From Candidatus Zambryskiibacteriota bacterium (GTDB lineage: Bacteria > Patescibacteriota > Minisyncoccia > Phycocordibacterales > DATDWN01), in contig PPGI01000010.1 of assembly GCA_003173855.1 (NCBI GenBank), positions 62,304 to 126,303 on the forward strand: 64,000 nucleotides of DNA. The letters are read 5' to 3'. The notes under the pieces are model-generated. The model was not told the origin of the DNA. It worked only from the letters and a program-made list of their open reading frames with translations, and searched no databases. How positions within the stretch are numbered: position 1 is the stretch's first letter; each line of letters begins with the position of its first letter. A program made the translations under genes and the position numbers. Below, in pieces: positions 1-64,000 of this stretch.

Positions 1-30
1 ACGATTAGAAATAACGGATAGACAAATACT

Positions 31-345
31 ATGGAAAACGATGTAAAATTTCTGGATTTTATTGTGAAATCTCTTGTAGAAAAACCAGAAGAAGTAAAAA
101 TCACACGAACAGTTGATGAAATGGGAGTGCTTATGACTTTGGATGTTTCCCCATCAGATATGGGGAAAATTATTGGACGTGAAGGAAATACTGCAAAAGC
201 AATCCGTACACTTCTTCGTGTCGTTGGTATGAAAAATAATGCTCGCGTTAATTTGAAAATTAATGAACCAGTGGGCGGAATGAAGGAGACAAAGGGATCG
301 TCAAGTAAATCTCTAGATGAAGCAATGAATGACCTGAAGCTTTAG
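31..345 (+). CDS. KH-domain RNA-binding protein (YlqC/UPF0109-like)
   Basis: 104-aa ORF with the KH-like GKIIGREGNTAKAIR motif. Sits at the position of the KH gene in the conserved rpsP-KH-rimM-trmD cluster. Confidence 0.65.
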   Translation: MENDVKFLDFIVKSLVEKPEEVKITRTVDEMGVLMTLDVSPSDMGKIIGREGNTAKAIRTLLRVVGMKNNARVNLKINEPVGGMKETKGSSSKSLDEAMNDLKL

Positions 346-434
346 TTTGACGAGGTGCATAACTTGATTGTTTTATATTTTTATAGTGCTAAAGTAAGGA
401 TTAGATTGTAGATCCATTTGAATTGAGGTGGGTA

Positions 435-587
435 ATGAGCGAGACATGTCCTGTCTGTCACGCTGGTCCGTGCTTGTGCTGGGTATTGGAGAGAAGACCT
501 GATGCTACCAGCTCTTGGAGTATGGCAACTAACACCTCCAAGAAAGATCGCGAAGTTTCTTCGCCAAACCCCACTCCTAAGAAATGA
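435..587 (+). CDS. Small Cys-rich ORF (50 aa, MSETCPVCHAGPCLCW...) inside a GC-rich patch. Protein-coding versus structured RNA is unresolved.
   Basis: Strong SD GAGGTGGG 4 nt before ATG 435. Stop TGA 585-587, then a terminator hairpin. Missing from the ORF track because of size. Local GC is far above the flanks. Confidence 0.3.
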   Translation: MSETCPVCHAGPCLCWVLERRPDATSSWSMATNTSKKDREVSSPNPTPKK

Positions 588-597
588 ACCAAAAGGA

Positions 598-624
598 AAG
601 GGCGCAATGTGCGCCCTTTGTCGT
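598..624. terminator. Rho-independent terminator hairpin (AAAGGGCGCA/TGCGCCCTTT)
   Basis: Perfect 10-bp GC-rich stem with a 3-nt loop and a T-rich tail. Lies between the small ORF and the trmD start. Confidence 0.5.
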
Positions 625-658
625 ATACAAAACTCTACTTTTGTGTTATAAATTCGAA

Positions 659-1315
659 GTGAATTATCACGTAATAACATTGTTTCCAAAAGCCTTCGAC
701 TCATATTTAAATGAGTCTATTATTTCGCGGGCAATTGAGGATAAGAAAATTAAAGTCAATTTTTATAATCCACGAGATTATTCAGATGATAAATGGAAGA
801 GAGTCGACCAGAAACCATACAGCGGCGGCCCAGGCATGGTCATTCAGGCACTTCCTGTCATCAAGGCAATTGAAAAAGCAGTCCAAAAAATCAAAAAAAA
901 TAAAAAAACAAAAATAAAAATTGTTTTCCTTTCACCTGGTGGAAAACAGTTTCAAACTCAAGTTGCAAAAAAATTTTCCAAATTTACTGACATCGTTATA
1001 GTTTCTGGAAGATATGAAGGTATTGATGCCCGTGTTAAAAAAATTTTTAAGATGGAAGAAGTTTCTGTCGGTCCATATGTTTTAACTGGGGGAGAGTTAC
1101 CTGCGATGATTTTAATTGATTCAATTTCGCGTCAAATTCCCGGAGTTTTGGGAAATTTCGGATCACTTGAAGAGACTAGAATTTCAGCTCATGATGTCTA
1201 TACACGTCCAGAAGTATTCGAATATAAAGGAAAGAAATATCGAGTTCCAAAGGTACTATTAAGTGGTCATCACAAAAAAATCGATGCATGGAAACTTGGT
1301 AGAAAACTATTTTAA
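659..1315 (+). CDS. trmD: tRNA (guanine37-N1)-methyltransferase TrmD
   Basis: HVITLFP, LSPGG and SGRYEGID motifs typical of TrmD. GTG 659 is in frame. The upstream ATG 584 would read through the terminator hairpin, so 659 is preferred. Confidence 0.8.
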   Translation: MNYHVITLFPKAFDSYLNESIISRAIEDKKIKVNFYNPRDYSDDKWKRVDQKPYSGGPGMVIQALPVIKAIEKAVQKIKKNKKTKIKIVFLSPGGKQFQTQVAKKFSKFTDIVIVSGRYEGIDARVKKIFKMEEVSVGPYVLTGGELPAMILIDSISRQIPGVLGNFGSLEETRISAHDVYTRPEVFEYKGKKYRVPKVLLSGHHKKIDAWKLGRKLF

Positions 1316-1363
1316 CTGAACATTCATTGCGTGTTCACAAATCTTCATTTATACTAAATCTCT

Positions 1364-2167
1364 ATGAAAATTATTGACGTTAAAGGAGTCTCCAAAAAAT
1401 TCGGAAATTTCGAGGCGGTTAAAAATATCTCCTTTGCAGTTGAACAGGGTACAATCTTTGCTTTTCTTGGTCCAAATGGTGCCGGCAAAACGACAACTAT
1501 AAAAATGCTAACAACTCTTCTCCATCCAACAGATGGCAGCATTAGTTTAAATGGATTTGACCCAGTTCATCATCCTGAACAAGCTAGGCATTCATTTGGC
1601 ATAGTTTTTCAAGATCCATCTCTAGACACGGAATTAACTGCTTACGAAAATATGGAATTTCACGCAGTTTTGTATGGAGTTAAATCCGATGTTTACAAAC
1701 CACGCATTCAAGAACTAATGGAGCTTGTTGATTTGTGGGACAGAAAAGATTCTTTAGTTAAAGATTTTTCTGGAGGAATGAAACGTCGTCTTGAAATTGC
1801 TCGTGGACTCTTACATCATCCAAAAGTTTTGTTTCTCGACGAGCCAACATTGGGACTTGATCCACAAACACGAAATCATATTTGGGGTTACATTCAAAAT
1901 TTAAATAAAAAAGAGGGTCTGACTGTTTTCTTTACAACCCACTACATGGATGAGGCGGATCGTGTTGCAAATACTGTTTCGATTATTGATCATGGGAAAA
2001 TTATTTCGAGCGGAAGCCCAGAGGAATTGAAACAAAAAACGAACACTAAATCTTTGGAGGAAGCCTTTCTTGCATTGACTGGAAATGAGGTACGACATGA
2101 AGAAGCAAGTTCAAAAGATTCAATGAGGCAAGCCCGAAGAATGTGGCAAGGAGGTAATCGAAGATAA
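1364..2167 (+). CDS. ABC transporter ATP-binding protein (ABC-2 / DrrA-like exporter)
   Basis: Walker A GPNGAGKTT, ABC signature FSGGMKRRL, Walker B LFLDEPT. Confidence 0.85.
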   Translation: MKIIDVKGVSKKFGNFEAVKNISFAVEQGTIFAFLGPNGAGKTTTIKMLTTLLHPTDGSISLNGFDPVHHPEQARHSFGIVFQDPSLDTELTAYENMEFHAVLYGVKSDVYKPRIQELMELVDLWDRKDSLVKDFSGGMKRRLEIARGLLHHPKVLFLDEPTLGLDPQTRNHIWGYIQNLNKKEGLTVFFTTHYMDEADRVANTVSIIDHGKIISSGSPEELKQKTNTKSLEEAFLALTGNEVRHEEASSKDSMRQARRMWQGGNRR

Positions 2168-2172
2168 AAAAT

Positions 2173-2916
2173 ATGAACACAATATATATACTTTGGTTAA
2201 GACAACTTAAAAGATATTTTAGATCAAAATCTAGAATTTTTGCCTCACTTGCTCAACCATTACTTTTTTTATTTGCTTTTGGTTATGGTTTTAGTTCAAT
2301 TTTCGCACGTGCTGGTGGGGGAAATTATATTAATTTTCTTGCTCCTGGAATTATTTCTATGTCGGTTATGTTTACTGCAGTTTTTTCTGGTATCGAAATA
2401 ATTTGGGACAAGCAATTCGGATTTCTAAAAGAAACGCTTGTGGCACCAGTTTCTCGATTTAACATTATGTTAGGGAGAACCATTGGAGGTTCAACCGTTG
2501 CTTTTATTCAAGGTCTAATTGTCCTTCTAATCACACTTCTTGTTGGATTCAGGCCATCATTATCGCTTTTATTTTTTGCACTAGTATTTATGTTTTTATT
2601 GGCATTATTTTTTACTGCACTTGGTACTGCTATTGCCTCAAAACTAGATGATATGCAGGGATTTCCACTCATCATGAATTTTCTTGTTATGCCACTTTTT
2701 TTTCTTTCGGGAGCTCTTTTTCCAGTTGCAGGTTTGCCAAAAATTTTCAGTTACATTGTTAAATTAAATCCTTTAACTTATGCAGTTGATGGAATTCGTG
2801 GAACTATGAATGGCATGCATGCATTTTCACTAACATTAGATTTTTTTGTTGTAGTAATTGTCGCAGTTGTTTGTATTTGGATTGGTTCATTACTATTCCG
2901 CAGCATCGAAGCCTAG
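2173..2916 (+). CDS. ABC-2 family transporter permease
   Basis: About six predicted TM helices. Immediately downstream of the ABC ATPase in the same operon. Confidence 0.75.
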   Translation: MNTIYILWLRQLKRYFRSKSRIFASLAQPLLFLFAFGYGFSSIFARAGGGNYINFLAPGIISMSVMFTAVFSGIEIIWDKQFGFLKETLVAPVSRFNIMLGRTIGGSTVAFIQGLIVLLITLLVGFRPSLSLLFFALVFMFLLALFFTALGTAIASKLDDMQGFPLIMNFLVMPLFFLSGALFPVAGLPKIFSYIVKLNPLTYAVDGIRGTMNGMHAFSLTLDFFVVVIVAVVCIWIGSLLFRSIEA

Positions 2917-2924
2917 TAAGAAAC

Positions 2925-2952
2925 CGCCAAAGGACGGGCGGTTCCTTGGCGG
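2925..2952. terminator. Bidirectional terminator hairpin between convergent genes
   Basis: CCGCC-A-AAGGA / TCCTT-GGCGG stem. Abuts the stop codons of the + permease and the - lipoprotein gene. Confidence 0.45.
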
Positions 2953-3399
2953 CTATTTAAGCAAGATAAGTCTCAGATACTCGGCTTCTACCTCGCTTGC
3001 TGTCATGATGACAAAATCTTCTGTTTTGTAGACTTTGCCACTCTCAAGAAAACAGTTTGCCAGCTTCACCTTGAGTGCAGAATTTCCTCGAATCTTTTGA
3101 AGGATTTTTGGTAAATCCTCACGCAAGAGAACATACGGTTCTCCGTGGAAACTGACTTCCCAAACATCACCAGCTTCTTTCTTCTCTTCCACGATTGGAA
3201 GAAAGTTTATTGAGCCAGTTGTCAGCTTGAAAAAATTCTTTGCAACTTCTTTGCACATTTTAGATATTTCGAATGAAGTGATAACCACTCGATCCTTGAA
3301 ATGTCCGTCGATCCTTACCTCAAGGAACTCTTCGGAGCAGGCTGTCATTGGGCAGAAAATTATTACTAGGAAAACAAGCGATCTTAAGAGCTTTTTCAT
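2953..3399 (-). CDS. Hypothetical lipoprotein
   Basis: MKKLLRSLVFLVIIFCPMTAC signal with a lipobox-like Cys. The ORF-track start at 3462 is probably an upstream extension. Confidence 0.45.
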   Translation of the reverse strand: MKKLLRSLVFLVIIFCPMTACSEEFLEVRIDGHFKDRVVITSFEISKMCKEVAKNFFKLTTGSINFLPIVEEKKEAGDVWEVSFHGEPYVLLREDLPKILQKIRGNSALKVKLANCFLESGKVYKTEDFVIMTASEVEAEYLRLILLK

Positions 3400-3484
3400 C
3401 GGTACACCTCTGAATCGAATGTTTCCACAAAATTCAATATCTGTAAACAGAAAACCCACCATCGAGATGGGTTCTCTGGTGGGT

Positions 3485-4606
3485 CTAGTAGTTCGTCTGG
3501 CACATCTTCTCCAGACGTTCGACGCGTTTGTTGTCTATCTCCATTCCAGCGATATCCAATTGCCGTTTTTCGTGCGGCACAAAATCTTTTTTCAAGATTT
3601 TTGCCCAATGACATTCTCCTTTGTAAATCGGGAGTATGGCCACGATATCTGCTTCCCACTGGCTTCTAAAAATATACTCTAAGTAATTCTGGCTAAGACC
3701 GGTCACAGCGTAATCTTTCTTGTAATCACGCCTAAAGATGGTATGACCAAACTCGTGACCCAAAAGAACGGCTAAATCCTCAGGGTCTTCCAGAATTTCG
3801 CGCAGGATTTGGATGCTGAGTCTGATTTCGAATCCGTTCTTACGCGAAATATTTTCAGCTACACCCACTTCTTTTATCACCTTGATTCTAACTCTACGGA
3901 GCTGGGGTTCCTGCCCTGGAAAAATACAGTACAAAACTTTGTATGCGAATTTCCTCCAAGTTCTTATGTTGGACTCTTTTTTTGGAAGAGCTTTGGGTAA
4001 TGGACAGGAATTGAGAAGTCTTTTTGGAGAAGTTGAATCAAAGATGTTATCAATATTGTTCAACCGAAGAAAGAGAGAAGAAGTAACTTGATCTGCTTCT
4101 TCTTTGGGAAGATTCTTCATTTCTTCGACCCATTCAGGAATCATCCTGTCTAGAAGACTAGAAACTGCATAAGCTCTTGGAGAAACAAGAAGGCTAAAAA
4201 TATCTGCCTCAAGTTCCTCCTTCCTTTTCTCTGTCCAATCAACAGCTTGATTTCCGTTCTGCTGAGAACTTTTGTGATCAAGCAGCCTATGGGCCATTTT
4301 GTGAGCCAGTAATGCTGCATACTCATACTGATCGTTTACGCACCGAATCAGCCGAGTCGTGATGGTTATTTTTGAATCACCAACATCATTTTCAGCAATG
4401 CTGTCACTCTCCAAGATTTGAATCTGAATTTTGCGTACGAATTCGAGCCGATTTGGGAAAAGGATTTCAAGTACATTACGGGAGTAATTTTCCCAAGTTT
4501 CTTTCGAAATTACTACTCGTGTGGGTAGTGGTGGAAGAGTCTCGGCCTCCAATTGAATATTGAAAAGAAAAATCAGTGTTAAAAACGCGAGTGCTTTATT
4601 TCTCAT
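3485..4606 (-). CDS. Secreted zinc metallopeptidase-like protein (HExxH)
   Basis: N-terminal signal peptide. HEFGH zinc-binding motif plus a degenerate second HKMAH. Two similar halves suggest an internal duplication. Confidence 0.5.
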   Translation of the reverse strand: MRNKALAFLTLIFLFNIQLEAETLPPLPTRVVISKETWENYSRNVLEILFPNRLEFVRKIQIQILESDSIAENDVGDSKITITTRLIRCVNDQYEYAALLAHKMAHRLLDHKSSQQNGNQAVDWTEKRKEELEADIFSLLVSPRAYAVSSLLDRMIPEWVEEMKNLPKEEADQVTSSLFLRLNNIDNIFDSTSPKRLLNSCPLPKALPKKESNIRTWRKFAYKVLYCIFPGQEPQLRRVRIKVIKEVGVAENISRKNGFEIRLSIQILREILEDPEDLAVLLGHEFGHTIFRRDYKKDYAVTGLSQNYLEYIFRSQWEADIVAILPIYKGECHWAKILKKDFVPHEKRQLDIAGMEIDNKRVERLEKMCQTNY

Positions 4607-4692
4607 TTATCACCTCAATTCAAAGAGCGTTTGTTAAACATTAGAACTTAAAAAAATAATGTCAATTTTAAATTTTCGATAGTATTGATACA

Positions 4693-6069
4693 ATGATTTT
4701 TATGTTGCAATCGGAAGCTCTAGAAATTTTAAAGATGGGAAAGAATGTATATCTTACAGGCGCTGCAGGAAGTGGCAAAACTTATGTACTAAATTCCTAT
4801 ATTAAATATTTAAAAACTCACGGCGTTGATGTTGCTGTTACTGCTTCGACGGGAATTGCTGCCACACATTTAGGCGGTACAACAATCCACTCATGGTCAG
4901 GTCTAGGAGTGCGCTCGCAATTAACTGACTACGATATTGATGAATTGATGCAGCGTCATTATTTATATAAAAGATTTGAAAAAACAAAAGTTTTAATTAT
5001 TGATGAGATTTCAATGCTCCACCATTTTCGTTTCGATATGATCGAGTGGATTTCGCGCCAAATGAAAAGATCCGAGCTACCTTTTGGGGGAATGCAAATT
5101 ATTGTTTGTGGAGATTTTTTCCAACTTCCTCCTGTAACAAAAAACGATATAGACCAAACTTTTTTTGCTTACAAATCGCACAGTTGGAAGGATTGCAAAT
5201 TTACAGTTTGTTATTTATCTGAACAGCATCGGCAGAAAGATCGAACATATTTAAATATCTTAAACGAAATTCGATCCAACAGAGTTTCAAATCAAACGAT
5301 AAAACTTCTAAATTCACGACTGAACAAAGATCCTGAAACTTTAGGTGAAGCTACTCGTTTATACACTCACAATATTGATGTTGACGTAGTAAATAATAAA
5401 TATCTTAGCTTGATTGATGCCGAACCGAAAAAATTTGAGATGTTAAAAAAAGGTTCGCGATTGCTTGCTGAAACACTGGCTAAAACTTGTCTTTCACCAG
5501 AAACTTTAGTGCTTAAAGTTGGTGCCAGAGTAATGTTTACTAAAAATCAGCCTGAAGGCGGTTATGTAAATGGAACTTTGGGTGTTGTCGTCGAATTCAA
5601 CTCGTTTAATGAGCCGGTTGTAAGAACTCAGTCTGGAATGGAATTTAACGTTCGGCCAGAATCTTGGAAAATTGAAGAAGAGAGCAAAGTTAAAGCAGAA
5701 ATAATTCAGCTCCCGCTTCGTTTGGCATGGGCAATTACAGTACACAAAAGCCAGGGAATGTCGCTCGATGCGATGGAAGTAGATCTTTCGAAATCATTTG
5801 TATCAGGCATGGGTTATGTTGCACTTTCACGCGTTCGAACACTTTCAGGAATGAAACTACTTGGGTTGAATGACAAAGCTCTTCAAATCGACCCAGATAT
5901 TATTGTGATGGACAAAAAATTCCAATCTGAATCAATTGCTGCTCAAGAGAAACTAAAATCTATATCTAAATCTGAAATTAAAGCAGTTCAAGAGGAATTT
6001 TTGAAAAAAGTTGAGCCGATTGAAAAGACAAAAATCAAGAAAAAGAAAAAATATTCACACATATATTAA
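4693..6069 (+). CDS. PIF1/RecD-like 5'-3' DNA helicase
   Basis: Walker A GAAGSGKT, Walker B LIIDEISM, and a C-terminal AAA_30/UvrD_C-like region (TVHKSQGMSLD). Confidence 0.8.
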   Translation: MIFMLQSEALEILKMGKNVYLTGAAGSGKTYVLNSYIKYLKTHGVDVAVTASTGIAATHLGGTTIHSWSGLGVRSQLTDYDIDELMQRHYLYKRFEKTKVLIIDEISMLHHFRFDMIEWISRQMKRSELPFGGMQIIVCGDFFQLPPVTKNDIDQTFFAYKSHSWKDCKFTVCYLSEQHRQKDRTYLNILNEIRSNRVSNQTIKLLNSRLNKDPETLGEATRLYTHNIDVDVVNNKYLSLIDAEPKKFEMLKKGSRLLAETLAKTCLSPETLVLKVGARVMFTKNQPEGGYVNGTLGVVVEFNSFNEPVVRTQSGMEFNVRPESWKIEEESKVKAEIIQLPLRLAWAITVHKSQGMSLDAMEVDLSKSFVSGMGYVALSRVRTLSGMKLLGLNDKALQIDPDIIVMDKKFQSESIAAQEKLKSISKSEIKAVQEEFLKKVEPIEKTKIKKKKKYSHIY

Positions 6070-6086
6070 TTTGTTATAATTTTATT

Positions 6087-7373
6087 ATGAAATTGAAGAA
6101 AGATTGGCTTTTGGTTATTTCTGTCTCAACCCTTTTAATTATTTCTGGTATTTATTTGCATTTTCATGCGCCAAATATAAATCCAAAATATCAAACTGCT
6201 GCAGAACGTGATAAATATGTCAGATTTGATATGGAAGTTTATGATGAAATTGCTAAAGTATATTGGCAAAAATCTAAAGACTCTGATTTAGCAAATCTTT
6301 TCATGCTCTCAGTAAATAAAGCTGCAAATACAAATTTAAGTCTCTCCACTTCGACTAGAGCTGGAACTGCAGAATTGCTTTCAAAAATATTTTCCGAAGC
6401 AACTTCAACAGAGTCAAAAAAGCAACTAGCCATAAACACAGTAATTATCGCACTTTACAATATTGTTCCAGTCGGGCGTGACCAACTACTCTCGCAGAAA
6501 CAAGAAACAGAGCTTCGCCAAAACGTTTCGAATATTAATCCAAGTAAAGATCTCTATGGTGATCTTGGTTTGGCAAAGGGTGCTGATATTAATGAAGTGG
6601 ACCAAGCATATAAGCAAAAAACGAGTGAATTAAAAAATGCAACAACATCTGAGGCTAAAGCTGAACTCGAGAAAGTGAAATATTCTCATTCGGTTCTAGC
6701 TGATCGAGATTCAAAATCCTTTTATGACGAAGCAAAGATTGAACCTACTCTTGGCAAAAAAATAATTGGCAGCACACTTTATTTAGATTTAAGTAAAATT
6801 TCCCCAACAACTTTAATTGAACTTGCTCGTGCAGTGGACAATGCCTCGACAACCAAGGGACTTAATTCTTTGATTTTGGATCTTCGTGGAAATATCGGCG
6901 GATCGTTAGATTTCCTGCCTAACTTTTTTGGACTTTTTGTTGGAAAAGATCAGTACGCTTTTGATTTTTACCAACAAGGGAATTATATTCCAGAACGAAC
7001 TGTTCAGTCAAAATTTCCTGAACTTGATCGATTTAAAGAAATTGTTATTTTGACTGACAATATGACCCAATCAACAGCTGAGTTGACTACAGCAACATTC
7101 AAAAAATTTCACATGGCAACAATTGTTGGTCAAACCACTCGAGGATGGGGAACAATTGAAAATACTTATCCAATAAATACTGAAATTGATCCAACGGAAA
7201 AATATTCACTACTTTTGGTAAATAGTATTACTCTTCGCGAAGATAATCAGCCTATTGAAGGACGCGGAGTAGATCCTGATGTAAATATTAGAAATCCAAA
7301 TTGGAAAAATGAACTTTCTAAGTTTATTAAGTCTCAAAGTTTAATTGAGGCAGTTAAGAGTCAATTTAAATAG
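6087..7373 (+). CDS. Membrane-anchored S41-family peptidase with an N-terminal J-like domain lacking HPD
   Basis: ILDLRGNIGGSLD and TDNMTQSTAE...FKKF (Ser/Lys dyad region) typical of tail-specific proteases. N-terminal TM helix. DLYGDLGL...AYKQK...VLADRDSKSFYDE resembles a J domain without an HPD loop. Confidence 0.55.
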   Translation: MKLKKDWLLVISVSTLLIISGIYLHFHAPNINPKYQTAAERDKYVRFDMEVYDEIAKVYWQKSKDSDLANLFMLSVNKAANTNLSLSTSTRAGTAELLSKIFSEATSTESKKQLAINTVIIALYNIVPVGRDQLLSQKQETELRQNVSNINPSKDLYGDLGLAKGADINEVDQAYKQKTSELKNATTSEAKAELEKVKYSHSVLADRDSKSFYDEAKIEPTLGKKIIGSTLYLDLSKISPTTLIELARAVDNASTTKGLNSLILDLRGNIGGSLDFLPNFFGLFVGKDQYAFDFYQQGNYIPERTVQSKFPELDRFKEIVILTDNMTQSTAELTTATFKKFHMATIVGQTTRGWGTIENTYPINTEIDPTEKYSLLLVNSITLREDNQPIEGRGVDPDVNIRNPNWKNELSKFIKSQSLIEAVKSQFK

Positions 7374-7382
7374 GCAATTTTT

Positions 7383-7406
7383 AATAGGAAAGAGCCACCT
7401 TGCGAG
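7383..7406. terminator. Bidirectional terminator hairpin (AGAGCCAC ttgcga GTGGCTCT)
   Basis: Perfect 8-bp stem. A T-rich tract follows on the minus strand and the S41 gene lies just upstream on plus. Confidence 0.5.
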
Positions 7407-7450
7407 TGGCTCTTGTGGCGGCGGGATGGTCGTGCGGGGTTCGTGGCAGG

Positions 7451-7636
7451 TTAATGTCGAATGCCGATTTCCGGAGTGAGATTCCTGTGCCTTCGAATCC
7501 TGTTTGGATTTTCAACTGGAGCTTGATTCCAGTTGTGAAAGGCGATTGCGCCTTGAAGTCGGCTCACAGAAGCACGAAATTCGTACCTCTTTCGGCGAAT
7601 TCTCCTACGTCTTTCACGCAGGTGCTCAAATTTCAT
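7451..7636 (-). CDS. Small Arg-rich ORF (60 aa, MKFEHLRERRRRIRRKRYEF...) in a GC-rich 260-bp element. Could instead be an ncRNA.
   Basis: Near-consensus SD AGAGGAGAAATCT before ATG (rc of 7634-7636). Candidate promoter TTGACA-N15-GATAAT upstream on minus. A 3' UTR runs into the 7383-7406 terminator. Codon usage is foreign to the host. Confidence 0.25.
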   Translation of the reverse strand: MKFEHLRERRRRIRRKRYEFRASVSRLQGAIAFHNWNQAPVENPNRIRRHRNLTPEIGIRH

Positions 7637-7728
7637 AGATTTCTCCTCTGGCAATAAATTATCATATTAATTGATTTATGTCAAATATTATTTTTTATTT
7701 TGTTATCCACAGAATTTCACTTGCGGAG

Positions 7729-7744
7729 GTGAACTAGAGTTCAC
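7729..7744. promoter_or_regulatory. LexA (SOS) box, Cheo-type palindrome GTGAAC-TAGA-GTTCAC, directly abutting a TATAAT -10
   Basis: Perfect GAAC-N4-GTTC inverted repeat immediately 5' of TATAAT (7745-7750). It sits upstream of the operon that contains lexA. Confidence 0.6.
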
Positions 7745-7777
7745 TATAATACTTTTATTATAAAACTATGAAAAAAT

Positions 7778-7978
7778 ATGAGCAAATATAATTTAGAAAA
7801 ATCATTGAGAAAAGAGTTAAGCCAATTAAACGATATTATTGATGAAAAAATATTGCGAGGTTATTCGTATGCAAGAGAAGCCAAACGTCACAAATTTATT
7901 CTTTCAAGAATTCAGGAGATTAAAAGAAAATCAAAGTCAGGAACGAATTGGTTATCTCGGACTTTAAGTATTGTTTAA
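7778..7978 (+). CDS. Small hypothetical protein, first gene of the lexA operon
   Basis: 66-aa charged, helical ORF between the LexA box and lexA. Confidence 0.4.
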   Translation: MSKYNLEKSLRKELSQLNDIIDEKILRGYSYAREAKRHKFILSRIQEIKRKSKSGTNWLSRTLSIV

Positions 7979-7990
7979 CTAATTAATATT

Positions 7991-8572
7991 ATGTCAGAAG
8001 AAAATTATTCAAGTTACAAAACTAAAATCCTCACTTTTTATCGTAATAATAGGCGTATGCCTGGTTATAAAGAGATCATGAAACTTGTTGGTTTCAAATC
8101 TAAAAATGCAGTTTATAAACTTATAAATAAATTGGTAAATGATGGTGTTGTTGAAAAGGACTCACTTGGAAGACTGACACCTATGAAAATTTTTGGTGAA
8201 GTTCCGCTTCTCGGAATTGTAGAAGCGGGAATTCCAACGACTACTGAAGAGGACACCTCTGACACCATGAGTATTGATGAGTATATGCTTGGAGATAAAA
8301 AGGGTGCAGTATATTTACTTGAAGTGAAGGGTGACTCAATGATTGATGAAGGAATTCGCGAAGGCGATCTTGTTCTAGCTGAAAGAAATAGCGAGCCAAA
8401 AGATGGCGACATTGTTATCGCAGAAGTAGATGGAGGATGGACAATGAAATATTTCAAGAAAAAAGGAAATAATATTTACCTTAAAGCTGCAAATAAAAAT
8501 TATTCACCAATTTATCCGCAGTACGATCTTCGTGTAGCTGCAATAGTAAAAGGAGTAATACGTAAATACTAA
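7991..8572 (+). CDS. lexA: LexA repressor (S24 peptidase)
   Basis: N-terminal winged HTH. Ala-Gly cleavage region (VEAGIP), Ser (GDSM) and Lys (KYFKK) of the S24 autoprotease. Confidence 0.9.
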   Translation: MSEENYSSYKTKILTFYRNNRRMPGYKEIMKLVGFKSKNAVYKLINKLVNDGVVEKDSLGRLTPMKIFGEVPLLGIVEAGIPTTTEEDTSDTMSIDEYMLGDKKGAVYLLEVKGDSMIDEGIREGDLVLAERNSEPKDGDIVIAEVDGGWTMKYFKKKGNNIYLKAANKNYSPIYPQYDLRVAAIVKGVIRKY

Positions 8573-8573
8573 A

Positions 8574-8819
8574 ATGACATTCATTCATCCTGAAATAAAA
8601 ACTGGAGAAATATTCTTTACGAATGCAACTAGGGATCAATTTAAAAGTATGAAATGGGTTACGAAACGGCTTGGTGCAATTGCATATAATGGAAATGGGG
8701 AAAAATTAAACATTGAAAAATGGTACCCAGTGTTCTTGCTCAAAGAAGAATTGAAATTAAGTAAGATTGATCTGGGTGATGCAAGAAAGCAATTTAGGGA
8801 AATTGTCGAATCATCATGA
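8574..8819 (+). CDS. Hypothetical protein (81 aa) in the SOS operon
   Basis: Starts 2 nt after the lexA stop. No recognisable motif. Confidence 0.45.
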   Translation: MTFIHPEIKTGEIFFTNATRDQFKSMKWVTKRLGAIAYNGNGEKLNIEKWYPVFLLKEELKLSKIDLGDARKQFREIVESS

Positions 8820-8837
8820 GGTAGTTATAATAGCTCG

Positions 8838-9341
8838 ATGATTTTAAAAAATAATTTTTTTGATCGAAGTTCGGTTATAGTCGCTAAAGATTTAATAGGA
8901 AAGTACCTTGTAAGAAAAGTTGATGGGAAAATAGTTCGTTCAAAAATAATAGAAACAGAAGCTTATGAAGGTTTAAATGACAAAGCTTCGCATGCTCACC
9001 GAGGAAAAACTCCAAGAAATACACCCATGTTTAGTAAGCCTGGCACGATTTATGTTTACTTTACATATGGAATGCACTGGATGTTAAATATTACTTGTGG
9101 GAAAGTCGGGTATCCAGCAGCAGTTCTCATCCGAGGAGTAGATGTTGCAATTGGTCCAGCGAGACTGACAAAAAAACTAAGAATTGATAAGAGTTTAAAT
9201 GGGAAAACGCTGGGAAGAACATCAGGGTTGTGGATTGAAGATAGTAATGAGAAATTAAAAATTAAAAGAACTCCTAGAATTGGTATAAAATATGCTGGAC
9301 CGATCTGGGAGAAAAAACTTTATAGGTTCCTAATAAATTAA
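8838..9341 (+). CDS. DNA-3-methyladenine glycosylase (Mpg/AAG family)
   Basis: IIETEAYEG...ASHA and the YVYFTYGMHWMLN core of the MPG family. Confidence 0.8.
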   Translation: MILKNNFFDRSSVIVAKDLIGKYLVRKVDGKIVRSKIIETEAYEGLNDKASHAHRGKTPRNTPMFSKPGTIYVYFTYGMHWMLNITCGKVGYPAAVLIRGVDVAIGPARLTKKLRIDKSLNGKTLGRTSGLWIEDSNEKLKIKRTPRIGIKYAGPIWEKKLYRFLIN

Positions 9342-9342
9342 A

Positions 9343-9609
9343 ATGAAAACTAACACATTCAAAGAAAAAGTTCTATCAATTGTTAAGGCAATACCTAAGG
9401 GAAAAGTTCTAACTTACAAAGAAGTGGCTAGGCGTGCTGGTAGTCCAAATGCAGGGAGAGCAGTTGGAAACATTATGAAAGCTAATTTTAAAAAGGAAAT
9501 TCCATGTCATCGCGTCATACGATCTGATGGTGGGATTGGTGGGTACAATAGAGGAGGGATTAAAAAGAAAATGCAAATTCTTAAAAATGAAGGTTTTAAG
9601 TTTGCATAG
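9343..9609 (+). CDS. Methylated-DNA-protein-cysteine methyltransferase DNA-binding domain protein (MGMT/Ogt-like, short)
   Basis: PCHRVI active-site motif with the Cys retained. 88 aa, so only the C-terminal domain is present. Confidence 0.7.
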   Translation: MKTNTFKEKVLSIVKAIPKGKVLTYKEVARRAGSPNAGRAVGNIMKANFKKEIPCHRVIRSDGGIGGYNRGGIKKKMQILKNEGFKFA

Positions 9610-9648
9610 CTTTGATATAATAATTCTATTAAAAGCTAAATAATTAAT

Positions 9649-10041
9649 ATGTGGTCAATTTTAGTAACAGCAATCGTTTTATTTGCCTTCGGTGCATTGT
9701 GGTTTACTGTGCTCTTTGGAAAAACTTGGGCTAAGCTCATGCAATTTCCGCAAGATATGGCGGGGATGTCAAAAAAAAGCATGACCAAGTCACTAGTTCT
9801 AAATTTTATTCTTAATTTGATTATTGCTAGCGTAGTTTACTATCTTTTCCCAGCAATTTTAGCTACTTCATATTCTGAATTTCTGAAGGTCATTTTAATA
9901 ATTTGGCTTGGGTTCTCATTCCCAATATATGCAAATCAGGTGTTATGGGAGGGAAAGTCATGGAAGCTTCTTATTTTAAACTCGGCTCAAGGGATTATTT
10001 CATTTATTCTTGCTAGTTCAGTTATATACTACATGCAGTAA
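9649..10041 (+). CDS. Hypothetical membrane protein (4 TM)
   Basis: Hydrophobic 130-aa ORF. Confidence 0.45.
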   Translation: MWSILVTAIVLFAFGALWFTVLFGKTWAKLMQFPQDMAGMSKKSMTKSLVLNFILNLIIASVVYYLFPAILATSYSEFLKVILIIWLGFSFPIYANQVLWEGKSWKLLILNSAQGIISFILASSVIYYMQ

Positions 10042-10065
10042 CTGTGGATAAGCCATTTGACATAT

Positions 10066-10094
10066 TTGACAGGATTTTAACGTTCGTATATACT
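10066..10094 (+). promoter_or_regulatory. Candidate sigma70 promoter of the rpoBC operon (tandem TTGACA, then TATACT)
   Basis: TTGACA at 10057 and at 10066. TATACT lies 17 bp after the second copy. Confidence 0.4.
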
Positions 10095-10187
10095 ACAAAT
10101 CTACTTCACATGATTGAGTCACGGATGATCGAAGTGATAAACAATTACTATTTTGGGGTTTAACCGATAAACAGCACAAAACAAAAT

Positions 10188-10232
10188 AAGCCTTCGAGAA
10201 AAAAGGCCTATTTTTGTCTGTTTTTGCGTTTT
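10188..10232 (+). terminator. Leader hairpin/attenuator upstream of rpoB
   Basis: GCCTT-N8-AAGGC stem followed by CTATTTTTGTCTGTTTTTGCGTTTT, about 40 nt before the rpoB ATG. Confidence 0.4.
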
Positions 10233-10268
10233 AATTAAGAGTTTAATAAAAAAGAGTACACATTTTTT

Positions 10269-13200
10269 ATGAAAGAGACACAACGTCCACAGAAATTTTT
10301 TAGTCGATTCAAAAAACCACTTGTAGCCACACCAAATTTTGTAGAGCCACAACTTGAATCTTTCAAATGGTTAATTGAGAAAGGACTTTCTGAAGTCTTC
10401 GAAGAATTTTCGTCTATTCGGGATTTTTCTGAAAAGAAATTTACGCTTGATTTTACTGGGTTTGAATTGGCTGATGCAAAATATGATGAATATTATGCAA
10501 AGGACAATAAGCTCTCTTACGAGGCTCCACTTAAAGTAAAAGTTAAGCTAAAAAATCACATACTAAACACAGAAAAGGAACAAGAAATCTTTATGGCTGA
10601 TTTTCCTCTAATGACTCCGCATGGAACATTTATTATTTCTGGAATTGAGAGAGTAATTGTTCCGCAACTTGCAAGATCTTACGGAGTTTTCTTTACAGAA
10701 TCAGAAGTTAAAGGACGAAAACTTTTTGGAGCAAAAATAATTCCTTCTCGAGGAGCCTGGGTTGAAATTGAGTCAGATGGAGATGGAATGATTTATGTGC
10801 GAATTGACCGCAAGCGAAAGTTTCCAGGAACAACGCTTCTCAGGGCAATGGGAGCAAAAGATGATGAACAAATCAAAAAACTTTTTTCTGGGGATGAATT
10901 GGCTAAAACTGCCATTGAAAAAACACTCCTAAAAGACCATACCAAAACTGTAGATGAAGCTTTTGTTGAAATTTACAAACGACTTCGAGATGGAGACATG
11001 GCTACAGCTGAGAATGCAAAGGAATTTGTCACTTCTATTTTTGATCAGGAAAGATACGACCTTTCGCCAGTAGGACGATATCGATTCAACAAAAGATTTA
11101 ATAAGAAAATGGACGAGAAAGAGCTAAAGAGAAAAACAATCTCTCTTGATGATGTGGTAACAATCATGACAAATATTGCTCTTCTTAATAATACACCACA
11201 TTCCATGGCCGATGATATCGATCATCTTGGATCACGACGAGTTCGATTTGTTGGCGAACTTTTCCAACAGCAAATAAGGAAAGGTATGGCCCAAATTCGC
11301 CGAAACATTCAGAACCGAATGTCGACAATTGATACTGACGTAACTCTTCCTGTTCAATTTATTTCCCCAAAACCCCTGCAAGCAAGAATCAAGGAATTTT
11401 TTACGACAAATCAGCTTTCACAATTTATGACTCAGGAAAATCCTCTTGCTGAAATTGAAAATCTTCGAACTCTCTCTGCTTTAGGTCCTGGAGGTTTGAA
11501 CAGAACTCGAGCAGGTTTCGAAGTTCGCGACGTTCACACTTCTCACTACGGCCGACTTTGTCCAATTCATACACCAGAAGGTCCAAACATTGGTCTCGTA
11601 CTTCGACTTTCAATTTATGCAAAAATTAACAGCTTTGGAATGATTGAAACTCCTTATGCTAAAGTTAAAAATGGAAAAGTAACTGGCGAAATTGTTTATT
11701 TAAATGCTTCCGAAGAAGAAGGATATGCTATTGCTCATGCTGCAACTCCTGTTGATAAAGACGGAAAAATTCTTGTTGATGAAGTTGAAGTTCGAATTGA
11801 AGGAAATCCAAGTACGGTCTCACGCAATCAAGTTCAATTTATTGATGTTGCTACAAACCAGGCTTTTTCTATTGCAACAGCAATGATTCCATTCCTAAAC
11901 CATGATGAGGCGAACCGAGCTCTGATGGCATCGAACATGCAGCGACAAGCAACACCTTGCATTATTCCTGAGGTGCCACTTGTGGCTACTGGTATGGAAG
12001 CTGATGCACTTCGCGACACTGGCCGACTTTTGATAGCAGATGAAGAAGGTACAGTAACTCATGCAGATGGAGTAAAAATTGTTGTTAAAAATAATAAAGG
12101 TAAAGAAAAAACACATAAACTTGTTCAATTTTCAAGAACAAACGGTTTTACTGCTTTTCATCAGCGACCATCAGTTAATGTCGGTGACAAAGTGAAAGTC
12201 GGCGATGTATTGGCTGACACTTCAGCTTCGGAAAATGGTCAGACAGCTATTGGCCAAAACATGCTTGTAGCCTTTATGTCATGGTCCGGATCAAACTATG
12301 AAGACGCAATTATTCTTTCTGAACGAGTGGTTAAAAATTCAAAATTTACATCAATTCATATCGAAGAATTTGTTATTAATGTTCGAGACACAAAACTTGG
12401 TCCAGAAATTACAACTTGCGATATTCCAAACATTGGCGAGTCAAAATTAAAGAACTTGGCTGAAGACGGAATTGTTCAAGTTGGTTCGGAAGTGAGACCG
12501 GGAGATATTTTGGTTGGAAAAGTAACACCAAAAGGCGAGACTCAACTTACTCCAGAAGAAAGATTGCTCCGATCACTTTTCGGCGAAAAAGCTCACGATG
12601 TTAAAGATACTTCAAAAAGAATGGAGGGAGGAAAAAGAGGACGAGTCATTCGAGTTCAGATTTTCTCACGAGAAAAAGGTGACAAACTTGAATCAGGAAT
12701 TATAAAAAGAATTCACGTTGAAGTTGCTCAACTTCGAAATGTTTCTGTTGGCGACAAACTGGCTGGACGACACGGAAATAAAGGAGTCATTTCAAAAATT
12801 TTGCCAGAGGAAGATATGCCATACATGAAAGATGGTACTCCTATTGATGTAATTTTGACGCCTCTTGGAGTGCCATCTCGTATGAACTTGGGTCAAATTT
12901 TGGAATTGCACTTGGGTCTAGCTGCAAACACACTAAATTATCAAGCAATTGTTCCACCATTTGCCGGAGCAACAGGTGAAGAAATTAAATCTGAGCTCAA
13001 GCTTGCCGGTTTTCCAGAATCAGGAAAAATTCAACTTTTTGATGGACGAACAGGAGATGCCTTCGAACAAGAAGTAGCGGTTGGCTATATGTACATTTTG
13101 AAACTTCACCACATGGTTGAAGATAAAATTCATATGCGATCGATTGGTCCATACTCACTTATCACTCAACAGCCTCTTGGAGGAAAAGCTCAAAACGGAG

Positions 13201-13487
13201 GACAGAGATTTGGAGAAATGGAAGTTTGGGCATTACTTGGACACGGAGCAGCACACACTTTGCAAGAAATCTTAACTATTAAATCTGACGATATTGTCGG
13301 AAGAAGTGCTGCATTTGACGCTATTGTTAAAGGCTTGCCAATTACTCAACTAAACACCCCAGCATCATTTAACGTTTTACTAAACAATCTTCGCGGTTTG
13401 GCACTAGATGTTCAAATCAAACGCGGGTCGAAAGAATTAATGGATGCTCATCAAAGGGCGGGAGCAGCTATGGAAGTTTATAAATAA
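10269..13487 (+). CDS. rpoB: DNA-directed RNA polymerase beta subunit
   Basis: 1072 aa with typical RpoB blocks (GPGGL, NMQRQA, RHGNKGV). Confidence 0.95.
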   Translation: MKETQRPQKFFSRFKKPLVATPNFVEPQLESFKWLIEKGLSEVFEEFSSIRDFSEKKFTLDFTGFELADAKYDEYYAKDNKLSYEAPLKVKVKLKNHILNTEKEQEIFMADFPLMTPHGTFIISGIERVIVPQLARSYGVFFTESEVKGRKLFGAKIIPSRGAWVEIESDGDGMIYVRIDRKRKFPGTTLLRAMGAKDDEQIKKLFSGDELAKTAIEKTLLKDHTKTVDEAFVEIYKRLRDGDMATAENAKEFVTSIFDQERYDLSPVGRYRFNKRFNKKMDEKELKRKTISLDDVVTIMTNIALLNNTPHSMADDIDHLGSRRVRFVGELFQQQIRKGMAQIRRNIQNRMSTIDTDVTLPVQFISPKPLQARIKEFFTTNQLSQFMTQENPLAEIENLRTLSALGPGGLNRTRAGFEVRDVHTSHYGRLCPIHTPEGPNIGLVLRLSIYAKINSFGMIETPYAKVKNGKVTGEIVYLNASEEEGYAIAHAATPVDKDGKILVDEVEVRIEGNPSTVSRNQVQFIDVATNQAFSIATAMIPFLNHDEANRALMASNMQRQATPCIIPEVPLVATGMEADALRDTGRLLIADEEGTVTHADGVKIVVKNNKGKEKTHKLVQFSRTNGFTAFHQRPSVNVGDKVKVGDVLADTSASENGQTAIGQNMLVAFMSWSGSNYEDAIILSERVVKNSKFTSIHIEEFVINVRDTKLGPEITTCDIPNIGESKLKNLAEDGIVQVGSEVRPGDILVGKVTPKGETQLTPEERLLRSLFGEKAHDVKDTSKRMEGGKRGRVIRVQIFSREKGDKLESGIIKRIHVEVAQLRNVSVGDKLAGRHGNKGVISKILPEEDMPYMKDGTPIDVILTPLGVPSRMNLGQILELHLGLAANTLNYQAIVPPFAGATGEEIKSELKLAGFPESGKIQLFDGRTGDAFEQEVAVGYMYILKLHHMVEDKIHMRSIGPYSLITQQPLGGKAQNGGQRFGEMEVWALLGHGAAHTLQEILTIKSDDIVGRSAAFDAIVKGLPITQLNTPASFNVLLNNLRGLALDVQIKRGSKELMDAHQRAGAAMEVYK

Positions 13488-13504
13488 TAATTTAAATCAA
13501 GATT

Positions 13505-16500
13505 ATGAAACCAAGAATTATAGAACAAAATGATTTTGAAACAATTGCATTAAAACTTGCTTCTCCTGAGCGAATTAAAGAGTGGTCATTTGGGGAGGTT
13601 ACAAAACCAGAAACAATTAACTACAGAACTCAACGTTCAGAAAAAAACGGCCTCTTTGATGAGAAAATTTTCGGTCCAGACCGAGATTACGAATGCTACT
13701 GTGGAAAATATCGAGGTATTCGATACAAGGGAATTATCTGTGAAAAATGCGGTGTTGAAATCACACGTTCAATTGTTCGACGTGAACGAATGGGTCACAT
13801 CGAATTGGCCACTGTTGTCTCACACATTTGGTTTCTAAAATCAATGCCGTCTCGAATCAGTTTGATTTTGGGAATTCCTACAAATGATATTGAAAAAGTC
13901 GTTTACTTTGCAGGCTATATTATTACAAAAGTTTCTGAAGACGACAGGATCAAATATTTGAAGGATCTCGATTCTGAATACAAAACAAAAATCAAATCTC
14001 TAAAAGATGATAAAACAAAAGAGGCAGTAAAAGAGATGCTTGTAAATGCTAAGCGAGAAATCGAATCAATTCAGGAAGGAAAAGTGCTGGACGAAGTTGA
14101 ATATTACAACTTCGGAATGAAATACGGCACAATGTTTGAAGCTTCAATTGGGGCAGAAGCAATCTTCAATATTTTTAAAAAAATTGACTTAAATAAATTG
14201 TTAAGTCAATTAAAAGCAGAGCTTGATAAAGCTTCAAGTTTGGAAGCACAAAAAATTAACAAGAGAATTGGAGTGGTAAGTTCAATGATTCACTCAAATG
14301 CTCGACCAGAGTGGATGTTTCTAACGTCAATTCCTGTCATTCCTCCAGCACTTCGACCGATGGTTCCGCTAGATGGGGGACGATATGCAACTTCTGATGT
14401 TAACGATTTGTACCGACGTGTAATCAATCGAAACAACCGATTAAAAAAACTTAAGGAAATTCATGCTCCTGACGTAATTTTGCGAAACGAAAAAAGAATT
14501 CTTCAAGAAGCTGTTGATGCGCTGATCGATAACTCAATTCGACATGGATCAGCTAGTGGTGCAGTTAATCAATCTCAGAGACGACCTCTTAAATCTCTTG
14601 CAGACAATCTAAAGGGTAAGCGAGGAATTTTCCGACAAAACCTATTAGGTAAACGAGTCGACTATTCTGGCCGATCAGTTATTGTTGTTGGTCCTGATCT
14701 TCACTTAAATCAATGTGGTCTTCCAAAACATATGGCACTTGAGCTCTTTAAGCCATTTGTTATTTCAGATTTGCTTCGAAAAGAACTTGCTTACAACATT
14801 CGTGGTGCATCAAAACTTATTGAAGATGGAATTCCAGAAGTTTGGGCCATTCTAGAAGATGTTATACGAGATCGCTTTGTGTTGCTTAACCGAGCACCGA
14901 CACTTCACAGGCTTGGAATTCAAGCATTCAAACCGATTCTAATTGAAGGAAATGCTATCCAGTTGCATCCATTAGTTTGTAGCGCTTTTAACGCTGACTT
15001 CGATGGTGACCAAATGGCTGTTCACGTTCCACTTTCAGATGAAGCACAACTTGAGGCTCGAGAAATTATGGCATCAGATAAAAATATTCTAAAGCCTGGT
15101 TCAGGTGATCCGACAGTTTCTGCAAAAATGCTTGATATCGTTCTTGGCTGTTACTGGATGACAAAAGAAATTGAGGGCGAAAAGGGAGAAGGTAAAATTT
15201 ACCAAAATCCAAATGCGGCAATCATGGCTTTTGACATGGGGGTTGTTTCATTCCGTGCAAAAATAAAAGTTCTTCCAGGCTCTGGAGAAAAATACAAGCA
15301 ATTTGAACATAAGCCATTTGATACAACAGTTGGAAGACTTCTATTCAATTCTGTTTTGCCAAAAGATTATCCATTTATTAACTCTGAAATTAATCGTGAC
15401 AAAATCTCAATTCTTGTTGATGATTTAATTGAACGATATGGAATTGAAAATGTTCCAAAAATTATTGATCAGATAAAGGCATTCGGATTCAAATATGCAA
15501 CTTACTCTGGAATTACTTGGGGTCTTGATGATGTTTTGATTCCCGAAGGAAAGAAAGATATTGTGGCAAAAGCCAATGAAAAAGAAGCAACAATTCGTGA
15601 GCACTTTAATCAAGGACTAATTTCAAAAGAAGAAAGATTACGACAGGTAATTGAAATTTGGCATGGTGCCAAAGCAGAACTTGAAAAATTAATGCCTCAA
15701 ACACTTCCAAAAAATGGATCTGTTTCAGACATGGTGCTTTCAAAAGCTCGAGGTTCAATGTCAAACATTACTCAAATGGCAGGTATGAAAGGATTGATTA
15801 CAAACACTGCTGGTGAGACGATCGAATTCCCGATTATCTCATGTTCAAAAGAAGGATTAACTCCGCTTGAGTATTTCATTACTACTCATGGAGCAAGAAA
15901 AGGTCTGACTGACACAGCTCTTAACACAGCAAAATCTGGATATTTGACTCGAAAAATGTTCGTTGTAGCACAAGACACTATAATTATTGAAGAAGATTGT
16001 GGAACAAAAGAGGGAATGGTTATCGACAAGTTTGCGATTTCTGGAATCGAAACTCCGATTGCAAAACATATTAAGGGACGATTTCTTTCGGAAGATGTTA
16101 TGAGTCCAGATGGCAAAGTGATGTTCAAACGAGATCATCTGCTTTCTAAAAAAGATGCACAAGCTATTGAAAATGCTGGTGTGACTGCAGTAACTGTCAG
16201 ATCTCCTTTGTCATGTAAGACTTTGAATGGTATTTGCGTCAAATGTTACGGAGTCGATCTTGGTAAAAATAAAGTTGTTGATATTGGTGAAGCTGTTGGA
16301 ACTGTTGCCGGACAAGCTATTGGTGAGCCCGGAACACAGCTAACTATGCGAACTTTCCACGCTGGAGGAACAGCTCAAGTTGGAGGAGACATTGTTTCCG
16401 GTTTGCCTAGAGTAGAAGAACTATTTGAGAAGCGAAAGCCAAAGAACCCTGCGGTTGTTGCTTCGGTTTCTGGAACAGTTTCTGATATTAAAATTACTGA

Positions 16501-17170
16501 AAAAGAAAAAGTTATTACTGTTACTCCAAATCTTGAAGACAGAACAAAATCAAAAACAAAAATCGAATACTCGACAGCTTTGACTCGAACAATTCTTGTA
16601 AAAGTTGGTGATGAAGTACAAAAAGGTGACATGTTAACTGACGGAAGCGCCGATATTGATGATCTCTTTAAATATGCGGGACGGGATAAAACAATCGATT
16701 ACATCATTCACGAAATCAACAAACCTTATGAACTTCAAGGAGAAACTGTATCGCGAAAACACATTGAAACAATTGTTCGCCAAATGTTTTCTCGAAAGCG
16801 AATCAAAACTCCCGGAGATACTGGTTTTATCGCAGGAGATATTGTGGAAATGAGCTTATTGTCTGAAGAAAATGCACGAGTTAAAGAAAATGGAGGAGAG
16901 GAAGCAAAAGCTGAACCGGTTGTAATGGGTATTACAGATGTCTCACTTTCACGACAAAGCTTCCTTTCTGCAGCATCGTTCCAGCACACAACTAGAATTT
17001 TGATTTCAAACGCAATGCGCGGTTCAAAAGATAAACTCTCAGGGCTAATGGAAAATGTTATTCTTGGCCGACTAATTCCAGCAGGAACTGGTTTCAAGGG
17101 ATCAACAAAAAATAAAATGATCCAAGAATTGCGAGCAAATCGACCTCAAGTTTTCGAAGATTTGCGCTAG
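13505..17170 (+). CDS. rpoC: DNA-directed RNA polymerase beta' subunit
   Basis: 1221 aa with the zinc finger CxxC...CxKC, NADFDGD catalytic motif and trigger loop. Confidence 0.95.
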
Positions 17171-17171
17171 T

Positions 17172-17344
17172 TCGAACTTATCTGTATCTACAAAAGAGAC
17201 TTCGCAAGCCGAAAGCCTGGTCTTGTCAACGTCTAGCTTTGCTAGCTCATTGACAAGTTGGAGAGCTGAGAACAAAGCGAGCGTAGCGCTGGCGGAGCGA
17301 GCGGTCTCTTTTTAGATACAGGAAGGTCGAACTTATAGACAATA
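17172..17344. repeat. Long inverted repeat (~29-bp arms) enclosing nested hairpins, directly after rpoC
   Basis: TTCGAACTTATCTGTATCTACAAAAGAGAC (17172-17200) pairs with GTCTCTTTTTAGATACAGGAAGGTCGAAC (17314-17342). The inner CTTGTCAA...TTGACAAG hairpin is GC-rich relative to the flanks. Confidence 0.55.
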
Positions 17345-17371
17345 ATTTAATTGATGCTAGTGTAATGAATC

Positions 17372-19117
17372 ATGTCGTCCTCTGTTGATCAAATCAAGTC
17401 AAAACTCGATATTGTAACCGTTGTGGGCTCCTATATGAAGCTTGAAAAAGCTGGAGCTAACTATAAAGGAAGGTGTCCATTTCACAATGAAAAAACACCG
17501 TCTTTTTTTGTTTCCCCTGATCGCGGAACTTATTATTGTTTTGGCTGCCAGGCAAAAGGTGACATTTTTACTTTTGTTCAGGAATTTGAAGGACTCGATT
17601 TCGTCGGGAGTTTAAAAGTCTTGGCTGATAGAGCTGGCGTACCGCTTGAACAATTTAATCCTGGTAACAAAACAGAGAAAGACAAATTACATCAAGTTTT
17701 AGAACAAGCAGTTTTGTTTTACGAAAAAAATTTAGCCGAAAATAAACAAGCTCTCGATTATTTAAAAAATCGTGGAGTAAATGAGCAAACGATAAAAGAA
17801 TTTCGAATCGGCTGGAGTTCAAGCGAATGGCGAGATTTGTTTAATTATCTCCAATCTAGAGGAGTGTCGGAAAAAGAAATGCTTCGCGCAGGACTCGTTA
17901 AGCAAAAAGAAGGCGGTATTTCTCAGTACTATGATACATTTCGCGGACGAATAATTTTTTCCATCAATGATTCCTCTGGCAGAGTGGTTGGATTTTCTGG
18001 TCGAATTTTGGTTGATGATGGAAAATCGCCAAAATATTTAAATAGTCCGGAAACCGAACTCTTTAATAAATCGGAAATTCTTTTTGGTTTGGACAAAGCA
18101 AAAAAAGATATTCGGCAAAAAGATTATTCAATCTTGGTAGAGGGGCAAATGGATCTCGTTATGCTTCACCAGGTTGGAATAAAAAACACTGTAGCTTCTT
18201 CGGGAACTGCTCTCTCTGAAATGCATCTTGAAAAACTCCGCCGATTATCAAACAGAATAATAATGGCTTACGATGGTGACAGTGCAGGTTTTTCGGCATC
18301 AAATAGAAGCGCTCAAATTGCACTTTCGCTTGGTATGGAATTAAAAATTGCCGAATTGCCTTTGGGTAAAGATCCAGCCGACCTTGCAAAGGAAAATCCC
18401 GAATTGCTTCGCGAGTGCTTGCGAAATTCTAAACATATTATAGATTTCTATACGGATTCGCTCTTAAGTCGAAAATTACCTCCACGCGAGCTTGGACTAG
18501 AAATCCAAAAAAACGTTCTTCCTTATGTCTCAATGCTCCAGAGCAATATTGAGAAATCGCACTTTGTAAAAAATATTGCCCAAAAGGCTTTTATTAACGA
18601 AGAAGCACTCTGGGCAGACTTAGCTAATTTAGGCCAATATTCGCCAAAATTGGGTCAAAAACCAGTCAATTTAAGCCAAAATGTGAGCAAAGTAGACATA
18701 ATCGAAAGACGGATCTTAGGGGTCATAATGTGGCAAAAAGCAAATAAAAGTGCGAGCTCAAATGTAGATAGTGTGGTAAATAGTAATTTAAATATTAAAG
18801 ACATTGAAAGGCGAGCTAAAGGAGTTTTGGGTGCCAGGTATGATGATTTAATGAGGGAATTAGAAAAAGAGAAAGACTCACTATTATTTGAGACAGAAAG
18901 TTATTATAATAATAAAACTAACTTATTGAACGATATTGCAGAGCTTCTTCTTCGATTAGAGGAAGAATATTTAAAACGCGAGCTTAGTAATGCAATGACC
19001 AAATTGCAACAAGCGGAACAGACAAAAAATAGTTCAGAAGTTCTCCGTTATCTTGAGGAATGCCAAAAAATAACGCAGAAGATAAATGTGATCAAACAAG
19101 TTTATGCCAAAAAGTAA
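17372..19117 (+). CDS. dnaG: DNA primase
   Basis: Zinc-binding [11 protein letters not shown]...CFGC and TOPRIM EGQMD...DGDSAG. Confidence 0.9.
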
Positions 19118-20360
19118 ATTAAAAGTAAAAAAGAATAAGACCCGAGCTGCCAAAACAAAAAAAGTTAAGGCCAGATCAATTCGCGTACCTAAAATTCGAA
19201 AATCAAAGAAAAAAATATTAGCTTTAGCAACCCGTGCTTCAAAAGAGGTCATAGCAAAATTTGGCAAAGTGAAAAAAGCTGATCGCCAAGAGCAGGGCAT
19301 GACCCGGTTGCTTGCTAAGGGTAAAGAGCGTGGATATGTAACATACGATGAGATTTTAAAAGAATTTCCAACAATCGAGGAAGATATTACATTTCTCGAC
19401 GAGATGTACGAGAAACTTTCACAATCTGGAATCGATGTTCTCGAAGGCGGCGGTTTGCTTGAGAGTCAAAACATTGATGATTTGATAAGTAAAAAATATA
19501 CCTATGGTAAAGCAAGTGAAGCTTCATACGACTCCATCCAGATGTATCTAAAAGAAATCGGTCAGTATCCACTAATTTCCGGTGGAATGGAAAAAGAATT
19601 GGCAAAGAGAATTGAAAAAGGCGATGTTGAAGCCAAAAATCTTTTAGCTAGAGCAAACCTTCGTTTGGTTGTCTCCATTGCTAAAAAATATGCAAACAGA
19701 AGTGCTGATTTGACTTTGCTTGATCTAATACAAGAAGGGAATCTTGGACTTTTTAAAGCAGTCGACAAATTTGATTGGACAAAGGGTTATAAGTTTTCAA
19801 CATATGCTACTTGGTGGATACGTCAGGCTATTACTCGAGCATTGGCAGACCAATCACGAACTATCCGGGTTCCAGTGCATATGGTAGAAACCATTGCCAA
19901 ATACAAACAAGTAGTTAGGAGACTTTCTCAGGATCTAGGACGTGATCCTCTGCCTGAAGAAATTGCAACGGAAATGAATCTAGCAGTGGACAAGGTTTAT
20001 ACAATTGAAAAAATCGATCAATCAACACTTTCGCTAGAAACTCCAATTGGCGAAGAAGGAGATGATTCGAAATCAAAACTTGGAGATTTTCTAGCGGATG
20101 AAAAAATACTTTCACCGGATCAAGAATCTGCACGCAGAATTGTCTCTGACCAAGTCCGAGAGATTTTAAATGATTTACCAGAAAAAGAGAGAAAAATTCT
20201 AGAACTTCGTCATGGTTTAGTTGATGGAGTGACACATACTTTGGAAGAAGTGGGGAAGGAATTTGGTGTAACAAGAGAGCGTATTCGACAAATCGAGGCG
20301 AAGGCACATGAAAAAATTCGCCAGCACGACAAAATTAACAGATTGAGAAATTATTATTAA
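19104..20360 (+). CDS. rpoD: RNA polymerase sigma factor RpoD (sigma-70)
   Basis: Regions 2.x to 4.2 are recognisable ([29 protein letters not shown]). Overlaps dnaG by 14 nt, as in the classic operon. Confidence 0.9.
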
Positions 20361-20543
20361 CCTCGGTCTTTTTTGTCCGATTTCTGTGTTACTCTCTCCG
20401 GTGCTCCTTCACCTTACTATTAGTAAGGCTCAGTTCGCTCCTCACTCGTGTCTTGAACTCGAACAAAAATCCTCGAGGATTCTTTATGTAATTGTATTTG
20501 ACATGGTTTGATAAATGTGCTATTTTCATTGCAGGAGGTTTCT

Positions 20544-20744
20544 ATGTTGCTTACGGTGATCTGGGAAGCCATTGGGTGGTCAGCTGACATCCTATTTCTT
20601 GTGTCTTACTTTCTGGTTTCCAGGAAAAAGATTACAGGTGAGGGATCAGTTTTCAACTGGATGAACCTTGGTGGCGCAACCTCCTATGGCATCTACGCCA
20701 TACACAAAGATGCCTATCCCGTCCTCATCCTCGAAATCTTCTAG
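20544..20744 (+). CDS. Small membrane protein (66 aa)
   Basis: Consensus SD GCAGGAGG before ATG 20544. One or two TM helices. Confidence 0.4.
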   Translation: MLLTVIWEAIGWSADILFLVSYFLVSRKKITGEGSVFNWMNLGGATSYGIYAIHKDAYPVLILEIF

Positions 20745-20850
20745 GGAGCTATTGCAGTTACAGCACTTCGTAAACTGTATCTTTCCAGGAAAGAACCTTC
20801 CATCACACAGGTCTTTAATTGACCTCCTACCAAAGAAGACAATGTCTTCT

Positions 20851-20880
20851 CCGCCGCGATCCTTTGCGGCGTTTTTTATT
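20851..20880 (+). terminator. Rho-independent terminator (CGCCGC gatccttt GCGGCG TTTTTTATT)
   Basis: Stem, loop and U-tract. Confidence 0.5.
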
Positions 20881-20892
20881 GCATTTGAAAAT

Positions 20893-20909
20893 TTACATTA
20901 TTAATGTAA
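20893..20909. promoter_or_regulatory. 17-bp perfect palindrome TTACATTA-T-TAATGTAA inside the promoter (TTGAAA -35) of the next gene
   Basis: Inverted-repeat, operator-like site between the TTGAAA at 20885 and the SD/ATG at 20931. Confidence 0.45.
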
Positions 20910-20930
20910 TGTATTATCGGAGGTTTTTTG

Positions 20931-21299
20931 ATGATCAATGTTTACTCATATCGAGGGAATGTACCTGCTCTGTTTATTCTTGTTCTGGCAATCGTTGGGA
21001 TATGGGTTAGAACAGCTCCAGTGAAATCAGAAACACAGCAAACAGAGTCGGAAAAGTACGAGCATGGAGCTTGCTACTACGAAAAGGAACAACAAAATTC
21101 GACTGTAAAGAAAATTTATCTTGCAAAGGGAGAAAAACTTCGATTTCCAAGCGTAACGGTTCATGCTGGTTACTCTCATGGTATTGAGCCAATCACAAGC
21201 CCACATCAATCAGATGAGCGTCCAACTTGCTACACAGTTTGGGGTAGGGACGATGATGTACGTCAACCTTATCTCTATATTTTCGAATGGGGATTCTGA
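20931..21299 (+). CDS. Hypothetical exported/anchored protein (122 aa) with an N-terminal TM helix and Cys pairs
   Basis: SD GGAGG 7 nt upstream. Terminator immediately downstream. Confidence 0.45.
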   Translation: MINVYSYRGNVPALFILVLAIVGIWVRTAPVKSETQQTESEKYEHGACYYEKEQQNSTVKKIYLAKGEKLRFPSVTVHAGYSHGIEPITSPHQSDERPTCYTVWGRDDDVRQPYLYIFEWGF

Positions 21300-21302
21300 A
21301 AC

Positions 21303-21345
21303 CAACGTCGCGACAAAATATCGTCGCGGCGTTTTCATTTTAAAA
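21303..21345 (+). terminator. Rho-independent terminator
   Basis: ACGTCGCGAC-loop-GTCGCGGCGT stem with one G-U pair, followed by TTTTCATTTT. Confidence 0.45.
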
Positions 21346-21375
21346 AATTTAAAGTAAAATAAATTCGGAGGGGCC

Positions 21376-21534
21376 ATGAGCAGACCGAAAAGATGTTCAC
21401 GCTGCGGAAGTTCAAACATCCAAGTAATCACCAGTGGTTACAAATGTGGGGACTGCAAGAAGCCTGCTGCAACAGTCGAAACAGTTCTCACTCATGCAGT
21501 GAAAGGGACGCAAGCAATCGAGCGTCCAAACTAA
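21376..21534 (+). CDS. Zinc-ribbon small protein (52 aa; CxxC...CxxC)
   Basis: SD GGAGGGG before ATG 21376. Sequence MSRPKRCSRCGSSNIQVITSGYKCGDCKKPA. Strong terminator follows. Below the ORF-track size cutoff. Confidence 0.5.
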   Translation: MSRPKRCSRCGSSNIQVITSGYKCGDCKKPAATVETVLTHAVKGTQAIERPN

Positions 21535-21540
21535 TATTTA

Positions 21541-21572
21541 ACCCCGCACTTCAACCGAAGTGCGGGGTTCGT
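21541..21572 (+). terminator. Rho-independent terminator (CCCCGCACTTC aacc GAAGTGCGGGG)
   Basis: 11-bp perfect stem followed by TTCGTGATATTCT. Confidence 0.5.
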
Positions 21573-21586
21573 GATATTCTATATTC

Positions 21587-24526
21587 ATGCCAAAAACTGA
21601 CTTTGAGAATAAATTTGAAGAACGATACAAAAAACTTAATCCTGACCAGAAAAAAGCAGTCGACACAATCGAGGGTCCGGTGCTTGTTGTCGCAGGTCCA
21701 GGAACCGGAAAAACCACTATTTTAACCTTGAGAATCGCCCAAATTCTGCGTAAAACCCAAACATCTCCTTATAGTATTTTAGCAATTACCTACACAAATG
21801 CTGGTGTTAAAGCCATGCGAGAAAAATTGCGAGAAATCATTGGAAACACTGCTCACGATGTCTATATCCATACATTTCACAGCTTTGCTTCAGCCATGAT
21901 GAGCGAGTATCCGGATCACTTTGTTCGACTGACGAATTTCAAGCAAATAACAGATGTCGAACAGGAATCTTTGATTCGAAATATTTTAACTATTCCGGAT
22001 TTTCAAATTCTTCGCCCGTTTGGCAATCCTGACGTTTATTTGGGTCAAATTATCCGAACAATTTCTGATGCCAAAAAAGACGCCTTAACTCCCGATATGG
22101 TCCGCGAATATTCATCCAAAAAAATCGAAGAAGTAGAAAATGACCAGTCGAACATTTCTGATCGAGGAATATCCAAGGGACAATTAAAAGCTACTGCTAA
22201 AGATGATATTGCTAAACTTCAAAAAACTCTTTTATTTGCTGATGTTTACGAACGATACGAGGAAACCAAACAGAAAAATAAATTACGAGACTATGATGAC
22301 TTGATTATTGAATTGCTCCTGACACTTAAAAATGATGAACTTTTGCTCCGATTAATTCAAGAAAGATTCCAGTACATTTTGGTTGACGAGCACCAGGACA
22401 CAAATGACGCTCAAAATTTCATTGTTGGAATGATTGCAGAATTTTTTGAAACCCCGAACATTTTCGTGGTTGGAGATGAAAAGCAGGCAATTTACAGGTT
22501 TCAAGGAGCTTCTGTTCTAAATTTCCTTCGGTTTCAGAAGCTTTGGCCAGATATTAAAGTAATTTCCCTTGGGACAAACTATCGCTCCCATCAAGCAATT
22601 CTCGACGCTAGTTTTAAAATGATTGAAAATAATTATAAAGATGATGAGCACAAGGATTTGCGAATTGAACTTACATCTGGAAGCGAATATAAAAAACAAC
22701 CTATAGATATAGTTAGCGCAGAAAATAACCAAGCTCAAGAAGAATATTTTGTAAGAGAAATTAAAAAAATTACAGTCAAAGAACCAAACGCTTCAGTGGC
22801 TATTATTACTAGACGAAACAGAGAACTTGAACGCGTTCTTCGACTTCTTGAATCAAACGATATTGCAGTCTCATCTGAGCGAAGTATTGATATTTTCCAT
22901 CACCCAGTTGGCAGTGCTTTTTTTGATTTGATTACATATCTCTCAGACTTTTCTAGAATCGATGCGTTGTCAAGAACGATTTCCGTCGGCATGTGGGGAC
23001 TAGCTTTTGGTCAATCAATTGAGCTTGCACGGATGGTAAAGGGCAGGCTAAAAGACATTGGAGATCATTTGCCAGGTCTGTCCCGAATCAGAAAATTACT
23101 ATTTAAAAATGGAGCTTTGGGCGGAATAATCGGCATTGGTGAGGAATCCGGTTTTACTGCTCTTCTTACGCGAGATCCAAGTTTTGTTGCCGTTTGGCGG
23201 AGAATCGTTACGCTTGCAGAATCAATTGCTCGAGATGAGGATTTGGATAATCCGCATGAGCTGATGCTTCGAATGCTCGAGTATCGCGAATCAGCTGAGT
23301 CAAAACCAGTAAAAGTTTCAGTTGGTACTCCAGACTTGCCAATTCGAGCGATGACAGCACATGGATCAAAAGGTCTTGAGTTTGATTACGTTTTTATTCC
23401 ATATGCAAACGACGAGATCTGGGTTGGCAGATCTTGGGGTTCTTCGTTTTCTTTGCCTCAGAAAAATCAAAGCAGAAATGATGTTTCCGATATTAGACGG
23501 TTATTTTATGTAGCTATAACGCGAGCAAGAAAACATGTTTCCATTTGTTATGCTCTTGAAGAATCTGACGGTAAAACACTTACACCGCTGCGTTTTCTTT
23601 CTGAACTCGACGATAAATCTACAAAAATAACAAAACTTTTGCGCTCACAAATATCTGTTGATCCAAAAAATAAAAAATTGGAAATTATTGAACATGACGA
23701 CCTCTTAACTCACGAAGCTAAAAAAGTCTTACTTGAAAATGGCCTTTCTGTCACAGCTCTCAATCATTTTATAGAATGTCCAAGCAAGTTTATTTACGAG
23801 AGTGTTTTAAAACTACCTCAGGCTCCATCAATAACTGCTGAAAAAGGGTCCGCCATGCACGAAGCAATCTCAAAAATTTGGTCGACTTCCAAGCGAACGG
23901 AGAAAGTTATTGAAAAAATAATTTCCGAAACTGCAACGGAGTACATTGATAAATCATTGCTTAGCTTAAAAGAAAAAGAAGCAGTTAAAAAAGATATTAT
24001 TACTTCAGCTCCAGTTGTAGCAAAAGGACTTGCCTCGCATTTTAGAAGATCTGATAATGTAAGCGTGGAAAGATGGATGGAGAATCCATTTGATACAGAG
24101 TTTCAAGGAAAAAAAATAGCTATTGGTTTACATGGAAAACTGGATGCCATTTTAGAATCAGTCGATAGTGTTGATGTTTATGACTACAAAACACGAAAGG
24201 GAATGTCAGTCGCTGCCATTAAAGGTGAGACAAAAAATGATGATGGCAATTATTTTAGACAATTAGTTTTTTATAAGTTGCTTTTAGAAAACGATTCAAA
24301 GTTTAGGAAGAAAAAAATTTCTACATCGCTGGTATTTTTGACTCCAGATGATTATGGTCGGACTCCAACAATTACTTTGGCAGTCTCTGATGCTGATGTA
24401 AAAAAAGTTAAAGAGGAAATTAAAAATTTAATTGATGATGTTTGGTCAGGCAGGATTAGTGAAAATTATTGTGGTGAAAAGGATTGCCAGTATTGTGGAA
24501 TGAGGCAATTGATTAAGAAAATATAG
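21587..24526 (+). CDS. UvrD/PcrA-family helicase fused to a C-terminal PD-(D/E)xK nuclease with a Cys cluster (AddA/Cas4-like)
   Basis: Walker A AGPGTGKT. DExx box VDEHQDTN. Helicase motifs through VTRARKHV. C-terminal DVYDYKT nuclease core and CGEKDCQYCGMRQ cluster. Confidence 0.8.
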   Translation: MPKTDFENKFEERYKKLNPDQKKAVDTIEGPVLVVAGPGTGKTTILTLRIAQILRKTQTSPYSILAITYTNAGVKAMREKLREIIGNTAHDVYIHTFHSFASAMMSEYPDHFVRLTNFKQITDVEQESLIRNILTIPDFQILRPFGNPDVYLGQIIRTISDAKKDALTPDMVREYSSKKIEEVENDQSNISDRGISKGQLKATAKDDIAKLQKTLLFADVYERYEETKQKNKLRDYDDLIIELLLTLKNDELLLRLIQERFQYILVDEHQDTNDAQNFIVGMIAEFFETPNIFVVGDEKQAIYRFQGASVLNFLRFQKLWPDIKVISLGTNYRSHQAILDASFKMIENNYKDDEHKDLRIELTSGSEYKKQPIDIVSAENNQAQEEYFVREIKKITVKEPNASVAIITRRNRELERVLRLLESNDIAVSSERSIDIFHHPVGSAFFDLITYLSDFSRIDALSRTISVGMWGLAFGQSIELARMVKGRLKDIGDHLPGLSRIRKLLFKNGALGGIIGIGEESGFTALLTRDPSFVAVWRRIVTLAESIARDEDLDNPHELMLRMLEYRESAESKPVKVSVGTPDLPIRAMTAHGSKGLEFDYVFIPYANDEIWVGRSWGSSFSLPQKNQSRNDVSDIRRLFYVAITRARKHVSICYALEESDGKTLTPLRFLSELDDKSTKITKLLRSQISVDPKNKKLEIIEHDDLLTHEAKKVLLENGLSVTALNHFIECPSKFIYESVLKLPQAPSITAEKGSAMHEAISKIWSTSKRTEKVIEKIISETATEYIDKSLLSLKEKEAVKKDIITSAPVVAKGLASHFRRSDNVSVERWMENPFDTEFQGKKIAIGLHGKLDAILESVDSVDVYDYKTRKGMSVAAIKGETKNDDGNYFRQLVFYKLLLENDSKFRKKKISTSLVFLTPDDYGRTPTITLAVSDADVKKVKEEIKNLIDDVWSGRISENYCGEKDCQYCGMRQLIKKI

Positions 24527-24527
24527 A

Positions 24528-25244
24528 TTAAGGAGCAAGAAGAGCGTCAATTGTTGCTTTTATATTTGCGTAAGGTTGAGCACCTTCAACAACTGTTTTT
24601 GTTCCGTCGCTTGAAATAATTACAGAAGTTGGAGTTCCTTGTCCGCCAGCTTTGATCGCATCATCATAATCTGCTTGCACTTTTGCAGCATATTTTCCAC
24701 TAGACAGGCATGAGTTAAAAGCATTTACATCTAAACCAATTTGACCTGCTATTTTTGGAAGTTGAGCCGGATCAAGAGTGTTGTTTGATGTTGTTGTGTC
24801 ATATATTAGGTTTTCGTACTGCCAGAATTTTGCTGCTCCACCCAACTCATTTGCACATTCAAGAGCTTCAGCTTCCTTTGGAGCTTTGGAGTGCAATGAA
24901 GCGATAGGGAAATGTCTGTAAACCCAAGCCACTTTTCCATTTTTTCCATACTGATCCATAATTTGTCGCAAAGTTGTATTGAATTGCTTGCAGAACGGAC
25001 ATTCTGTGTCGGAATATTCAACGATAATTAATTGAGCATTTGGATTGCCAAGAATATGATCTTCACTAGAGACTGGTCTCATATTTATTTCGCCATTTGA
25101 GGCATTTGCAACATTTGCTGTTGTTGTATCGTTTTTAACCAGAGGTTCTTTGTTTAACTTTAAATTCGAATAATAAAGTGCTCCGGCAATAAGTCCTCCG
25201 GCAATTACAATAGCTATTGGTACTGAAAGTTTTTCTATGTTCAT
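24528..25244 (-). CDS. DsbA-like thiol:disulfide oxidoreductase, membrane anchored
   Basis: CPFC active site, N-terminal TM anchor, thioredoxin-fold length. Confidence 0.75.
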   Translation of the reverse strand: MNIEKLSVPIAIVIAGGLIAGALYYSNLKLNKEPLVKNDTTTANVANASNGEINMRPVSSEDHILGNPNAQLIIVEYSDTECPFCKQFNTTLRQIMDQYGKNGKVAWVYRHFPIASLHSKAPKEAEALECANELGGAAKFWQYENLIYDTTTSNNTLDPAQLPKIAGQIGLDVNAFNSCLSSGKYAAKVQADYDDAIKAGGQGTPTSVIISSDGTKTVVEGAQPYANIKATIDALLAP

Positions 25245-25260
25245 GGTACGATAATACTAT

Positions 25261-26055
25261 ATGAGTCATTTTGTAGCAATTATTCTCGGAGCTGTTGAAG
25301 GATTAACAGAGTTTATTCCTATTTCTTCGTCAGGGCATTTGATAGTTGTTCGTGAACTTTTGCATGTTAATGATTCAAACGGACTGGCATTTGATGCCAT
25401 AATTCAGCTTGCAGCAACTCTGGCTTTAGTTTTTTACTTTTGGAAAGACATCTGGCATTTGATTGTCACTTTTTTTAAATTTATTTTTGGCAGGTCCATT
25501 GAACAGAGAGATCTTACGTTTTTGGTTGCAATAATTATTGGAACTATTCCGGCTGTAATTCTAGGCTTATTTTTAGAAAAAACACTGGAGACGCTTTTTA
25601 GAAATATTCATTTAGTAGCTTTTGCTTTGCTCGCAGGAAGTGCACTGATGTGGTATGCCCAAAGAGTGGCAAAACATAATAAAGGATTGCATGTAAAAAA
25701 TGCATTCATAATTGGACTATATCAATGTCTTGCATTAATTCCTGGGATCTCACGATCAGGGGCAACTATTTCTGGAGGATTAATTGAAGGTCTTGATCAA
25801 GAACAAGCAGTCAGATTTTCATTTCTTTTATCAGTTCCAATTCTAATAGGTTCTGGTTTAAAGAAATTATTTGAAGTTAGGCATTTAATATTAGGAAATA
25901 CATTTGGATCTTCATTGTTTTTAGGCTCAATCACTGCCTTTATTGTCGGATTATTATCCATTAGATTTCTTATTAAATATCTTAAAACAAACAATCTAAA
26001 TATCTTCATATACTACAGAATAGCCTTATTTTTAGCCATATTTTTACTATTTTAG
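25261..26055 (+). CDS. uppP: Undecaprenyl-diphosphatase
   Basis: VEGLTEFIPISSSGHL and SRSGATISGGL signature motifs. Confidence 0.85.
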   Translation: MSHFVAIILGAVEGLTEFIPISSSGHLIVVRELLHVNDSNGLAFDAIIQLAATLALVFYFWKDIWHLIVTFFKFIFGRSIEQRDLTFLVAIIIGTIPAVILGLFLEKTLETLFRNIHLVAFALLAGSALMWYAQRVAKHNKGLHVKNAFIIGLYQCLALIPGISRSGATISGGLIEGLDQEQAVRFSFLLSVPILIGSGLKKLFEVRHLILGNTFGSSLFLGSITAFIVGLLSIRFLIKYLKTNNLNIFIYYRIALFLAIFLLF

Positions 26056-26073
26056 TAATTAAATTAAATCTGC

Positions 26074-26102
26074 TTGACATAGTTTAAGTAGTATGTTAAT
26101 CT
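26074..26102 (+). promoter_or_regulatory. Promoter TGCTTGACA-N17-TAATCTTA (copy 1)
   Basis: Consensus -35, 17-bp spacer, TAATCT -10. Extended identity with copy 2 (AAATnTGCTTGAC...TAATCTTA). Confidence 0.5.
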
Positions 26103-26161
26103 TATTTCCAGAAACATGGGGCAATTTCGCCTCAGAGTTCTCAAAAGGTAGGGCAAAAGTC

Positions 26162-26794
26162 ATGGCCAAGGAAATGCTGACTCTCGACCAGGTCACCGAA
26201 AACGTCGGAGGCCTCATCAAGACCATGAAGTCCGTCAAGGGCTTCCGGATCGGCGAGCCGATCACAGGCTTCGTCAAGAAGATGGCCGATGCCATCGAGG
26301 CCGGCAAGCAGGCCGACGCCATCGATGTCGGTGAGGAGCTCGTCTCCGTGGGTCGCTCGATCCTCGGCAAGTTCATCAGGAACTCAGTCGTGGATCAGAA
26401 GAGCGAGGCGGACGAGATGCTCCTCCGCCAGGCACACTTCAACAAGATCCTGTCGCGGGTCGTCGCCGAGGGTTACGACGAAGACATCGTCGCTCGTCTC
26501 GAGAAGCTTCGCAAGGAACTCGAGGAGGCGGTGAACGTCGAGCGCAACGGAACCTTCGAAGTTCGCATCGGCGCCTACAACGCCATGTCTCAGGCAGCGG
26601 AAGATGCTGACAAGGAACAGGAGAAGCGTGACAGAGTTCGTCGTGTTCAGAGGCAAGAAGCCGCTCGCGCTGCGGCGTCGAACGGCAAGAAGGACGCTCT
26701 TCCGCAGGTTCCGACGAACAAGGGCACCGAACAGCGCGCCACCCTGCTCGCCGCTCGCAAGCAGCAAGCCGACGCCCTGAAGGCACTCCTCTAA
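26162..26794 (+). CDS. Hypothetical alpha-helical Ala/Glu/Lys/Arg-rich protein (211 aa) with foreign high-GC codon usage
   Basis: ATG 26162 after AAGGTAGGG. GC3-biased codons (AAG, GTC, GCC, CGC) unlike the host. Terminator downstream. Confidence 0.5.
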   Translation: MAKEMLTLDQVTENVGGLIKTMKSVKGFRIGEPITGFVKKMADAIEAGKQADAIDVGEELVSVGRSILGKFIRNSVVDQKSEADEMLLRQAHFNKILSRVVAEGYDEDIVARLEKLRKELEEAVNVERNGTFEVRIGAYNAMSQAAEDADKEQEKRDRVRRVQRQEAARAAASNGKKDALPQVPTNKGTEQRATLLAARKQQADALKALL

Positions 26795-26819
26795 TCCGTC
26801 GGTCGACGACGTGTTCCAC

Positions 26820-26860
26820 AAGTCCGGGAAGGACAGCAAACTTCCCGGACTTTTCTATTG
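26820..26860 (+). terminator. Rho-independent terminator (AGTCCGGGAAG...CTTCCCGGACT TTTTCTATTG)
   Basis: 11-bp stem plus U-tract. Confidence 0.5.
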
Positions 26861-26871
26861 TTTAAATGTGC

Positions 26872-26900
26872 TTGACGAAAAGTGAAGATCATGATAATCT
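26872..26900 (+). promoter_or_regulatory. Promoter TGCTTGACG-N17-TAATCTTA (copy 2)
   Basis: Same architecture and extended flanks as copy 1. Confidence 0.5.
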
Positions 26901-26974
26901 TACCTTGTTGATACATTAGTTCATTCAGATCACCGTTCGCCTTGAGGCGAACACAAGCGAAGGGAGCGCAGACA

Positions 26975-27172
26975 ATGAGGACACACTCGCCGCCGATGGC
27001 GGCCCACACCTTCGGGGGAGCGCAGAGCGCTCAGCCCCAGCATTGCATGGTTTCCAGCACGATCATCGCGATTCACGAGCAGCTCGGCGCGCGCCGCGGC
27101 CTGACCGCCGGCGACGGCGTCTCGGAGGGGACATGCTTCGCTTATACCAGTCCGGCAACTCGAGCCCGTTGA
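26975..27172 (+). CDS. GC-rich small ORF (65 aa). The whole ~350-nt transcript is highly structured, so it may instead be an ncRNA.
   Basis: SD AAGGGAG before ATG 26975. Numerous local GC hairpins. Flanked by the promoter and the 27205 terminator. Confidence 0.25.
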   Translation: MRTHSPPMAAHTFGGAQSAQPQHCMVSSTIIAIHEQLGARRGLTAGDGVSEGTCFAYTSPATRAR

Positions 27173-27204
27173 AGGGCATCCTCTGAAGAGGACTTGCGAC
27201 GGCC

Positions 27205-27245
27205 GTTGAACGGCAAACCCGGGGGAGATTTCTCTCCCGGGTGTT
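27205..27245 (+). terminator. Rho-independent terminator (CCCGGGGGAGA ttt TCTCTCCCGGG TGTTTTTATT)
   Basis: Perfect 11-bp stem plus U-tract. Marks the end of the GC-rich island. Confidence 0.55.
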
Positions 27246-27400
27246 TTTATTATTTTAATTTTTAATTACCAATTAACTAAGATTTTCAGATTTGGATGCA
27301 GTTCTAGGCGGACAAGAAAAATGCGAGGAGCCTTACAACTGTAAGGTGACGAAGATTTTTTGAAGTCCAACAACGAAATGCGCCAAATGTGAAAATCGAG

Positions 27401-27982
27401 CTAGAATAAACTTTGTGTTTTAACTTCAGGTACTGGCTCCCAATGCTTAGTTTCCAATTTTATTTCTTTAATAAATGGTCCATCTTTAAACATTAGTTTT
27501 TTATTTTTCAGTGCATATTCGTAAACATCACGGGTTATACGGACATCATCAATACAGTATTTTTTAATCTCTTCAACACGTCCTGTCCGCCACCAGACGA
27601 TTGCATCAAAACCATGACCGCTTTTATTTATTCCAAATGTTCCTTCTGCTATTTTATCTAGACTCATTCTCCGACCATACTGTGATTTTATTTCTTTTAG
27701 GACATCGAGAGACCTGATAGATTTTAGATCGCCTTTGCCAGCACGTCTATAATATTTATTTAAAAGTGGAATATCAAAATGATCCCCAGTAAATGTAATT
27801 AATACATCAGCTTTTTCAAAATATGGCCACATTTTGTCGAATTCTTCTTCAGTAAAACATTTGAATTCATTAGTTTCGTAATCATAAATTCCGACAACAG
27901 AAATATCCAAATCAGCTGGATTGTTTGATCCCACATCCTGAAAAATATTTTTTGTTTCTATATCAAAAACTAACTTTCTCAT
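27401..27982 (-). CDS. DEDD-type 3'-5' exonuclease (RNase H-like, PolB-exonuclease-like stand-alone)
   Basis: Exo I FDIET, Exo II FTGDHFDIPLL, Exo III YCIDDV. Confidence 0.65.
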   Translation of the reverse strand: MRKLVFDIETKNIFQDVGSNNPADLDISVVGIYDYETNEFKCFTEEEFDKMWPYFEKADVLITFTGDHFDIPLLNKYYRRAGKGDLKSIRSLDVLKEIKSQYGRRMSLDKIAEGTFGINKSGHGFDAIVWWRTGRVEEIKKYCIDDVRITRDVYEYALKNKKLMFKDGPFIKEIKLETKHWEPVPEVKTQSLF

Positions 27983-28788
27983 TTGCTCATCGGAAGATTG
28001 TGTGTTTCTAGAAAGTCACGAATGGTAATATCGCCCATTCCGAAACCAACCATAGGCATAGGATCTGCTCCAAATATTTCCATTAGATTGTCATATCTTC
28101 CACCACCACAAATTGAGCGTGGGTTATCTGAATTCCTATCAAAAATTTCAAAAACCATGCCTGTGTAGTATGTTTGTCCTCGTGCAAGGGTTTTATCAAT
28201 TCTAGTATTGGTAATACCCTCATCATTCAATCTTTTAATTAGATCTTCTAAATTTTCCTTTGTATTATTTGGATAATTTAATCTAATTTCGAAATCGTCT
28301 TTTGTTGCACCAAATTTTATTAAAATCTCGTAAGCAATTTTTATAATTTCCGCATCATTTTCTTGGGGATTATTATCGATTCCAATAAGATCACAATTTA
28401 GTTGGTAGTGTTCGCGCTTACGACCTCTTTGTGGCCGCTCATATCGAAAAAGATTTGGAATAGAATACCAACGCAGAGGAAATTTAAGAGATTTACGTCT
28501 GGCGGCGACCATTCGCGCTAATGTTGGAGTCATTTCTGGACGTAAGGTAACTGAACGATTACCCCTATCAATAAAAGTAAATGTCTGTTCATTTACAATT
28601 TCTGACCCACTTTTTTCTGTATAAAGTTCTGTAGGTTCAAGTGGGGAAGCGCTGTACTCAACATATCCTTTATTCTCGCAAATCTTGCGCCAAGTGTTAA
28701 AAATATAGTTCTGTATTTTCATATCTTCCGGGTAGAAATCGCGCACTCCTTTATATGGTTCGGTAGATAGTTTTTCTTTGTCAGTCAT
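27979..28788 (-). CDS. Histidyl-tRNA synthetase catalytic-core paralog (HisZ-like, no anticodon-binding domain)
   Basis: KGVRDFYPE N-terminus, class II motif 2 region, GGGRYDNL and GFGMGD motif 3. Ends right after the catalytic core at 269 aa. Confidence 0.6.
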   Translation of the reverse strand: MTDKEKLSTEPYKGVRDFYPEDMKIQNYIFNTWRKICENKGYVEYSASPLEPTELYTEKSGSEIVNEQTFTFIDRGNRSVTLRPEMTPTLARMVAARRKSLKFPLRWYSIPNLFRYERPQRGRKREHYQLNCDLIGIDNNPQENDAEIIKIAYEILIKFGATKDDFEIRLNYPNNTKENLEDLIKRLNDEGITNTRIDKTLARGQTYYTGMVFEIFDRNSDNPRSICGGGRYDNLMEIFGADPMPMVGFGMGDITIRDFLETHNLPMSK

Positions 28789-28896
28789 TTGATATAGTGT
28801 AGCAGAAAATTGTTAAAGGTCTATAAACAGAGTCGCTCTTGGAAGTTTTTGTTGATTATGCTTAAATTCAAATAGAAACCTTACAGCGGAGGCTCG

Positions 28897-29262
28897 ATGA
28901 TTTCACAGTCTGACAGACGCGAGATGCTGGCTGCGATTGGGAGGATTCTGTGGGCATGCAGAGTGAAAAGGTGTCTCACAAGTAAAAACATAGGCTATAG
29001 AGCTGGAGTGCCTCGAGAAATTGTTGAGATGATCGAACGAGGGGAAGTGGCGGTCAAAAGCCAGATTGAAAGGGTGGTTGCTGCTTATCATTTTCACGAT
29101 GAAAGAGTGGAAGTGATCGCCAACTATTTGGCTGAAGTTTTTCCTTTCGGTGATCAAGTCGTTCAGATTGAAGTTCCTGTAACGAGAGATCCTGCGCCAA
29201 GGATTAGAAACAGGGCGCCAAAACAGGCAATACGACCATCTCATGGATGGTCCGGTCGGTAA
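28897..29262 (+). CDS. XRE-family HTH transcriptional regulator (paralog 1)
   Basis: YRAGVPREIVEMIERGE helix-turn-helix. Elevated GC. Confidence 0.55.
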   Translation: MISQSDRREMLAAIGRILWACRVKRCLTSKNIGYRAGVPREIVEMIERGEVAVKSQIERVVAAYHFHDERVEVIANYLAEVFPFGDQVVQIEVPVTRDPAPRIRNRAPKQAIRPSHGWSGR

Positions 29263-29266
29263 AGAT

Positions 29267-29303
29267 AGAGCACCAGTTTCGGCTGGTGCTCTTTGATTTT
29301 TAC
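29267..29303 (+). terminator. Rho-independent terminator (AGAGCACCAG tttcgg CTGGTGCTCT TTGATTTTTAC)
   Basis: Perfect 10-bp stem plus U-tract. Confidence 0.55.
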
Positions 29304-29368
29304 TCCAAAATTTGCAATAATTGATGATGGACTCTGTTTGCGAATGAACGCAAATAGGGAAATCGGAG

Positions 29369-29713
29369 GTGGCGATGCATATTCGCAATTCACCTGCAGA
29401 GATTCTTGGCAAGCTCATCCGCATAAATCGTGTGCTAACGATGAGTATGGGCAGCAAGGAAGAGCTTGCCGCAAAAGCGAATGTACCCGTCCAGGTGATT
29501 ACCTGGTTGGAGAAAGGAGAAGGAGAAAAACCTGACAGATCATTTGCCGAAAGAGTTCTTGATACTTTCAAGTTGACTGACAGGCCTCGCAGGTATCTTC
29601 AAGGACTGTTAAACACAGTCTTTGAACCCTCCACCATTCCGGTTGTCAAAGCCCCATTGGCTGCTTGGCAACCTCCAATTCGATGGAGGAGAGACACTCA
29701 ATTCCATAGATAA
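29369..29713 (+). CDS. XRE-family HTH transcriptional regulator (paralog 2)
   Basis: LAAKANVPVQVITWLEKGE HTH. Alignable with paralog 1. SD GGAGGTGG. Confidence 0.55.
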   Translation: MAMHIRNSPAEILGKLIRINRVLTMSMGSKEELAAKANVPVQVITWLEKGEGEKPDRSFAERVLDTFKLTDRPRRYLQGLLNTVFEPSTIPVVKAPLAAWQPPIRWRRDTQFHR

Positions 29714-29726
29714 ACTTCAAAATCCC

Positions 29727-29776
29727 AAGGCACTGACCCGCGAACCCAGCGGTCAGTGCCTTTTCCATTATTTTTT
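29727..29776. terminator. Bidirectional terminator between XRE paralog 2 and typA
   Basis: AAGGCACTGACC...GGTCAGTGCCTT stem with T-runs on both sides. Confidence 0.5.
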
Positions 29777-31516
29777 CAAATTTTTCTTTCGCAGCCTGAC
29801 AGATTTTGGAGTAATTTCTATAAACTCATCTTCAGACATAATTTCCATTGCTTTTTCAATATCAAGTTTAATCGTTGCAGCAAGATAAACCGAATCATCT
29901 GACCCTGCTGCTCGCATGTTTGTAAGTTGCTTTCCTTTTGTTGGATTAACGAATAAATCTTCTCCTTTTGAAACATTTCCTATAACCATTCCTTCGTAAA
30001 TTTCATCGCCTGGTTCAATGTAGAGTGTGCCTCTCTGTTGCAAATTGTCTAATGCAAAAGCCAGAGCTTTGCCTGCCGCCATTGAAACCATCGAACCATA
30101 TTGTGTCTTTTTAATTTCGCCAACATGCGGTCGAAATTCTATAAATCGAGATGAAAGAATGCCTTGTCCTTTCGTATCAACAACAAATTGTCCACGATAA
30201 CCGAGCAGGCCTCGTGTCGGGATTTCAAAAGTTAAACGCTGTTCACCAGATTCTTGTTTAATGTTCATTAGTAAACCTTTTCGTTCAGTTAGTCGAGAAA
30301 TAATTGAACTAGCCAATTCGTCTTTAACATCGACAATCACTTCTTCAAAAGGCTCCATCATCACTCCATTAACTTCCTTAATAATTACTTGAGGTTGGGA
30401 AACTTGAAGTTCATATCCTTCTCGGCGCATATTTTCGCAAAGAATAGCAATGTGCAGTTCGCCACGACCGTAAACGGTCATTTGATCCCCAAAATCAACC
30501 TTCAATCCCACATTCACTTGAAGTTCTTTCTCAAGTCTTTCCCGGATTTGCCTGCCGGTAACAAATTTTCCTTCTCGTCCTGCAAATGGCGAGTCATTAA
30601 CTAAAAAATTAAGAGAAATTGTTGGTTCATCGATATTGATCGAAGGCAAAAGTTCAGCGTTTTCGTCTTTAGCAATAGTGTCGCCAATGTAGACTTCAGG
30701 AAGCCCGGAAATCATTACTATATCTCCAGCTCCTGCATCCTTTACCTCAACTCGTTTTGTTCCTTCGAAACTAAAAATTTTTGTTAATTTTCCTGAAGTT
30801 GTTTTTTCTTTGTTTTTTGCAAAAAATTGATCGCCAACTTTTATAACTCCTTCGTAAATCCTGCAAATTGCCATTCGTCCCAAGAAATTATCATAGGCAA
30901 GATTAAATGATTGGAGTCGTGCAGGTAAATCAAGATCGCCTTTTGCAGGAGGAACAACTTCAAGAATTGTGTCTAAAAGGGGAGTTAAGTCTCGTGAATC
31001 ATCGTTCAAATTTTTCTTTGCAATACCATCGCGGCCAATAGCATAAACGGTTTTAAAATCAAGCTGTTCGTTTGTTGCACCTAATTCTAAGAAAAGTTCG
31101 AGAACCATTTCGTGAACTTCATCTGGACGAGCTGCAGGTTTATCAATCTTATTAATAATTACAATTGGTTTTAAACCAAGCTCGAGAGATTTTTTAAGCA
31201 CAAATCTTGTCTGCGGCATCGGTCCTTCTTGCGCGTCAACCAAAAGCAAAACTGTGTCGATTGATCTCAGTACGCGTTCAACTTCTGATCCGAAATCAGC
31301 GTGTCCTGGGGTGTCAACAATATTTATTTTAGTGCTTTTATAAAAAACAGAAGTATTTTTTGCATAAATAGTAATGCCACGCTCTTGTTCGAGAGCGTTT
31401 GAATCCATCGTCTGGCCTTCTGCCAAATTCTGACCTGTTTGACGCATTAGGGCGTCAGTAAGTGTGGTTTTACCATGATCCACATGCGCGATTATTGCAA
31501 TATTACGAATCTCCAT
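29768..31516 (-). CDS. typA: Translational GTPase TypA/BipA
   Basis: [16 protein letters not shown]1, DTPGHADF G3, NKIDK G4. EF-G-like domain order. 582 aa. Confidence 0.9.
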
Positions 31517-31613
31517 AAAAATTAAAAACCGCTGGAGCGGTGATATGTATTAAATCATAAAAATTAATGCAAAGCAAATTGCTAAAAATGAAGATTATTG
31601 AGATTATTAACAC

Positions 31614-32219
31614 GTGTTTTTAACAATCACTCACGATATCGTTCTTTTGGAACAATTTAAATACCTTCTGATTTTTCCGATCATGGTTATTGAAGGTCCG
31701 ATTATTACTGTTATTTCGGGATTTTTAATTAAACTTGGTTTTTTGAATGCTACCATCACCGTGCCATTATTAATTGTAGGAGATATTACAGGCGACTTGC
31801 TGCATTACTATGTTGGAAAGTACATTAGTAGGTTTGGCTGGGCTCAAAATCTTGGATATTTATTCGGTTATAAAAAGAAAAAAGAAAAAACACTTGAAGA
31901 AAATTTTAAAAAAAATACTGGTCGAACAATTTTACTTTCAAAAATTTCTCATGGAATTGGCGGCATTATCCAAATTTCAGCCGGAGTAGCTAAAGTCGAT
32001 GTAAAAGAATTTCTCACTTATAGCTTTATTGGAACTGTACCAAAGGCTCTGATCCTGCTTTTACTCGGATATTATATTGGCAGTTCATATCAAAAAATTG
32101 ATTCAATTTTCGATGCAGTTGCAAATGTAACAATCACGATTTTTGTTTTAGTAATTCTTTATATCTTGGCAAGAACATTGACTCGCAAATTAAATAAATC
32201 TGTGGATAGAGATCAGTGA
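31614..32219 (+). CDS. DedA/TVP38-family membrane protein
   Basis: VIEGPII...SGF DedA core motif. GTG start. Confidence 0.6.
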   Translation: MFLTITHDIVLLEQFKYLLIFPIMVIEGPIITVISGFLIKLGFLNATITVPLLIVGDITGDLLHYYVGKYISRFGWAQNLGYLFGYKKKKEKTLEENFKKNTGRTILLSKISHGIGGIIQISAGVAKVDVKEFLTYSFIGTVPKALILLLLGYYIGSSYQKIDSIFDAVANVTITIFVLVILYILARTLTRKLNKSVDRDQ

Positions 32220-32239
32220 AATATTGATATAATAATCTT

Positions 32240-32485
32240 ATGACAATACCTAAGCTTACTTTAGTTTTTCCACATCTTGCCCTCAATTTAATTATAAGTA
32301 CTCCAGCGCTGGTTATTATTTTGCTCGGATTTTTTGTAATTTATGCTATTTTTTCTTTAGTACTTTACTATCACTGGCTTTCATATGGCATGGGCAATAA
32401 GGGTATTTTGGCGGCAGAAGGACTTTATTTTATGGTTTCTGTTTTTTTATTTGTTATTTCTGCACTGGCTATAACTTATTATTAA
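32240..32485 (+). CDS. Small hypothetical membrane protein
   Basis: 81 aa with two TM helices. Confidence 0.4.
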   Translation: MTIPKLTLVFPHLALNLIISTPALVIILLGFFVIYAIFSLVLYYHWLSYGMGNKGILAAEGLYFMVSVFLFVISALAITYY

Positions 32486-32486
32486 C

Positions 32487-33053
32487 ATGGCTTATGAAGC
32501 ATTACATTTAGAAAAAGACGAGCATGTTATTTTAGAAGTTCGTAAGCATTGGATTGTTTTTGCCGGACACGCAATTGGATTAATTTTTTGCGCCTTCCTT
32601 CCTTTTATTATTTTTACATTTTTAAAAATTTACGCGCCACAAGTATTTTCGATTTCTCTTCCTGGGAATGTTTACGCGCTTGGATTATTTTTCTATACCC
32701 TTTGGCTTTTGGCTTTGTGGCTTTCATTTTTTGTTGATTGGACAAAATATTACTTGGACGTTTGGTATGTTACTGAAAAACGCATCATTATTATTGAGCA
32801 AAAATATCTTTTTGATAGGGAAGTCTCAAATGTTCGGTTTGATAAAATCCAAGATGTCACCATCGAAGTCGATGGTTTTATTCCTACTATGTTAAAATTC
32901 GGAAACGTTAAGGTCCAAACAGCTAGTGAGGATAATTTTAATTTCTTTATGACAACTGTTAGATACCCAGAGGAGGTCCGGCGAGTTATTTTTAGCCAGC
33001 ATAATGAGATCGGAGACAGGAGTTTTCCATTTGGTAATACACAGTCTTCATGA
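32487..33053 (+). CDS. Membrane protein with a bacterial PH (YdbS/YdbT-like) domain
   Basis: Two N-terminal TM helices, then the YVTEKRIIII...VRFDKIQDV pattern. Confidence 0.5.
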   Translation: MAYEALHLEKDEHVILEVRKHWIVFAGHAIGLIFCAFLPFIIFTFLKIYAPQVFSISLPGNVYALGLFFYTLWLLALWLSFFVDWTKYYLDVWYVTEKRIIIIEQKYLFDREVSNVRFDKIQDVTIEVDGFIPTMLKFGNVKVQTASEDNFNFFMTTVRYPEEVRRVIFSQHNEIGDRSFPFGNTQSS

Positions 33054-33107
33054 CATAAGCTCGGATTTTCGGTATAATATTATCGTTACTAATTAATTGT
33101 TAATATT

Positions 33108-33323
33108 ATGAAGTCATTGCACACAGTAGCCTTTATTCTTCTTATAATTGGAGGTTTAAACTGGGGTCTAACTGCACTTGTCGGTCACGACGTCGTTGCT
33201 GGTTTTCTAGGTGGAACAATTTCAATGATTGTCTATGTCCTTGTAGGTCTTTCAGCAATTTACGAAGTTGCTACTCACAAGACTAATTGCAGGCATTGCA
33301 ATCCAAGCGGTGCATCAATGTAA
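33108..33323 (+). CDS. DUF378-like small membrane protein
   Basis: GGLNWGLTALVG motif characteristic of DUF378. Confidence 0.5.
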   Translation: MKSLHTVAFILLIIGGLNWGLTALVGHDVVAGFLGGTISMIVYVLVGLSAIYEVATHKTNCRHCNPSGASM

Positions 33324-33382
33324 TTTATTTAAAAAAAACAAGAGCCCGTGAAAGCGGGTTTTTGTTATGCTAAAATTTTACT

Positions 33383-34180
33383 ATGAGACGAACTCGAAGA
33401 AGCCATCATTACGCCTATGCGATAACTGCGGGTGAACGTTTGTATTCCATATTTCTCGGTCCATTTTTTGTAATTTGTGTTTTGTTCTTAGCAGTAAAAT
33501 TTTTTTCTGTTCCGTCTGCAACAAATGTAAATTTCTCCGATTTATTGACTGCAACTAGCTTTACTCTTGGACGTTTGCTTGTGGCCTATGTGATTGCAGT
33601 TATACTTGCTATCCCGATTGCCATTTTAGCTGTTAAAAACACATTTACTGAAAAAATATTTTTACCGATGTTTGATGTTCTTGAGTCTGTGCCGATTTTA
33701 GCTTTCTTTCCCATTCTAATTTTATTTTTCTTGCGAATTAATTTGCCCAACGGTGCCGCAATATTTATTTTATTTTTGTCTATGCTCTGGAATATTGTTT
33801 TTACTATAGCTTCTGGTCTGAAACTTATTCCCAGAGATATTATTTATGCAGCAGAAGTTTTCGGCATCAAGGGTTTTCGATATTTTAAAGAAGTGACATT
33901 GCCCGCAATATTTCCAGAAATTGTCACTGGCTCAATTTTAGCTTTTGCACAGGGCTGGAACCTTATAATTGTTGCTGAAGTATTGCATACCTATATACCA
34001 GGCGGAACAAATAGCCAAGATTTATTTGGGATTGGAAGTATTTTGGTCAGAGCATCAAATCAAGGGGACACCAATTTGTTTATTGCTTCCATTGCGGTGA
34101 TGGTTGTAGTTATTGCTCTTTTTAATTTCTTTATTTGGCAGAATTTGATCCACTATTCAGAGCGCTTTAAATTCGAGTAA
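33383..34180 (+). CDS. ABC transporter permease (NitT/TauT-type binding-protein-dependent family)
   Basis: Six TM helices and an EAA-like loop. Confidence 0.65.
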   Translation: MRRTRRSHHYAYAITAGERLYSIFLGPFFVICVLFLAVKFFSVPSATNVNFSDLLTATSFTLGRLLVAYVIAVILAIPIAILAVKNTFTEKIFLPMFDVLESVPILAFFPILILFFLRINLPNGAAIFILFLSMLWNIVFTIASGLKLIPRDIIYAAEVFGIKGFRYFKEVTLPAIFPEIVTGSILAFAQGWNLIIVAEVLHTYIPGGTNSQDLFGIGSILVRASNQGDTNLFIASIAVMVVVIALFNFFIWQNLIHYSERFKFE

Positions 34181-34181
34181 T

Positions 34182-34877
34182 ATGACTATTGAGTTCAAAC
34201 ATGTAAATAAATCCTACGAGAAGATCCACGCACTGGAAGATATAAGTTTTTTAATTAAAAAAGGGGAGTTTGTTTCTTTTATCGGTCCATCTGGGGAAGG
34301 CAAATCAACTATTTTAAAAATAATTGCTGGAATTGAAAAAGAAACATCAGGCACCGTAATTCGGCCAGAAAAAATTGGCATGGTTTTTCAGACGATTGCT
34401 CTTTTTCCTTGGCTTAATGTTTATGAAAATGTCGCACTTGGCTTGCGTTCTAAAAAAATTCCTGAAAAAGAAATTCATTTGATTGTGCACAAATATATAA
34501 AAATGATGAAATTAGAAAATTTTGTTACCCATCGTCCGGCAGATCTCTCAGGCGGACAAAGACAGCGTGTAGGCATTGCCAGGGCTTTAGCAATTGATCC
34601 GGAGGTGCTTTTGTTAGACGAGCCGTTTAGTGCACTCGACCCAAAAATAACTGCAGAATTGCACGATGACATTATTTCGATTTGGCGAAATACTGGGAAG
34701 ACAATTGTGCTTGTTTCGCATTTAATTGAAGAGGCCGTTTCGATGACCGAGAAAATATTTTTAATTAAAGGCAATCGATTAACAAATACATTTTTAATTG
34801 ATCTTCCTTATCCTAGACGTGAACATGGCAGATTCATGGAAGAAGTTTCTAAAATAAGACGTGAGTTTTTTAAATAA
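34182..34877 (+). CDS. ABC transporter ATP-binding protein (NitT/TauT family)
   Basis: Walker A GPSGEGKST, LSGGQRQRV signature, LLLDEPFSALD Walker B. Confidence 0.85.
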   Translation: MTIEFKHVNKSYEKIHALEDISFLIKKGEFVSFIGPSGEGKSTILKIIAGIEKETSGTVIRPEKIGMVFQTIALFPWLNVYENVALGLRSKKIPEKEIHLIVHKYIKMMKLENFVTHRPADLSGGQRQRVGIARALAIDPEVLLLDEPFSALDPKITAELHDDIISIWRNTGKTIVLVSHLIEEAVSMTEKIFLIKGNRLTNTFLIDLPYPRREHGRFMEEVSKIRREFFK

Positions 34878-35172
34878 TTTTGGAAAGGTCGATTTGATTG
34901 TGGTCTGCACTATAGATGACTTTGCCATGATCAAGAACGATAATTTGAGGAGTTTCGTGTTTAATATTAAACCATTCTGAAATATTTTTTGATAAAACTG
35001 GTTGATTTTGAACAGTTACCAAATAAATTTCCTGTTTTAATTTTTTCGACTCAATTTCTTTTTTTAGCCGGTCACTTGAGCCGCAATTATTAGAATATTT
35101 GAATATAATTGTTGGTTTTATGTTTGATTTCTCAATTATTAGAGTTAAGTGAGTTGTTTCTTTAAATTTCAT
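34870..35172 (-). CDS. YtxJ-like thioredoxin-fold protein (DUF2847)
   Basis: Single Cys in an NNCGSS context and a TPQIIVL...GKV pattern. 100 aa. Confidence 0.45.
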   Translation of the reverse strand: MKFKETTHLTLIIEKSNIKPTIIFKYSNNCGSSDRLKKEIESKKLKQEIYLVTVQNQPVLSKNISEWFNIKHETPQIIVLDHGKVIYSADHNQIDLSKII

Positions 35173-35186
35173 TTAACAGGTTCTTT

Positions 35187-36347
35187 TTAAAAGTAACTAT
35201 AGTATGAAGTAGCAACATTGCTGCACATTGAACGATATTCGGCATCGACAGTATTGCAAAATACTTTAGCTTGCGTATCCGAATGATAATAAGAAATTAT
35301 TTCTTTCACTGCTCCTATAATACAATTTGTTGTAGCACTCGTTTCATTTGGAATGTCACAACGATTTTTTGTGAGCTGAGGCTCATGGCTTGATTGATTG
35401 GCGACATCGCGGCCCATACTTTGATTGCAAATATCTCTATATGGTTCAGCTACAGCTTGGCACATGTCAAAAACTTTTTTGAAATCATATCCTGTTTGTT
35501 GGAGGGCATAAGAACTTTGACCTAAATAACATTGAGATTTATATTTATCACCGACAATATTGCAAGGATACATTGGCTCATTTGGTTTTAGATATTTAAC
35601 TATATTATCGGTATCAGCTACATTAGTACTGTCTATAATATTTTGCATAAAAACACCTCCATAACATGAATTTTGCTCCCAATCTCCCTTTAAAATATCA
35701 CAAGATTTAAGCGAATCAAGAACTTCGTCTCCAGATAAAGCCATGACACCATGGCCAATACCATGCACGCAATTAAAATAATCAAAGCTATATTTAGCTT
35801 TTCCAGGAATGTCAGAACAAATATTATTAAGATCACTCAGCAATCTATCCTTTCCCATTTTTAAAATCATTCCTTCCATAATGCCGTGATAATATCCACT
35901 CCAACAATATGAGTCTCCGGCTAGAAAAGCACTAGATACTTTGTCATATGAAAGTGCAGCTTGGCGACCAATAACATGCATTAATGGATGGCAATTTCCC
36001 AAAACTCCGGAATTTTCTGCTGCGCGTTCTTTTATATCAGCAATAGCCACTTTAGACCCAAATGCTGCTGTTAATTTTTTATAATAATCAGCAAAACATA
36101 GATAAGATCCTGAATCGCAAGCAGTTTTGTCATATGTGTATCCCTTAATATTTTTTATTTCGGCAGTTTCTGTGGCGCCTTTTTGGCCAACAGCTTGAGC
36201 TTGATCAACCATTGTTCCTTCTGGCTGGAAACCAAGATTTTTTGAAACTAAAGCATTTTCTTTGCTGTTTTTATAGACTAAAAATCCACCAAAAGTTCCG
36301 GCAATAAGTACCAAAATAATAATTATTTTTAATGTTTTTTCCTTCAT
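35187..36347 (-). CDS. Secreted Cys-rich hypothetical protein
   Basis: N-terminal TM/signal. More than 20 Cys in the mature region. Confidence 0.45.
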   Translation of the reverse strand: MKEKTLKIIIILVLIAGTFGGFLVYKNSKENALVSKNLGFQPEGTMVDQAQAVGQKGATETAEIKNIKGYTYDKTACDSGSYLCFADYYKKLTAAFGSKVAIADIKERAAENSGVLGNCHPLMHVIGRQAALSYDKVSSAFLAGDSYCWSGYYHGIMEGMILKMGKDRLLSDLNNICSDIPGKAKYSFDYFNCVHGIGHGVMALSGDEVLDSLKSCDILKGDWEQNSCYGGVFMQNIIDSTNVADTDNIVKYLKPNEPMYPCNIVGDKYKSQCYLGQSSYALQQTGYDFKKVFDMCQAVAEPYRDICNQSMGRDVANQSSHEPQLTKNRCDIPNETSATTNCIIGAVKEIISYYHSDTQAKVFCNTVDAEYRSMCSNVATSYYSYF

Positions 36348-36916
36348 TATTTATGTTTCTTTTCTATGGAGTACAAGATTATAAAACTAATAAAGACAAT
36401 AAACAACCAAGCCCAAATAGCCATATCAAAAATCTTATCTTCACGTTTCTCGATTTCTCTTAAAGATCTTCCAGCCATTACAAAACCTGCATTATATGGA
36501 ACTACAACAATTGCACTGCGAACATTTTTTTGCGGTTGCCAAGTGACTAAATCTTCTCCATTTGCTTTTGCAGCCTCAAAGACACCTTTAGGAAGGGAAG
36601 GCAGGGTTCCATCGAGAACTCCAGTTCCAGTTAAAGCATTTCCGCCTCCATCATAAATTACAACATATGTAGCCAGACTTTTTGCGATGTCCGTTCTTAT
36701 GGAGCTTGAGAAATCTGTAATCTTTTGTCCGTCATTTAAGGAATTTACAATATCTTCAGCAATCTGAATTTGCGGATCATTTGCGCCAGCTCTAATCGAT
36801 TGTTGAACAGTTGCATATATTAATAGGCACAATATAAGAGAAATAATGGAAATAAGTACCCACCACCATCTGAAAAATTTTAATTTATGCATCAACATAG
36901 TATAACACAGGAGCAT
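36347..36916 (-). CDS. Hypothetical two-TM membrane protein
   Basis: N- and C-terminal TM helices flank a soluble domain. Confidence 0.45.
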   Translation of the reverse strand: MLLCYTMLMHKLKFFRWWWVLISIISLILCLLIYATVQQSIRAGANDPQIQIAEDIVNSLNDGQKITDFSSSIRTDIAKSLATYVVIYDGGGNALTGTGVLDGTLPSLPKGVFEAAKANGEDLVTWQPQKNVRSAIVVVPYNAGFVMAGRSLREIEKREDKIFDMAIWAWLFIVFISFIILYSIEKKHK

Positions 36917-36995
36917 TTCATAAATGGATTTATTAACCTCTATTTAACAACAAGTTCATTTTTTGTTTATATAATGTTGATAGATTGTTGATAAG

Positions 36996-37014
36996 TTTAA
37001 CAAAAATTTAACAA
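36996..37014 (+). promoter_or_regulatory. Direct repeat TTTAACAAAAA-TTTAACAAA (TTAACA with 11-bp phasing) upstream of a response regulator gene
   Basis: About 60 bp upstream of ATG 37073. Same half-site and phasing as the sites at 40261 and 52318. Confidence 0.4.
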
Positions 37015-37072
37015 ATAACCTTGCATTTTTTGATTGAAGATGCTATAAATTTTAACAATCTTTTTAAAAAAA

Positions 37073-37741
37073 ATGACTATTCTAATTGTTGAAGACGAAA
37101 AAAAGCTTGTCGATATTTTAAAGCGAGCCCTAAAAAGTGAACGTTATTCTGTAGATGTGGCTTACGATGGACTTGATGGTTTGTCTAAGGGCCTCAAAAA
37201 TAACTACAGCCTAATTATCCTCGACATTATGCTTCCAAAGAAAGATGGTTTTCAAGTCTGTAAGGAGTTGCGCGAGCATCAAATTCATACGCCTATTATT
37301 ATGCTTACTGCTAGAGGCAATACGGAAGACAGGGTCTCAGGACTTGATGTTGGCGCTGATGACTATTTAGTAAAACCATTTGGACTTGATGAATTGTTTG
37401 CAAGAATAAGAGCGGTTATGCGTCGACGAAAAACTACGGATGCTGATGTTAGAAAAGTATCTGACCTAATTTTGGATAAAAAGAAGCATGAAGTTACTAG
37501 AGGCGGCAAAGTGGTTGTTCTCACACCAAAAGAGTACAAACTTCTTGATGCCCTGATTACCCACGCAGGAGAAGCAATGAAGCGAAGGGAGCTAATTGAC
37601 TATGCTTGGGGTCCGTTATTTGAAGAATCAAACAATGAGCTTAACGTTCATATAAAATACTTACGAAATAAGATTGATGGGCCAAAAATGAAACCTCTAA
37701 TTCATACAATTCGCGGTGTCGGGTTTGTTCTTCGAGAATAA
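37073..37741 (+). CDS. OmpR-family response regulator
   Basis: Receiver domain (VEDE...LDIMLP...K) plus a winged-helix trans_reg_C domain. Confidence 0.85.
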   Translation: MTILIVEDEKKLVDILKRALKSERYSVDVAYDGLDGLSKGLKNNYSLIILDIMLPKKDGFQVCKELREHQIHTPIIMLTARGNTEDRVSGLDVGADDYLVKPFGLDELFARIRAVMRRRKTTDADVRKVSDLILDKKKHEVTRGGKVVVLTPKEYKLLDALITHAGEAMKRRELIDYAWGPLFEESNNELNVHIKYLRNKIDGPKMKPLIHTIRGVGFVLRE

Positions 37742-37797
37742 GTGGATAACTTTCTTGACAGCAAAAATTGTGTTACAATAGCTCCAGAGGAGGACCT

Positions 37798-38622
37798 ATG
37801 AGAAAGCTTAAGCTAGTGCAAGATACGACGCTTGGGCTCTTATTGGCCCAACAGGAAAACCTTAAAAACTTCTGGGATAAAAAAGTACGAGATCCATATG
37901 CCTTTGTCCCACATGAGTTGAAGGGTAAAATCAGTGAGGAGTTAGCTCGGGAAGAAAATGTAGCTCTTGGCCGATTTAGTACCGATTTTCTAAAAGAAGT
38001 CTTGAGGGATGTACGAGCCATAACAATCGAGAGACGACGAAACGAAAGAAATAAAATCGCTTCAATTGGTTATGGTTGTGGTTACGACAGTACAGGTGAA
38101 AATCGCTGGCTTAGATACGCAGCAGAAGCGAATCTAGAGACTGTTTGGATTGATGTCTCAGAGGTTGCTTACGCTGAAGCGTATCGGAAGCTACAAAAAG
38201 AGTACGTTGAACTTCAAGCAGAGAATACCTATTGCGGAGTAGCAAAACCTCAAATTATCTGTGGAGATATTCACAGAGTATTGTTTGAAGGTTTTGACTT
38301 CCCATTCAAACTCATTGAAATGTGGTATCTCTGCAGAATAGTTGGGTGTCTTTCAAAAAAAAGCGCGCCATTCGTTCTGCAGTCAATTGGAGAATCACTT
38401 TCAGTCGATTGCGACGAGTTCAATACACATCGGATTATTATCATAAACGCATTTCTTGATGATAATCCAAAGAGAGTTACCCAAACTAACACCTTGTACC
38501 GGAAGAGCTTGGTTTTAAAAAACCTTGAAGTCGGTGCAAATCGTCCTGTCGTTCCTTATGCTGAAGATACCTATCGCTACTTTGACCAGACCTATCGAGC
38601 GATAGCTATCAAGGCTAAATGA
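37798..38622 (+). CDS. Hypothetical protein, possibly a class I SAM-methyltransferase fold, inserted between RR and HK
   Basis: SD AGAGGAGG before ATG 37798. IGYGCGYD is glycine-rich and motif-I-like. GC is higher than the neighbours. Confidence 0.4.
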   Translation: MRKLKLVQDTTLGLLLAQQENLKNFWDKKVRDPYAFVPHELKGKISEELAREENVALGRFSTDFLKEVLRDVRAITIERRRNERNKIASIGYGCGYDSTGENRWLRYAAEANLETVWIDVSEVAYAEAYRKLQKEYVELQAENTYCGVAKPQIICGDIHRVLFEGFDFPFKLIEMWYLCRIVGCLSKKSAPFVLQSIGESLSVDCDEFNTHRIIIINAFLDDNPKRVTQTNTLYRKSLVLKNLEVGANRPVVPYAEDTYRYFDQTYRAIAIKAK

Positions 38623-38654
38623 TTGGCGGACACTCGTGCCCGCCAATTTATTTT

Positions 38655-40259
38655 ATGATTTCTGACAAAATAGCATTATTAAATCAAACAGTTCTAGAAT
38701 CTTTTAATGAAACAGATGAAAGAAAAATCATCGAAGCATTTAGCGAAGTTGGAATTAAAGTTTTGGAAGCAGATCACGCTTTCGTTTGGCTTAATTCATA
38801 CGCTTCACAGCATTTAGAATTGGTTTATACAAGCAAAAATTTACCATTTAAACCTAGAACACCGCGCGAAAAGGGAAGAAATTACAAGGCTTATTTAAGC
38901 GGGAAAGCAGATTTTGTAAGTGATGTCAGCAAAGTCGAAGATGCGAGCTATTTGAATAAATATATAAAAAGTTTTGTCATAATCCCAATTTGCTTTAGAG
39001 AGAAAATTTATGGGAATATAGTTTTTTGTTTTAAAAATAAGGAGCCATTTTTAGATGAGAAAAAAAGCCTGTGTTCTTTTATTGGTAATAGCTTAGCCCA
39101 AGCAATTACGATTAGAAGATTATTCGCTGGTGAGCAGGAAGCCAGAGCACTTTCTGAAAGGCATAAAGCATATTTTCAGGCACTAATTGAAAATAGCTAT
39201 GAAATCGAGATGCTAGTTGATAAAAACGGCATAATTTTATATAGCAGTCCATCAGTTAAAAACTTTTTTGGTCTAACAGTTAAACAAATAATAAATCATA
39301 ATATCAAAGAATTCATAAACAATAATGATTCTCAGAGCGTCACAAAATATCTAAAAAAAATACTTGAAAATCCTGGAGAAAATCATGTCAGAGAATTTTC
39401 TTATAAGAACAGAGATGGCATAATTAGAACTCTTGAATCCACTGGCTACAATATGCTCGATAATTTTAATGTTTCAGGAATTGTTATTAATATGCGAGAT
39501 ATTACATCGAGAAAAAGACTTGAAAGCGAAAAAGAAAGTCGACGATTATTATATGAGGAGAAAAAGAAAATTGAATTTATTGCTGAAGCGAATCACGAAC
39601 TTAGGACACCCTTAGCAATTATCAAGGGCAATGTCGATCTTATTTTGAGAGAAGCTGGTCCAAAAAGAAAAAGAAGGTATGCAGATGCCGCTCTTCGTCA
39701 AATTAATGCTGAGGTTAAACATTTAACGAATATTTTGTCGGATTTTTCGCTATTAACCACGCGAATCGAAGAATCTCCGTATAGAATTATCAAAAAGAAC
39801 GTGGCTTTAGACAAAATTATAAAGAGAGTTGTTAATAGATGTAAGATTATTGCTAGAAAGAAAAAAATTTCAATTAGAAAAAAACTTGCTGAAACGAATA
39901 TATTTGGTGATGCAAAATACCTCGATCGCCTTGTAATGAACTTAATTAAAAATGCTATTACATATGGCACTGAAAAAGGCTGGATTTTAGTAGAGATGTC
40001 AAAAAATGATGATCAAATCGTCTTAAAGGTTAGTGACAATGGTGTTGGCATAGGTGAGAATGATTTACCTTATATCTTTGAAAGATTTTATCGGGCTGAT
40101 AAGTCACATAGTGCGGAAGAGAAGAGAACCGGACTAGGATTGGCTATTTCAAAGTGGATTGTGGAAGCACATGGCGGCAAAATTGCTGTAGACAGCACCT
40201 TAGGCAAGGGGACGATTTTTACGGTTTCTCTTCCTACGAAGGGTCTAGAAACTGTCTAG
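38655..40259 (+). CDS. Soluble sensor histidine kinase (GAF-like + PAS + HisKA + HATPase)
   Basis: H-box NHELRTPL and N, G1, G2 boxes. No TM helices. The alternative start at 38619 overlaps the upstream stop. Confidence 0.8.
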   Translation: MISDKIALLNQTVLESFNETDERKIIEAFSEVGIKVLEADHAFVWLNSYASQHLELVYTSKNLPFKPRTPREKGRNYKAYLSGKADFVSDVSKVEDASYLNKYIKSFVIIPICFREKIYGNIVFCFKNKEPFLDEKKSLCSFIGNSLAQAITIRRLFAGEQEARALSERHKAYFQALIENSYEIEMLVDKNGIILYSSPSVKNFFGLTVKQIINHNIKEFINNNDSQSVTKYLKKILENPGENHVREFSYKNRDGIIRTLESTGYNMLDNFNVSGIVINMRDITSRKRLESEKESRRLLYEEKKKIEFIAEANHELRTPLAIIKGNVDLILREAGPKRKRRYADAALRQINAEVKHLTNILSDFSLLTTRIEESPYRIIKKNVALDKIIKRVVNRCKIIARKKKISIRKKLAETNIFGDAKYLDRLVMNLIKNAITYGTEKGWILVEMSKNDDQIVLKVSDNGVGIGENDLPYIFERFYRADKSHSAEEKRTGLGLAISKWIVEAHGGKIAVDSTLGKGTIFTVSLPTKGLETV

Positions 40260-40260
40260 T

Positions 40261-40292
40261 TTATTAAGAACTTATTAACAGTTTATTAACAA
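40261..40292 (+). promoter_or_regulatory. Three tandem 11-bp repeats TTATTAAGAAC / TTATTAACAGT / TTATTAACAA
   Basis: Immediately after the HK stop and about 125 bp upstream of the next HK gene. Confidence 0.45.
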
Positions 40293-40416
40293 TTTTTCCT
40301 TCATCAATAGGGAAGTATCTTTTGACAGTAACAAATTATTAAGATAAGATTAAATTTGTCATTTAAAAATTTAAATAATTTTTTCATGAAGAGGTTCGAT
40401 ATCAAAAAAAATACCT

Positions 40417-41511
40417 ATGATCAACAACTCGAGAATAAATCGGAGTCAAGGGATATTACAGGACGAAAAATTATTACGTTTACTTTTTGATAATACAAAC
40501 GAGCATGCAATCTGCATAATTACAAATAATGGGATCATTCGAACTTGGAATAAAAGTGCCGAAAAACTGCTTGGATTCAGCGCTGAAAATATAATTGGAA
40601 AAAATTATTCAATTCTATTTTCAAAAGAAGGTATAAAAAAAAGATTGCCCAAGAAACTTATTGCTGAGGCATCTCGAAAAGAAATCTCACGATCAGAAAA
40701 TGTTTGCGTACGAAAAGACAACACCTTTTTTTGGGGAAGCCTTTGTGTAACACCAATAAAAAATGGGTCTCGCCCGCATAATTTTGTCTTAATTATGCAA
40801 AATATTTCTGAAAAAAAAGAAATTGAACGTCAGAAAGACGAATATATTGGAATTGCTTCCCATGAATTAAAAACTCCAGTAGCCGCACTTTCACTATATT
40901 CTGAACTTTTAGCTGATAGATTAAAAACTGAGCATGATAAAAAAACTCTTCAATTATTTAATGATATGAAAGCTCAAGTCAGCAGGATGGTGAACTTGAT
41001 TGATGATTTGTTGGTTGTTAGTGAAATTGAGCGGAACAAATTGTCGCTAAATATCAAATCATTTAATATAAATCAGTTAATTAGAAAGGTTATTCATGAT
41101 TTTCAGACATCAACAATGACTCACAATGTGATTGTTGATGGAAAAGCCAAGGGAAATGTTTCAGGTGACCCAAATAGAATTACCCAAGTTCTGGTAAATT
41201 TAATAGCCAATGGCATTAAGTATTCTCCTCAAGCCAATAAAATATTAATTAAAATTACTAATGAAAAAAAGAAATTGATTGTCTCTGTTCAAGATTTTGG
41301 ACAGGGTATTACATTGCGAGAGCAACGTGACATTTTTAGACGTTATTTTCGATCATATAGCCTTGAAAAGGGGAATATTCCTGGATTAGGTCTTGGTTTG
41401 TATATTTCAAAAAAAATAATTGATAATCATGGCGAAAGAATTTGGGTTAGATCCCAGAGGGGAAGAGGTTCTGTGTTTTCTTTTTCATTAAGTTACGGAG
41501 CAAAACGATAG
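40417..41511 (+). CDS. Soluble PAS-domain sensor histidine kinase
   Basis: PAS followed by H-box SHELKTP and an HATPase_c domain. Confidence 0.8.
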   Translation: MINNSRINRSQGILQDEKLLRLLFDNTNEHAICIITNNGIIRTWNKSAEKLLGFSAENIIGKNYSILFSKEGIKKRLPKKLIAEASRKEISRSENVCVRKDNTFFWGSLCVTPIKNGSRPHNFVLIMQNISEKKEIERQKDEYIGIASHELKTPVAALSLYSELLADRLKTEHDKKTLQLFNDMKAQVSRMVNLIDDLLVVSEIERNKLSLNIKSFNINQLIRKVIHDFQTSTMTHNVIVDGKAKGNVSGDPNRITQVLVNLIANGIKYSPQANKILIKITNEKKKLIVSVQDFGQGITLREQRDIFRRYFRSYSLEKGNIPGLGLGLYISKKIIDNHGERIWVRSQRGRGSVFSFSLSYGAKR

Positions 41512-42167
41512 CCAAGGCCTCGTACGGTTTCAAGCAAGTGGTCACTGTTTCCAATGCCCAGTTTGCGTCTCAAATTTTTTACATGCACATCAACAACGTT
41601 GGAAAAAGATGAATAATTGAAATCCCATAAATGTGTTAATAATTCTTCGCGATTAACAACTTTGTGTGGATGTCTCATAAAATATTCTAGAAGGACAAAT
41701 TCCTTAAGAGTTAGTGAGAGTGATTTTCCACGTCGAGTAACGATATGCTTTACCGGATCGAGACTAATGTCCGAAACATTTAAAACTGAAGGAATGCTCT
41801 CTGGCGGACGCCTCAATATTGCACGAATTCGGGCTGTGAGTTCATCAAATGAAAATGGTTTTACCAGATAATCATCAGCACCCGAAAGAAGCAAATTGAC
41901 TTTTCTATCAGTTTCGCCATGCGCAGTTAAAATAAGAATTGGAGTGGTAATGCTAGTCTCCCGCATTTTTTTTGTAATCGACAGCCCGTCTTGACCTGGC
42001 AAAGTTAAATCAAGAATTATCAAATCATAATCCATGTGGTTTAATGAAATTCTCTTAAGGGCTGTTTCTCCATCATGAATAATATCCACTGCGTAGCCTT
42101 GTTTTACAAGACCTTCCATTAGGGCATCGGCAATACTTTTATCATCTTCTACGACAAGTATTCTCAT
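41493..42167 (-). CDS. OmpR-family response regulator
   Basis: Receiver and winged-helix domains. Convergent with, and overlapping, the upstream HK. Confidence 0.85.
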   Translation of the reverse strand: MRILVVEDDKSIADALMEGLVKQGYAVDIIHDGETALKRISLNHMDYDLIILDLTLPGQDGLSITKKMRETSITTPILILTAHGETDRKVNLLLSGADDYLVKPFSFDELTARIRAILRRPPESIPSVLNVSDISLDPVKHIVTRRGKSLSLTLKEFVLLEYFMRHPHKVVNREELLTHLWDFNYSSFSNVVDVHVKNLRRKLGIGNSDHLLETVRGLGYRFAP

Positions 42168-42250
42168 AATTTAAATATAATTTTAATATAAACTTAATTA
42201 TATGCAAGCAGGATGAAGGGTTCATGAAGTTTATCTGAAATTAAAACACT

Positions 42251-42277
42251 CCTGTTAGGGAGTGTTTTAATTTTTAA
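42251..42277. terminator. Terminator hairpin (AAAACACTCC tgtta GGGAGTGTTTT)
   Basis: Perfect stem with T-tracts on both strands. Confidence 0.45.
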
Positions 42278-42296
42278 TTAGATTTTTAATTTTAAC

Positions 42297-44180
42297 TTAG
42301 AAATGACATGTATCGGCACATGAACCAGTTGGAGTAAGCCCTGTCATAGTTTTATAGTGATCAGCAATTTCAGCTTCTGTGAGTAAACGATTGTATATCG
42401 CAACCTTTCCTATTGCCCCTTTGAACCATGTTTCTAGGGCCATTGTCCCAATGTTTAATGGAGAATTGTTTGAAGTTGGGATAATTTTGTACTGACTCAT
42501 ACATCCAGTTGGCATGTGATTTGCCATGCTCCACTTAATACCGTTAACCCAGATGTTTATTGAACCTGGATAAGCAGTTTGGCATCCCGTAGGTGTAGTT
42601 ATTGTCTCGTATTCTCCCACAACATGAATCCAACCTCCCTGTTTAATGAGACCAGAAATTGGTTGCCAATCTGCAGCAGAACCTAATCCTGCACTTGGAT
42701 TAAAGACATAAGCACTAATTCTATTCGTTCTTCCTTCAGGGTTATTTGTGCTATACATTCTAGATTCCCATTCACATGTTGGTCCATAGTCTTCACATTT
42801 ACCCATAAAGTCGATGTATCCATATCCACTGTCATTTGCAAATTGCAACGTATCAGGTCTTATCCATGCTTCCCATGTTAATTGATGAGTTGTTGGAATT
42901 GATAAACTTGAATTTGAAGGCACTTGAAGATACTCACTTGAACCATTGAAGTCTGCAGCATTGTCACCGTTTGGTAATTTAGCAGATAGCGGTGCACCAC
43001 CTTGGTATGTTCCGTTATTTCCATGTCCTGATTTGTCACTTTCGCTGGTACCTGGAGTAGCCATAGTAAGATACATTACAGGATTTCCAGCAAGAATAAT
43101 TGAGTCGTAACTTGAAGATGAAGGTGCAGGAATTGGAGTTGGTGATGGAGTTGGCGAAGGTGTAGGACTTGGAGTCGGAGAAAGAGTTGGAAATGGTGTC
43201 GGGCTTGGCGTTGGAGCAGGTGTTGGTACAGGAGAAGGAGTTGGAGTAGGGACTGGAGCTGGAGCGACAGCGAGAACAATTTGTGATGGTTTTGTCACAT
43301 TGAAGTTATCTAGCGAGATATCCATGAAATCAGATCTAATTCCAGTTAATCCGCTAGAAGTAATTTTTGAACTTGTAGAACCATTATCAATTGCTTGAAT
43401 TGCAAGTGTCCAATTACCTGAACCATTTTGATCTACATATAGATCTACATGAACATTTCCATTAAGATCGGTATAAGTAGAGTTTCTAATTCTCATCCAA
43501 GTATTTTTTGGAAGAACATCTGGATTTGTTGTTGAGTTGTATGTTCCAGAGAAAAATGGCTTTTCAGCAAGTGTGTAATATGCGCCATTTATTTTTTTCT
43601 TAACAATTACATGTCCATCAACACGAATACCAGTATAATAGAAATTTCCGTTTTGCATTCGGCTGATTAGAAAGATTCCATTCCATGGATTTCTGTTAAC
43701 TGAATTCGACAGATTGTCTTTGTTAATTTTTACTGATATCCAAGAATCAGAGTCAGTTTGAGGTTGCCTCAAAAGTAAAGAGAAGCTATTTTGCGGATGT
43801 AATCCCTGATCGCTTCCAATCGGATTTGAGTTTAAGTATTTTAGATACCAAGGATTTGAGCCTAAAATATCACCCTGCAAGCTTTGGCCTATTCCTCCAT
43901 TAACAAGAAGCTGCCCTCCTGATGAAATCCACCAGTAAGGACTTCCTGATCCATCGGGAGTACCGACTTCATTTAATGTGCCAGGAGCGCTGAAAGTGTA
44001 ATTCCAAGGAAGACTAATAGAAGCAGCAACAGATGCTCCAAATGCGCTTAGGGGTAAAAAGAGTAGGATTCCTAGAGCTAGACCTGCCAAAAATACAAGA
44101 TTTCTTAATAATTTGTATTTTTTCGCGGGGTTTTCTAGAGCGATTGCACGACTCTTTGATTCATTATGGCTGTAATTCAT
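42297..44180 (-). CDS. Secreted multi-domain protein: lectin/LamG-like domain, Pro/Thr/Ser linker, C-terminal beta-rich domain
   Basis: N-terminal TM/signal. The [11 protein letters not shown]...GLHPQN domain is paralogous to the 46337-47203 gene. PTPSPTP linker. Confidence 0.5.
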
Positions 44181-44431
44181 TTATATGTTATTTAATTTAT
44201 TAATACCTTCGAGTAATCCCAAAGGTATAAACAATTTTAGATAGCCAAATTTTGAATCTCAATAAGAAAACTGATTTAACAATATTTAATCTTTTTATTC
44301 ATGAAGAGAAAAATTTTATACTTGAAAAATAAGGCTGTTTTAAAATTTGATTTAAAAATTTCATTTTGACTTCAATATAAATTAATTAAGTCTTCATTAA
44401 ATACCACATTAAATTTCTTCATAATCAAAAA

Positions 44432-44460
44432 CCCCAGAAATCTGGGGTTTTTGAAACTGA
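44432..44460. terminator. Terminator hairpin (AAAACCCCAGA ttt CTGGGGTTTTT)
   Basis: Perfect stem. Serves the upstream minus-strand CE4 gene. Confidence 0.5.
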
Positions 44461-44473
44461 CGTTTTATCGAGT

Positions 44474-46306
44474 TTACTGCAAGGATTGAATTCCTTGGGA
44501 GACAGTAACAACTGGAACACCTTTAGTAACTAGATAATCAACAATTTGATTAAATATTGCCGGGGTAGTGCTAAATTGATTTCCGCTGTTATTAACTTCG
44601 TGTATTGCAAGGATAAGCCAGGTTTTATTGGCTGCAGCCTGGTCAATCCAAGCTTTTACTTGAGCAAAAGTTATATTAGAAGTTACGCCTTCACGCTCAA
44701 GCTGATATCTGTCTGATGTCGGAGTAACGAATCCATCAAGTGTTGCCACGGCATTATTAAAGCCAGCATCTTTAACAATTTGAATAGTTATTGAATCGTA
44801 GTCACCATATGGATAAGCAAACGACGTTATTGGCCCGACATTTAATGCGAGCAAATCATTTCTTGAACCCTGGATTTCAGTTTGTTGGTCAGCAGGAGAA
44901 AGTTGTGTTAGGAAAGGGTGAGTTTGGGTGTGCGCGCCGATTTCATTTCCCATTGCATAAATTTGTTTGATTTGACTTTTACTCATGAAGTCTGGAAAGC
45001 CATCGTCCGCAGTTTGCCTACTAACAATATAGAATGTTCCATTTACTCCAGCCGACTGCATTTTTGGAATGGCATTTTGGAATTGTGACAGCCAACCATC
45101 ATCGAATCTAAGAGTGACTGCTCCAGTCGAGAATACTCCGGAAACTCCAGATTTTTTAACAACGGAAACATTATCAATTGTTAAACTACCAACGCCTTCT
45201 ATTAGATGAAAGACAGTTACACTTTTAACCGCTTGGCTAACGCTGAAATCGACATTCTTTGTAGTTGGAGTACTTGCTGCTGGAAGACTAGCAATATCCT
45301 TATAGGTAATTGTTCCGTCATTGTTAATGAACTGGACAGTGATCAAACTTGAAATATTCGATTTATATGTATCAGAGTAAGTATAAATTCCTTGAGTTAC
45401 AGGAACTGGATCAAACCACCATTTAGCATCTCCAGTTGTAAAAGATGTGACGTTTATTGTTGCAGAATTTCCGCTGCCAAGTGAGGTTCCGGGATAAACA
45501 AATTGTCTAGTGTTTGTGCCCCAGCCACCTTTGTTCCAACCTTGCGGCAATCCGTTTGAACCCGGAGTTTCAAAATTACCGTTTGAAACAAGATTACCGT
45601 CAGAGCTCGTTGTCGTAATTTTATTTAAGGAGAAATCATCAATTGATAGGCTTCCGTTTGATTCGATCAAGTGAAAAACTGTTAACGAAACTACATTAGC
45701 TGGAACAGTAAAGGTTACATTATTTTGTTGGTAAGTTGAACTTGGATTAATAAATGCAACATCTTTATATACAAATGTACCATCACTCAGTTTGAATCTG
45801 ACATCAATTACTGTCGGTACATTTGAAAGTGAATAATCAGATAATTGGTAATTATCTCCCGGTGAAACTGCGACATCATCGAAGTACCATTTTGCGTCTC
45901 CGCTTACAAAATTTGTAATAGTTACTTGAGCAGCCTTAGTATCAGTGTTGCCATTCACAGGGTAAGTAAATGTTCGCGTGTTGCTGCCATAACCGCCCTT
46001 GTTCCAATTTGCTGGACCGCCAGTCGTTGTTGTGTTTTGAAAGCTTGGATTTGGAACAAGATTTGGTCCAAGTGTCTGGTTTGATACAGCTTGAGTTTGA
46101 AGTGTTGACGAAGTATTTTGAGTAGTAAGTTTTGATTGATTAGTTGATAATGGAGTGATCGGGTTGTTTAACCGTGATTTTCTTACTTCGGGAGTTGAAC
46201 TGCCTTCAACTTTTGGAGACTTTGCTCCCAGGGCAGTTTGTCCAGAAATAAGAGCAAACAAAAGCAGTACGCTCAACATTATATTTTTTTTATTTTTCTT
46301 AATCAT
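44474..46306 (-). CDS. Secreted polysaccharide deacetylase (CE4/NodB) with two N-terminal carbohydrate-binding-like repeats
   Basis: Repeats GDAKWYFDDVAVSPG and GDAKWWFDPVPV. C-terminal TLRFDDG...HTQTHP NodB motifs. Confidence 0.65.
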   Translation of the reverse strand: MIKKNKKNIMLSVLLLFALISGQTALGAKSPKVEGSSTPEVRKSRLNNPITPLSTNQSKLTTQNTSSTLQTQAVSNQTLGPNLVPNPSFQNTTTTGGPANWNKGGYGSNTRTFTYPVNGNTDTKAAQVTITNFVSGDAKWYFDDVAVSPGDNYQLSDYSLSNVPTVIDVRFKLSDGTFVYKDVAFINPSSTYQQNNVTFTVPANVVSLTVFHLIESNGSLSIDDFSLNKITTTSSDGNLVSNGNFETPGSNGLPQGWNKGGWGTNTRQFVYPGTSLGSGNSATINVTSFTTGDAKWWFDPVPVTQGIYTYSDTYKSNISSLITVQFINNDGTITYKDIASLPAASTPTTKNVDFSVSQAVKSVTVFHLIEGVGSLTIDNVSVVKKSGVSGVFSTGAVTLRFDDGWLSQFQNAIPKMQSAGVNGTFYIVSRQTADDGFPDFMSKSQIKQIYAMGNEIGAHTQTHPFLTQLSPADQQTEIQGSRNDLLALNVGPITSFAYPYGDYDSITIQIVKDAGFNNAVATLDGFVTPTSDRYQLEREGVTSNITFAQVKAWIDQAAANKTWLILAIHEVNNSGNQFSTTPAIFNQIVDYLVTKGVPVVTVSQGIQSLQ

Positions 46307-46336
46307 ATTTTTTTATTAGATTATTAATGGTTAGCT

Positions 46337-47203
46337 CTATGGGGACATAGCGCTAAAATTTTTAAATTTAACATCCATAAAATCAGTTCGAATTCCAACA
46401 TTTCCGGATGAGACTATAGGTTTTGTACCTGATAAAGTTTCGGAATCAACTACATCTAAAACCAATTTCCATTCGCCAGAATCAGTAAAATCAATAAAAA
46501 ATTGAAGTTCAACTTTTGTTGGGTCAATATTTTTAGCAATTAATTTTTCACCAATCCATTTTTGTGTTGGTAATAAAATTGGATTTGAATAATGATCGTA
46601 ATTTTTATTATCAATAAATGTGCTTGAGGCCAAAGTTGTATAAACTCCATTTATTTTTTTCTTGATTACAGCTGTACCGTCAACACGCATCCCGGCATAA
46701 TAAAGATTATCTCCATCTAAATATCGGCTCATAAGTAATACGCCATTCGACATATTACGGTTTGGGCTTCTACTTAAGTGATAATTCTCAATTTGAAAAA
46801 ATAATGATACGTCAACATCTCCCCAGACTTCTGTATTAATCAATCTAAAAATATTTTGCGGGTGAAGACCTTGGTCCGTATCCACAGGATTATTTTTTCT
46901 GTAAAGTGTTTTCCAAGGTGATTGAGCCGGAATGTCATTTTGTAATGTTTGTCCTATGCCATCTTCAACATAAAAAATTCCACCTGAATTTAACCACCAG
47001 CAATGTTCCCACGAATCATTTTTTGCATCCGATTCTTCTAAAACCCCCTCGGTAAATTGATTGCAATTTTCTGGGATGTTTGATGATCCTCCAGAATAAA
47101 GAATTTTTCTCGATGGAAATCCAAAGAGGGACAGAATATAATAAATCCCAATAATTTGAGCGAAGAGTATAAAGAAAGTTTTTGATGCAATTAATGAGTT
47201 CAT
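46337..47203 (-). CDS. Secreted lectin/LamG-like protein (paralog of the 42297 N-terminal domain)
   Basis: WWLNSGG...GLHPQNIF...GMRVDGTAVIKKKINGVYTTLA aligns with the 627-aa protein. Confidence 0.5.
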   Translation of the reverse strand: MNSLIASKTFFILFAQIIGIYYILSLFGFPSRKILYSGGSSNIPENCNQFTEGVLEESDAKNDSWEHCWWLNSGGIFYVEDGIGQTLQNDIPAQSPWKTLYRKNNPVDTDQGLHPQNIFRLINTEVWGDVDVSLFFQIENYHLSRSPNRNMSNGVLLMSRYLDGDNLYYAGMRVDGTAVIKKKINGVYTTLASSTFIDNKNYDHYSNPILLPTQKWIGEKLIAKNIDPTKVELQFFIDFTDSGEWKLVLDVVDSETLSGTKPIVSSGNVGIRTDFMDVKFKNFSAMSP

Positions 47204-48789
47204 GGCTCGATTGCTTTAACTGTTAAGTTATCAATTTCAACTTGGCTGTTTCCTGGAGTTGCATCCCAAGTTTTAATTCCAATTCCGCCGTGTGACAATG
47301 ATGGATCAAGAAAATCTGTCTGGGTAATCACGTTGCCATTAATTAGGCATTGGACACTACGGGCAACAACCCGCATGCCAATTCTGAATTGACTTTGGCC
47401 AGGATTATATGAATTGGTATTTCCAGCAATCACTCGATCCTCGCCATTTTTCACTTGTTCAATGTGGACAAGATCGTTCTTAAAATTGCATGCTGTTAAA
47501 TTTTTATCATCTGCATATCGAGAAGAGAGATAAATATTATTTCCTTTAATCCAACGAACTTGTGCGCTAATTTCATAGTCAGTCCAATCATCAGTTCCAT
47601 CGAGGACAACCGTGCTTCCTGTTCCATCGGGTAGGGCACTAATAACCATTTTGTTATTTTCCAAAGTCATTGTTCCCCAGTTCGTGTTAATCCAGCCGTC
47701 AACATTGGTAAAATTAGCGGAAAATGGCAAGGTTTTTGCTTGGCCAGAATTAAATTCCTTAATCAGATCGTTTCCTGACCAATGAGGAGAAATTCCGATT
47801 CTCTTGATCATAAATGAATTTTGACTAGGAGTTAGCGGATAATTTTGACTATATCGGTAATTGTTCGAATATTGATAAAAATTAAGTGGGTAAATATTTT
47901 CTGCTATTGGTACTATAGTTTTTTCAGCATCAGGAAAATTTACTGTCGAATATCCATAATCTCCAAATGGAAAGGCGAAAGCTATAATTGGTTTGCCAAA
48001 TGTTTCCTGAAGATTTATTTTTGATTGCAATAGATCATTTCTTGTTCTGTCACTAAATTCTGAAACTGACTCAACTCTTCCAAAATTTGAAAGCCATAAT
48101 TTGTTTGAGAAAAAATGTCCCTTATTACCTTGATCATCAATAAAATAATTTGAGTGTGATGAATATCCATGAGACTGTATCTCCCACTCATTGGTACTTG
48201 CCATTTTTTTGAGCTCATCGAGAGACAAATAATAATTGCTTGTTCCTTCAAGTGAATATTTATCAATGACAAACATTACGGCATGATAATCAAGCGAACG
48301 CAAAATTGGATCAGCAGGGTAGTAGCTGTCTTTTCGACCATCATCAAAAGTCAAAAGAAATGATTTTGGGGGGAGTTTTTTTGTGCCTTGCATGAAATCA
48401 TAAAAATCTTGCATTGTAATAGTTTGCCAACCATTTTCTTTAAGTGTTTTCATCTGATCCCAAAATGTTGCGAGATCAATATTTGTCGCTTCTCCTTCGT
48501 TGTCAGAAGTTGCTGGTCCACCAAGCACCCCGTGGTAGAGAAGTACTGGAATTGATCGAGCATATTGTTCGGTCGTGGTTGAATCACCCATAACGTGTCC
48601 GGAAATGACCATTTCCTTCAAGTTGTAGGGGATAACATAAGAATATGATTTAAGATAATAGGATTTGTAATTGGCAAACAAGTGTTCATTTTGAAAGTAA
48701 ATAAACATGCCAATTCCAAATATGGCAATAATCGTAAAACTCCAGAGAATTTTTTTATTTAATCCGGTTGATGTTGCAAAATAAACCAT
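47200..48789 (-). CDS. Membrane-anchored polysaccharide deacetylase (CE4) with a C-terminal beta-sandwich domain
   Basis: LLYHGV and LTFDDGRKDSYY NodB motifs. N-terminal TM. Confidence 0.6.
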   Translation of the reverse strand: MVYFATSTGLNKKILWSFTIIAIFGIGMFIYFQNEHLFANYKSYYLKSYSYVIPYNLKEMVISGHVMGDSTTTEQYARSIPVLLYHGVLGGPATSDNEGEATNIDLATFWDQMKTLKENGWQTITMQDFYDFMQGTKKLPPKSFLLTFDDGRKDSYYPADPILRSLDYHAVMFVIDKYSLEGTSNYYLSLDELKKMASTNEWEIQSHGYSSHSNYFIDDQGNKGHFFSNKLWLSNFGRVESVSEFSDRTRNDLLQSKINLQETFGKPIIAFAFPFGDYGYSTVNFPDAEKTIVPIAENIYPLNFYQYSNNYRYSQNYPLTPSQNSFMIKRIGISPHWSGNDLIKEFNSGQAKTLPFSANFTNVDGWINTNWGTMTLENNKMVISALPDGTGSTVVLDGTDDWTDYEISAQVRWIKGNNIYLSSRYADDKNLTACNFKNDLVHIEQVKNGEDRVIAGNTNSYNPGQSQFRIGMRVVARSVQCLINGNVITQTDFLDPSLSHGGIGIKTWDATPGNSQVEIDNLTVKAIEP

Positions 48790-48798
48790 AATTTTTGA

Positions 48799-50163
48799 TT
48801 AACGTGTGCCCCAGCGGCTGTCACGGATTTTTAAAATGGCGTACGGCAATTGCCATGCAAGAATCAAACTATAGAATGCTGTGGAAACTGAACCAGAAAG
48901 CCAGCGATTGTCTCCGGTGTATCGGTAATAGTAAAGACCGTAGATTAATGTCATTAAGAGTAAGCCGCTGAAATAATAAAGAGGAACAATTCCGCTATTA
49001 ACTGGGTGCCAAATTAAGGTTCGAATGAGAACAAATGGAGCAAGAAGTGGCAAGATAAATCCAAGATAAAACGAAAGACTCATTAGTAAATTTTTTCTCC
49101 ACATGAAAAAACATGCCATAAAACTTTCTCTGAACCATGATTTTTTCCAGCGAAGCTGTTGTTTCATATAGACTTTGAAATTGTCTGGAACAAAAGTGTG
49201 AGCGATTGAATCAGGAGCAAAAACAGTGTCAAATCCATGTTTCAGCACCCGATTGGTAAGACTTCGGTCATCACCATATGTACATTTGACCCCGAGAAAT
49301 TTTTGGTTTGTCCATTCATCAAGCATTGGTAAAATTACTGATCTTCTGTAAGCAGCAAGACATCCAGAGCAGCAAGTTACTGAACCAAAAAGAGCTTCAG
49401 CAGATTTGTAAGCTTTAAAAGCTACGTAATAACGGACTGATTGCATTCGAGTCAAAAAATTTGTTTCGGCATTTGCTACAAGTGCTTGGCCAGCGACTGC
49501 ACCGACGTTCGGCAGAGAAAAATATTTGACCATCGTTTTAAGAGCTTCCGGTTCAATAAAACTATCTGAATCGACAAACAAAATAATTTCTTTATCAGAA
49601 ATTCTGGTACATTCCGCCATCCCATCTCTTTTCCCGCGATTTATTTTCCAATCAACAACGATTACGTTCACGCCTTCAAGTGCTGCTAGGCGCTTTGCTT
49701 CATTCATTTCCTCGAGAGTGTTGTCAGTTGAACCGTCATTAATGGCGATAATGTCGAATTTATCTTTTGGGTAATTTGCTCTTGTCATTCGCATTATAGT
49801 TTCTCTTATGTGCTCACCTTCGTTTTTTGACGGCACAGCAAAGGAAACTGTCGGTTCGTAGTTCGGATCAAAAGAAGTTTCAGTGGGTGAATAAAAATAT
49901 GACAGAGCAAAACGAGAAATAACATAAGAGGCTACCATTAAGCTATAGCCAAAAAATATTATCTGGCCTTGCATCCATTGGATAGACAAAATTTTTATTA
50001 TCATTACTGAAAAAATCAAAACGTAGAAAACCACTGCAGCAAATGCTCTTGTTTTTGCTTTTCTATCAATTCGCGTATTTGCGAGGGCAATATTATTATT
50101 TGCAATTGTGTAACTCATTTTTTTATCGGCCAATTCCTTTGTAAGAGACCTGAGAATCTTCAA
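48799..50163 (-). CDS. Processive family-2 glycosyltransferase (PgaC/IcaA/cellulose-synthase-like)
   Basis: INDGSTDNT and VDSDSF DxD motifs, QQLRWKKSW (QxxRW). Multiple TM helices flank the catalytic domain. Confidence 0.75.
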   Translation of the reverse strand: MKILRSLTKELADKKMSYTIANNNIALANTRIDRKAKTRAFAAVVFYVLIFSVMIIKILSIQWMQGQIIFFGYSLMVASYVISRFALSYFYSPTETSFDPNYEPTVSFAVPSKNEGEHIRETIMRMTRANYPKDKFDIIAINDGSTDNTLEEMNEAKRLAALEGVNVIVVDWKINRGKRDGMAECTRISDKEIILFVDSDSFIEPEALKTMVKYFSLPNVGAVAGQALVANAETNFLTRMQSVRYYVAFKAYKSAEALFGSVTCCSGCLAAYRRSVILPMLDEWTNQKFLGVKCTYGDDRSLTNRVLKHGFDTVFAPDSIAHTFVPDNFKVYMKQQLRWKKSWFRESFMACFFMWRKNLLMSLSFYLGFILPLLAPFVLIRTLIWHPVNSGIVPLYYFSGLLLMTLIYGLYYYRYTGDNRWLSGSVSTAFYSLILAWQLPYAILKIRDSRWGTR

Positions 50164-51601
50164 AGATTTTTTTGTTTAAGCAATTTCGACCATCAATGAC
50201 TACTTGAATTCCATATTCACTAAGAAACTTTGGATTTAAAGTTAAAAATTCTCTATGAGCTGTTGCGATAATAATTGCCACAGCTCCAGTTAAGCTTTCG
50301 TCTAAGTTATTTGAGACAATTTCTTTCTTGACATATGGGTCGTACATATCAACATCAAAACCGTTTTGCCTCAATTCTTTATAAATTTCAAAAGATGGGC
50401 TTTCTCGAACATCAGAAATATCAGGCTTGTAAGATGCTCCAAGAACAACCACTTTTCCTTTCTCAATACCTCGTTTTTTTAATTCACGCTTTAGAAGTTT
50501 TATCGTATAACTCGGCATGTAGTTATTGATTTCTCGAGCTTGCATCAAAAATTTGTGTTCAAAACCATTTTTCTTTGCGTGCTCGATTAAGTAATACGGA
50601 TCAACAGGGATGCAGTGGCCGCCCACACCGCAACCTGGATAGTGAGCAAGAAAACTAAATGGTTTTGTCGATGCTCCACGAATTACGTTTACAATATCTA
50701 TACCTAAAACTTCAAATGACATTGCCAATTCATTTACAAAAGCAATGTTGATATCACGAAATGAATTTTCAACAATTTTGACTGCTTCAGCTTCTTTAAT
50801 GGAAGCCATCGGAGTTACTTTTCCTTTGCCTAAGATGCTTCGGTAAAACACTAAAGTTTTTCTAAGGCCTCTCTCATTTAAACTGCCTACAACACGGTTA
50901 ATATTTTCTAATGTCCAAGTGCTGTCGCCAGGATTAATTCGTTCTGGACAATGGGATAAATCAAAATCAATTCCTGCTTTTAATCCTGAACTTTTTTCTA
51001 AAATTGGAAGAACAATTGATTCACAAACACCTGGATTAACTGTTGATTCAATTATTACGAGATCTCCCGGTTTCAATTCTTTTGCAACACTTTTTGATGC
51101 TTCTATTAAAGGAACGAAGTCAGGTTTTGAATTCTCATCGATTGGGGTAGGGACGCAAACAATAATTATTTCTGATTCTCTTAAAAAAATAGGATTAGAA
51201 TTAACAAACAATTTGTTCTTTTTAAGAGAGTATCCAATTTTTTCGTCAACGAAAGGAGAGATTTGCCTTCGAATTAACTCTACTTTTTCTTCGTCAGTGT
51301 CTATTCCGATAACAGAATATCCATTTTCTTTTGCTAAAAGCGCTAAGGGCAAGCCAACATATCCTAAGCCGACAATAGCTACATTCTTATTTTTTACACC
51401 CTCTCTATTTCTTTGCTCCTTATCTTCTAAATTTAAATTTTTTTCGTAAGTCTCATGAATATTAAAATCTTTTATCTCAATCCCTTCGTTCTTTGTTGTT
51501 ACAGTATTCATTTTATTTTTTGTTAAATATTTATTAAAATTTCTCTCAGTATAAAGAAAAAAGATAAAGAATTTATGAAGCATTTGTAAGATTTTCTTCA
51601 T
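50123..51601 (-). CDS. UDP-sugar 6-dehydrogenase family (UDP-GlcNAc/ManNAc or UDP-glucose dehydrogenase)
   Basis: NAD-binding VAIVGLGYVGLPLA and catalytic GGHCIPVDP. The true start may be an internal codon, since the N-terminal ~70 aa are atypical. Confidence 0.7.
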   Translation of the reverse strand: MKKILQMLHKFFIFFLYTERNFNKYLTKNKMNTVTTKNEGIEIKDFNIHETYEKNLNLEDKEQRNREGVKNKNVAIVGLGYVGLPLALLAKENGYSVIGIDTDEEKVELIRRQISPFVDEKIGYSLKKNKLFVNSNPIFLRESEIIIVCVPTPIDENSKPDFVPLIEASKSVAKELKPGDLVIIESTVNPGVCESIVLPILEKSSGLKAGIDFDLSHCPERINPGDSTWTLENINRVVGSLNERGLRKTLVFYRSILGKGKVTPMASIKEAEAVKIVENSFRDINIAFVNELAMSFEVLGIDIVNVIRGASTKPFSFLAHYPGCGVGGHCIPVDPYYLIEHAKKNGFEHKFLMQAREINNYMPSYTIKLLKRELKKRGIEKGKVVVLGASYKPDISDVRESPSFEIYKELRQNGFDVDMYDPYVKKEIVSNNLDESLTGAVAIIIATAHREFLTLNPKFLSEYGIQVVIDGRNCLNKKIFEDSQVSYKGIGR

Positions 51602-51635
51602 CAGTTCGTCATGTTATCTGTGGCACACTGGATAT

Positions 51636-52280
51636 ATGAAAATCTTAATAATTGAAAATGATGAACATTTTCAAAATCTTTTGAAAAAAAATTTTGAATC
51701 CCATGGATTCACTGCAGAAATTGCAAAAACTCGAGAGGAAGGAATAAAATATATAGAAAACAATGAAGAAATTAATCTAATTATTCTTGATTTGTTTTCT
51801 GAAGAGGGAATATCAGCAGAAGTTTTTTGTAAAAAAATAAAATCAACAAATTTAAATCTACCAATTCTTGTTTTAAGTAAAGAATATGAAATGGTAGACG
51901 TAATGAAGGTCCTTGAAAATGGAGCCGATGACTATCTAGTCAAGCCTTTTTCAATTGATGAATTGATATCCAAGGCAGAAGGCATGCTTATGGTAAAAAA
52001 AGAGAATAATGAGGAAACAAAAGATGAAAAGAATGAAGTTGTCATCGAAGACATTCATTTAACTCCAAAGGAGGAAGCAATTTTTAACTTTCTTGCCCAT
52101 CATCCAAATGAAGTTTTATCTCGAGACACTATATTTGAGAATGTTTGGACATTTGATTCACGATCCATATCGAATGTAATTGATGTCCATATGAAGAATC
52201 TGCGCAAAAAATTTAAGCGCTCAGGAAAAAAGAATGTGATAGAGACAGTTTGGGGGCTAGGGTACAGGTTTTCAAGGTAA
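51636..52280 (+). CDS. OmpR-family response regulator, divergent from the EPS operon
   Basis: Receiver domain with a long acidic linker, then a winged helix. Confidence 0.75.
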   Translation: MKILIIENDEHFQNLLKKNFESHGFTAEIAKTREEGIKYIENNEEINLIILDLFSEEGISAEVFCKKIKSTNLNLPILVLSKEYEMVDVMKVLENGADDYLVKPFSIDELISKAEGMLMVKKENNEETKDEKNEVVIEDIHLTPKEEAIFNFLAHHPNEVLSRDTIFENVWTFDSRSISNVIDVHMKNLRKKFKRSGKKNVIETVWGLGYRFSR

Positions 52281-52317
52281 AAAGCTCTTCATAAATTGAA
52301 TATTAAATTATAATTAA

Positions 52318-52339
52318 TTATTAACAGGTTATTAACAGG
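52318..52339 (+). promoter_or_regulatory. Tandem 11-bp repeats TTATTAACAGG x2
   Basis: Directly after the RR stop and about 100 bp upstream of the 52441 gene. Confidence 0.45.
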
Positions 52340-52440
52340 TTATCCCTAAAAAATAATTTGACTTCGAAAATTTTTTAAAATAGCATATTAATATTAGATT
52401 AAAAAATCTAATGTAAAAAATTAAAAAATAATTAAAAAAT

Positions 52441-52707
52441 ATGTTAAAGAGAATACAATCAAAAGCACAAAGTTGGGTATCGAATCACAATAAAAGATTA
52501 GGAGATGCAAAAAGCCTGCGCAGGTTAACAATGTGTAAAAAATGTTTTACATTTTATTATAAAAATTCTTGGCACTTTGAAAAACCTGCATATCTTGAAA
52601 CAGAGGACGAGAGGGAAATTCCAGTTAGATTCACTCAGTGTCCTGCATGTTTAGAGCAGGAAATGTCATTTTATGAGATGGAATCTGATTTAGCATTAGG
52701 TTTTTAA
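52441..52707 (+). CDS. Hypothetical Zn-ribbon-like protein (CKKC...CPAC)
   Basis: 88 aa with four Cys in two CxxC pairs. Confidence 0.45.
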   Translation: MLKRIQSKAQSWVSNHNKRLGDAKSLRRLTMCKKCFTFYYKNSWHFEKPAYLETEDEREIPVRFTQCPACLEQEMSFYEMESDLALGF

Positions 52708-52721
52708 ATTAATAAAAATAT

Positions 52722-52871
52722 ATGTTATTAACAATTGCTGCAATATTGGTCATTCTATGGTTGCTTGGTGTAGTTACAAGCTACACAGTTGGTGGCTTTA
52801 TCCATGTTCTTTTGGTCATCGCCATAATTATGGTACTGATTAGAATCATCCAAGGCAGAAGTGTTGTCTAA
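52722..52871 (+). CDS. lmo0937-family small membrane protein (49 aa)
   Basis: MLLTIAAILVILWLLGVVTSYTVGGFIHVLLVIAIIMVLIRIIQGR matches the family pattern. Terminator at 52890. Confidence 0.55.
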   Translation: MLLTIAAILVILWLLGVVTSYTVGGFIHVLLVIAIIMVLIRIIQGRSVV

Positions 52872-52938
52872 ATTCAAATCTCCTAGAAAAAACACCAGTC
52901 GTCATGGTGTTTTTTCGTGCTTTCTATATAATAATTAG

Positions 52939-53508
52939 GTGAAAAGCAAGAATAAAATAAAATATTCTATAATTAGTGTTTGGGTAGTTTTTATTTTAGG
53001 TTCGCTTTACTTCTATTTTTTTGATAACAACTTTTTATCATCAAAATTTGAATCAATTTCTGGGTCATCAATAATATTAGGCTATATTATTTTTCTAATT
53101 GCAGGTTGTCTTCGTGGTTTTACCTTAATCCCTGTGACTTATTTTATATTTGCCGGCGTTTTATTATTTCCATTTTGGCCATTATACATGATGATATTGA
53201 TCGGGGTTTTTGCATCTTCTATTTGTGTCTATTATTTTTCACATTATCTTGATTTTGATTCATATTTTGAAAAAAAATATCCAAAACAAATTGAAAAAAT
53301 AAAAGATGTCTTAAAGCGTCATGAATTGCCAATTGTCATTTTTTGGAGTTTTGCGCCATTTTTACCAACTGACCTAATCTGTTATGTTTGCGGAACATTG
53401 AAAATCGATGTCAGAAAATTTATTCTCGGCGTAATGATAGGGGAAGGAGTTTCCTGTTTAGGATATGTTTTTATTGGCAAGCAAATACTCAATGTAATAA
53501 AAATGTAA
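52939..53508 (+). CDS. DedA/TVP38-family membrane protein
   Basis: Multi-TM protein with a DedA-like core. Confidence 0.5.
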   Translation: MKSKNKIKYSIISVWVVFILGSLYFYFFDNNFLSSKFESISGSSIILGYIIFLIAGCLRGFTLIPVTYFIFAGVLLFPFWPLYMMILIGVFASSICVYYFSHYLDFDSYFEKKYPKQIEKIKDVLKRHELPIVIFWSFAPFLPTDLICYVCGTLKIDVRKFILGVMIGEGVSCLGYVFIGKQILNVIKM

Positions 53509-54062
53509 TGCCCAAGGGAGTTCTATTTTTTAAAAATGCCTTAGTCGGAAAAAAAGTTGGAGCAATTGCTCGAAGTTCTAAATATGTTATTTCTCAAGTT
53601 TCGAAAAATATAGATGATTTAAAATTGGAAACTATTGTTGAATACGGCCCTGGAGATGGAGTTTTAACAATTGAATTGCTAAAGAAACTTCGAACTAATG
53701 GGAAAATGCTTGTCGTTGAGAACGACGAAAATTTTATTAAAAGTTTAAAAAAAATAAATGATTCTCGTTTAACTATTATTAAAGGAAAAATGGAAGATGT
53801 TTCAAAAAATTTAGCAACCTATGGCTTCGGAAATTGTGATCTAATTATTTCCAGCGTACCATTTTCATTAATACCAAAAAAGGATAGGGAAGAGATGGTA
53901 AAAAAAAGTTGCGACTCAATTACTCAAGATGGAAAATTTATAATTTTTCATCAATATTCGTTTTTAATGGAAAGAATGTTAGAAAAATATTTTAGAAATG
54001 TGATGACTGATTTTGAACCAAGAAATATTTTGCCGTGTTTTATAATGACTGCTTGGAAATAG
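53508..54062 (+). CDS. Class I SAM-dependent methyltransferase (small, rRNA/phospholipid MTase-like)
   Basis: Motif I VEYGPGDGVLT. ATG 53508 overlaps the upstream stop. The ORF track lists a longer 53388 start. Confidence 0.55.
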   Translation: MPKGVLFFKNALVGKKVGAIARSSKYVISQVSKNIDDLKLETIVEYGPGDGVLTIELLKKLRTNGKMLVVENDENFIKSLKKINDSRLTIIKGKMEDVSKNLATYGFGNCDLIISSVPFSLIPKKDREEMVKKSCDSITQDGKFIIFHQYSFLMERMLEKYFRNVMTDFEPRNILPCFIMTAWK

Positions 54063-54159
54063 ATTTTCCTTTAAATCTCTTATACACCATAACTTTTTCG
54101 TCACTGGAATATTTTTCTGCTGAAAATTTCCTCGCACTCGCCTCTACACGGGCTCCGTG

Positions 54160-54196
54160 ATGAAAAGAAAGCGCTGGTGCCTGTAGCACCAGCGCT
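54160..54196 (-). terminator. Terminator for the 54270 gene (AGCGCTGGTGC ctgta GCACCAGCGCT)
   Basis: Perfect 11-bp stem with TTCTTTTCAT on the minus strand. Confidence 0.5.
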
Positions 54197-54269
54197 CGTG
54201 TGAGTTTGTCGAACATCTGTCGACTAAACCCACGAAAGAACATCCCAAAAAGAACTTCTAGCGAACTAA

Positions 54270-55499
54270 CTACCACTTCTTGTCTCCGCCCTTGTCTCCG
54301 CCGTGATCTCCACCTTTGTCACCACCGTGATCGGGTGGTGGAGCGGGAGTTGGGTTTGGAGGCTGGACCTGTGGTGTGGCCTTTGCCTCATTGTTATTGT
54401 TGTTCGAATTCGAATTCTTTGACACAGCGTCTGAACTCGAATCTGCTCCGGCGGCTGCGCCGGCTGAGACTTTGCCGACATTTCCGCCATCTGCTTTTGA
54501 TTCGCCTCCAGTTGCCGTAACGTTTCCGTTTTTGGCACTTGAGTTTGAATTTGACTCTCCACCATTGCCGACACCGTTTGCGGTAACAGCTCCATTGGTG
54601 GCGTTGGCTTGTCCGCCGTTTGCCTGTGAGCTCGAACTTCCGTTAGCGCTCACATTACCGTTACTCGCACTCGCCTGTCCGCCGTTTGCTTGTCCACCAT
54701 TTGCTGTGTTGTTTACAACAACTGATGGTCCGCTCGATCCAGATCCGGTAGAACCCGAACTCGAGCTTGAAGTCGATGACGAACTTGAACTGGTTGCAGA
54801 CGCGCTGCCACCAGCTCCGCCTTGACCGCCTGTTGCATTTGCCGACGCTCCGGTCTGCGTTTGATTTACGTTGACAACTGGCGCCGGAATTTTCCCGATC
54901 GCTGTGGTCATCATTGACCCGATTTTCTGGGTCTGACCGGCGAGCGTTTTTCGAACAGCATCGACAGATGCTGTGTTGGCATTCACCGCATCGTAAATCT
55001 TGCCAGTGTTGTGAGCAGTGACAAGATTTGCGTATGCAGAGATTCCACCTTCGACTGTAAGAGCAAACAACCACTTGTTCGCTGTGCTTGTTGAGCCAGC
55101 GATTCGCTCTTGAGCACGTCGGCTTCGATCAGCGATTTCGTTACCACGCTTCAACTCTTCAACCACTGCAGTTGAATCGAAATTCACTTGCGGTGGTGGC
55201 GTTGCTCTCTGCAGAAGCAGAGCGAGTGCATCTCCAGTAAACGCTGGTTGCACTGGTGCCTGCGGATTTTCCACGTGGTTCTCGATCACGATCACAGGTG
55301 CGGCCGGGTGTTCCGCGGCAATGACTTCTGCTTTGGCACGCGCTCGACCACTTGTGACCGGTTTCTTTGCTTGTGTGCAGTCAACCTGAACAGTGATCTT
55401 TGATCCGTCCGGACAGGTGACTGTTGTCGGAGTGAGCTGAGCTTCCGCAAGATTTGAACTTGCGAATGCGAGCACGATAACGAGCCAGAGTTTCCTCAT
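54270..55499 (-). CDS. Secreted protein with a long Gly/Ser/Asn/Ala low-complexity region and a C-terminal HGGDKGGD repeat
   Basis: Signal peptide MRKLWLVIVLAFASSNLAEA. GC near 50%. Confidence 0.5.
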   Translation of the reverse strand: MRKLWLVIVLAFASSNLAEAQLTPTTVTCPDGSKITVQVDCTQAKKPVTSGRARAKAEVIAAEHPAAPVIVIENHVENPQAPVQPAFTGDALALLLQRATPPPQVNFDSTAVVEELKRGNEIADRSRRAQERIAGSTSTANKWLFALTVEGGISAYANLVTAHNTGKIYDAVNANTASVDAVRKTLAGQTQKIGSMMTTAIGKIPAPVVNVNQTQTGASANATGGQGGAGGSASATSSSSSSTSSSSSGSTGSGSSGPSVVVNNTANGGQANGGQASASNGNVSANGSSSSQANGGQANATNGAVTANGVGNGGESNSNSSAKNGNVTATGGESKADGGNVGKVSAGAAAGADSSSDAVSKNSNSNNNNNEAKATPQVQPPNPTPAPPPDHGGDKGGDHGGDKGGDKKW

Positions 55500-55510
55500 A
55501 GTTTCCTCTG

Positions 55511-56836
55511 CTATTGGACTAGCCCTAGAAGGGCAGCTGTTTGTCTTTGCTCCTTCTCAATTTTGTGGCGGATAAATCCACTCAAAACTGGAAGAGTTCC
55601 TTCGACTACTCCACTTACACCCCCGGTTGAGATTCCCAGTGCAACTGGAACACCGTAGGTTAAAGTTCCAAAGAGTAGTTTAGAGCCGAACGATTGTTGA
55701 CTCGGGTAAGTTGCGAGGAGTTTTCCATAACGCTTTTTTGATACGCTAGGAATTTTTTCCTCTTTGACTTTGGTTGCGTGATCTCGAAGGTCATTACTTC
55801 CGATTTCTGCAAAACGTTCTCCTCCGTGGTCAAAGACCACAGAAGAAGATTCTTGCACCGGAAGATCACGTGTCAGAACAACCTTGATTGCGTAGTTTCC
55901 ATCAGCGGTGTTCTCGATGATGGTAACTGTTTCTTTCCGATGCCAATTTCCATTCTCGTCTTTTGAAACGAGAAGTAGCGCCGGATGAGGTCCTTCTTTT
56001 ACGTCACGAAATTCTTTTCCACTAATGCGAATTTCGTAAACGCCCTTCTTTATAATTTTCAGTGAAGTTTTAGTTTCCGAAGCTATCACTCCACTACCAT
56101 CTTCGGATTTTGGATCCGGAGTCCTTTCCACTTCAGCACGAACATCATTCGTTCTGAAGGAGACCGAAACTGATCTTCCAAACGTTCCTGAGACGTACTC
56201 GGGAGCATTTGGTGTTTCCTCTACTGTCGTACCAGATTCAGGTGCCTGGGAAGTAACTTGGACAGTAGACTTCTCTGGCGAAACCTTTCGGGGTTTGCTT
56301 TGCACTTTACGTGCTACCTGAATTTTTTCTGGGTGCGGCAGATTGAACAAATCGCATGGAATCACAAGAGTCCAACCCACTTCGATGTGGTTTGGATTCC
56401 GGATCTCTACGATCCGTGATCCCACTTGCCTTGAAATAATATGGTAAGCGGAGAGCTCACCATAATAATCAAGAGCAATTTGTCCAAGCGTATCACCTTT
56501 GACCACTTCTCGTTCCAAGTTGCTGCAAGCATCTGGAGTAAGAGGTGTATCGGTGCTCTTCTTTGATGCTCCGGCTCTGCGGGCTTCAAGTTCTGCAAGA
56601 GCGGGGGCATCAATCTTTCTCTGTTGGGCTTTTCCTAATTCAAGTCCACCACCAAAGCCCAGCGCAAGAATTATTGCAGCAAGAACTGTTGCTGCAAGCG
56701 CTGAACCCAAAATGGTCTGCTTGATTCGTTCCCAACGGAGCCTTTCTCGGATCCTTGCCCATCTGTTTTCTACTACGATTACAGAGGGATTCTTACGGAC
56801 ACTCATTTGTCCACTCCTTCCCGAAAGTTTCGGCAA
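55511..56836 (-). CDS. LysM-domain membrane protein
   Basis: Cytoplasmic N-terminus, one TM helix, LysM (VKGDTLGQIALDYYG...GWTLVIP), and a C-terminal Gly-rich hydrophobic segment. Confidence 0.55.
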   Translation of the reverse strand: MPKLSGRSGQMSVRKNPSVIVVENRWARIRERLRWERIKQTILGSALAATVLAAIILALGFGGGLELGKAQQRKIDAPALAELEARRAGASKKSTDTPLTPDACSNLEREVVKGDTLGQIALDYYGELSAYHIISRQVGSRIVEIRNPNHIEVGWTLVIPCDLFNLPHPEKIQVARKVQSKPRKVSPEKSTVQVTSQAPESGTTVEETPNAPEYVSGTFGRSVSVSFRTNDVRAEVERTPDPKSEDGSGVIASETKTSLKIIKKGVYEIRISGKEFRDVKEGPHPALLLVSKDENGNWHRKETVTIIENTADGNYAIKVVLTRDLPVQESSSVVFDHGGERFAEIGSNDLRDHATKVKEEKIPSVSKKRYGKLLATYPSQQSFGSKLLFGTLTYGVPVALGISTGGVSGVVEGTLPVLSGFIRHKIEKEQRQTAALLGLVQ

Positions 56837-56873
56837 GAGCCTCTATCATCAACTTGTTTCCACTTAATAAAAC

Positions 56874-56892
56874 TGTCCCGGTTCCGGCAACA
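56874..56892. repeat. 19-bp direct repeat TGTCCCGGTTCCGGCAACA (copy 1)
   Basis: Exact 19/19 match with copy 2, 90 bp away, in the promoter region of the LysM gene. Confidence 0.6.
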
Positions 56893-56963
56893 GCTCATCT
56901 CATGGTCATTTTTGAAGATTTTGGTTTCCCGCACTTTCGAGATTCTTTTCTTTGTTTGTGTGA

Positions 56964-56982
56964 TGTCCCGGTTCCGGCAACA
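56964..56982. repeat. 19-bp direct repeat TGTCCCGGTTCCGGCAACA (copy 2)
   Basis: Exact 19/19 match with copy 1. Confidence 0.6.
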
Positions 56983-57066
56983 AAACACTATTTAAAGAAA
57001 GGAATGTACGAAAGAGTTTCCGCTTTCAAACGTTGATGTCGTGATTGTGGTTGTTAGGTCGCTTTC

Positions 57067-57777
57067 TTAGGCTGTCGGCGAGATTGCTCGAGCTGTTCTC
57101 TGCGATCTCGGTTTTCCAACCGTTCCGAGAACGATCTGCTCAGTCATATTCAAACGTGCTGACCAAGCAACTTCCACGTCTTCCTCGAGATTTTGGTTTT
57201 CGCTTGCTTTAAACAGTACTCGAGGATCACCATTTTTGATGAAGAAATCTGCGTTAGCGAACTTTCCTTTACCTGGATCTGCATTTAGAACAAACCTACA
57301 GTACACAGGTTTTTGCCCCTGAGCATAGTAGAAAGCTTTGATTTGCTCAAGTTCGGGATTTGTTATCCGAACTTTTTTTGTGTTCATGTAGATCAGTACT
57401 CCGAGAATAGTAGTAAGTATCAGAGTAATGATACTGCTGAACACAACTACATAATTTCTCGTTGACTGACTTTCTTCCCTGACCAGTTTTTCGATTCTGG
57501 TCAATCGATCGTTAGTTTTTTTCTCGAGAGCGACTTGTGAAGTCGAGAGCTGTTTTGCTCTAGTCTCACTTTTTTTGTCGATTTCATGAACCTCACTCGT
57601 CAGATCTTTTTTGACGGTGTTCAGATTTCGACGAGCTTCGGCCCGAACCGAATTGAGTTGCCGTACTGTGACGGCTTCGTCAGCTTCCGGTCTTCGAGCG
57701 TGCTGTGCCTCGAGCCTCGTATTTATTGCGAGGCAGGCAAGAATCGTGATGGTCGCGATCGTCAGTCTGCTTCGCAT
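57067..57777 (-). CDS. Hypothetical coiled-coil protein with a signal peptide and an internal TM helix
   Basis: SD GGAGAG before ATG. Coiled-coil region, then VVVFSSIITLILTTILGVLIY TM. GC near 50%. Confidence 0.5.
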   Translation of the reverse strand: MRSRLTIATITILACLAINTRLEAQHARRPEADEAVTVRQLNSVRAEARRNLNTVKKDLTSEVHEIDKKSETRAKQLSTSQVALEKKTNDRLTRIEKLVREESQSTRNYVVVFSSIITLILTTILGVLIYMNTKKVRITNPELEQIKAFYYAQGQKPVYCRFVLNADPGKGKFANADFFIKNGDPRVLFKASENQNLEEDVEVAWSARLNMTEQIVLGTVGKPRSQRTARAISPTA

Positions 57778-57946
57778 TTTCTCTCCAATTCAAAATGACG
57801 GCTAAAGGCTAGGCCTTGCCGTGTTTGTCAAAGAAACCCTAAAAATTATCACATGAGTCAAATGAATGAATCATGAATAATTTTAATCTATATTTATTAT
57901 TTTTTTAGGTTTGTCCACTCCAAAAAAACCAAAATTTATGGCTTAA

Positions 57947-58918
57947 TTATTGGGTTTGATGGTCGTAAACTAGCCTTGAAATATCAGAAATATTTTTAGA
58001 AAGAATATTAAAATCCTGGCCACTTGTCATAACACAAAGAATGTAAGGGTTTTTATCATAAACAATTCCGCAATCATGCAGTTCTTTTTTTATTAGATTT
58101 CCGTTTGTATCAAATACTTGTCTTTCTCCAAATTTGTCAGCAATATCAATTGTTTCCGGTATTCCAGACCTTAGGCCTTGAGGGAAATCTTTGTAAGTCA
58201 TTAACTGCAAGATTTTTTCGGAATTTTCACGATTTATATAAGTACTATTGTAAAGAACACGTAAAAAAAGAGCATAAGTTCGTGTCGACATAAAATCTAA
58301 GGAGTCATTTGGAATATTGATATTCAAATCTTTGTACAATTCAGATAGTGAGTTAGCATTTATATTTTCGTGAAGAACAGTTAATGCGTTATTATCTGAA
58401 TAATCCAAAACGTAAGTAATCAGATCATCGAGAGTGTAAGATTTTCCAGGCACGATTTCTTTTTCAGGTTTAAAATATTCGGCTTGGTTATTATCAAATG
58501 AACCATCATAAGTAAATCTTTGTTTAAGAATTTCTGGATGAGATTCCGAATATTTTAGCGTATCAACGACTGTTGGAACTTTAAGCATACTTGCAGGAGA
58601 AAATGATTTGTTCATATCATATCCTGCCCAACCACTGCCTGAAAGACTTAGATAATAGATTGAAATGTTATTAGACGGATTTTTTGAAACATAATCTTTA
58701 AGTAGGGTGGAAAGATTTGTGTCTTCGTTATAAGAACGAGGTATATCAATGTTGCAGAGGAGAACAGGGTTAATGTATTTGTAACCACTTTCACGCAAAA
58801 CTTTAGGACGGATAATAAGAGGAGGTTTAATGATGTAACCAATACTTCCTCCGATTAAAAAAAAGACGCCATACAGTGCCCAAGTCCAAAAAGCTTTTCT
58901 TTTTATGAAAGTTATCAT
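57947..58918 (-). CDS. Class A beta-lactamase-like serine hydrolase (membrane anchored)
   Basis: SPASMLK (SxxK), YSDNNA (SDN), and KFG in place of KTG. N-terminal TM. Confidence 0.55.
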   Translation of the reverse strand: MITFIKRKAFWTWALYGVFFLIGGSIGYIIKPPLIIRPKVLRESGYKYINPVLLCNIDIPRSYNEDTNLSTLLKDYVSKNPSNNISIYYLSLSGSGWAGYDMNKSFSPASMLKVPTVVDTLKYSESHPEILKQRFTYDGSFDNNQAEYFKPEKEIVPGKSYTLDDLITYVLDYSDNNALTVLHENINANSLSELYKDLNINIPNDSLDFMSTRTYALFLRVLYNSTYINRENSEKILQLMTYKDFPQGLRSGIPETIDIADKFGERQVFDTNGNLIKKELHDCGIVYDKNPYILCVMTSGQDFNILSKNISDISRLVYDHQTQ

Positions 58919-58959
58919 AAATTCACATTCATTCTAATGTGAATATTTTATATTCGCAA

Positions 58960-59550
58960 CTAACTTTCAATTAATTTTGTATAGACGACTATCCTGTGAT
59001 CATCAGTTTTTTCAGCAGGAATCCAATTTCCATCACAAGTAATTAAATTGAGATATCGATCCCCGTTTCGGTTAAAAAGTATTTCGAGCGGTACATCTTT
59101 ATAATAATAATTTTGAATATCAAAGACTTTGAATTTTAATTTTCTGCCATTTTTTGCTTGAACATAAACTATATCCCCTGGAACCAATTTTTTTAAATTA
59201 ATAAAAACTGCCGGTATTCCTAGGCCATTATCAACATGCCCATCAATAACTGCGCTGCCAAGTTCTCCTGGCACTGTGCCGTATTTGTACCATCCTGTGT
59301 CAGCAAATTTTTTTGGTGTAGACATATTGCCTTTAAATGTAATGCCGACTTCTTCAACTACTGCATTAACATTTATTTTCGGAATAATAATTTGAATAGG
59401 GTGAGATACAGAAAAAGAAACGCTCTGAGCTGTTTGGGCCACAGGCGTTTCTTCTTGTGGGGAATAATATGTTGAACGAATTACAGTTACTGTCCCGATA
59501 ATTATTCCGAGAATGGCTATACTTATTCCAATTACTTTTTTCTGCATCAA
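58960..59550 (-). CDS. Sortase (transpeptidase)
   Basis: N-terminal TM. Catalytic His in AVIDGHV and Cys in LITCDG. Confidence 0.75.
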   Translation of the reverse strand: MMQKKVIGISIAILGIIIGTVTVIRSTYYSPQEETPVAQTAQSVSFSVSHPIQIIIPKINVNAVVEEVGITFKGNMSTPKKFADTGWYKYGTVPGELGSAVIDGHVDNGLGIPAVFINLKKLVPGDIVYVQAKNGRKLKFKVFDIQNYYYKDVPLEILFNRNGDRYLNLITCDGNWIPAEKTDDHRIVVYTKLIES

Positions 59551-59551
59551 C

Positions 59552-59809
59552 CTATTCTAACCCATAGTCTTTGGATTTAATAAGAAGTGTTAATCCAATT
59601 GCAACTAGAATAATTGCAAGAACAATCATTGCCGCGTTGCTTACGAGCATTCCTCCAAGACCTGTTGTTGGCACACCTGGTGTTGTTATTGGAGTTGGTG
59701 ATACAGGTGTTGGCGTTGTTGATGAGCTAACTTGAGCATTAACAATGCTTGCCCCAAGAATGCTTAACAAAGCAAAACCTCTGGTGAAAATTTTTTTAAT
59801 TTTGTCCAT
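59552..59809 (-). CDS. Miniature sortase-substrate-like protein (signal peptide + PT-rich stretch + VPTTG + TM + KSK tail)
   Basis: 85 aa. A C-terminal cell-wall sorting signal occupies most of the protein. Confidence 0.5.
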   Translation of the reverse strand: MDKIKKIFTRGFALLSILGASIVNAQVSSSTTPTPVSPTPITTPGVPTTGLGGMLVSNAAMIVLAIILVAIGLTLLIKSKDYGLE

Positions 59810-59877
59810 AATTTTTTGTTACTTTTTAGCTTGTAACTACTTAATGTTAACCAATACCAGTGAAGACAAAGTGAAGG

Positions 59878-61149
59878 TTATGGTATGGCTACTATGTGCA
59901 GTGTTACATTTACAACATCTCTGCTCGTTTGTCCTGTAAATGTGTAAGTTTTGTTTCCAGTGACATAAGGAACAATTATTGAACCAGTCCCAAAGTTTCC
60001 TTCTTTGTCAGTCGTTAGTGTCATTAGGGTGTTTCCATTAGAGGACATGATTACTTGTTCGTTTGAACCGAAATGATCTCCAGCAAAGTCATCGGTGTCT
60101 CCTTCAACTACTGTCGTTTGCGCTGCTACAACATGTGCACCAGAATTGTTGTTTACTCCGTCACCCTCAAATCTTGGATGATGATTAAGTTCACTAATCA
60201 GGTTTTGAATTTGAAGTCTCAATGCGTTCAGCTGGTTTTGTAATCCCTGAATTAAGTCTAGAAGGAATTGTTTATCGATGTCGCTAAGAGGAGTTGTTGT
60301 GCCCGTGACAGGAGGAGTTGTCGTACCAGTAACCGGTGGTGTTGTAGTTCCTGTAACTGGAGGTGTAGTTGTTCCTGTCCCGCCATTTCCTGGTGTTGTC
60401 GTTGCTGTTGTCGTTGCGTTTTGAATATTGAAGACATGAAGCATGATCATTTTGTCTGTGTCTGATGCCAGATTAAAATTCATTACTCCTGATGAAGTTG
60501 TGCCAATTAGATCTTGATCATCATTATTTGGTGCAATTTGATCTGGTGTAAACAAGACTGCGCCGAAGTGACTATTTGGAGATGGATTCGTTTCGTTAAC
60601 TGTCACTTGTGAACTAGTCGATGTTAGATTTAATTCGTAACTTGATGCATCAAGGCATGTTGATGAAGCTATCGTGCCATTTAGATCGATATCAACTCCA
60701 ATGGAAGATTCACAAATTTTGTTTGGAATGTACGTTCCATTATTTTTTAGAGTCTGTGTTGTTGTACCATTTGTGTTTTGGACTTGGAAATCAAAATTTG
60801 TTCGCGGTCCAGTAATGCTTCCCGACGGTGCAACATCACCAGGAATAGCGCTTGTTGGACAATTTAATTCTGAATTGAGGAATTTTCTGTAATAAGTCTG
60901 GCCAGCACCAAGATTTAAGAAGTCATTCAGATTTGTAATATTTGAATTACAAAGATGCTTCATAATCATAATGCTGTAAGTTGTTGTTGCGACAGACCCT
61001 GTGGTTGTGCTTGTTTGTTCTGTTGTAGTTGCATTAGTTGTGGTAGCCGTTTGGGCAAACAAGAGAGCCCCAGGGGATAGAAGTGATACAACAAGAGTTG
61101 TTGCAATGGCTGCTCCCATAAGCTTATTTTTTAATTTTTTTTGAATCAT
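59878..61149 (-). CDS. Secreted Thr-rich surface protein with TTTPPVTG x3 repeats and a coiled-coil
   Basis: Signal peptide. Three exact 8-aa repeats, each containing PPVTG. Confidence 0.5.
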   Translation of the reverse strand: MIQKKLKNKLMGAAIATTLVVSLLSPGALLFAQTATTTNATTTEQTSTTTGSVATTTYSIMIMKHLCNSNITNLNDFLNLGAGQTYYRKFLNSELNCPTSAIPGDVAPSGSITGPRTNFDFQVQNTNGTTTQTLKNNGTYIPNKICESSIGVDIDLNGTIASSTCLDASSYELNLTSTSSQVTVNETNPSPNSHFGAVLFTPDQIAPNNDDQDLIGTTSSGVMNFNLASDTDKMIMLHVFNIQNATTTATTTPGNGGTGTTTPPVTGTTTPPVTGTTTPPVTGTTTPLSDIDKQFLLDLIQGLQNQLNALRLQIQNLISELNHHPRFEGDGVNNNSGAHVVAAQTTVVEGDTDDFAGDHFGSNEQVIMSSNGNTLMTLTTDKEGNFGTGSIIVPYVTGNKTYTFTGQTSRDVVNVTLHIVAIP

Positions 61150-61243
61150 AATGTAAATTTTAAGAATAATATTTTTGTACGGTAAAATAGCCCGGACTTT
61201 GCCAGTATACCTACATATCTATTAAATTTTGGTGAATCTAGTT

Positions 61244-61756
61244 CTAACTATTATAAGCTTTTTCCAAATCAGAAATTACGATTTTTTTCATCTTAAGCAT
61301 AGCTTGGGTTGCCCTCATATTTCCTTCGTTATCTGGTCCATTAAGCCACTTACTCATGTCAGGCACTACTTGCCAAGATAAGCCATATTTATCCTTAAGC
61401 CATCCGCATTGCTGGGAGTTAGGATCTCCACCTACAGTTAATTTATCCCAAAAATAATCAATTTCTTCCTGGTTTTTACAATCAATTAAAAATGAAATTC
61501 CAACATTAAAATTAAAAATAGGTCCACCATCGAGTGCCATAAAACGCTCACCATTTAGTTCAAAAACAGCAGTTAAAACTTTTCCATCAAATCCCGCCAT
61601 CGGTCCTTCTTTAATTCCCTCAGGATATTTTTTAATGCTTAAAATTTTTGATTCTGATGTTTTTTGAGGATTGCCGTTAAAAATCTGAACATAATAATTA
61701 ATCGCTTCCTCGCAATTTCTATCAAACCATAAAAATGGTGTTATTTTTTGTGTCAT
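61244..61756 (-). CDS. VOC-superfamily protein (PhnB/3-demethylubiquinone-9 3-methyltransferase-domain-like)
   Basis: ITPFLWF...AINYY N-terminal pattern of PhnB-like proteins. Confidence 0.5.
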   Translation of the reverse strand: MTQKITPFLWFDRNCEEAINYYVQIFNGNPQKTSESKILSIKKYPEGIKEGPMAGFDGKVLTAVFELNGERFMALDGGPIFNFNVGISFLIDCKNQEEIDYFWDKLTVGGDPNSQQCGWLKDKYGLSWQVVPDMSKWLNGPDNEGNMRATQAMLKMKKIVISDLEKAYNS

Positions 61757-61764
61757 ATTCGTTT

Positions 61765-62199
61765 TTACATCATTGGATCAGGTTGTAATAAACTAACTCG
61801 GTTGCCTTCAGTATCGATAACTGAAATATAAAGACCAACGCCAGGAATCATGTCTGGTTTCATTGGGTTTTCTTTATTTGAGCTTCCTTTTATTGTGCCA
61901 CCAGCATCAGTAACTTTTTTCATTGCTTCTTCTATATTATCTACAGCAATAACAAATGACGGCACTCGAGACAATGGATCTTCGCTAGCTTTGTAAAATC
62001 CACCGTTGATTCTTCCAGGTTCTTTTGGAAATTTATTCTTCTCGTCCAGTTCTGTTGTCATTGCTACAACATAATTTCCCATTTCTTGTCCAAGTTTATT
62101 TGTTTTCCATCCAAAAGCTTTTTCATAAAATGTGCACATACGATCTCGATCATTATACGGCATTTCAAAATGTACTACAGGGTTCATTTTATTTGTCAT
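61765..62199 (-). CDS. VOC/glyoxalase-bleomycin-resistance family protein
   Basis: Size and beta-alpha-beta-beta-beta module pattern (PVVHFEMP...FYEKAFGW). Confidence 0.5.
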   Translation of the reverse strand: MTNKMNPVVHFEMPYNDRDRMCTFYEKAFGWKTNKLGQEMGNYVVAMTTELDEKNKFPKEPGRINGGFYKASEDPLSRVPSFVIAVDNIEEAMKKVTDAGGTIKGSSNKENPMKPDMIPGVGLYISVIDTEGNRVSLLQPDPMM

Positions 62200-62290
62200 A
62201 ATTTTTAATTTAATAATAATTTATCCGCACACTAACTTTATTATCGACTTTGTCAGGTGCTTTGCACAATAACAAAGTTAGTGTGCTGAT

Positions 62291-62665
62291 TTATTTTGCA
62301 CTTGGGTTTGGTTCAAACAATCCAAATGTATTATTTTCCGTATCAAGAAAATATCCTTGATAGCATATACCAGGAACAGCAAATTTTGGAAGCGCGATTT
62401 GACCGCCAACGTCCAAAATTATTTTTGCTGTTTCATCATAGTTTTTAGTTTCCGTTGAACAAACATAAGCATTTGTTCCAGAACCCATTGATGCTGGAGC
62501 AGGTCTTTTTAAGAGACCTCCACGACTTGTTTTTGTCTCAATTCTCCAATATTCCACAGGCAATTTTTCATCTTTAGAAAATTTCCAAGCAAAAACTTTT
62601 TCGTAAAAATCTTTTGCTCGTTCACAGTCGTCAGCTTGTATTTCAAAATATGATGGTTCGTTCAT
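62291..62665 (-). CDS. VOC/glyoxalase family protein
   Basis: YFEIQADD...FYEKVFAWKF. Confidence 0.5.
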   Translation of the reverse strand: MNEPSYFEIQADDCERAKDFYEKVFAWKFSKDEKLPVEYWRIETKTSRGGLLKRPAPASMGSGTNAYVCSTETKNYDETAKIILDVGGQIALPKFAVPGICYQGYFLDTENNTFGLFEPNPSAK

Positions 62666-62701
62666 TACTTAATTATATATCTATTTTAAGTGAAATTTAA
62701 A

Positions 62702-64000
62702 TTAATTTGGCATCAGGGATACACCATCTTTAATTGTTAGGATTTTAATTCCTGTTGAAGTGGCGTAATCAACTATCTGTTTAAAGAAGGTTGGTGTCAT
62801 GGAATATTCTCCTCCACTTGTATCTACTTGGTGAATGCAAATTATAAACCATTTTTTCTGAGCTTTGGCATCATCGATGTATTTTTTGATAGTTGAGAAT
62901 GGTGTTGAATTGACCACGCATGCGCTATTAAGTTTGTATTTGTCAGTAGTCGTACTTACTAAAGGAGTATTGATAACATCACGAGCATTTGTATATCCTG
63001 CAGTCTTTATGAGATTTACTACAGTGTCATTGTAATCTCCATATGGATAAGCAAATGTCGTTATTTTTGTTCCAGTCAAATTTTCAAGATAAATTTTTGA
63101 ATTAGTAATCTCGCTAACTATTTGGGTATTTGTAAGTTGAGTTAAATATGGATGGGTGATTGTATGATCTCCAATCTCGTGACCACGTTGCGAAATTTCT
63201 AAAACTTGAGCTGGTGTCATAAAACCCGGCTCACTATTTTGAATAACGCCTGAAGTTGTATAAAAAGTAGCTTTTATATTGGCTGCTTCGAGAACTGGAA
63301 GAACATTCGTGTACTGTGAATTCCAGGCATCATCAAAAGTAAATGTCATCATTCCTTCCGTCCAAGTTGGTGTAGTTGTTGGAACTGGAGTTGGTGTTGG
63401 TGTCGGGATTGGCGTCGGAGTAGGAGATGGTGTTGGAGTAGGAGTTGGTGTCGGGGTTGGCGGAGGAACTGGCGGAGTTGAAGAACTTATTTTTACTAAA
63501 GAATAATCATCAGTTGTCAGAGTTCCCTTATTTGATATTAAATGATAAATAGTCATAGTCATTTGTGCTGTTCCGTTTGGAACAGTGACATTTGTGCTTA
63601 ATTGTTTCCAAGCATTTGCTGAAGAGGGAATATAAGCGAGAAAAAGATAAGAATAATTTCCATTTGAATCTTTAAATTCTGCGTCAACTTCCGAAGTTGT
63701 GTTTGATTTATACCAATCGCTAAAAGTATATATTTCACCGGAAGCAACTTTAATTGAGCTAGAGGTCCAATGAGCATCGCCAGTAGAATTTCTTCCAAGC
63801 GTCACTGTAATGCCTTTCCCGTTATGACCAGTATCGGGATATTTAAAAGTGGGAACAGGAGATCCCCAATAACTTTTTGTCCAATTTTGTGGCAGAGAGC
63901 CAGAAGCTGCTTCAACAGATGGATTTAAAATTAAATTTGTATCCGCGTGAGCAATACTTGTGTTACTTTCAAAACCTAAAAATAAAATCGTTACAATCAT
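62702..64000 (-). CDS. Secreted CE4 polysaccharide deacetylase with an N-terminal carbohydrate-binding-like domain and Pro/Thr linker (start at window edge)
   Basis: TGDAHWTSSSIKVASGEIYTFSDWYKSN repeat type, PTPTPTP linker, TFTFDDAW...HTITHP NodB motifs. Paralog of the 44474-46306 gene. Confidence 0.6.
   Translation of the reverse strand: MIVTILFLGFESNTSIAHADTNLILNPSVEAASGSLPQNWTKSYWGSPVPTFKYPDTGHNGKGITVTLGRNSTGDAHWTSSSIKVASGEIYTFSDWYKSNTTSEVDAEFKDSNGNYSYLFLAYIPSSANAWKQLSTNVTVPNGTAQMTMTIYHLISNKGTLTTDDYSLVKISSSTPPVPPPTPTPTPTPTPSPTPTPIPTPTPTPVPTTTPTWTEGMMTFTFDDAWNSQYTNVLPVLEAANIKATFYTTSGVIQNSEPGFMTPAQVLEISQRGHEIGDHTITHPYLTQLTNTQIVSEITNSKIYLENLTGTKITTFAYPYGDYNDTVVNLIKTAGYTNARDVINTPLVSTTTDKYKLNSACVVNSTPFSTIKKYIDDAKAQKKWFIICIHQVDTSGGEYSMTPTFFKQIVDYATSTGIKILTIKDGVSLMPN

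What the first reader, a model, noticed from the sequence alone, without database searches (positions are those of the whole stretch)
360..658. rimM is replaced by a GC-rich mini-gene (50-aa Cys-rich peptide MSETCPVCHAGPCLCW...) between the KH-protein gene and trmD
The conserved rpsP-KH-rimM-trmD order is broken. Instead of rimM (~170 aa) there is a ~200-bp GC-rich patch with a strong SD (GAGGTGGG), a 50-aa ORF with a CPVCHAGPCLC metal-binding or RiPP-like N-terminus, and a perfect terminator. trmD then restarts from a GTG at 659. The sequence starts GAGGTG and ends CACCTC, which could close a helix, so a structured RNA is an alternative.
Basis: partly seen in the sequence, partly recalled or inferred. 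Interest (0 to 1): 0.55.

Follow-up and report, generated by a model that had tools for sequence, protein, structure and literature searches.

The report
Orphan Cys-rich mini-gene before trmD
Between a KH-protein gene and trmD in this candidate-phyla-radiation (CPR) bacterium sits a GC-rich 50-codon reading frame with a strong ribosome-binding site and its own terminator; it has no relatives anywhere, it occupies a gap whose contents differ between related genomes, and it does not replace rimM, which this whole group of bacteria lacks.

Summary
There is a 313-nt gap (346-658) holding SD GAGGTG (425-430), a 50-codon ORF (435-587, four Cys in residues 5-15), a hairpin (597-619) and trmD starting at GTG 659.

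- rimM is not "replaced". RimM is nearly absent from CPR bacteria, and none of about 100 Paceibacteria-type relatives has it at this locus.
- Their KH-trmD gap ranges from 3 to over 1000 nt and holds unrelated, GC3-rich, SD-led small genes: 57-70-aa zinc-ribbon proteins, a 32-aa membrane peptide, and 128-155-aa proteins.
- In close relatives the gap ends in a terminator hairpin followed by an extended -10 promoter that makes trmD leaderless.

The window's peptide is an orphan. It has no homolog among 5.8 billion or 1.84 billion proteins, the fetched loci, or the phage and viral collections searched.

The other readings have no support:
- Structured RNA: Rfam finds nothing and folding is no better than shuffles.
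- RiPP: there are no maturase genes nearby.

Coding evidence is mixed. In favour are the SD spacing, the shared architecture and composition, and an AlphaFold β-sheet (pLDDT 71 against 54 for a control frame). Against are a weak codon signal and the absence of any conservation data.

Best reading: a lineage-specific accessory mini-gene (confidence about 0.5). Interest is low to moderate.

The parts
31..345 (+). KH-domain (KhpA-type) protein gene. It follows rpsP, which lies just upstream of the window.
   Evidence: Pfam KH_KhpA-B, E 1.4e-20. L081 extends the identical sequence upstream to an S16 gene (TIGR00002, E 1e-17).
346..434 (+). AT-rich spacer upstream of the mini-gene. It has no terminator hairpin and only weak promoter-like hexamers (TTGACG 347-352, TATAGT 382-387) at non-canonical spacing. 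Co-transcription with rpsP-KH is therefore plausible.
   Evidence: The promoter/terminator scan finds no + strand site in 346-434. Fold z is -0.61. Relatives have a terminator plus a TAGGnnTATAAT promoter at this point, and the window does not.
417..430 (+). Translation-initiation region. It contains the SD core GAGGTG (425-430), 4 nt before the ATG. The 14-mer TTTGAATTGAGGTG is identical to the one in front of the M48-like gene (4611-4624, minus strand).
435..587 (+). 50-codon ORF MSETCPVCHAGPCLCWVLERRPDATSSWSMATNTSKKDREVSSPNPTPKK. GC is 0.50 and GC3 is 0.49. An orphan.
597..619 (+). Terminator-like hairpin: 10 pairs (6 G-C) around a 3-nt loop, as counted by the scan. On the + strand its three closing T's plus TTTGTCGT make only a short T run. 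It ends the rpsP-KH-(mini-gene) transcript. In close relatives an equivalent hairpin sits in front of the trmD promoter.
   Evidence: The scan reports this hairpin only for the minus strand; the + strand tail does not meet its T-run criterion. It is 23/23 identical in L001. Equivalent hairpins with different stems (GGGAGAC/GTCTCCC, GGGACGC/GCGTCCC, GGAGGCC/GGCCTCC and others) sit at the same place in close relatives.
624..652 (+). trmD promoter: -35-like TATACA (624-629), a 17-nt spacer, then extended -10 TGTTATAAA (644-652). The -10 ends 6 nt before the start codon, so the predicted transcript is leaderless.
   Evidence: The motif TGTG[GT]TATAA, 6-8 nt before the start codon, is conserved in close relatives. 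There is no SD before trmD. The transcription start site is inferred, not measured.
659..1315 (+). trmD, GTG start, 218 aa.
   Evidence: Pfam tRNA_m1G_MT, E 4.9e-39. Relatives align from residue 1 and are 215-220 aa long. The 243-aa form from ATG 584 (database protein P0006, NCBI source) runs through the hairpin and promoter, and its extension is not conserved.

Best explanation
It is a lineage-specific accessory mini-gene sitting in a variable gap between the KH-protein gene and trmD.

Proposed mechanism, with each step marked:

1. The rpsP-KH transcript, or a weak promoter of the mini-gene's own, reads through the AT-rich spacer. (Inferred.)
2. Ribosomes load at the canonical SD GAGGTG, 4 nt before ATG 435. 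This genome otherwise starts most genes without an SD, so this is a distinct initiation mode. (Sequence shown; translation inferred.)
3. A 50-aa protein is made. Its first ~33 residues form a three-stranded β-sheet carrying four Cys (C5, C8, C13, C15) and His9 around the first turn, which is a candidate single metal site. Its Ser/Thr/Pro/Lys-rich tail is disordered. (The fold is a single-sequence prediction. Metal binding is inferred.)
4. Transcription stops at hairpin 597-619. (Inferred from sequence and from equivalent hairpins with different stems in relatives.)
5. trmD is then transcribed separately, as a leaderless mRNA, from the extended -10 promoter at 644-652. (Conserved motif shown; start site inferred.)

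The gene's high GC and GC3, its SD and its lack of any homolog put it in a class of compositionally foreign, rapidly replaced small genes that fill this gap in related genomes. Its cellular role is unknown. The variety of cargo among relatives argues that it has no specific link to ribosome biogenesis or to RimM.
For: Initiation signal:
- SD core plus ATG at ideal spacing, in a genome where only 14 of 49 long ORFs have even a 4-nt SD-like match.
- Strong SD cores followed by a start codon mostly mark real gene starts.

Shared architecture:
- Relatives with verified small genes in the gap have the same layout, strand and position: SD, small ORF, 7-14 nt, hairpin, extended -10, trmD.
- One such family was called by gene finders in more than 24 contigs.
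- Between L137 and L141 that family evolves as protein, with pN 0.26 against pS 0.74.

Shared composition:
- The ORF has GC 0.50 and GC3 0.49.
- Five zinc-ribbon genes in relatives have GC 0.47-0.53 and GC3 0.48-0.56; three other cargo genes have GC3 0.61-0.68. Flanking genes are mostly at GC3 0.20-0.39.
- Only 2 of 54 window ORFs reach the ORF's GC3.

Recurrence in this window: the same cassette layout occurs at 21376-21534, a 52-aa CxxC...CxxC ORF with SD GGAGG, hairpins on both sides and a leaderless next gene.

Structure prediction:
- AlphaFold2 single sequence gives pLDDT 71.2 and pTM 0.42, with pLDDT 78-84 over the first 30 residues and strands at 3-8, 13-20 and 26-33.
- The overlapping alternative-frame ORF gives 54.4 and 0.18.

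Assembly: the sequence is identical in an independent assembly.
Against: - No homolog exists anywhere, so the frame has no conservation or substitution-pattern support.
- A codon model trained on 11 real cargo genes picks the true frame in 11 of 11 of them, at 0.01-0.21 bits per codon. The window ORF scores -0.02, only 0.02 above the next frame.
- GC2 (0.63) exceeds GC1 (0.39), which is unusual for a reading frame.
- Four of six frames are open here, so ORF length carries no weight.
- The Cys run lies in TG-rich DNA.
- Gene finders did not call the ORF in L081, and neither peptide form is on record.
- Unlike its relatives, the cassette has no upstream terminator and no clear promoter.
- The AlphaFold control is a single sequence, so it is weak.
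Confidence: 0.5

Rival explanations
1. Non-functional cargo. The GC-rich patch is a leftover of acquired or decaying DNA in the variable gap. The SD and ATG are relics of a former gene, or fortuitous, and the 50-codon frame is open only because GC-rich sequence has few stop codons.
For: - It is an orphan in every search.
- The codon-model signal is near zero with no margin over other frames.
- GC2 exceeds GC1.
- Four of six frames are open.
- The ORF was not called by gene finders.
- The cassette lacks the upstream terminator and promoter that relatives have.
Against: - An intact 6-nt SD at ideal spacing, an ATG start, and a stop codon 9 nt before the terminator all match the layout of functional cassettes.
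- No remnant of any known cargo protein, zinc-ribbon family member or RimM is detectable in any frame.
- AlphaFold confidence is higher than for the alternative frame.
Confidence: 0.3
2. A structured non-coding RNA. The GC island in an AT-rich genome is bounded by a terminator, and the ORF is incidental.
For: - GC enrichment relative to the genome.
- Local perfect hairpins at 513-520/536-543 and at 550-564.
- For the whole gap, z is -2.3 on the + strand and -3.5 on the minus strand.
Against: - No Rfam match in the permissive scan of 1-3000, and none at gathering threshold across the whole window.
- Once the terminator is removed, z is only -0.85 to -1.4, and 10-22% of shuffles fold as well.
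- There is no nucleotide homolog in 147 loci, so no covariation can be tested.
- The equally GC-rich cargo in relatives evolves as protein with saturated synonymous sites, and folds no better than shuffles.
Confidence: 0.07
3. A RiPP precursor or secreted Cys-rich peptide, exported by the ABC transporter encoded downstream of trmD.
For: - A Cys-rich N-terminus.
- An ABC ATPase plus ABC-2 permease at 1364-2916, and an M48-like peptidase at 3485-4606 that shares the 14-nt initiation region.
Against: - No maturase is present among the genes scanned between 1364 and 7373. Radical-SAM, lanthipeptide synthetase, YcaO and cyclase types were looked for.
- The Cys residues sit at the N-terminus, where a leader peptide would normally be.
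- The ABC genes are not linked to the gap in relatives, where PIF1 follows trmD.
- No homologous precursor family exists.
Confidence: 0.03
4. A diverged member of the zinc-ribbon mini-protein family found in the same gap in L001, L006, L017, L018 and P0004.
For: - Same position, strand, composition and terminator. The hairpin is 23/23 identical to that of L001, which carries a family member.
- A CPVC knuckle is present, and SSWSMATN loosely resembles the family motif S-N-W-H-I-A-T-Q.
- The ORF frame is the best of the six frames against the family HMM.
Against: - The HMM score is only 1.5 bits, and 611 of 5000 composition-preserving shuffles score as well (P about 0.12).
- The second knuckle is CxC rather than CxxC, and the knuckles are 4 residues apart rather than about 11. 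The spacing to the W motif also differs.
- At a similar TrmD distance, true orthologs keep 62% identity.
Confidence: 0.1

Closest known systems
Small zinc-ribbon proteins (57-70 aa) encoded between the KH gene and trmD in related Paceibacteria (P0001-P0004, L017). They are unannotated 'hypothetical proteins' with only sub-threshold Pfam zinc-ribbon hits.
   Same: - Identical genomic position and strand.
- SD-led translation.
- GC and GC3 far above the host genes.
- The stop codon lies 7-14 nt before a hairpin that precedes the leaderless trmD promoter.
- An N-terminal Cys cluster that includes a CPxC-type knuckle.
   Different: - No significant sequence similarity (P about 0.12).
- The second knuckle is CxC.
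- The inter-knuckle loop is much shorter.
- The cassette has no upstream terminator or promoter of its own.
- The peptide is a singleton.
The canonical bacterial rpsP-(KH)-rimM-trmD-rplS operon.
   Same: rpsP, the KH gene and trmD are adjacent, in the same order and orientation.
   Different: - rimM is absent, a known CPR-wide loss. In the relatives whose gene tables were retrieved, no rplS follows trmD.
- A terminator and a separate leaderless promoter split trmD from rpsP-KH.
- The gap holds variable accessory genes.
Horizontal-transfer hotspots, or 'genomic islets', between conserved core genes.
   Same: Conserved flanking genes surround highly variable, compositionally atypical cargo that differs between close relatives.
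   Different: - The cargo is tiny: one small gene of 32-256 codons.
- No integrase, transposase or flanking repeat was seen.
- The mechanism of turnover is unknown.

Membership tests
RimM (16S rRNA processing protein) | RimM N-terminal domain (PF01782) plus a PRC barrel (PF05239 / PF24986) | tested here: not met
   - The peptide and the other ORFs in the gap have no Pfam RimM or PRC hit.
- A RimM HMM built from L121, L122, L125, L128 and L130 scores below 0 bits on all six frames of 346-660. It finds nothing in any ORF of the window or of L001-L080.
- Positive controls L121 and L130 hit PF01782 at about 1e-22 to 1e-23.
Slot-encoded zinc-ribbon mini-proteins (P0001-P0004, L017) | Significant match to the family profile | tested here: not met
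   Score 1.5 bits. 611 of 5000 shuffles score at least as high. The peptide was not found with E<10 among all ORFs.
Slot-encoded zinc-ribbon mini-proteins (P0001-P0004, L017) | Two Cys pairs (the second always CxxC) separated by about 11 residues, followed by an S-[ND]-W-x-x-A-[ST]-Q motif in four of the five members | tested here: not met
   The window has CPVC, then 4 residues, then CLC. SSWSMATN matches only S, W, A and T, and sits at a different spacing.
Slot-encoded zinc-ribbon mini-proteins (P0001-P0004, L017) | Position between KH and trmD on the + strand, SD-led, GC3-rich, stop codon just before the pre-trmD hairpin | tested here: met
Any Rfam RNA family / structured ncRNA | Covariance-model match, or folding energy beyond shuffles, or covariation | tested here: not met
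   No credible hit. z is -0.85 to -1.4 without the terminator. Covariation cannot be tested because there are no homologs.
RiPP precursor | Co-located maturase genes and a recognisable precursor family | tested here: not met
   The neighbours scanned carry no maturase domains. No homologous peptides exist.
Intrinsic (Rho-independent) terminator | G+C-rich stem-loop followed by a U run, at the 3' end of a transcription unit | tested here: inconclusive
   - The scan counts 10 pairs, 6 of them G-C, with a 3-nt loop, but it reports the site only for the minus strand.
- Equivalent hairpins with different stem sequences occur in relatives.
- The + strand U run is only 3 nt in the window.
- Termination itself was not measured.
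Leaderless mRNA (trmD) | Transcription start at or within a few nt of the start codon, and no SD | not testable with these tools
   The sequence is compatible. The extended -10 TGTTATAAA ends 6 nt before GTG 659, the motif is conserved in relatives, and there is no SD. A mapped 5' end is needed.
Metal-binding (zinc) mini-protein | Four ligands positioned to bind one metal ion; metal-dependent folding | not testable with these tools
   Four Cys plus one His lie within 11 residues, around the first predicted β-turn. The model's coordinates could not be inspected, and there is no fold match (E>3).

The most novel reading that the evidence does not exclude
The KH-trmD gap, and other intergenic sites in this genome such as 21300-21586 and 26060-27250, may be docking sites for a class of exchangeable mini-cassettes in Paceibacteria.

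Each cassette would be SD-led and GC3-rich, ending in a hairpin (many relatives also have one upstream). The cassettes would be gained, lost and swapped between lineages by a mechanism not yet identified.

Two observations hint at movement or shuffling of cassette parts:
- The window shares a 23-nt identical hairpin with L001, which is not its closest relative, yet the two ORFs are unrelated.
- GC3 stays high in the cargo even where synonymous sites are saturated.

On this reading the window's ORF would be one newly sampled cargo.
Probability: 0.15. Interest if true: 0.55.

Novelty: new member of a known kind. Interest (0 to 1): 0.25.

Why it matters
If translated, this adds one more orphan small protein to the largely unannotated small-protein set of CPR bacteria. 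It also shows that automated annotation missed it and over-extended trmD across a terminator and a promoter.

The more useful outcome is contextual:
- The 'missing rimM' is the known CPR-wide loss, not a local event.
- The KH-trmD junction in this lineage is a variable gap filled with compositionally foreign, SD-led mini-genes.
- trmD itself appears to be leaderless.

This helps with annotating start sites and small genes in Patescibacteria. It also gives a defined locus for studying small-gene turnover.

Tried and rejected
RNA:
- Rfam, both a permissive scan of 1-3000 and a gathering-threshold scan of the whole window, gave only sub-threshold matches (below 27 bits against gathering scores of 45-110).
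- tRNA/tmRNA scan: none.
- Folding z-scores on both strands and on sub-regions showed that only the terminator drives the signal.

Homologs of the peptide:
- Word-indexed search of 5.8 billion proteins: none.
- Full phmmer against 1.84 billion representatives: one spurious tandem-repeat hit.
- Pfam, NCBIfam and PHROGs: none.
- tblastn against all fetched loci: none.
- Viral contigs and phage genomes: none.
- Exact look-ups of both peptide forms: not on record.

Closer relatives, for a substitution-pattern test:
- Genome and metagenome scans with TrmD top out at 80% identity.
- The protein search found one relative at 85% (L144), and it carries a different cargo.

Pseudogene hypotheses:
- Zinc-ribbon family HMM against all six frames.
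- RimM HMM.
- All relatives' cargo ORFs against the gap. Only the conserved hairpin and promoter DNA matches.

Other checks:
- Repeat or mobile-element copy within the window: none, apart from a 14-mer at the M48-like gene's SD.
- RiPP context: rejected.
- Foldseek of the AlphaFold model against the PDB: no significant match.

Full report
**1. What is in the sequence**

Window 1-1315 holds the following features.

- A KH-domain gene at 31-345 (Pfam KH_KhpA-B).
- A 313-nt gap at 346-658.
- trmD at 659-1315 (Pfam tRNA_m1G_MT).

Inside the gap:

| Feature | Coordinates |
|---|---|
| AT-rich spacer | 346-434 |
| SD core GAGGTG, 4 nt before the ATG | 425-430 |
| 50-codon ORF | 435-587 |
| Hairpin AAAGGGCGCAATGTGCGCCCTTT | 597-619 |
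| -35-like TATACA | 624-629 |
| Extended -10 TGTTATAAA | 644-652 |
| GTG start of trmD | 659 |

The ORF encodes MSETCPVCHAGPCLCWVLERRPDATSSWSMATNTSKKDREVSSPNPTPKK.

GC reaches 0.48-0.53 across about 400-630, against 0.37 for the window. That is about 2 sd above the mean, and many other islands are as rich or richer.

A Logan contig from SRR490130 (L081) is 100% identical over window 1-718. It shows rpsP immediately upstream.

**2. rimM is not 'replaced'**

I fetched 80 loci from species-representative genomes and 55 from metagenomes, using TrmD as the query. All close hits are Patescibacteria of the Parcubacteria/Paceibacteria type.

In 109 loci with KH and trmD on the same strand, the gap length falls as follows:

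| Gap length | Loci |
|---|---|
| under 100 nt | 36 |
| 100-199 nt | 17 |
| 200-399 nt | 22 |
| 400-699 nt | 22 |
| 700 nt or more | 12 |

Only the distant loci (39-43% TrmD identity) have RimM in the gap. Pfam confirmed this for L121 and L130 (PF01782 plus PRC).

A RimM HMM finds nothing in the six frames of the window's gap, in any ORF of at least 25 aa in the 64-kb window, or within 3 kb of trmD in 80 relatives. Ten mid-size window ORFs have other Pfam identities or none.

Two papers report RimM as nearly absent or missing in most CPR genomes (PMC12641178 and PMC6744442). Gene tables for relatives show S16, KH, a small ORF and TrmD. They show no RimM, and no L19 after TrmD.

**3. The gap is a variable slot with a conserved 3' frame**

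Among close relatives, the last ~70 nt before trmD follow one plan:

- a G+C hairpin followed by T's,
- about 20-25 nt, often containing TATACAAAA,
- TGTG[GT]TATAA,
- 6-8 nt, then the start codon.

The stems differ between loci but stay paired: GGGCGC/GCGCCC, GGGAGAC/GTCTCCC, GGGACGC/GCGTCCC, GGAGGCC/GGCCTCC. This is what one expects of a selected terminator.

trmD has no SD, and the -10 box sits one promoter-to-start distance from the start codon. trmD is therefore most likely leaderless. That is an inference, because no 5' ends are available.

Several other window genes have a -10-like box directly before the ATG, and only 14 of 49 long ORFs have even a 4-nt SD-like match.

The frame upstream of the trmD start carries stop codons in 7 of 9 relatives. 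The 243-aa version that starts at ATG 584 (database protein P0006, NCBI source) is therefore an over-extension.

**4. What relatives carry in the slot**

The cargo is heterogeneous and unrelated between lineages.

- A 57-70-aa zinc-ribbon family in L001, L006, L017, L018 and P0004.
- A 134-146-aa family in L009, L010, L023 and L082.
- 32-33-aa hydrophobic peptides. One is in L144, the closest TrmD relative at 85% identity, and one is in L019.
- Unique 128-aa and 155-aa proteins in L145 and L147.
- Several larger genes.

In the cassettes examined in detail, the cargo has a terminator and a promoter upstream, a strong SD, and the shared hairpin downstream.

The zinc-ribbon gene is real:

- Gene finders called it in more than 24 contigs.
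- L137 against L141 gives pN 0.26 and pS 0.74. Synonymous sites are as saturated as in the flanking genes.

All eight cargo genes measured are GC-rich, with GC3 of 0.48-0.68. Flanking genes are mostly at GC3 0.20-0.39.

**5. Is the window's ORF one of them?**

By position, strand, SD, composition (GC 0.50, GC3 0.49) and distance to the hairpin, yes. By sequence, no.

- No word-sharing protein among 5.8 billion.
- Only a spurious repeat protein among 1.84 billion representatives.
- No Pfam, NCBIfam or PHROGs family.
- No tblastn or blastn match in 147 loci, apart from the hairpin and promoter.
- No match in the viral or phage collections.

Against the zinc-ribbon family HMM the peptide scores 1.5 bits, and 611 of 5000 shuffles score as well. 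The second Cys pair is CxC rather than CxxC, and the spacing differs.

No frame of the gap resembles any cargo protein or RimM.

**6. Coding or not?**

For:

- The SD core at ideal spacing is rare in this genome. Where a strong SD core precedes a start codon, it mostly marks a real gene start, for example 4606, 3399, 37798 and 56806.
- The layout matches real cassettes.
- A second cassette of identical design lies at 21376-21534. It holds a 52-aa CxxC...CxxC ORF with SD GGAGG, hairpins on both sides, and a leaderless next gene.
- Other SD-led GC-rich small ORFs exist at 7451-7636 (minus strand), 20544-20744 and 26975-27172.
- AlphaFold2 single sequence gives pLDDT 71 and pTM 0.42, with three strands in residues 3-33. 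The overlapping alternative frame gives 54 and 0.18.

Against:

- A codon model trained on 11 real cargo genes identifies the true frame in 11 of 11 of them, at 0.01-0.21 bits per codon. It gives this ORF -0.02, with a margin of only 0.02.
- GC2 exceeds GC1.
- Four of six frames are open.
- Gene finders skipped the ORF.
- No upstream terminator or clear promoter is present.

I put translation into a functional small protein at about 0.5, and a non-functional relic at about 0.3.

**7. Alternatives**

- Structured RNA: there are no Rfam hits. Without the terminator the fold is not better than shuffles.
- RiPP: the neighbourhood has no maturase.

**8. Verdict**

This is an ordinary but unannotated orphan mini-gene candidate in a variable intergenic slot.

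- The 'rimM replacement' is a known clade-wide absence.
- The slot itself is the more interesting by-product: conserved hairpin and leaderless promoter, with GC3-rich SD-led cargo that differs even between close relatives.
- No mobility mechanism was found.

Noticed in passing
window 26060-27250: Two very GC-rich cassettes (GC 0.60-0.71, against 0.37 for the genome) lie after uppP/bacA.
- Each starts with GCTTGAC[AG]-N17-TAATCT and ends in a G+C hairpin followed by T's.
- They carry a 233-aa ORF (26093-26794, GC3 0.75, no Pfam or NCBIfam hit) and a ~65-aa SD-led ORF (26975-27172).
- They look like foreign insertions.
   Followed up: partly
window 21300-21586: A second mini-gene cassette has the same design as the finding.
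- Order: hairpin, SD GGAGG, a 52-aa ORF, hairpin, then a -10 box directly before the leaderless 979-aa helicase gene.
- The ORF (21376-21534, MSRPKRCSRCG...CGDCKK) has a canonical zinc-ribbon Cys pattern.
- It shows no similarity to the 435-587 peptide.
   Followed up: partly
window 417-430 and 4611-4624 (minus strand): An identical 14-mer, TTTGAATTGAGGTG, spans the SD of both the mini-gene and the M48-like peptidase gene (3485-4606). That gene has the only other full-length SD in the first 10 kb and is also a GC3 outlier (0.41). BLAST E is 0.06, so this may be chance.
   Followed up: partly
whole window: Most genes lack an SD; only 14 of 49 long ORFs have a 4-nt match. Several have a TATAAT-like box 5-10 nt before the start codon, which suggests widespread leaderless initiation. 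The SD-led genes tend to be the GC3-rich ones (2953-3399, 3485-4606, 28903-29571 region, 55511-56836).
   Followed up: partly
window 584-1315: The protein database holds this genome's TrmD as a 243-aa product starting at ATG 584 (P0006, NCBI source, contig of 221 kb). That start overlaps the mini-ORF stop codon (ATGA) and reads through the hairpin and promoter. Relatives indicate that GTG 659 (218 aa) is the true start.
   Followed up: yes
window 597-619 and L001 2946-2968: The pre-trmD hairpin is 23/23 identical, loop included, between the window and L001. L001 is not the closest relative (77.6% TrmD identity), and several relatives with equal or higher TrmD identity have different stems. The ORFs upstream of the two hairpins are unrelated. 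Unexplained; it may hint at exchange of cassette parts.
   Followed up: partly
L137 and L141 (relatives), zinc-ribbon gene in the slot: Synonymous sites are saturated between the orthologs (pS 0.74), yet GC3 stays near 0.48 in genomes whose flanking genes have GC3 of 0.21-0.30. Something maintains the high GC3 of the cargo genes. RNA folding is not unusual (z near 0).
   Followed up: partly
L144 13-111 and L019 (KH-trmD gap): The closest TrmD relative carries a 32-aa hydrophobic peptide (MITILMILGAIVVGVLFVLFLVKVLAKFWLGA) with SD GGAGG in the slot. L019 has a similar 33-aa peptide. These are reminiscent of type I toxin-like or membrane micro-proteins.
   Followed up: no
window 7451-7636 (minus strand) and 20544-20744 (plus strand): Two further SD-led small ORFs lie in GC-enriched intergenic stretches. 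One is 61 aa and Arg-rich. The other is 66 aa and hydrophobic.
   Followed up: no

Follow-up and report, generated by a model that had tools for sequence, protein, structure and literature searches.

The locus

The element described here is a GC-rich block situated between an S41 peptidase/DnaJ-like gene (6087–7373, plus strand) and an operon made up of a small ORF, LexA, MPG and MGMT (7778 onward, plus strand; Pfam assignments) in the genome of an uncultured member of the Parcubacteria/Patescibacteria (CPR). All coordinates refer to the window, that is, the whole 64-kb stretch of DNA analysed, which is about 37% GC. The unit is roughly 300 bp in size and is laid out on the minus strand as a putative promoter, a ribosome-binding site, a 61-codon Arg-rich frame and a terminator; the cassette features listed in a preliminary description of this DNA were all found on that strand, with small corrections to the figures. 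One of these concerns base composition: a GC content of about 55% had been given, but 7383–7660 measures 49.6% overall, with 47% in the reading frame (ORF61), 63% in the 3′-terminal 68 nt, and 53–56% in the peak windows of 120–150 nt; the intergenic DNA flanking the block is 22% GC.

The same locus was found again in an independent Logan contig (SRR490130), the sole other contig recovered, which is 100% identical over 7140–8510; as this contig reproduces the locus exactly, the junction of the GC-rich insert with its AT-rich flanks is real and no chimera of the assembly. Being identical to the copy in the window, the second contig offers no strain variation to compare, and the element counts as one representative. 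Within the 64-kb window it is single-copy. The gene calls of the source assembly place no ORF over it in any frame, although they do include the S41 gene, the 66-aa small ORF (sORF66), LexA and ORF233. By closest relatives, the S41 peptidase is affiliated with Candidatus Taylorbacteria MAGs and LexA with Candidatus Zambryskibacteria and other Parcubacteria.

The promoter and other GC-rich units in the window

A −35 hexamer of perfect consensus, TTGACA (7679–7684, minus strand), can be read directly from the sequence, within a motif match that spans 7658–7684. The −10 region, TGATAATTT (7656–7664, minus strand), allows two readings that are equally good, GATAAT (7658–7663) with a 15-nt spacer and a TG-extended TAATTT (7656–7661) with a 17-nt spacer. 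The TTGACA-N15-GATAAT promoter of the preliminary description is therefore present, albeit just beyond position 7660, where the element had been taken to end. Transcription is predicted to start near 7650, about 7 nt past the −10 element. A generic promoter/terminator scan flagged neither this promoter nor the hairpin terminator at the other end of the unit.

The motif is rare, and its number in the window exceeds chance: allowing at most one mismatch, TTGAC-N15-TGATAAT occurs five times in 64 kb (0.75 expected). Exact copies are confined to the cassette promoter and 26872–26898, and a copy with one mismatch lies at 26074–26100; the intergenic copies are three in number, each of them upstream of a GC-rich orphan unit. 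The promoter type of the cassette is common to two further GC-rich orphan units (26.07–27.25 kb), and the leading ORFs of the other GC-rich islands are preceded by SD-like sites as well (−7.5 and −6.5 kcal/mol). Judged by these signals, the orphan units with their common promoter and SD-like sites would fit a set of foreign-style cassettes.

Ribosome-binding site, reading frame and coding signal

The predicted leader contains an SD-like GAGGAG (7643–7648, minus strand), which stands 6 nt (AAATCT) before an ATG (7634–7636) and gives an anti-SD duplex of −8.8 kcal/mol; the same letters supply the 5′ side of the closing helix described below. SDs as strong as this are found before 1.2% of other ATGs and before no gene start out of 45. 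The frame opened by this ATG, ORF61 (7451–7636, minus strand; stop TAA at 7451–7453), reads, including its stop, MKFEHLRERRRRIRRKRYEFRASVSRLQGAIAFHNWNQAPVENPNRIRRHRNLTPEIGIRH. An Arg-rich ORF of 60 aa with an SD had been reported beforehand; frame and SD are there, the start being MKFEHLRERRRRIRRKRYEF, but the length is 61 aa. The peptide contains 15 Arg (25%), 2 Lys and 4 His versus 5 Glu and no Asp, and is hydrophilic and basic. The start regions of ORF61 and sORF66 are similar to a marginal degree (P = 0.015, post hoc).

The codons of ORF61 had been called non-host, which is borne out by the scores: the frame falls below all 390 same-length in-frame pieces of window genes, with a per-codon LLR of −0.107 versus 0.255 ± 0.071 for host genes. 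Under neither the host nor the GC-island codon models is it the top of the six frames, and it lies about 3 sd below in-frame coding pieces; one of the GC-island codon models was shifted by a single base (the internal ATG of ORF233 is at 26162 and not at 26163). Positional GC is 0.53/0.45/0.42, that is, lowest in the third codon position, as opposed to 0.67/0.37/0.79, after correction for this shift, in the clearly coding ORF233. A frame of at least 61 codons turns up in 18% of shuffles of the stretch, so that its length is not above chance, and an antisense ORF of 85 codons overlaps ORF61 in exact antisense register. Since the frame is not the best-scoring one, an excess of GC3 is absent, the ORF length is that expected by chance and no gene has been called, these results were counted against coding.

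What speaks most strongly for translation is the arrangement: a candidate promoter, a short leader (about 14 nt), a strong and ideally spaced SD, an ATG and a frame taking up about 70% of the predicted transcript would together make a canonical layout. By a rough estimate, a strong SD, its spacing, an ATG at most 15 nt from the transcript start and a 61-codon frame coincide by chance about once in 1,000 cases. AlphaFold models ORF61 as one helix (residues 4–38, pLDDT 85–97) with a disordered tail (pTM 0.46); this is given little weight because most Arg-rich sequences return a single confident helix, and the model is compatible with an arginine-rich helical peptide rather than diagnostic of one.

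The SD has to be seen against the habits of the host. GGAG, GAGG or AGGA is found within −20 to −1 of 2 of the 40 host gene starts, and even when any in-frame start in the first 40 codons of the host genes is admitted, the strongest SD does not surpass those of internal control positions; the host's own genes do not use SDs. The SD of the cassette could therefore be either a signal of foreign style, as favoured by the SD-like sites of the other GC-rich islands and by the three intergenic promoter copies, or simply one strand of a helix, and if host ribosomes ignore SDs, it may be irrelevant in this host.

Predicted RNA fold, 3′ tract and terminator

In the MFE fold of the minus strand, five perfect or near-perfect hairpins lie inside ORF61 (7497–7622, minus strand), namely H1 (7604–7622), H2 (7568–7590), H3 (7539–7554), H4 (7513–7535) and H5 (7497–7509), enclosed by a long-range helix; all statements on the fold are single-sequence predictions without covariation support. 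Because of G-U pairs, it is solely in the minus-strand RNA that H1 and H2 are stable (−9.3 and −11.3 kcal/mol; plus strand: −3.2 and −2.7 kcal/mol). The 3′ strand of the closing helix (AGG..UCUC.CUC.GG; 7471–7486, minus strand), which corresponds to codons 51–56, is predicted to pair with the SD region (7651–7634). When prefixes of the transcript are folded, the SD is unpaired with a probability of about 0.6 until about nt 170, and of about 0.01 after nt 171–181 have been made; in the full-length ensemble it is 79% paired, and it is also paired in the MFE structure.

The folding energy of the minus strand has a z-score of −3.2 (0 of 200 shuffles as good), that of the plus strand −1.0 to −1.4. 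Calibration on 256 tiles of the window showed that 7% of ordinary 280-nt tiles reach −3.2 and that compositionally mixed tiles score far better, and the z-score was rejected as proof of an RNA gene. Equally rejected was a decoy for CsrA/Rsm: the RNA has six GGA motifs versus 4.8 expected (P = 0.32), all of them base-paired in the ensemble, and CsrA was found neither in the window nor in the related loci, so that this reading fails for want of GGA enrichment, of unpaired motifs and of a CsrA in the DNA covered.

Downstream of the frame follows a C-rich, G-poor tract of 36 nt (7415–7450, minus strand; 58% C, with 21 C, 6 G and 2 U), which is predicted to be unstructured and is unpaired in the MFE fold, and then a terminator-like hairpin with UUUCCUAUU behind it (7383–7414, minus strand; stem 7389–7414, 9–10 bp, 5-nt loop, −15.2 kcal/mol). 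What had been described as a perfect terminator is so with respect to its stem; the U-tract (UUUCCUAUU) is weak, and the scan did not flag it. The hairpin lies 10–40 nt beyond the point where the convergent S41 gene stops, and its orientation fits use by the minus strand because no U-tract follows it on the plus strand.

Searches for homologs

A search of Rfam, which the preliminary description had proposed, was negative: cmscan gave no match at E ≤ 1 for 6500–8500 and none at gathering score for the whole window. ARAGORN detected neither a tRNA nor a tmRNA. The ORF61 peptide has no match in Pfam, NCBIfam, PHROGs, PADLOC or the PDB sequences and no homologue among 5.8 billion protein clusters. 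Among 1.84 billion representatives, HMMER found just two matches, both to long proteins of repetitive sequence; the scores are sums of 7–13 short stretches of 5–7 bits each, amplified by the repeats, and both matches are therefore artefacts. With all stop-to-stop segments of the six frames concatenated into one query, nothing was found at E ≤ 1. Phage, plasmid and viral DNA gave no match by either DNA or translated search, and in 208 kb of related DNA nhmmer found nothing, nor did a covariance model built on the core fold of this one sequence, which matches the element alone. The unit is a real, intact orphan of a single genome, without a relative in any search run.

Comparison with relatives and origin

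Where relatives of the S41 gene are found (30 loci, up to 64% identity), LexA and the element are both missing. A comparison with related genomes had also been proposed; loci whose LexA is about 80% identical lack the element at the same place. These LexA relatives keep the order sORF-LexA-MPG…rpoB together with the LexA-box promoter, and upstream of it they have, within about 150–330 nt, a divergent class-II aminoacyl-tRNA synthetase or the terminator of another gene; the window genome instead has PIF1-S41 and the element upstream of sORF-LexA. In an alignment made by eye, conservation with the relatives starts at TTATCCACAG (7703) and runs through a −35 element, the GGTGAAC-N4-GTTCAC LexA box and TATAAT; everything to the left of 7703, that is, the element together with its promoter, is found in the window genome only.

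That the element had been imported, as suggested in the preliminary description, agrees with its absence from the relatives, its non-host codons and a strong SD where host genes have none; it is because the host genes lack SDs and the codons of ORF61 are unlike those of the host that the unit looks foreign. It has probably been acquired horizontally and is probably lineage-specific. The notion of a decayed remnant of a longer gene, also raised there, finds no backing, as there is no similarity to the synthetase of the relatives, nor any in the six frames. A MITE or IS remnant was considered and rejected: the single-copy unit is flanked only by AT-rich repeats of 8–9 nt of the kind expected by chance, and neither terminal inverted repeats nor a target-site duplication could be made out convincingly.

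The divergent LexA promoter

Outside the cassette, 7703–7750 (plus strand) carries the promoter of the sORF66-LexA operon, with the same layout as in Zambryskibacteria-type relatives. It contains, on the plus strand, a DnaA-box consensus (TTATCCACA, 7703–7711) within the conserved region, a −35 TTGCGG (7721–7726), a LexA box of the GAAC-N4-GTTC type (GAACTAGAGTTC, 7731–7742) in the spacer, and TATAAT (7745–7750). The back-to-back arrangement with a LexA-box promoter that had been described is real, with about 90 bp from −10 to −10. The co-regulation deduced from it has fared less well: the sole LexA box overlaps the plus-strand promoter, 46 bp beyond the −35 of the element, and neither a GAAC-N4-GTTC sequence in the promoter of the element itself nor a second box nearby was found. 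Because the only box belongs to the plus-strand promoter, and because relatives keep it without the element, co-regulation is unsupported; a coupling between the divergent promoters is conceivable, but nothing points to it.

A proposed small-ORF cassette and its alternatives

The reading we prefer, with a probability of about 0.45, is that of a moron-like cassette that has been acquired and whose small ORF encodes a basic helical peptide. The sequence signals and their rarity, the absence of the unit from relatives, its non-host composition and the lack of any homologue are observed; transcription, translation, closure of the SD, nucleic-acid binding and the acquisition itself are inferred. 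The lack of homologues and of profile matches counts against this reading. With its perfect −35 and TG-extended −10, a strong promoter of the sigma-70 type would give rise to a transcript of about 265 nt beginning near 7650, and the strong SD and the ATG about 14 nt downstream of that start would drive synthesis of a highly basic peptide of 61 aa, whose N-terminal 38 or so residues may form one long Arg-rich helix of the type found in nucleic-acid-binding peptides. During RNA synthesis the SD would be open, and it would be closed by pairing once codons 51–56 have been transcribed; the finished mRNA would then be largely shut to new ribosomes, with initiation occurring mostly on nascent transcripts and output limited accordingly. 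The C-rich tract and the hairpin would stop the transcript ahead of an antisense run into the S41 gene. Moron-like traits of the unit are its own (predicted) promoter and terminator, its deviant composition and its presence here versus its absence in relatives; the prophage context that belongs to the classical definition of a moron is absent, and there is no PHROG match.

A structured sRNA of about 265 nt in which the ORF is incidental would consist of a multi-hairpin core (7471–7651) with the SD-like string in its closing helix, a C-rich tail and the terminator; the single-stranded C-rich tail could serve as a pairing or protein-binding region. We regard this as possible but doubtful. The element is indeed a GC-rich island (0.50–0.63 vs. 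0.37 for the window) in a long AT-rich intergenic region, and GC-rich islands in AT-rich intergenic DNA are the signature used by GC-IGR searches for structured RNAs (PMC6429828, PMC8632094). The minus strand also folds far better than the plus strand (z = −3.2 vs. −1.0 to −1.4), H1 and H2 are stable there only, the SD-like string is nearly wholly paired in the core fold, a coding signal is absent under every codon model and no gene is called, and in a host whose genes lack SDs, GAGGAG need not signal translation. Against this stand a z-score that is ordinary for the window (equalled by 7% of tiles), the lack of an Rfam family even at E ≤ 1, the finding that the RNA is neither tRNA nor tmRNA, the lack of a second copy for covariation in the 208 kb of related DNA searched by nhmmer and covariance model, and the estimate that SD, spacing, ATG and 61-codon frame coincide by chance only about once in 1,000 cases. 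Moreover, the GC-IGR pipeline files candidates with three or fewer representatives as “Unnamed IGR: insufficient evidence” (PMC8632094), and with its one representative the element would be an “Unnamed IGR” under that rule. That the stretch is inert foreign DNA, a decaying leftover of a rearrangement or mobile element at a synteny breakpoint whose signals are no longer used, we consider unlikely. The unit does sit exactly where gene order departs from that of the relatives (synthetase vs. PIF1-S41 plus element), it is an orphan in all searches, and its composition fits neither the host genes nor the other islands; however, decay would have eroded what is still an uninterrupted frame, a perfect −35 and perfect hairpin stems, the unit resembles neither the synthetase nor, in six frames, any protein, and convincing terminal inverted repeats or a target-site duplication are lacking.

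Somewhat less likely again is the view that the unit and the two identically promoted GC-rich units at 26.07–27.25 kb form an undescribed CPR-specific set, either of structured or dual-function RNAs or of SD-led micro-proteins, in a genome that makes no other use of SD-led initiation. Were it true, the members might act, for example, on the anti-SD of the ribosome or on nucleic acids of the host organism, and the strong SD would be an oddity with a function of its own, as opposed to something left over from import. A link to SOS appears improbable, whether the unit is taken as a member of the LexA regulon by virtue of the shared intergenic region or as a type-I-toxin-like mRNA of the tisB or hok kind. 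The element does diverge from a conserved LexA-box promoter about 90 bp away, and a predicted long-range helix hides the SD in the full-length RNA; in hok and tisB mRNAs it is long-range helices that hold these type I toxin mRNAs inert. Yet relatives carry the LexA-box promoter without the element, and the box, 46 bp from the −35 of the element, overlaps the plus-strand promoter only. As to a type I toxin, this reading fails because the peptide, with 25% Arg, is basic and hydrophilic, unlike a hydrophobic toxin of the membrane, and because no antisense promoter was detected on the plus strand of the unit; a repeat complementary to a neighbouring transcript is lacking, too.

CPR/Patescibacteria have small genomes, in which regulatory RNAs and micro-proteins have hardly been charted; an SD-led basic peptide with a strong promoter, or a structured RNA, beside the SOS repressor would, if real, provide a rare handle on lineage-specific regulation or, alternatively, on how a reduced genome has recently imported genes. 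Host genes without SDs next to three orphan units with strong SD-like sites and one promoter type also make one ask whether ribosomes of this kind still react to an SD. Practical importance is limited because the element is known from a single genome and from sequence alone.

Comparison with known systems

Morons of lambdoid phages are autonomous promoter-gene-terminator cassettes of deviant base composition, inserted between conserved genes. The unit resembles them in having a single small ORF with its own putative sigma-70-type promoter and hairpin terminator, a GC content unlike that of its flanks, a place between genes whose arrangement is otherwise different in relatives, and no counterpart in those relatives; it differs in that it lies in a chromosomal housekeeping/SOS neighbourhood without prophage genes nearby and without a match to phage or viral DNA.

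Dual-function sRNAs that encode a small peptide are represented by SgrS/SgrT, RNAIII/delta-haemolysin and SR1/SR1P. The element shares with them a stand-alone transcript, a few hundred nt long, that is predicted to be strongly structured, a short SD-led ORF, a single-stranded segment and a terminator. In contrast to them, ORF61 takes up about 70% of the transcript, and target complementarity, a chaperone or a homologue was not identified for the element, which is known as a sequence only.

Arginine-rich RNA-binding (ARM) peptides include the N proteins of lambda and P22 and HIV Tat and Rev. ORF61 is reminiscent of these through the N-terminal run RERRRRIRRKR, which lies inside the predicted helix, and there is a superficial likeness to boxB in H1, a 7-bp hairpin with a GAAAG pentaloop in the transcript of the cassette. 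Sequence homology, a nut-site/antitermination context and a downstream operon are missing, however, and the likeness to ARM peptides is compositional only.

With tisB/istR-1 and hok the unit has in common that its small ORF faces away from a promoter under LexA control and that a predicted long-range 5′–3′ pairing hides the SD; unlike them, it has no membrane helix in its peptide, no antisense RNA gene, and a promoter of its own without a LexA box.

To the candidates from GC-IGR searches (PMC6429828, PMC8632094, PMC11109978) it is similar as a long intergenic region of far higher GC content than the AT-rich genome around it, with stable hairpins predicted on one strand; such candidates need multiple representatives and covariation, whereas the element has one representative.

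The LexA operon and its promoter region

Directly 5′ of LexA lies an ORF of 63–67 aa (7778-7978, plus strand, in the window), which is present at the equivalent positions in the related loci L031-L038 and has no family assignment; its motif reads ...NLEK.L..EL..LN.IID.KI.RG.SYAREA.RHK.IL..., and across these Parcubacteria loci it shares one LexA-box promoter with LexA. The ORF is apparently a conserved companion of LexA that is still uncharacterised. A perfect match to the DnaA-box consensus, TTATCCACA, is located at 7703-7711 (plus strand), approximately 10 bp 5′ of the −35 element of the LexA-operon promoter; a second perfect DnaA box is found at 10043-10051 on the minus strand. In the Zambryskibacteria-type relatives (L031, L033, L034, L037 and L038) the box upstream of the small ORF is kept in place, and because its position is conserved while the flanks vary, the sequence suggests a DnaA input into the operon of the SOS repressor. 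One relative, L034, carries within the 5′ leader of this operon (~2250-2295) a short GC-rich insert forming a double hairpin, TCCGCCTCAACGGCGGATCCGCCGAGGAGGCGGA; GC-rich insertions around the promoter of the small ORF and LexA are therefore recurrent in the group.

Sequence features of the predicted cassette transcript

The first ~20 nt at the start of ORF61, the Arg-rich ORF of the GC-rich cassette (7623-7642, minus strand; AAATCTATGAAATTTGAGCA), are similar to the start region of sORF66, the 66-aa ORF preceding LexA (7762-7784, plus strand; AAAACTATGAAAAAATATGAGCA), a likeness which is marginal and was evaluated post hoc (P=0.015). Since the two start regions are on opposite strands, the respective RNAs would share sequence rather than pair with each other. 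Within ORF61, the 9-mer AC(A/U)GGA(A/U)UC occurs in three copies (7473-7533, minus strand), which are in frame and spaced by 30 and 15 nt. Throughout the cassette transcript (A/U)UC follows GGA after 0–3 nt in all six GGA triplets (6/6; 0.84 expected, post hoc), and in the predicted fold these GGA-(A/U)UC motifs make up stem arms.

Other GC-rich regions of the window

A second GC-rich island, larger than the cassette and with a GC content of up to 71%, is located at 26040-27250 (plus strand) and consists of two units in tandem, whose promoters (TTAAATnTGCTTGAC...ATGnTAATCTTA; 26074-26100 and 26872-26898) are near-duplicates in sequence. The orphan ORF of the first unit, starting at 26093 or 26162 and ending at 26794, has a GC3 of 0.79 and is clearly coding-like; a hairpin (26820-26852) closes the unit. 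The second unit (26905-27250, ~340 nt, 62–70% GC) contains an SD-led ORF of 65 codons (26975-27172) and ends with a terminator of textbook form (27216-27250). Neither unit has a match in Rfam, Pfam, PHROG, PADLOC or NCBIfam. On the minus strand at ~54100-57800, GC is raised to 45–57% in a block of orphan ORFs (409, 441 and 236 aa), which may be one more imported region; the 441-aa ORF contains a LysM domain and weakly matches an endolysin/transglycosylase in PHROG.

Shine-Dalgarno sequences are essentially missing from the genes of this genome (40–45 gene starts, whole window): GGAG, GAGG or AGGA is found within −20 to −1 at only 2 of 40 gene starts, A+T makes up 75% of the sequence upstream of the genes, and scores at the starts do not exceed those of internal controls. 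This differs from the GC-rich orphan units, where strong SD-like sites are present.

What the first reader, a model, noticed from the sequence alone, without database searches (positions are those of the whole stretch)
26060..27250. 1.1-kb high-GC island (~60% GC vs ~35% host) carrying two transcription units driven by near-identical TGCTTGAC-N17-TAATCTTA promoters
Composition switches abruptly at about 26160 and returns at about 27250. Unit 1 encodes a 211-aa Ala/Glu/Lys/Arg-rich helical protein with strongly GC3-biased codons (AAG, GTC, GCC) never favoured in the flanking genes. Unit 2 is a ~350-nt GC-rich, hairpin-dense transcript with only a weak 65-aa ORF. Both units begin with extended identical promoter blocks (AAATnTGCTTGACn-17-TAATCTTA) and each ends in a perfect terminator. 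Duplicated promoter blocks beyond the generic sigma70 consensus suggest a single imported or duplicated module: an ncRNA with a partner protein, a phage remnant, or a recent HGT. I cannot match it to a known family.
Basis: seen in the sequence. Interest (0 to 1): 0.75.

Follow-up and report, generated by a model that had tools for sequence, protein, structure and literature searches.

The report
Two GC-rich orphan gene cassettes
A 1.2-kb GC-rich patch in an AT-rich, ultra-small (CPR, Zambryskibacteria-like) bacterial genome holds two separate self-contained genes: an uncharacterised helical protein that is GC-rich in every genome that carries it, and a short RNA whose small reading frame starts with a His-Ser-Pro-Pro motif of the kind known to stall ribosomes.

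Summary
Positions 26105-27265 are 58% GC in a 37% GC window, and unit 1 has GC3 0.76 against 0.2-0.35 for every other gene. Both units have a TGCTTGAC-N18-TAATCTTA promoter block and a hairpin terminator.

It is probably not one imported module. The site between uppP and a convergent exonuclease gene is variable in Zambryskibacteria. It is empty (71-200 bp) in some relatives and holds unit 1 only, unit 2 only, both, or other inserts in others.

Unit 1 (26162-26794, 210 aa) belongs to an orphan all-helical family of about 58 clusters, with no Pfam, PDB or fold match. Its genes are 56-64% GC in hosts of 36-52% GC in all 13 contexts examined. That argues against a recent transfer and remains unexplained. 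A 5'UTR stem-loop covaries in nine homologues.

Unit 2 matches no Rfam family. It belongs to a fast-evolving family of 177-457-nt GC-rich RNAs with Shine-Dalgarno-led mini-ORFs. Their conserved feature is [R/H/K]-x-Pro-Pro (window: MRTHSPP), a known ribosome-arrest motif class. No co-directional gene follows.

Function is inferred, not shown. I rate it a new variant of known kinds, of moderate-to-high interest.

The parts
26071..26104 (+). Promoter of unit 1: -35 TTGACA (26074-26079), 17-nt spacer, extended -10 TGtTAATCT (26094-26102)
   Evidence: The pattern occurs twice in the window with 0 expected. The same TTGAC-N13-15-TGnTAnnnT architecture sits upstream of homologues in relatives. It is one of only 4 such sites in 64 kb.
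26117..26134 (+). 5'UTR stem-loop of unit 1 (TGGGGC-AATTTC-GCCTCA), upstream of the Shine-Dalgarno sequence; probable translational operator or stabiliser (inferred)
   Evidence: Found at the same place in 9 homologues. 92.6% of cells are paired, 5 of 6 pairs show compensatory changes, and 0 of 500 shuffles reach the observed score. It is also part of the minimum-free-energy fold. Caveat: I chose the segments by eye.
26162..26794 (+). Unit 1 coding sequence: a 210-aa orphan all-helical protein with an acidic N-terminal bundle (pI 5.3) and a basic C-terminal tail (pI 10)
   Evidence: ORF. Four close homologue clusters and about 58 distant ones. AlphaFold2 pLDDT 84.6, seven helices. No family or fold match. 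GC3 0.76. Composition and pI.
26820..26855 (+). Terminator of unit 1: perfect 12-bp stem, 9-nt loop, short T tract
   Evidence: Inverted repeat I7, 100% complementary. The same hairpin appears in the spurious mir-3155 alignment. The generic terminator scan did not call it.
26869..26902 (+). Promoter of unit 2: -35 TTGACG (26872-26877), extended -10 TGaTAATCT (26892-26900)
   Evidence: D1.
26918..26952 (+). Unit 2 leader: the family motif AGUUCAUUCAG (26918-26928) and a 7-bp hairpin GUUCGCC-UUGA-GGCGAAC (26935-26952)
   Evidence: The motif and a hairpin before the first Shine-Dalgarno sequence recur in relatives. The hairpin is present in the minimum-free-energy and centroid folds.
26975..27172 (+). 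Unit 2 ORF1 (65 aa, MRTHSPPMAAH...), Shine-Dalgarno AAGGGAG at 26960-26966. The H-S-P-P codons are 26984-26995. The C-terminal ~25 aa are probably a frameshifted tail.
   Evidence: In 1.17 Mb of related loci, the strict pattern Shine-Dalgarno + M[RK]x(1-4)[SG]PP is found only at this syntenic site. 13 of 22 units have Shine-Dalgarno + M-x(1-6)-PP against 0.25 expected. 14 of 22 carry [RHK]xPP. Frameshift: the conserved block 27087-27113 puts TGA 27102-27104 in frame +1.
27217..27250 (+). Terminator of unit 2: 11-bp stem (8 G-C pairs), 4-nt loop, T-run
   Evidence: Terminator scan. Similar terminators end the units in relatives.

Best explanation
The island consists of two independent, self-contained accessory cassettes. 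Each has its own strong sigma-70 promoter with an extended -10 element and its own intrinsic terminator. They sit in a variable insertion site between the 3' end of uppP and a convergent DEDD/RNase-H-like exonuclease gene in a Zambryskibacteria-like (Paceibacterota, CPR) genome.

Unit 1 makes an orphan 23-kDa all-helical cytoplasmic protein. A covarying stem-loop in its 5'UTR probably controls translation or mRNA stability (inferred).

Unit 2 is a member of a rapidly evolving, lineage-specific family of short GC-rich RNAs. Their only strongly conserved features are one or two Shine-Dalgarno-led mini-ORFs containing [R/H/K]-x-Pro-Pro. In the window this is Met-Arg-Thr-His-Ser-Pro-Pro at codons 1-7.

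R/HxPP and RAPP/RGPP/RSPP are established ribosome-arrest sequences. I therefore propose that a ribosome pauses or arrests with Pro codons 6/7 in its P/A sites. It would then cover the start region and melt the GCCGCC-GAU-GGCGGC hairpin just downstream. The arrest would set the structure or lifetime of the RNA, making it a translation-state sensor or a ribosome-stabilised RNA. A simple untranslated ncRNA seems less likely.

The GC richness is a stable property of these cassette families in every host. It is not the signature of a recent import. Its cause is not established; candidates are selection on the transcript or circulation in a GC-rich cassette pool.

Shown: the anatomy, the families, the synteny, the GC persistence, the motif enrichment and the covariation. 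Inferred: transcription, translation, arrest, and any regulatory role.
For: Island and codon bias.

Variable site:
- The uppP-exonuclease gap is 71-228 bp in 12 loci, including the close relative L013 (200 bp), and 342-1888 bp in the others.
- Its contents differ between relatives.
- A fossil copy of the uppP 3' end (CTTATTTTAAGCCATATTTT) lies upstream of unit-2 promoters in 6 loci. All 10 hits in 2.4 Mb are at this locus.

Unit 1 family:
- Four close clusters and about 58 in total.
- It occurs at different genomic positions: rpoD|uvrD, upstream of secE-nusG, downstream of rpoC, and uppP|exonuclease.
- Gene GC is 0.56-0.64 against flank GC of 0.36-0.52 in 13 contexts.
- rplK and nusG in the same loci are not GC3-rich.
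- GC3-rich ORFs carry the strong promoter type in 24% of cases against 1% for ordinary ORFs.
- The 5'UTR helix covaries.

Unit 2 family:
- 22 units were extracted and their architecture mapped.
- Strict motif hits fall only at this site.
- Shuffle controls give 0 of 500.
- [RHK]xPP is present in 14 of 22 units. The window's 53 long ORFs (18,478 aa) contain one [RH]xPP.
- Synonymous variation supports translation: Arg as AGG/CGT/CGA/CGC, Pro as CCG/CCT/CCC/CCA, His as CAC/CAT.
- The window unit is orthologous to that of L012, sharing the leader motif, a middle block and the terminator.

Literature:
- RxPP and R/HxPP were selected as strong stalling motifs, and a minimal RxPP suffices (PMC10951233, citing Woolstenhulme 2013).
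- RAPP and RGPP arrest is refractory to EF-P. RSPP is partly permissive. These motifs are depleted from proteomes (PMC12992588).
Against: - No expression or ribosome data exist for this uncultured organism.
- The window has HSPP, not canonical RAPP/RGPP. The motif lies at residues 4-7 of a 65-aa ORF, with only 3 residues of nascent chain upstream.
- Known arrest peptides have the motif near the C-terminus and regulate a co-directional downstream gene. Here a terminator follows and the next gene is convergent.
- 8 of the 22 family members lack any [RHK]xPP ORF.
- CCGCCG is an easy hexamer in 60% GC RNA. It could be conserved at the RNA level, although the shuffles argue against chance.
- No consensus secondary structure could be obtained for unit 2. 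Its fold z-score of about -3 is the same on both strands.
- The segments for the unit 1 hairpin were picked by eye.
- Relatedness among family members inflates the shuffle statistics.
- The cause of the GC richness is unexplained, and recurrent import from a roughly 60% GC pool is not excluded.
Confidence: 0.5

Rival explanations
1. Recent horizontal transfer of one 1.2-kb module from a high-GC donor, not yet adjusted to the host's composition.
For: - Abrupt GC and codon-usage switch.
- Patchy presence among close relatives: L013 is empty and L012 has unit 2 only.
- HGT is frequent among Patescibacteria (PMC12455944).
- Homologues exist in CPR genomes of about 52% GC (L095, L098).
Against: - All 13 homologue contexts show the same contrast, even at 25-50% protein identity. 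The GC richness therefore persists over long divergence.
- The best hit outside the window's own genome is only 51% identical, among 5.8 billion clusters.
- Even in 52% GC hosts the gene is richer than its surroundings (GC3 0.85).
- The two units are found apart in relatives.
- The promoter, Shine-Dalgarno and terminator are of the host lineage's type.
- There is no integrase. The only flanking repeat is a 12-nt inverted repeat that may be chance.
Confidence: 0.15
2. A functional ribonucleoprotein module: the unit 1 protein binds or acts with the unit 2 RNA.
For: - The units are adjacent in the window and in L026, which comes from an independent study.
- Both are present in at least four genomes: the window, JAHFOB01, CAYXWL01 (L001) and JBAQWP01 (L007 + L050).
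- The protein has a basic C-terminal tail.
- The two promoter blocks are similar.
Against: - Each unit occurs alone at the same site in other genomes (L018, L054, L052 against L012, L027, L049 and others), although only +/-8 kb was visible.
- In L001 the units are 5 kb apart with four genes between them.
- There is no RNA-binding domain or fold match.
- No whole-genome co-occurrence test was possible.
Confidence: 0.1
3. Unit 2 is simply a small-protein gene, or alternatively a purely structural ncRNA. On this view the Pro-Pro codons have no stalling role.
For: - ORF1 peptides share a central Cys-hydrophobic patch (HCMVSST, HCFIATT, NCFMTAIT, QCFLENG) and Ala/Gly/Thr-rich ends. This suggests a real peptide.
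- The RNA folds better than shuffled versions (z = -3.06).
- A nucleotide block is conserved regardless of reading frame.
Against: - The peptides are otherwise hypervariable in sequence and length (9-65 aa).
- The most conserved element is exactly the [RHK]xPP core. It recurs in a second, 6-16-codon mini-ORF in 8 relatives.
- Such motifs are strongly avoided in ordinary proteins (PMC12992588; 1 in 18,478 aa here).
- No consensus RNA structure was found.
Confidence: 0.25
4. A phage moron, prophage remnant, defence system or toxin-antitoxin pair.
For: - Moron-like anatomy: a single gene with its own promoter and terminator.
- A weak PHROG hit to a head scaffolding protein (E = 0.026).
Against: - No DNA similarity to 50,697 phage or 72,556 plasmid records.
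- No relative in IMG/VR.
- No BFVD fold match.
- No PADLOC family for 39 members.
- No integrase or phage genes nearby.
- No repeats of the type III antitoxin kind.
Confidence: 0.04
5. Assembly chimera or contamination: a high-GC fragment wrongly joined into an AT-rich contig.
For: Only the sharp composition switch.
Against: - The junctions coincide with a host-type promoter and terminator.
- One and the same homologue, P0002, lies in the same AT-rich context on 11 contigs from independent samples.
- More than ten independent assemblies show the same GC-rich gene in AT-rich flanks.
- L026 reproduces the two-unit tandem.
Confidence: 0.02

Closest known systems
RAPP-like / R/HxPP ribosome-arrest peptides (ApdA, ApdP, ApcA, SecM; the stalling motifs selected by Woolstenhulme et al. 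2013)
   Same: A short Shine-Dalgarno-led ORF whose conserved core is a basic residue, one small residue (S/A/G), then Pro-Pro. The window has HSPP. Relatives have RSPP, RAPP, KSPP, HGPP and RPPP. In relatives the second mini-ORF ends 0-3 codons after PP, like the C-terminal position of the known arrest motifs (PMC10951233, PMC12992588).
   Different: - No co-directional downstream gene; a terminator follows.
- No signal peptide or transmembrane segment.
- In the window the motif is at residues 4-7, with only 3 upstream residues.
- His or Lys often replaces the critical Arg.
- Arrest has not been demonstrated.
Dual-function (coding) small RNAs such as SgrS/SgrT, RNAIII/delta-haemolysin and SR1/SR1P
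   Same: An independently promoted and terminated RNA of 180-460 nt. It is GC-rich and hairpin-rich relative to the genome and carries a small translated ORF.
   Different: No base-pairing seed or target has been identified. Sequence conservation lies in the ORF start, not in a seed region. There is no Rfam family.
Phage morons / single-gene genomic islets inserted at the 3' end of a conserved gene
   Same: Autonomous promoter-gene-terminator cassettes of atypical composition, in a presence/absence-polymorphic site. Relatives carry fossil copies of the target gene's 3' end.
   Different: - No phage or integrase context.
- The composition is not donor-like. It is a constant family trait, always higher than the host's.
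Autoregulatory 5'UTR operator hairpins (as in ribosomal-protein and other RNA-binding-protein mRNAs)
   Same: A short covarying stem-loop just upstream of the Shine-Dalgarno sequence in the unit 1 mRNA, conserved across homologues at 25-50% protein identity.
   Different: There is no evidence that any protein binds it. It might only stabilise the 5' end.

Membership tests
RAPP-like / R/HxPP translation-arrest peptides | Arrest core R-(A/G/S)-P-P, or R/H-x-P-P, in a translated ORF | tested here: met
   The window ORF1 has H-S-P-P (codons 26984-26995), which fits R/HxPP but not canonical RAPP/RGPP. 14 of 22 family members have [RHK]xPP, including RSPP, RAPP and HGPP. Enrichment over shuffles is 0 of 500.
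RAPP-like / R/HxPP translation-arrest peptides | Motif close to the C-terminus of a small protein | tested here: not met
   In the window it lies at residues 4-7 of 65. The feature is met only by the second mini-ORF of 8 relatives (e.g. MERSPPK, MNRSPP, MQDRAPPR).
RAPP-like / R/HxPP translation-arrest peptides | A co-directional downstream gene whose expression the arrest controls | tested here: not met
   An intrinsic terminator lies at 27217-27250. The next gene (27401-27982) is convergent. The same holds in all relatives.
RAPP-like / R/HxPP translation-arrest peptides | N-terminal signal peptide or transmembrane segment (monitoring substrate) | tested here: not met
   The ORF1 peptides are short and not hydrophobic at the N-terminus. 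Judged by inspection only.
RAPP-like / R/HxPP translation-arrest peptides | Experimentally observed elongation arrest (peptidyl-tRNA, toeprint) | not testable with these tools
   Uncultured organism, and no expression data are available here.
Any Rfam RNA family, including tmRNA, RNase P, 6S and SRP | Covariance-model score at or above the family's gathering threshold | tested here: not met
   No match at gathering threshold in the window or in 8 related loci. At E <= 10, only terminator-like noise appears in 25900-27500. ARAGORN finds no tmRNA or tRNA.
Any curated protein family (Pfam, NCBIfam, PHROGs, PADLOC) or solved fold | Significant profile or structure match for the 210-aa protein | tested here: not met
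Recently acquired genomic island | Atypical composition and codon usage | tested here: met
Recently acquired genomic island | Identifiable donor lineage, or near-identical copies elsewhere with matching composition | tested here: not met
   The best non-self homologue is 51% identical. Every homologue is GC-richer than its own host.
Recently acquired genomic island | Mobility genes or flanking direct repeats | tested here: not met
   No integrase or transposase in the neighbourhood. No flanking direct repeats; only a 12-nt inverted repeat that may be chance.
Dual-function small RNA | Own promoter and terminator, 100-500 nt, with a translated small ORF | tested here: met
   Promoter at 26869-26902, terminator at 27217-27250, about 340 nt. 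The Shine-Dalgarno-led ORF shows synonymous variation across relatives. Translation itself is inferred.
Dual-function small RNA | Base-pairing regulatory region with mRNA targets | not tested
   No whole genome was available for target prediction.

The most novel reading that the evidence does not exclude
Zambryskibacteria (and possibly other CPR bacteria) maintain a pool of stand-alone, strongly promoted cassettes. Their roughly 60% GC content would be actively selected, for example for transcript stability, transcript structure or deliberately atypical decoding, rather than inherited from a donor. Within this pool, unit 2 would define a new class of 'orphan' arrest-peptide RNAs: mini-ORFs with R/HxPP cores that regulate no downstream gene. 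They would instead use a stalled ribosome to sense translation capacity (EF-P or Pro-tRNA state) or to protect and remodel the RNA itself.
Probability: 0.25. Interest if true: 0.75.

Novelty: new variant of a known kind. Interest (0 to 1): 0.6.

Why it matters
1. A protein family that stays at about 60% GC (GC3 0.66-0.86) through divergence to 25% identity, inside genomes of 36-52% GC, contradicts the usual expectation. Acquired genes are expected to drift to host composition, and GC islands are usually read as recent transfer. Annotation pipelines would misread such islands. Explaining the pattern by selection on mRNA, biased conversion or a hidden GC-rich gene pool would inform models of base-composition evolution in reduced genomes.

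2. Ribosome-arrest motifs of the RAPP/RxPP class are currently known as regulators of downstream genes. A family of short RNAs that carries them with nothing downstream would extend what programmed arrest is used for. It can be tested directly in vitro with a 7-codon construct.

3. Both units are strongly promoted, lineage-specific and unannotated ('hypothetical', or not called at all). They are candidates for abundant, CPR-specific cell components.

Tried and rejected
Searches that found nothing:
- Rfam scans of the region at E <= 10, of the whole window and of 8 related loci.
- tRNA/tmRNA scan.
- Pfam, PHROGs, NCBIfam, PADLOC and PDB sequence searches for the protein and for 39 family members gave no significant hit.
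- blastn against phage and plasmid records found no match.
- blastn of unit 2 against 90 related loci found no significant similarity beyond its own genome.

Searches with limited yield:
- Profile-guided scan of metagenome contigs: only 1 locus. The 39-sequence profile was too diverse to use.
- IMG/VR scan: none.
- Three literature searches for GC-rich cassettes or sRNAs in CPR found nothing specific.

Analyses that did not support an idea:
- MAFFT plus RNAalifold on 7 unit-2 members gave no consensus structure.
- The fold z-score does not discriminate between strands.

Ideas rejected:
- tmRNA. The Ala-rich ORF ends are suggestive, but there is no tRNA-like domain and no ARAGORN call.
- RNase P, SRP or 6S RNA.
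- Ordinary expression-linked codon bias. rplK and nusG are not GC3-rich.
- Simple promoter duplication. The spacer matches at only 7 of 18 positions, and a third promoter has the same -10 type.
- A long-range pairing between the SD1 region and 27228-27235, which is at chance level for an 8-mer in 340 nt.
Full report
CONTEXT

The window is 37% GC. Its genes are rpoB, rpoC, dnaG, rpoD, a UvrD/PD-(D/E)XK helicase, a DsbA-like protein, uppP, a DEDD/RNase-H-like exonuclease and the hisS catalytic core. Their closest relatives are MAGs labelled Zambryskibacteria, Paceibacterota or Minisyncoccia, that is, CPR (Patescibacteria) bacteria.

OBSERVATION

GC jumps from about 0.3 to 0.53-0.66 between 26100 and 27200 and returns to 0.36 by 27300. 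The island is 26105-27265 at 0.58 GC.

The 210-aa ORF (26162-26794) has GC3 0.76, against 0.19-0.46 for every other real gene of the window, including rpoB and rpoC. Its codon choice is inverted relative to the host: AAA:AAG is 0:19 against 237:50, ATT:ATC:ATA is 0:10:0 against 228:51:32, and the host's favourite Arg codon CGA is never used.

The block TGCTTGAC-N18-TAATCTTA occurs exactly twice, with none expected. The 41-nt blocks are 71% identical.

Unit 2 ends in a canonical terminator. Unit 1 ends in a perfect 12-bp hairpin with a short T tract.

NOT A CHIMERA, AND NOT ONE MODULE

The protein has four close homologue clusters among 5.8 billion. A profile search of 1.84 billion representatives finds only about 58. 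All that carry a name are 'hypothetical', from Zambryskibacteria or Minisyncoccia.

The homologue P0002 lies on 11 contigs from independent samples in the same AT-rich context. That excludes an assembly artefact.

Homologues sit in different places:
- between rpoD and uvrD (L001);
- upstream of secE-nusG-rplK (L007);
- downstream of rpoC (L096);
- at the window's own site between uppP and the exonuclease gene (L018, L026, L054, L052).

I fetched 80 syntenic loci through the exonuclease gene.
- The uppP-exonuclease spacer is 71-228 bp in 12 of them, including L013, a close relative with 80% exonuclease identity. It is 342-1888 bp in the rest.
- The occupied sites hold unit 1 alone, unit 2 alone, both (the window and L026), other GC-rich RNA-like units, or ordinary AT-rich genes.
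- In six loci a fossil copy of the uppP 3' end (CTTATTTTAAGCCATATTTT) lies upstream of the unit 2 promoter. All 10 occurrences of this motif in 2.4 Mb are at this locus.

The site is therefore a recombination or insertion hot spot, and the two units are separable cassettes. The closest relative with an occupied site, L012, has unit 2 only. Its unit is orthologous to the window's, sharing the leader motif, a 27-nt middle block and the terminator. Unit 1 is therefore the more recent addition at this site in the window's lineage.

THE PROMOTERS

Identity between the two blocks is confined to TTAAATnTGCTTGAC and TGnTAATCTTA, and the 18-nt spacers match at 7 positions. Only four TTGAC-N13-15-TGnTAnnnT sites exist in the 64 kb. 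A third one (7684, - strand) uses TGATAATTTA.

Relatives use the same architecture with other -10 hexamers, such as TGCTATACT and TGCTAGGAT. The similarity thus reflects the lineage's strong-promoter consensus (consensus -35 plus extended -10), more than a duplication event.

UNIT 1

AlphaFold2 with a 4-sequence alignment gives pLDDT 84.6 and seven helices. No curated family and no fold is matched.

The protein has an acidic N-terminal bundle (pI 5.3) and a basic, Arg/Lys/Gln-rich C-terminal part (pI 10). Conserved motifs are ILGxFxRNSV, ETNGTF, AYN and EQxxRD.

In nine homologues a 6-bp stem-loop sits in the 5'UTR just before the Shine-Dalgarno region, often followed by UUGAGGAAAA. In the window it is 26117-26134, TGGGGC-AATTTC-GCCTCA. 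92.6% of cells are paired, five of six pairs show double changes, and 0 of 500 shuffles or slid registers reach the observed score. I chose the segments by eye, which is a caveat. I read it as a translational operator or 5' stabiliser; this is an inference.

THE GC PUZZLE

Gene GC against flank GC is:

| Locus | Gene GC | Flank GC |
|---|---|---|
| window | 0.59 | 0.37 |
| L001 | 0.60 | 0.41 |
| L007 | 0.60 | 0.40 |
| L009 | 0.63 | 0.38 |
| L018 | 0.58 | 0.39 |
| L026 | 0.58 | 0.39 |
| L054 | 0.63 | 0.39 |
| L091 | 0.64 | 0.46 |
| L092 | 0.59 | 0.40 |
| L094 | 0.63 | 0.49 |
| L095 | 0.56 | 0.51 |
| L096 | 0.57 | 0.43 |
| L098 | 0.62 | 0.52 |

- The gene stays near 60% GC whatever the host's composition, down to about 25% protein identity. 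This argues against a recent import that has not yet adjusted.
- It is not ordinary expression-linked bias. rplK, nusG and secE in the same loci have GC3 of 0.23-0.40.
- Many other GC3-rich ORFs exist in the 80 loci: XRE-like regulators, secreted proteins, an LMW phosphatase and a second ~215-aa family.
- GC3-rich ORFs carry the strong promoter type in 24% of cases against 1%, and a terminator in 37% against 13%.

These genomes therefore hold a class of GC-rich, autonomously transcribed accessory cassettes. The cause is open: selection on the transcript, biased conversion in frequently exchanged DNA, or circulation from a roughly 60% GC pool.

UNIT 2

No Rfam family matches. blastn finds no similarity to relatives. 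Synteny, however, reveals a family.

I extracted 22 units of 177-457 nt and 53-65% GC. Their common plan is:
1. promoter;
2. leader with AGUUCAUU and a hairpin;
3. first Shine-Dalgarno sequence;
4. ORF1 of 9-65 aa, beginning M-R/K;
5. GC-rich spacer;
6. in many units, a second Shine-Dalgarno sequence and a 6-16-codon mini-ORF;
7. terminator.

ORF1 begins as follows:

| Locus | ORF1 start |
|---|---|
| window | MRTHSPP |
| L001 | MKAHSPP |
| L026 | MRFHSPP |
| L050 | MRLHGPP |
| L049 | MMKFVHGPP |
| L027, L043 | MRFDLGPP |

The strict pattern hits nothing else in 1.17 Mb on both strands.

The second mini-ORFs read MERSPPK, MNKSPP, MNRSPP, MQDRAPPR, MKNKSPPSK, MIKSRKMNKGPPA, MERARPPPR and MMRARPPPL....

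Against dinucleotide shuffles:
- 13 of 22 units have Shine-Dalgarno + M-x(1-6)-PP, with 0.25 expected;
- 7 of 22 have a mini-ORF ending in PP plus 0-3 residues, with 0.08 expected;
- both give 0 of 500. Shared ancestry inflates these figures.

14 of 22 units carry [RHK]xPP. The window's 53 long ORFs (18,478 aa) have a single [RH]xPP. Synonymous variation (Arg AGG/CGT/CGA/CGC, Pro CCG/CCT/CCC/CCA, His CAC/CAT, Gly with all four codons) indicates constraint at the peptide level.

From the literature:
- RxPP and R/HxPP emerged from a genetic selection as strong stalling motifs, and a minimal RxPP suffices (PMC10951233, discussion, citing Woolstenhulme et al. 2013 PNAS).
- RAPP and RGPP arrest resists EF-P. 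RSPP is partly permissive. These motifs are among the most avoided tetrapeptides in bacteria (PMC12992588).

The hallmark of the unit 2 family therefore belongs to the ribosome-arrest sequence class.

What differs from known arrest peptides is that no co-directional gene follows, there is no localisation signal, and in the window the motif lies at codons 4-7. I therefore propose that it works like an arrest peptide without filing it as a member of that family.

PROPOSED MECHANISM FOR UNIT 2 (inferred)

A ribosome arrested at Pro6/Pro7 would cover the Shine-Dalgarno and start region. It would open the GCCGCC-GAU-GGCGGC hairpin that begins within the Pro codons. This would change the structure or decay of the rest of the RNA.

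The window's ORF1 is probably frameshifted. The conserved block 27087-27113 aligns with the end of L012's ORF1 (...ARAATAA*), and its TGA (27102-27104) is in frame +1 (...SARAAA*). The last ~25 residues of the 65-aa ORF are therefore unlikely to be ancestral.

VERDICT

The finding is real and is not explained by any catalogued family. The persistent GC richness and the orphan R/HxPP mini-ORF RNAs are the two points worth follow-up.

Noticed in passing
window 27281-27397 (+), between the unit 2 terminator and the exonuclease stop: A conserved extended hairpin of about 115 nt. Folding energy is -38 kcal/mol with z = -5.6 on the + strand, against z = -2.8 on the - strand. A comparable long hairpin lies at the same place in most of 30 related loci, including those without unit 1 or unit 2. 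14 of 34 pairs show compensatory changes in 6 loci. No Rfam match. It may be an undescribed CPR small RNA, or the 3' element of the exonuclease gene.
   Followed up: partly
window 28897-29713: A second island of raised GC (0.46-0.48) with two small ORFs (121 and 114 aa). The second gives a weak HTH_31 hit (E = 4e-4). Relatives carry clearly GC3-rich (0.62-0.76) ORFs of 95-146 aa about 2-3 kb from the exonuclease gene. These look XRE-like by eye but were not run against Pfam.
   Followed up: partly
window 54210-57830 (- strand ORFs 54270-55499, 55511-56806, 57067-57777): A 3.5-kb region at 0.43-0.54 GC encoding three proteins with signal-peptide-like N-termini. One has a LysM domain. This is probably another block of the GC-rich accessory pool.
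   Followed up: partly
window 7400-7690 (- strand): Another stand-alone unit with the same promoter type (TTGACA-N14-TGATAATTTA). It encodes a 61-aa Arg-rich protein (MKFEHLRERRRRIRRKRYEF...) followed by a GC-rich hairpin terminator. No Pfam match.
   Followed up: partly
window 20498-21560, between rpoD and the uvrD-like helicase gene: A strong promoter at 20498 and several small ORFs with their own terminators occupy the spacer where relative L001 carries its unit 1 homologue. This looks like a second variable cassette site.
   Followed up: no
window 26052-26063 and 27261-27272: A 12-nt inverted repeat (TTAGTAATTAAA / TTTAATTACCAA, 11 of 12 complementary) brackets the whole island exactly. 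I did not see it at the ends of the units in relatives. Sixteen inverted repeats of this quality occur in 1.8 kb, so it may be chance.
   Followed up: partly
window 27979-28788 (- strand): The histidyl-tRNA synthetase-like gene is only 269 aa. It has the catalytic core (Pfam tRNA-synt_His, tRNA-synt_2b) and ends just after motif 3, without an anticodon-binding domain. The syntenic gene in L001 is 430 aa and has HGTP_anticodon.
   Followed up: no
L014, L029, L038, L019 (downstream of the exonuclease gene, towards dsbA/uppP): Further small GC-rich units lie in the same hot spot. They include a short unit encoding a Lys/Ala-rich peptide (...AAKKTAKKR) and an Ala/Glu/Pro-rich 90-aa ORF in L014. 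They show that several unrelated GC-rich cassettes can stack in tandem here.
   Followed up: no
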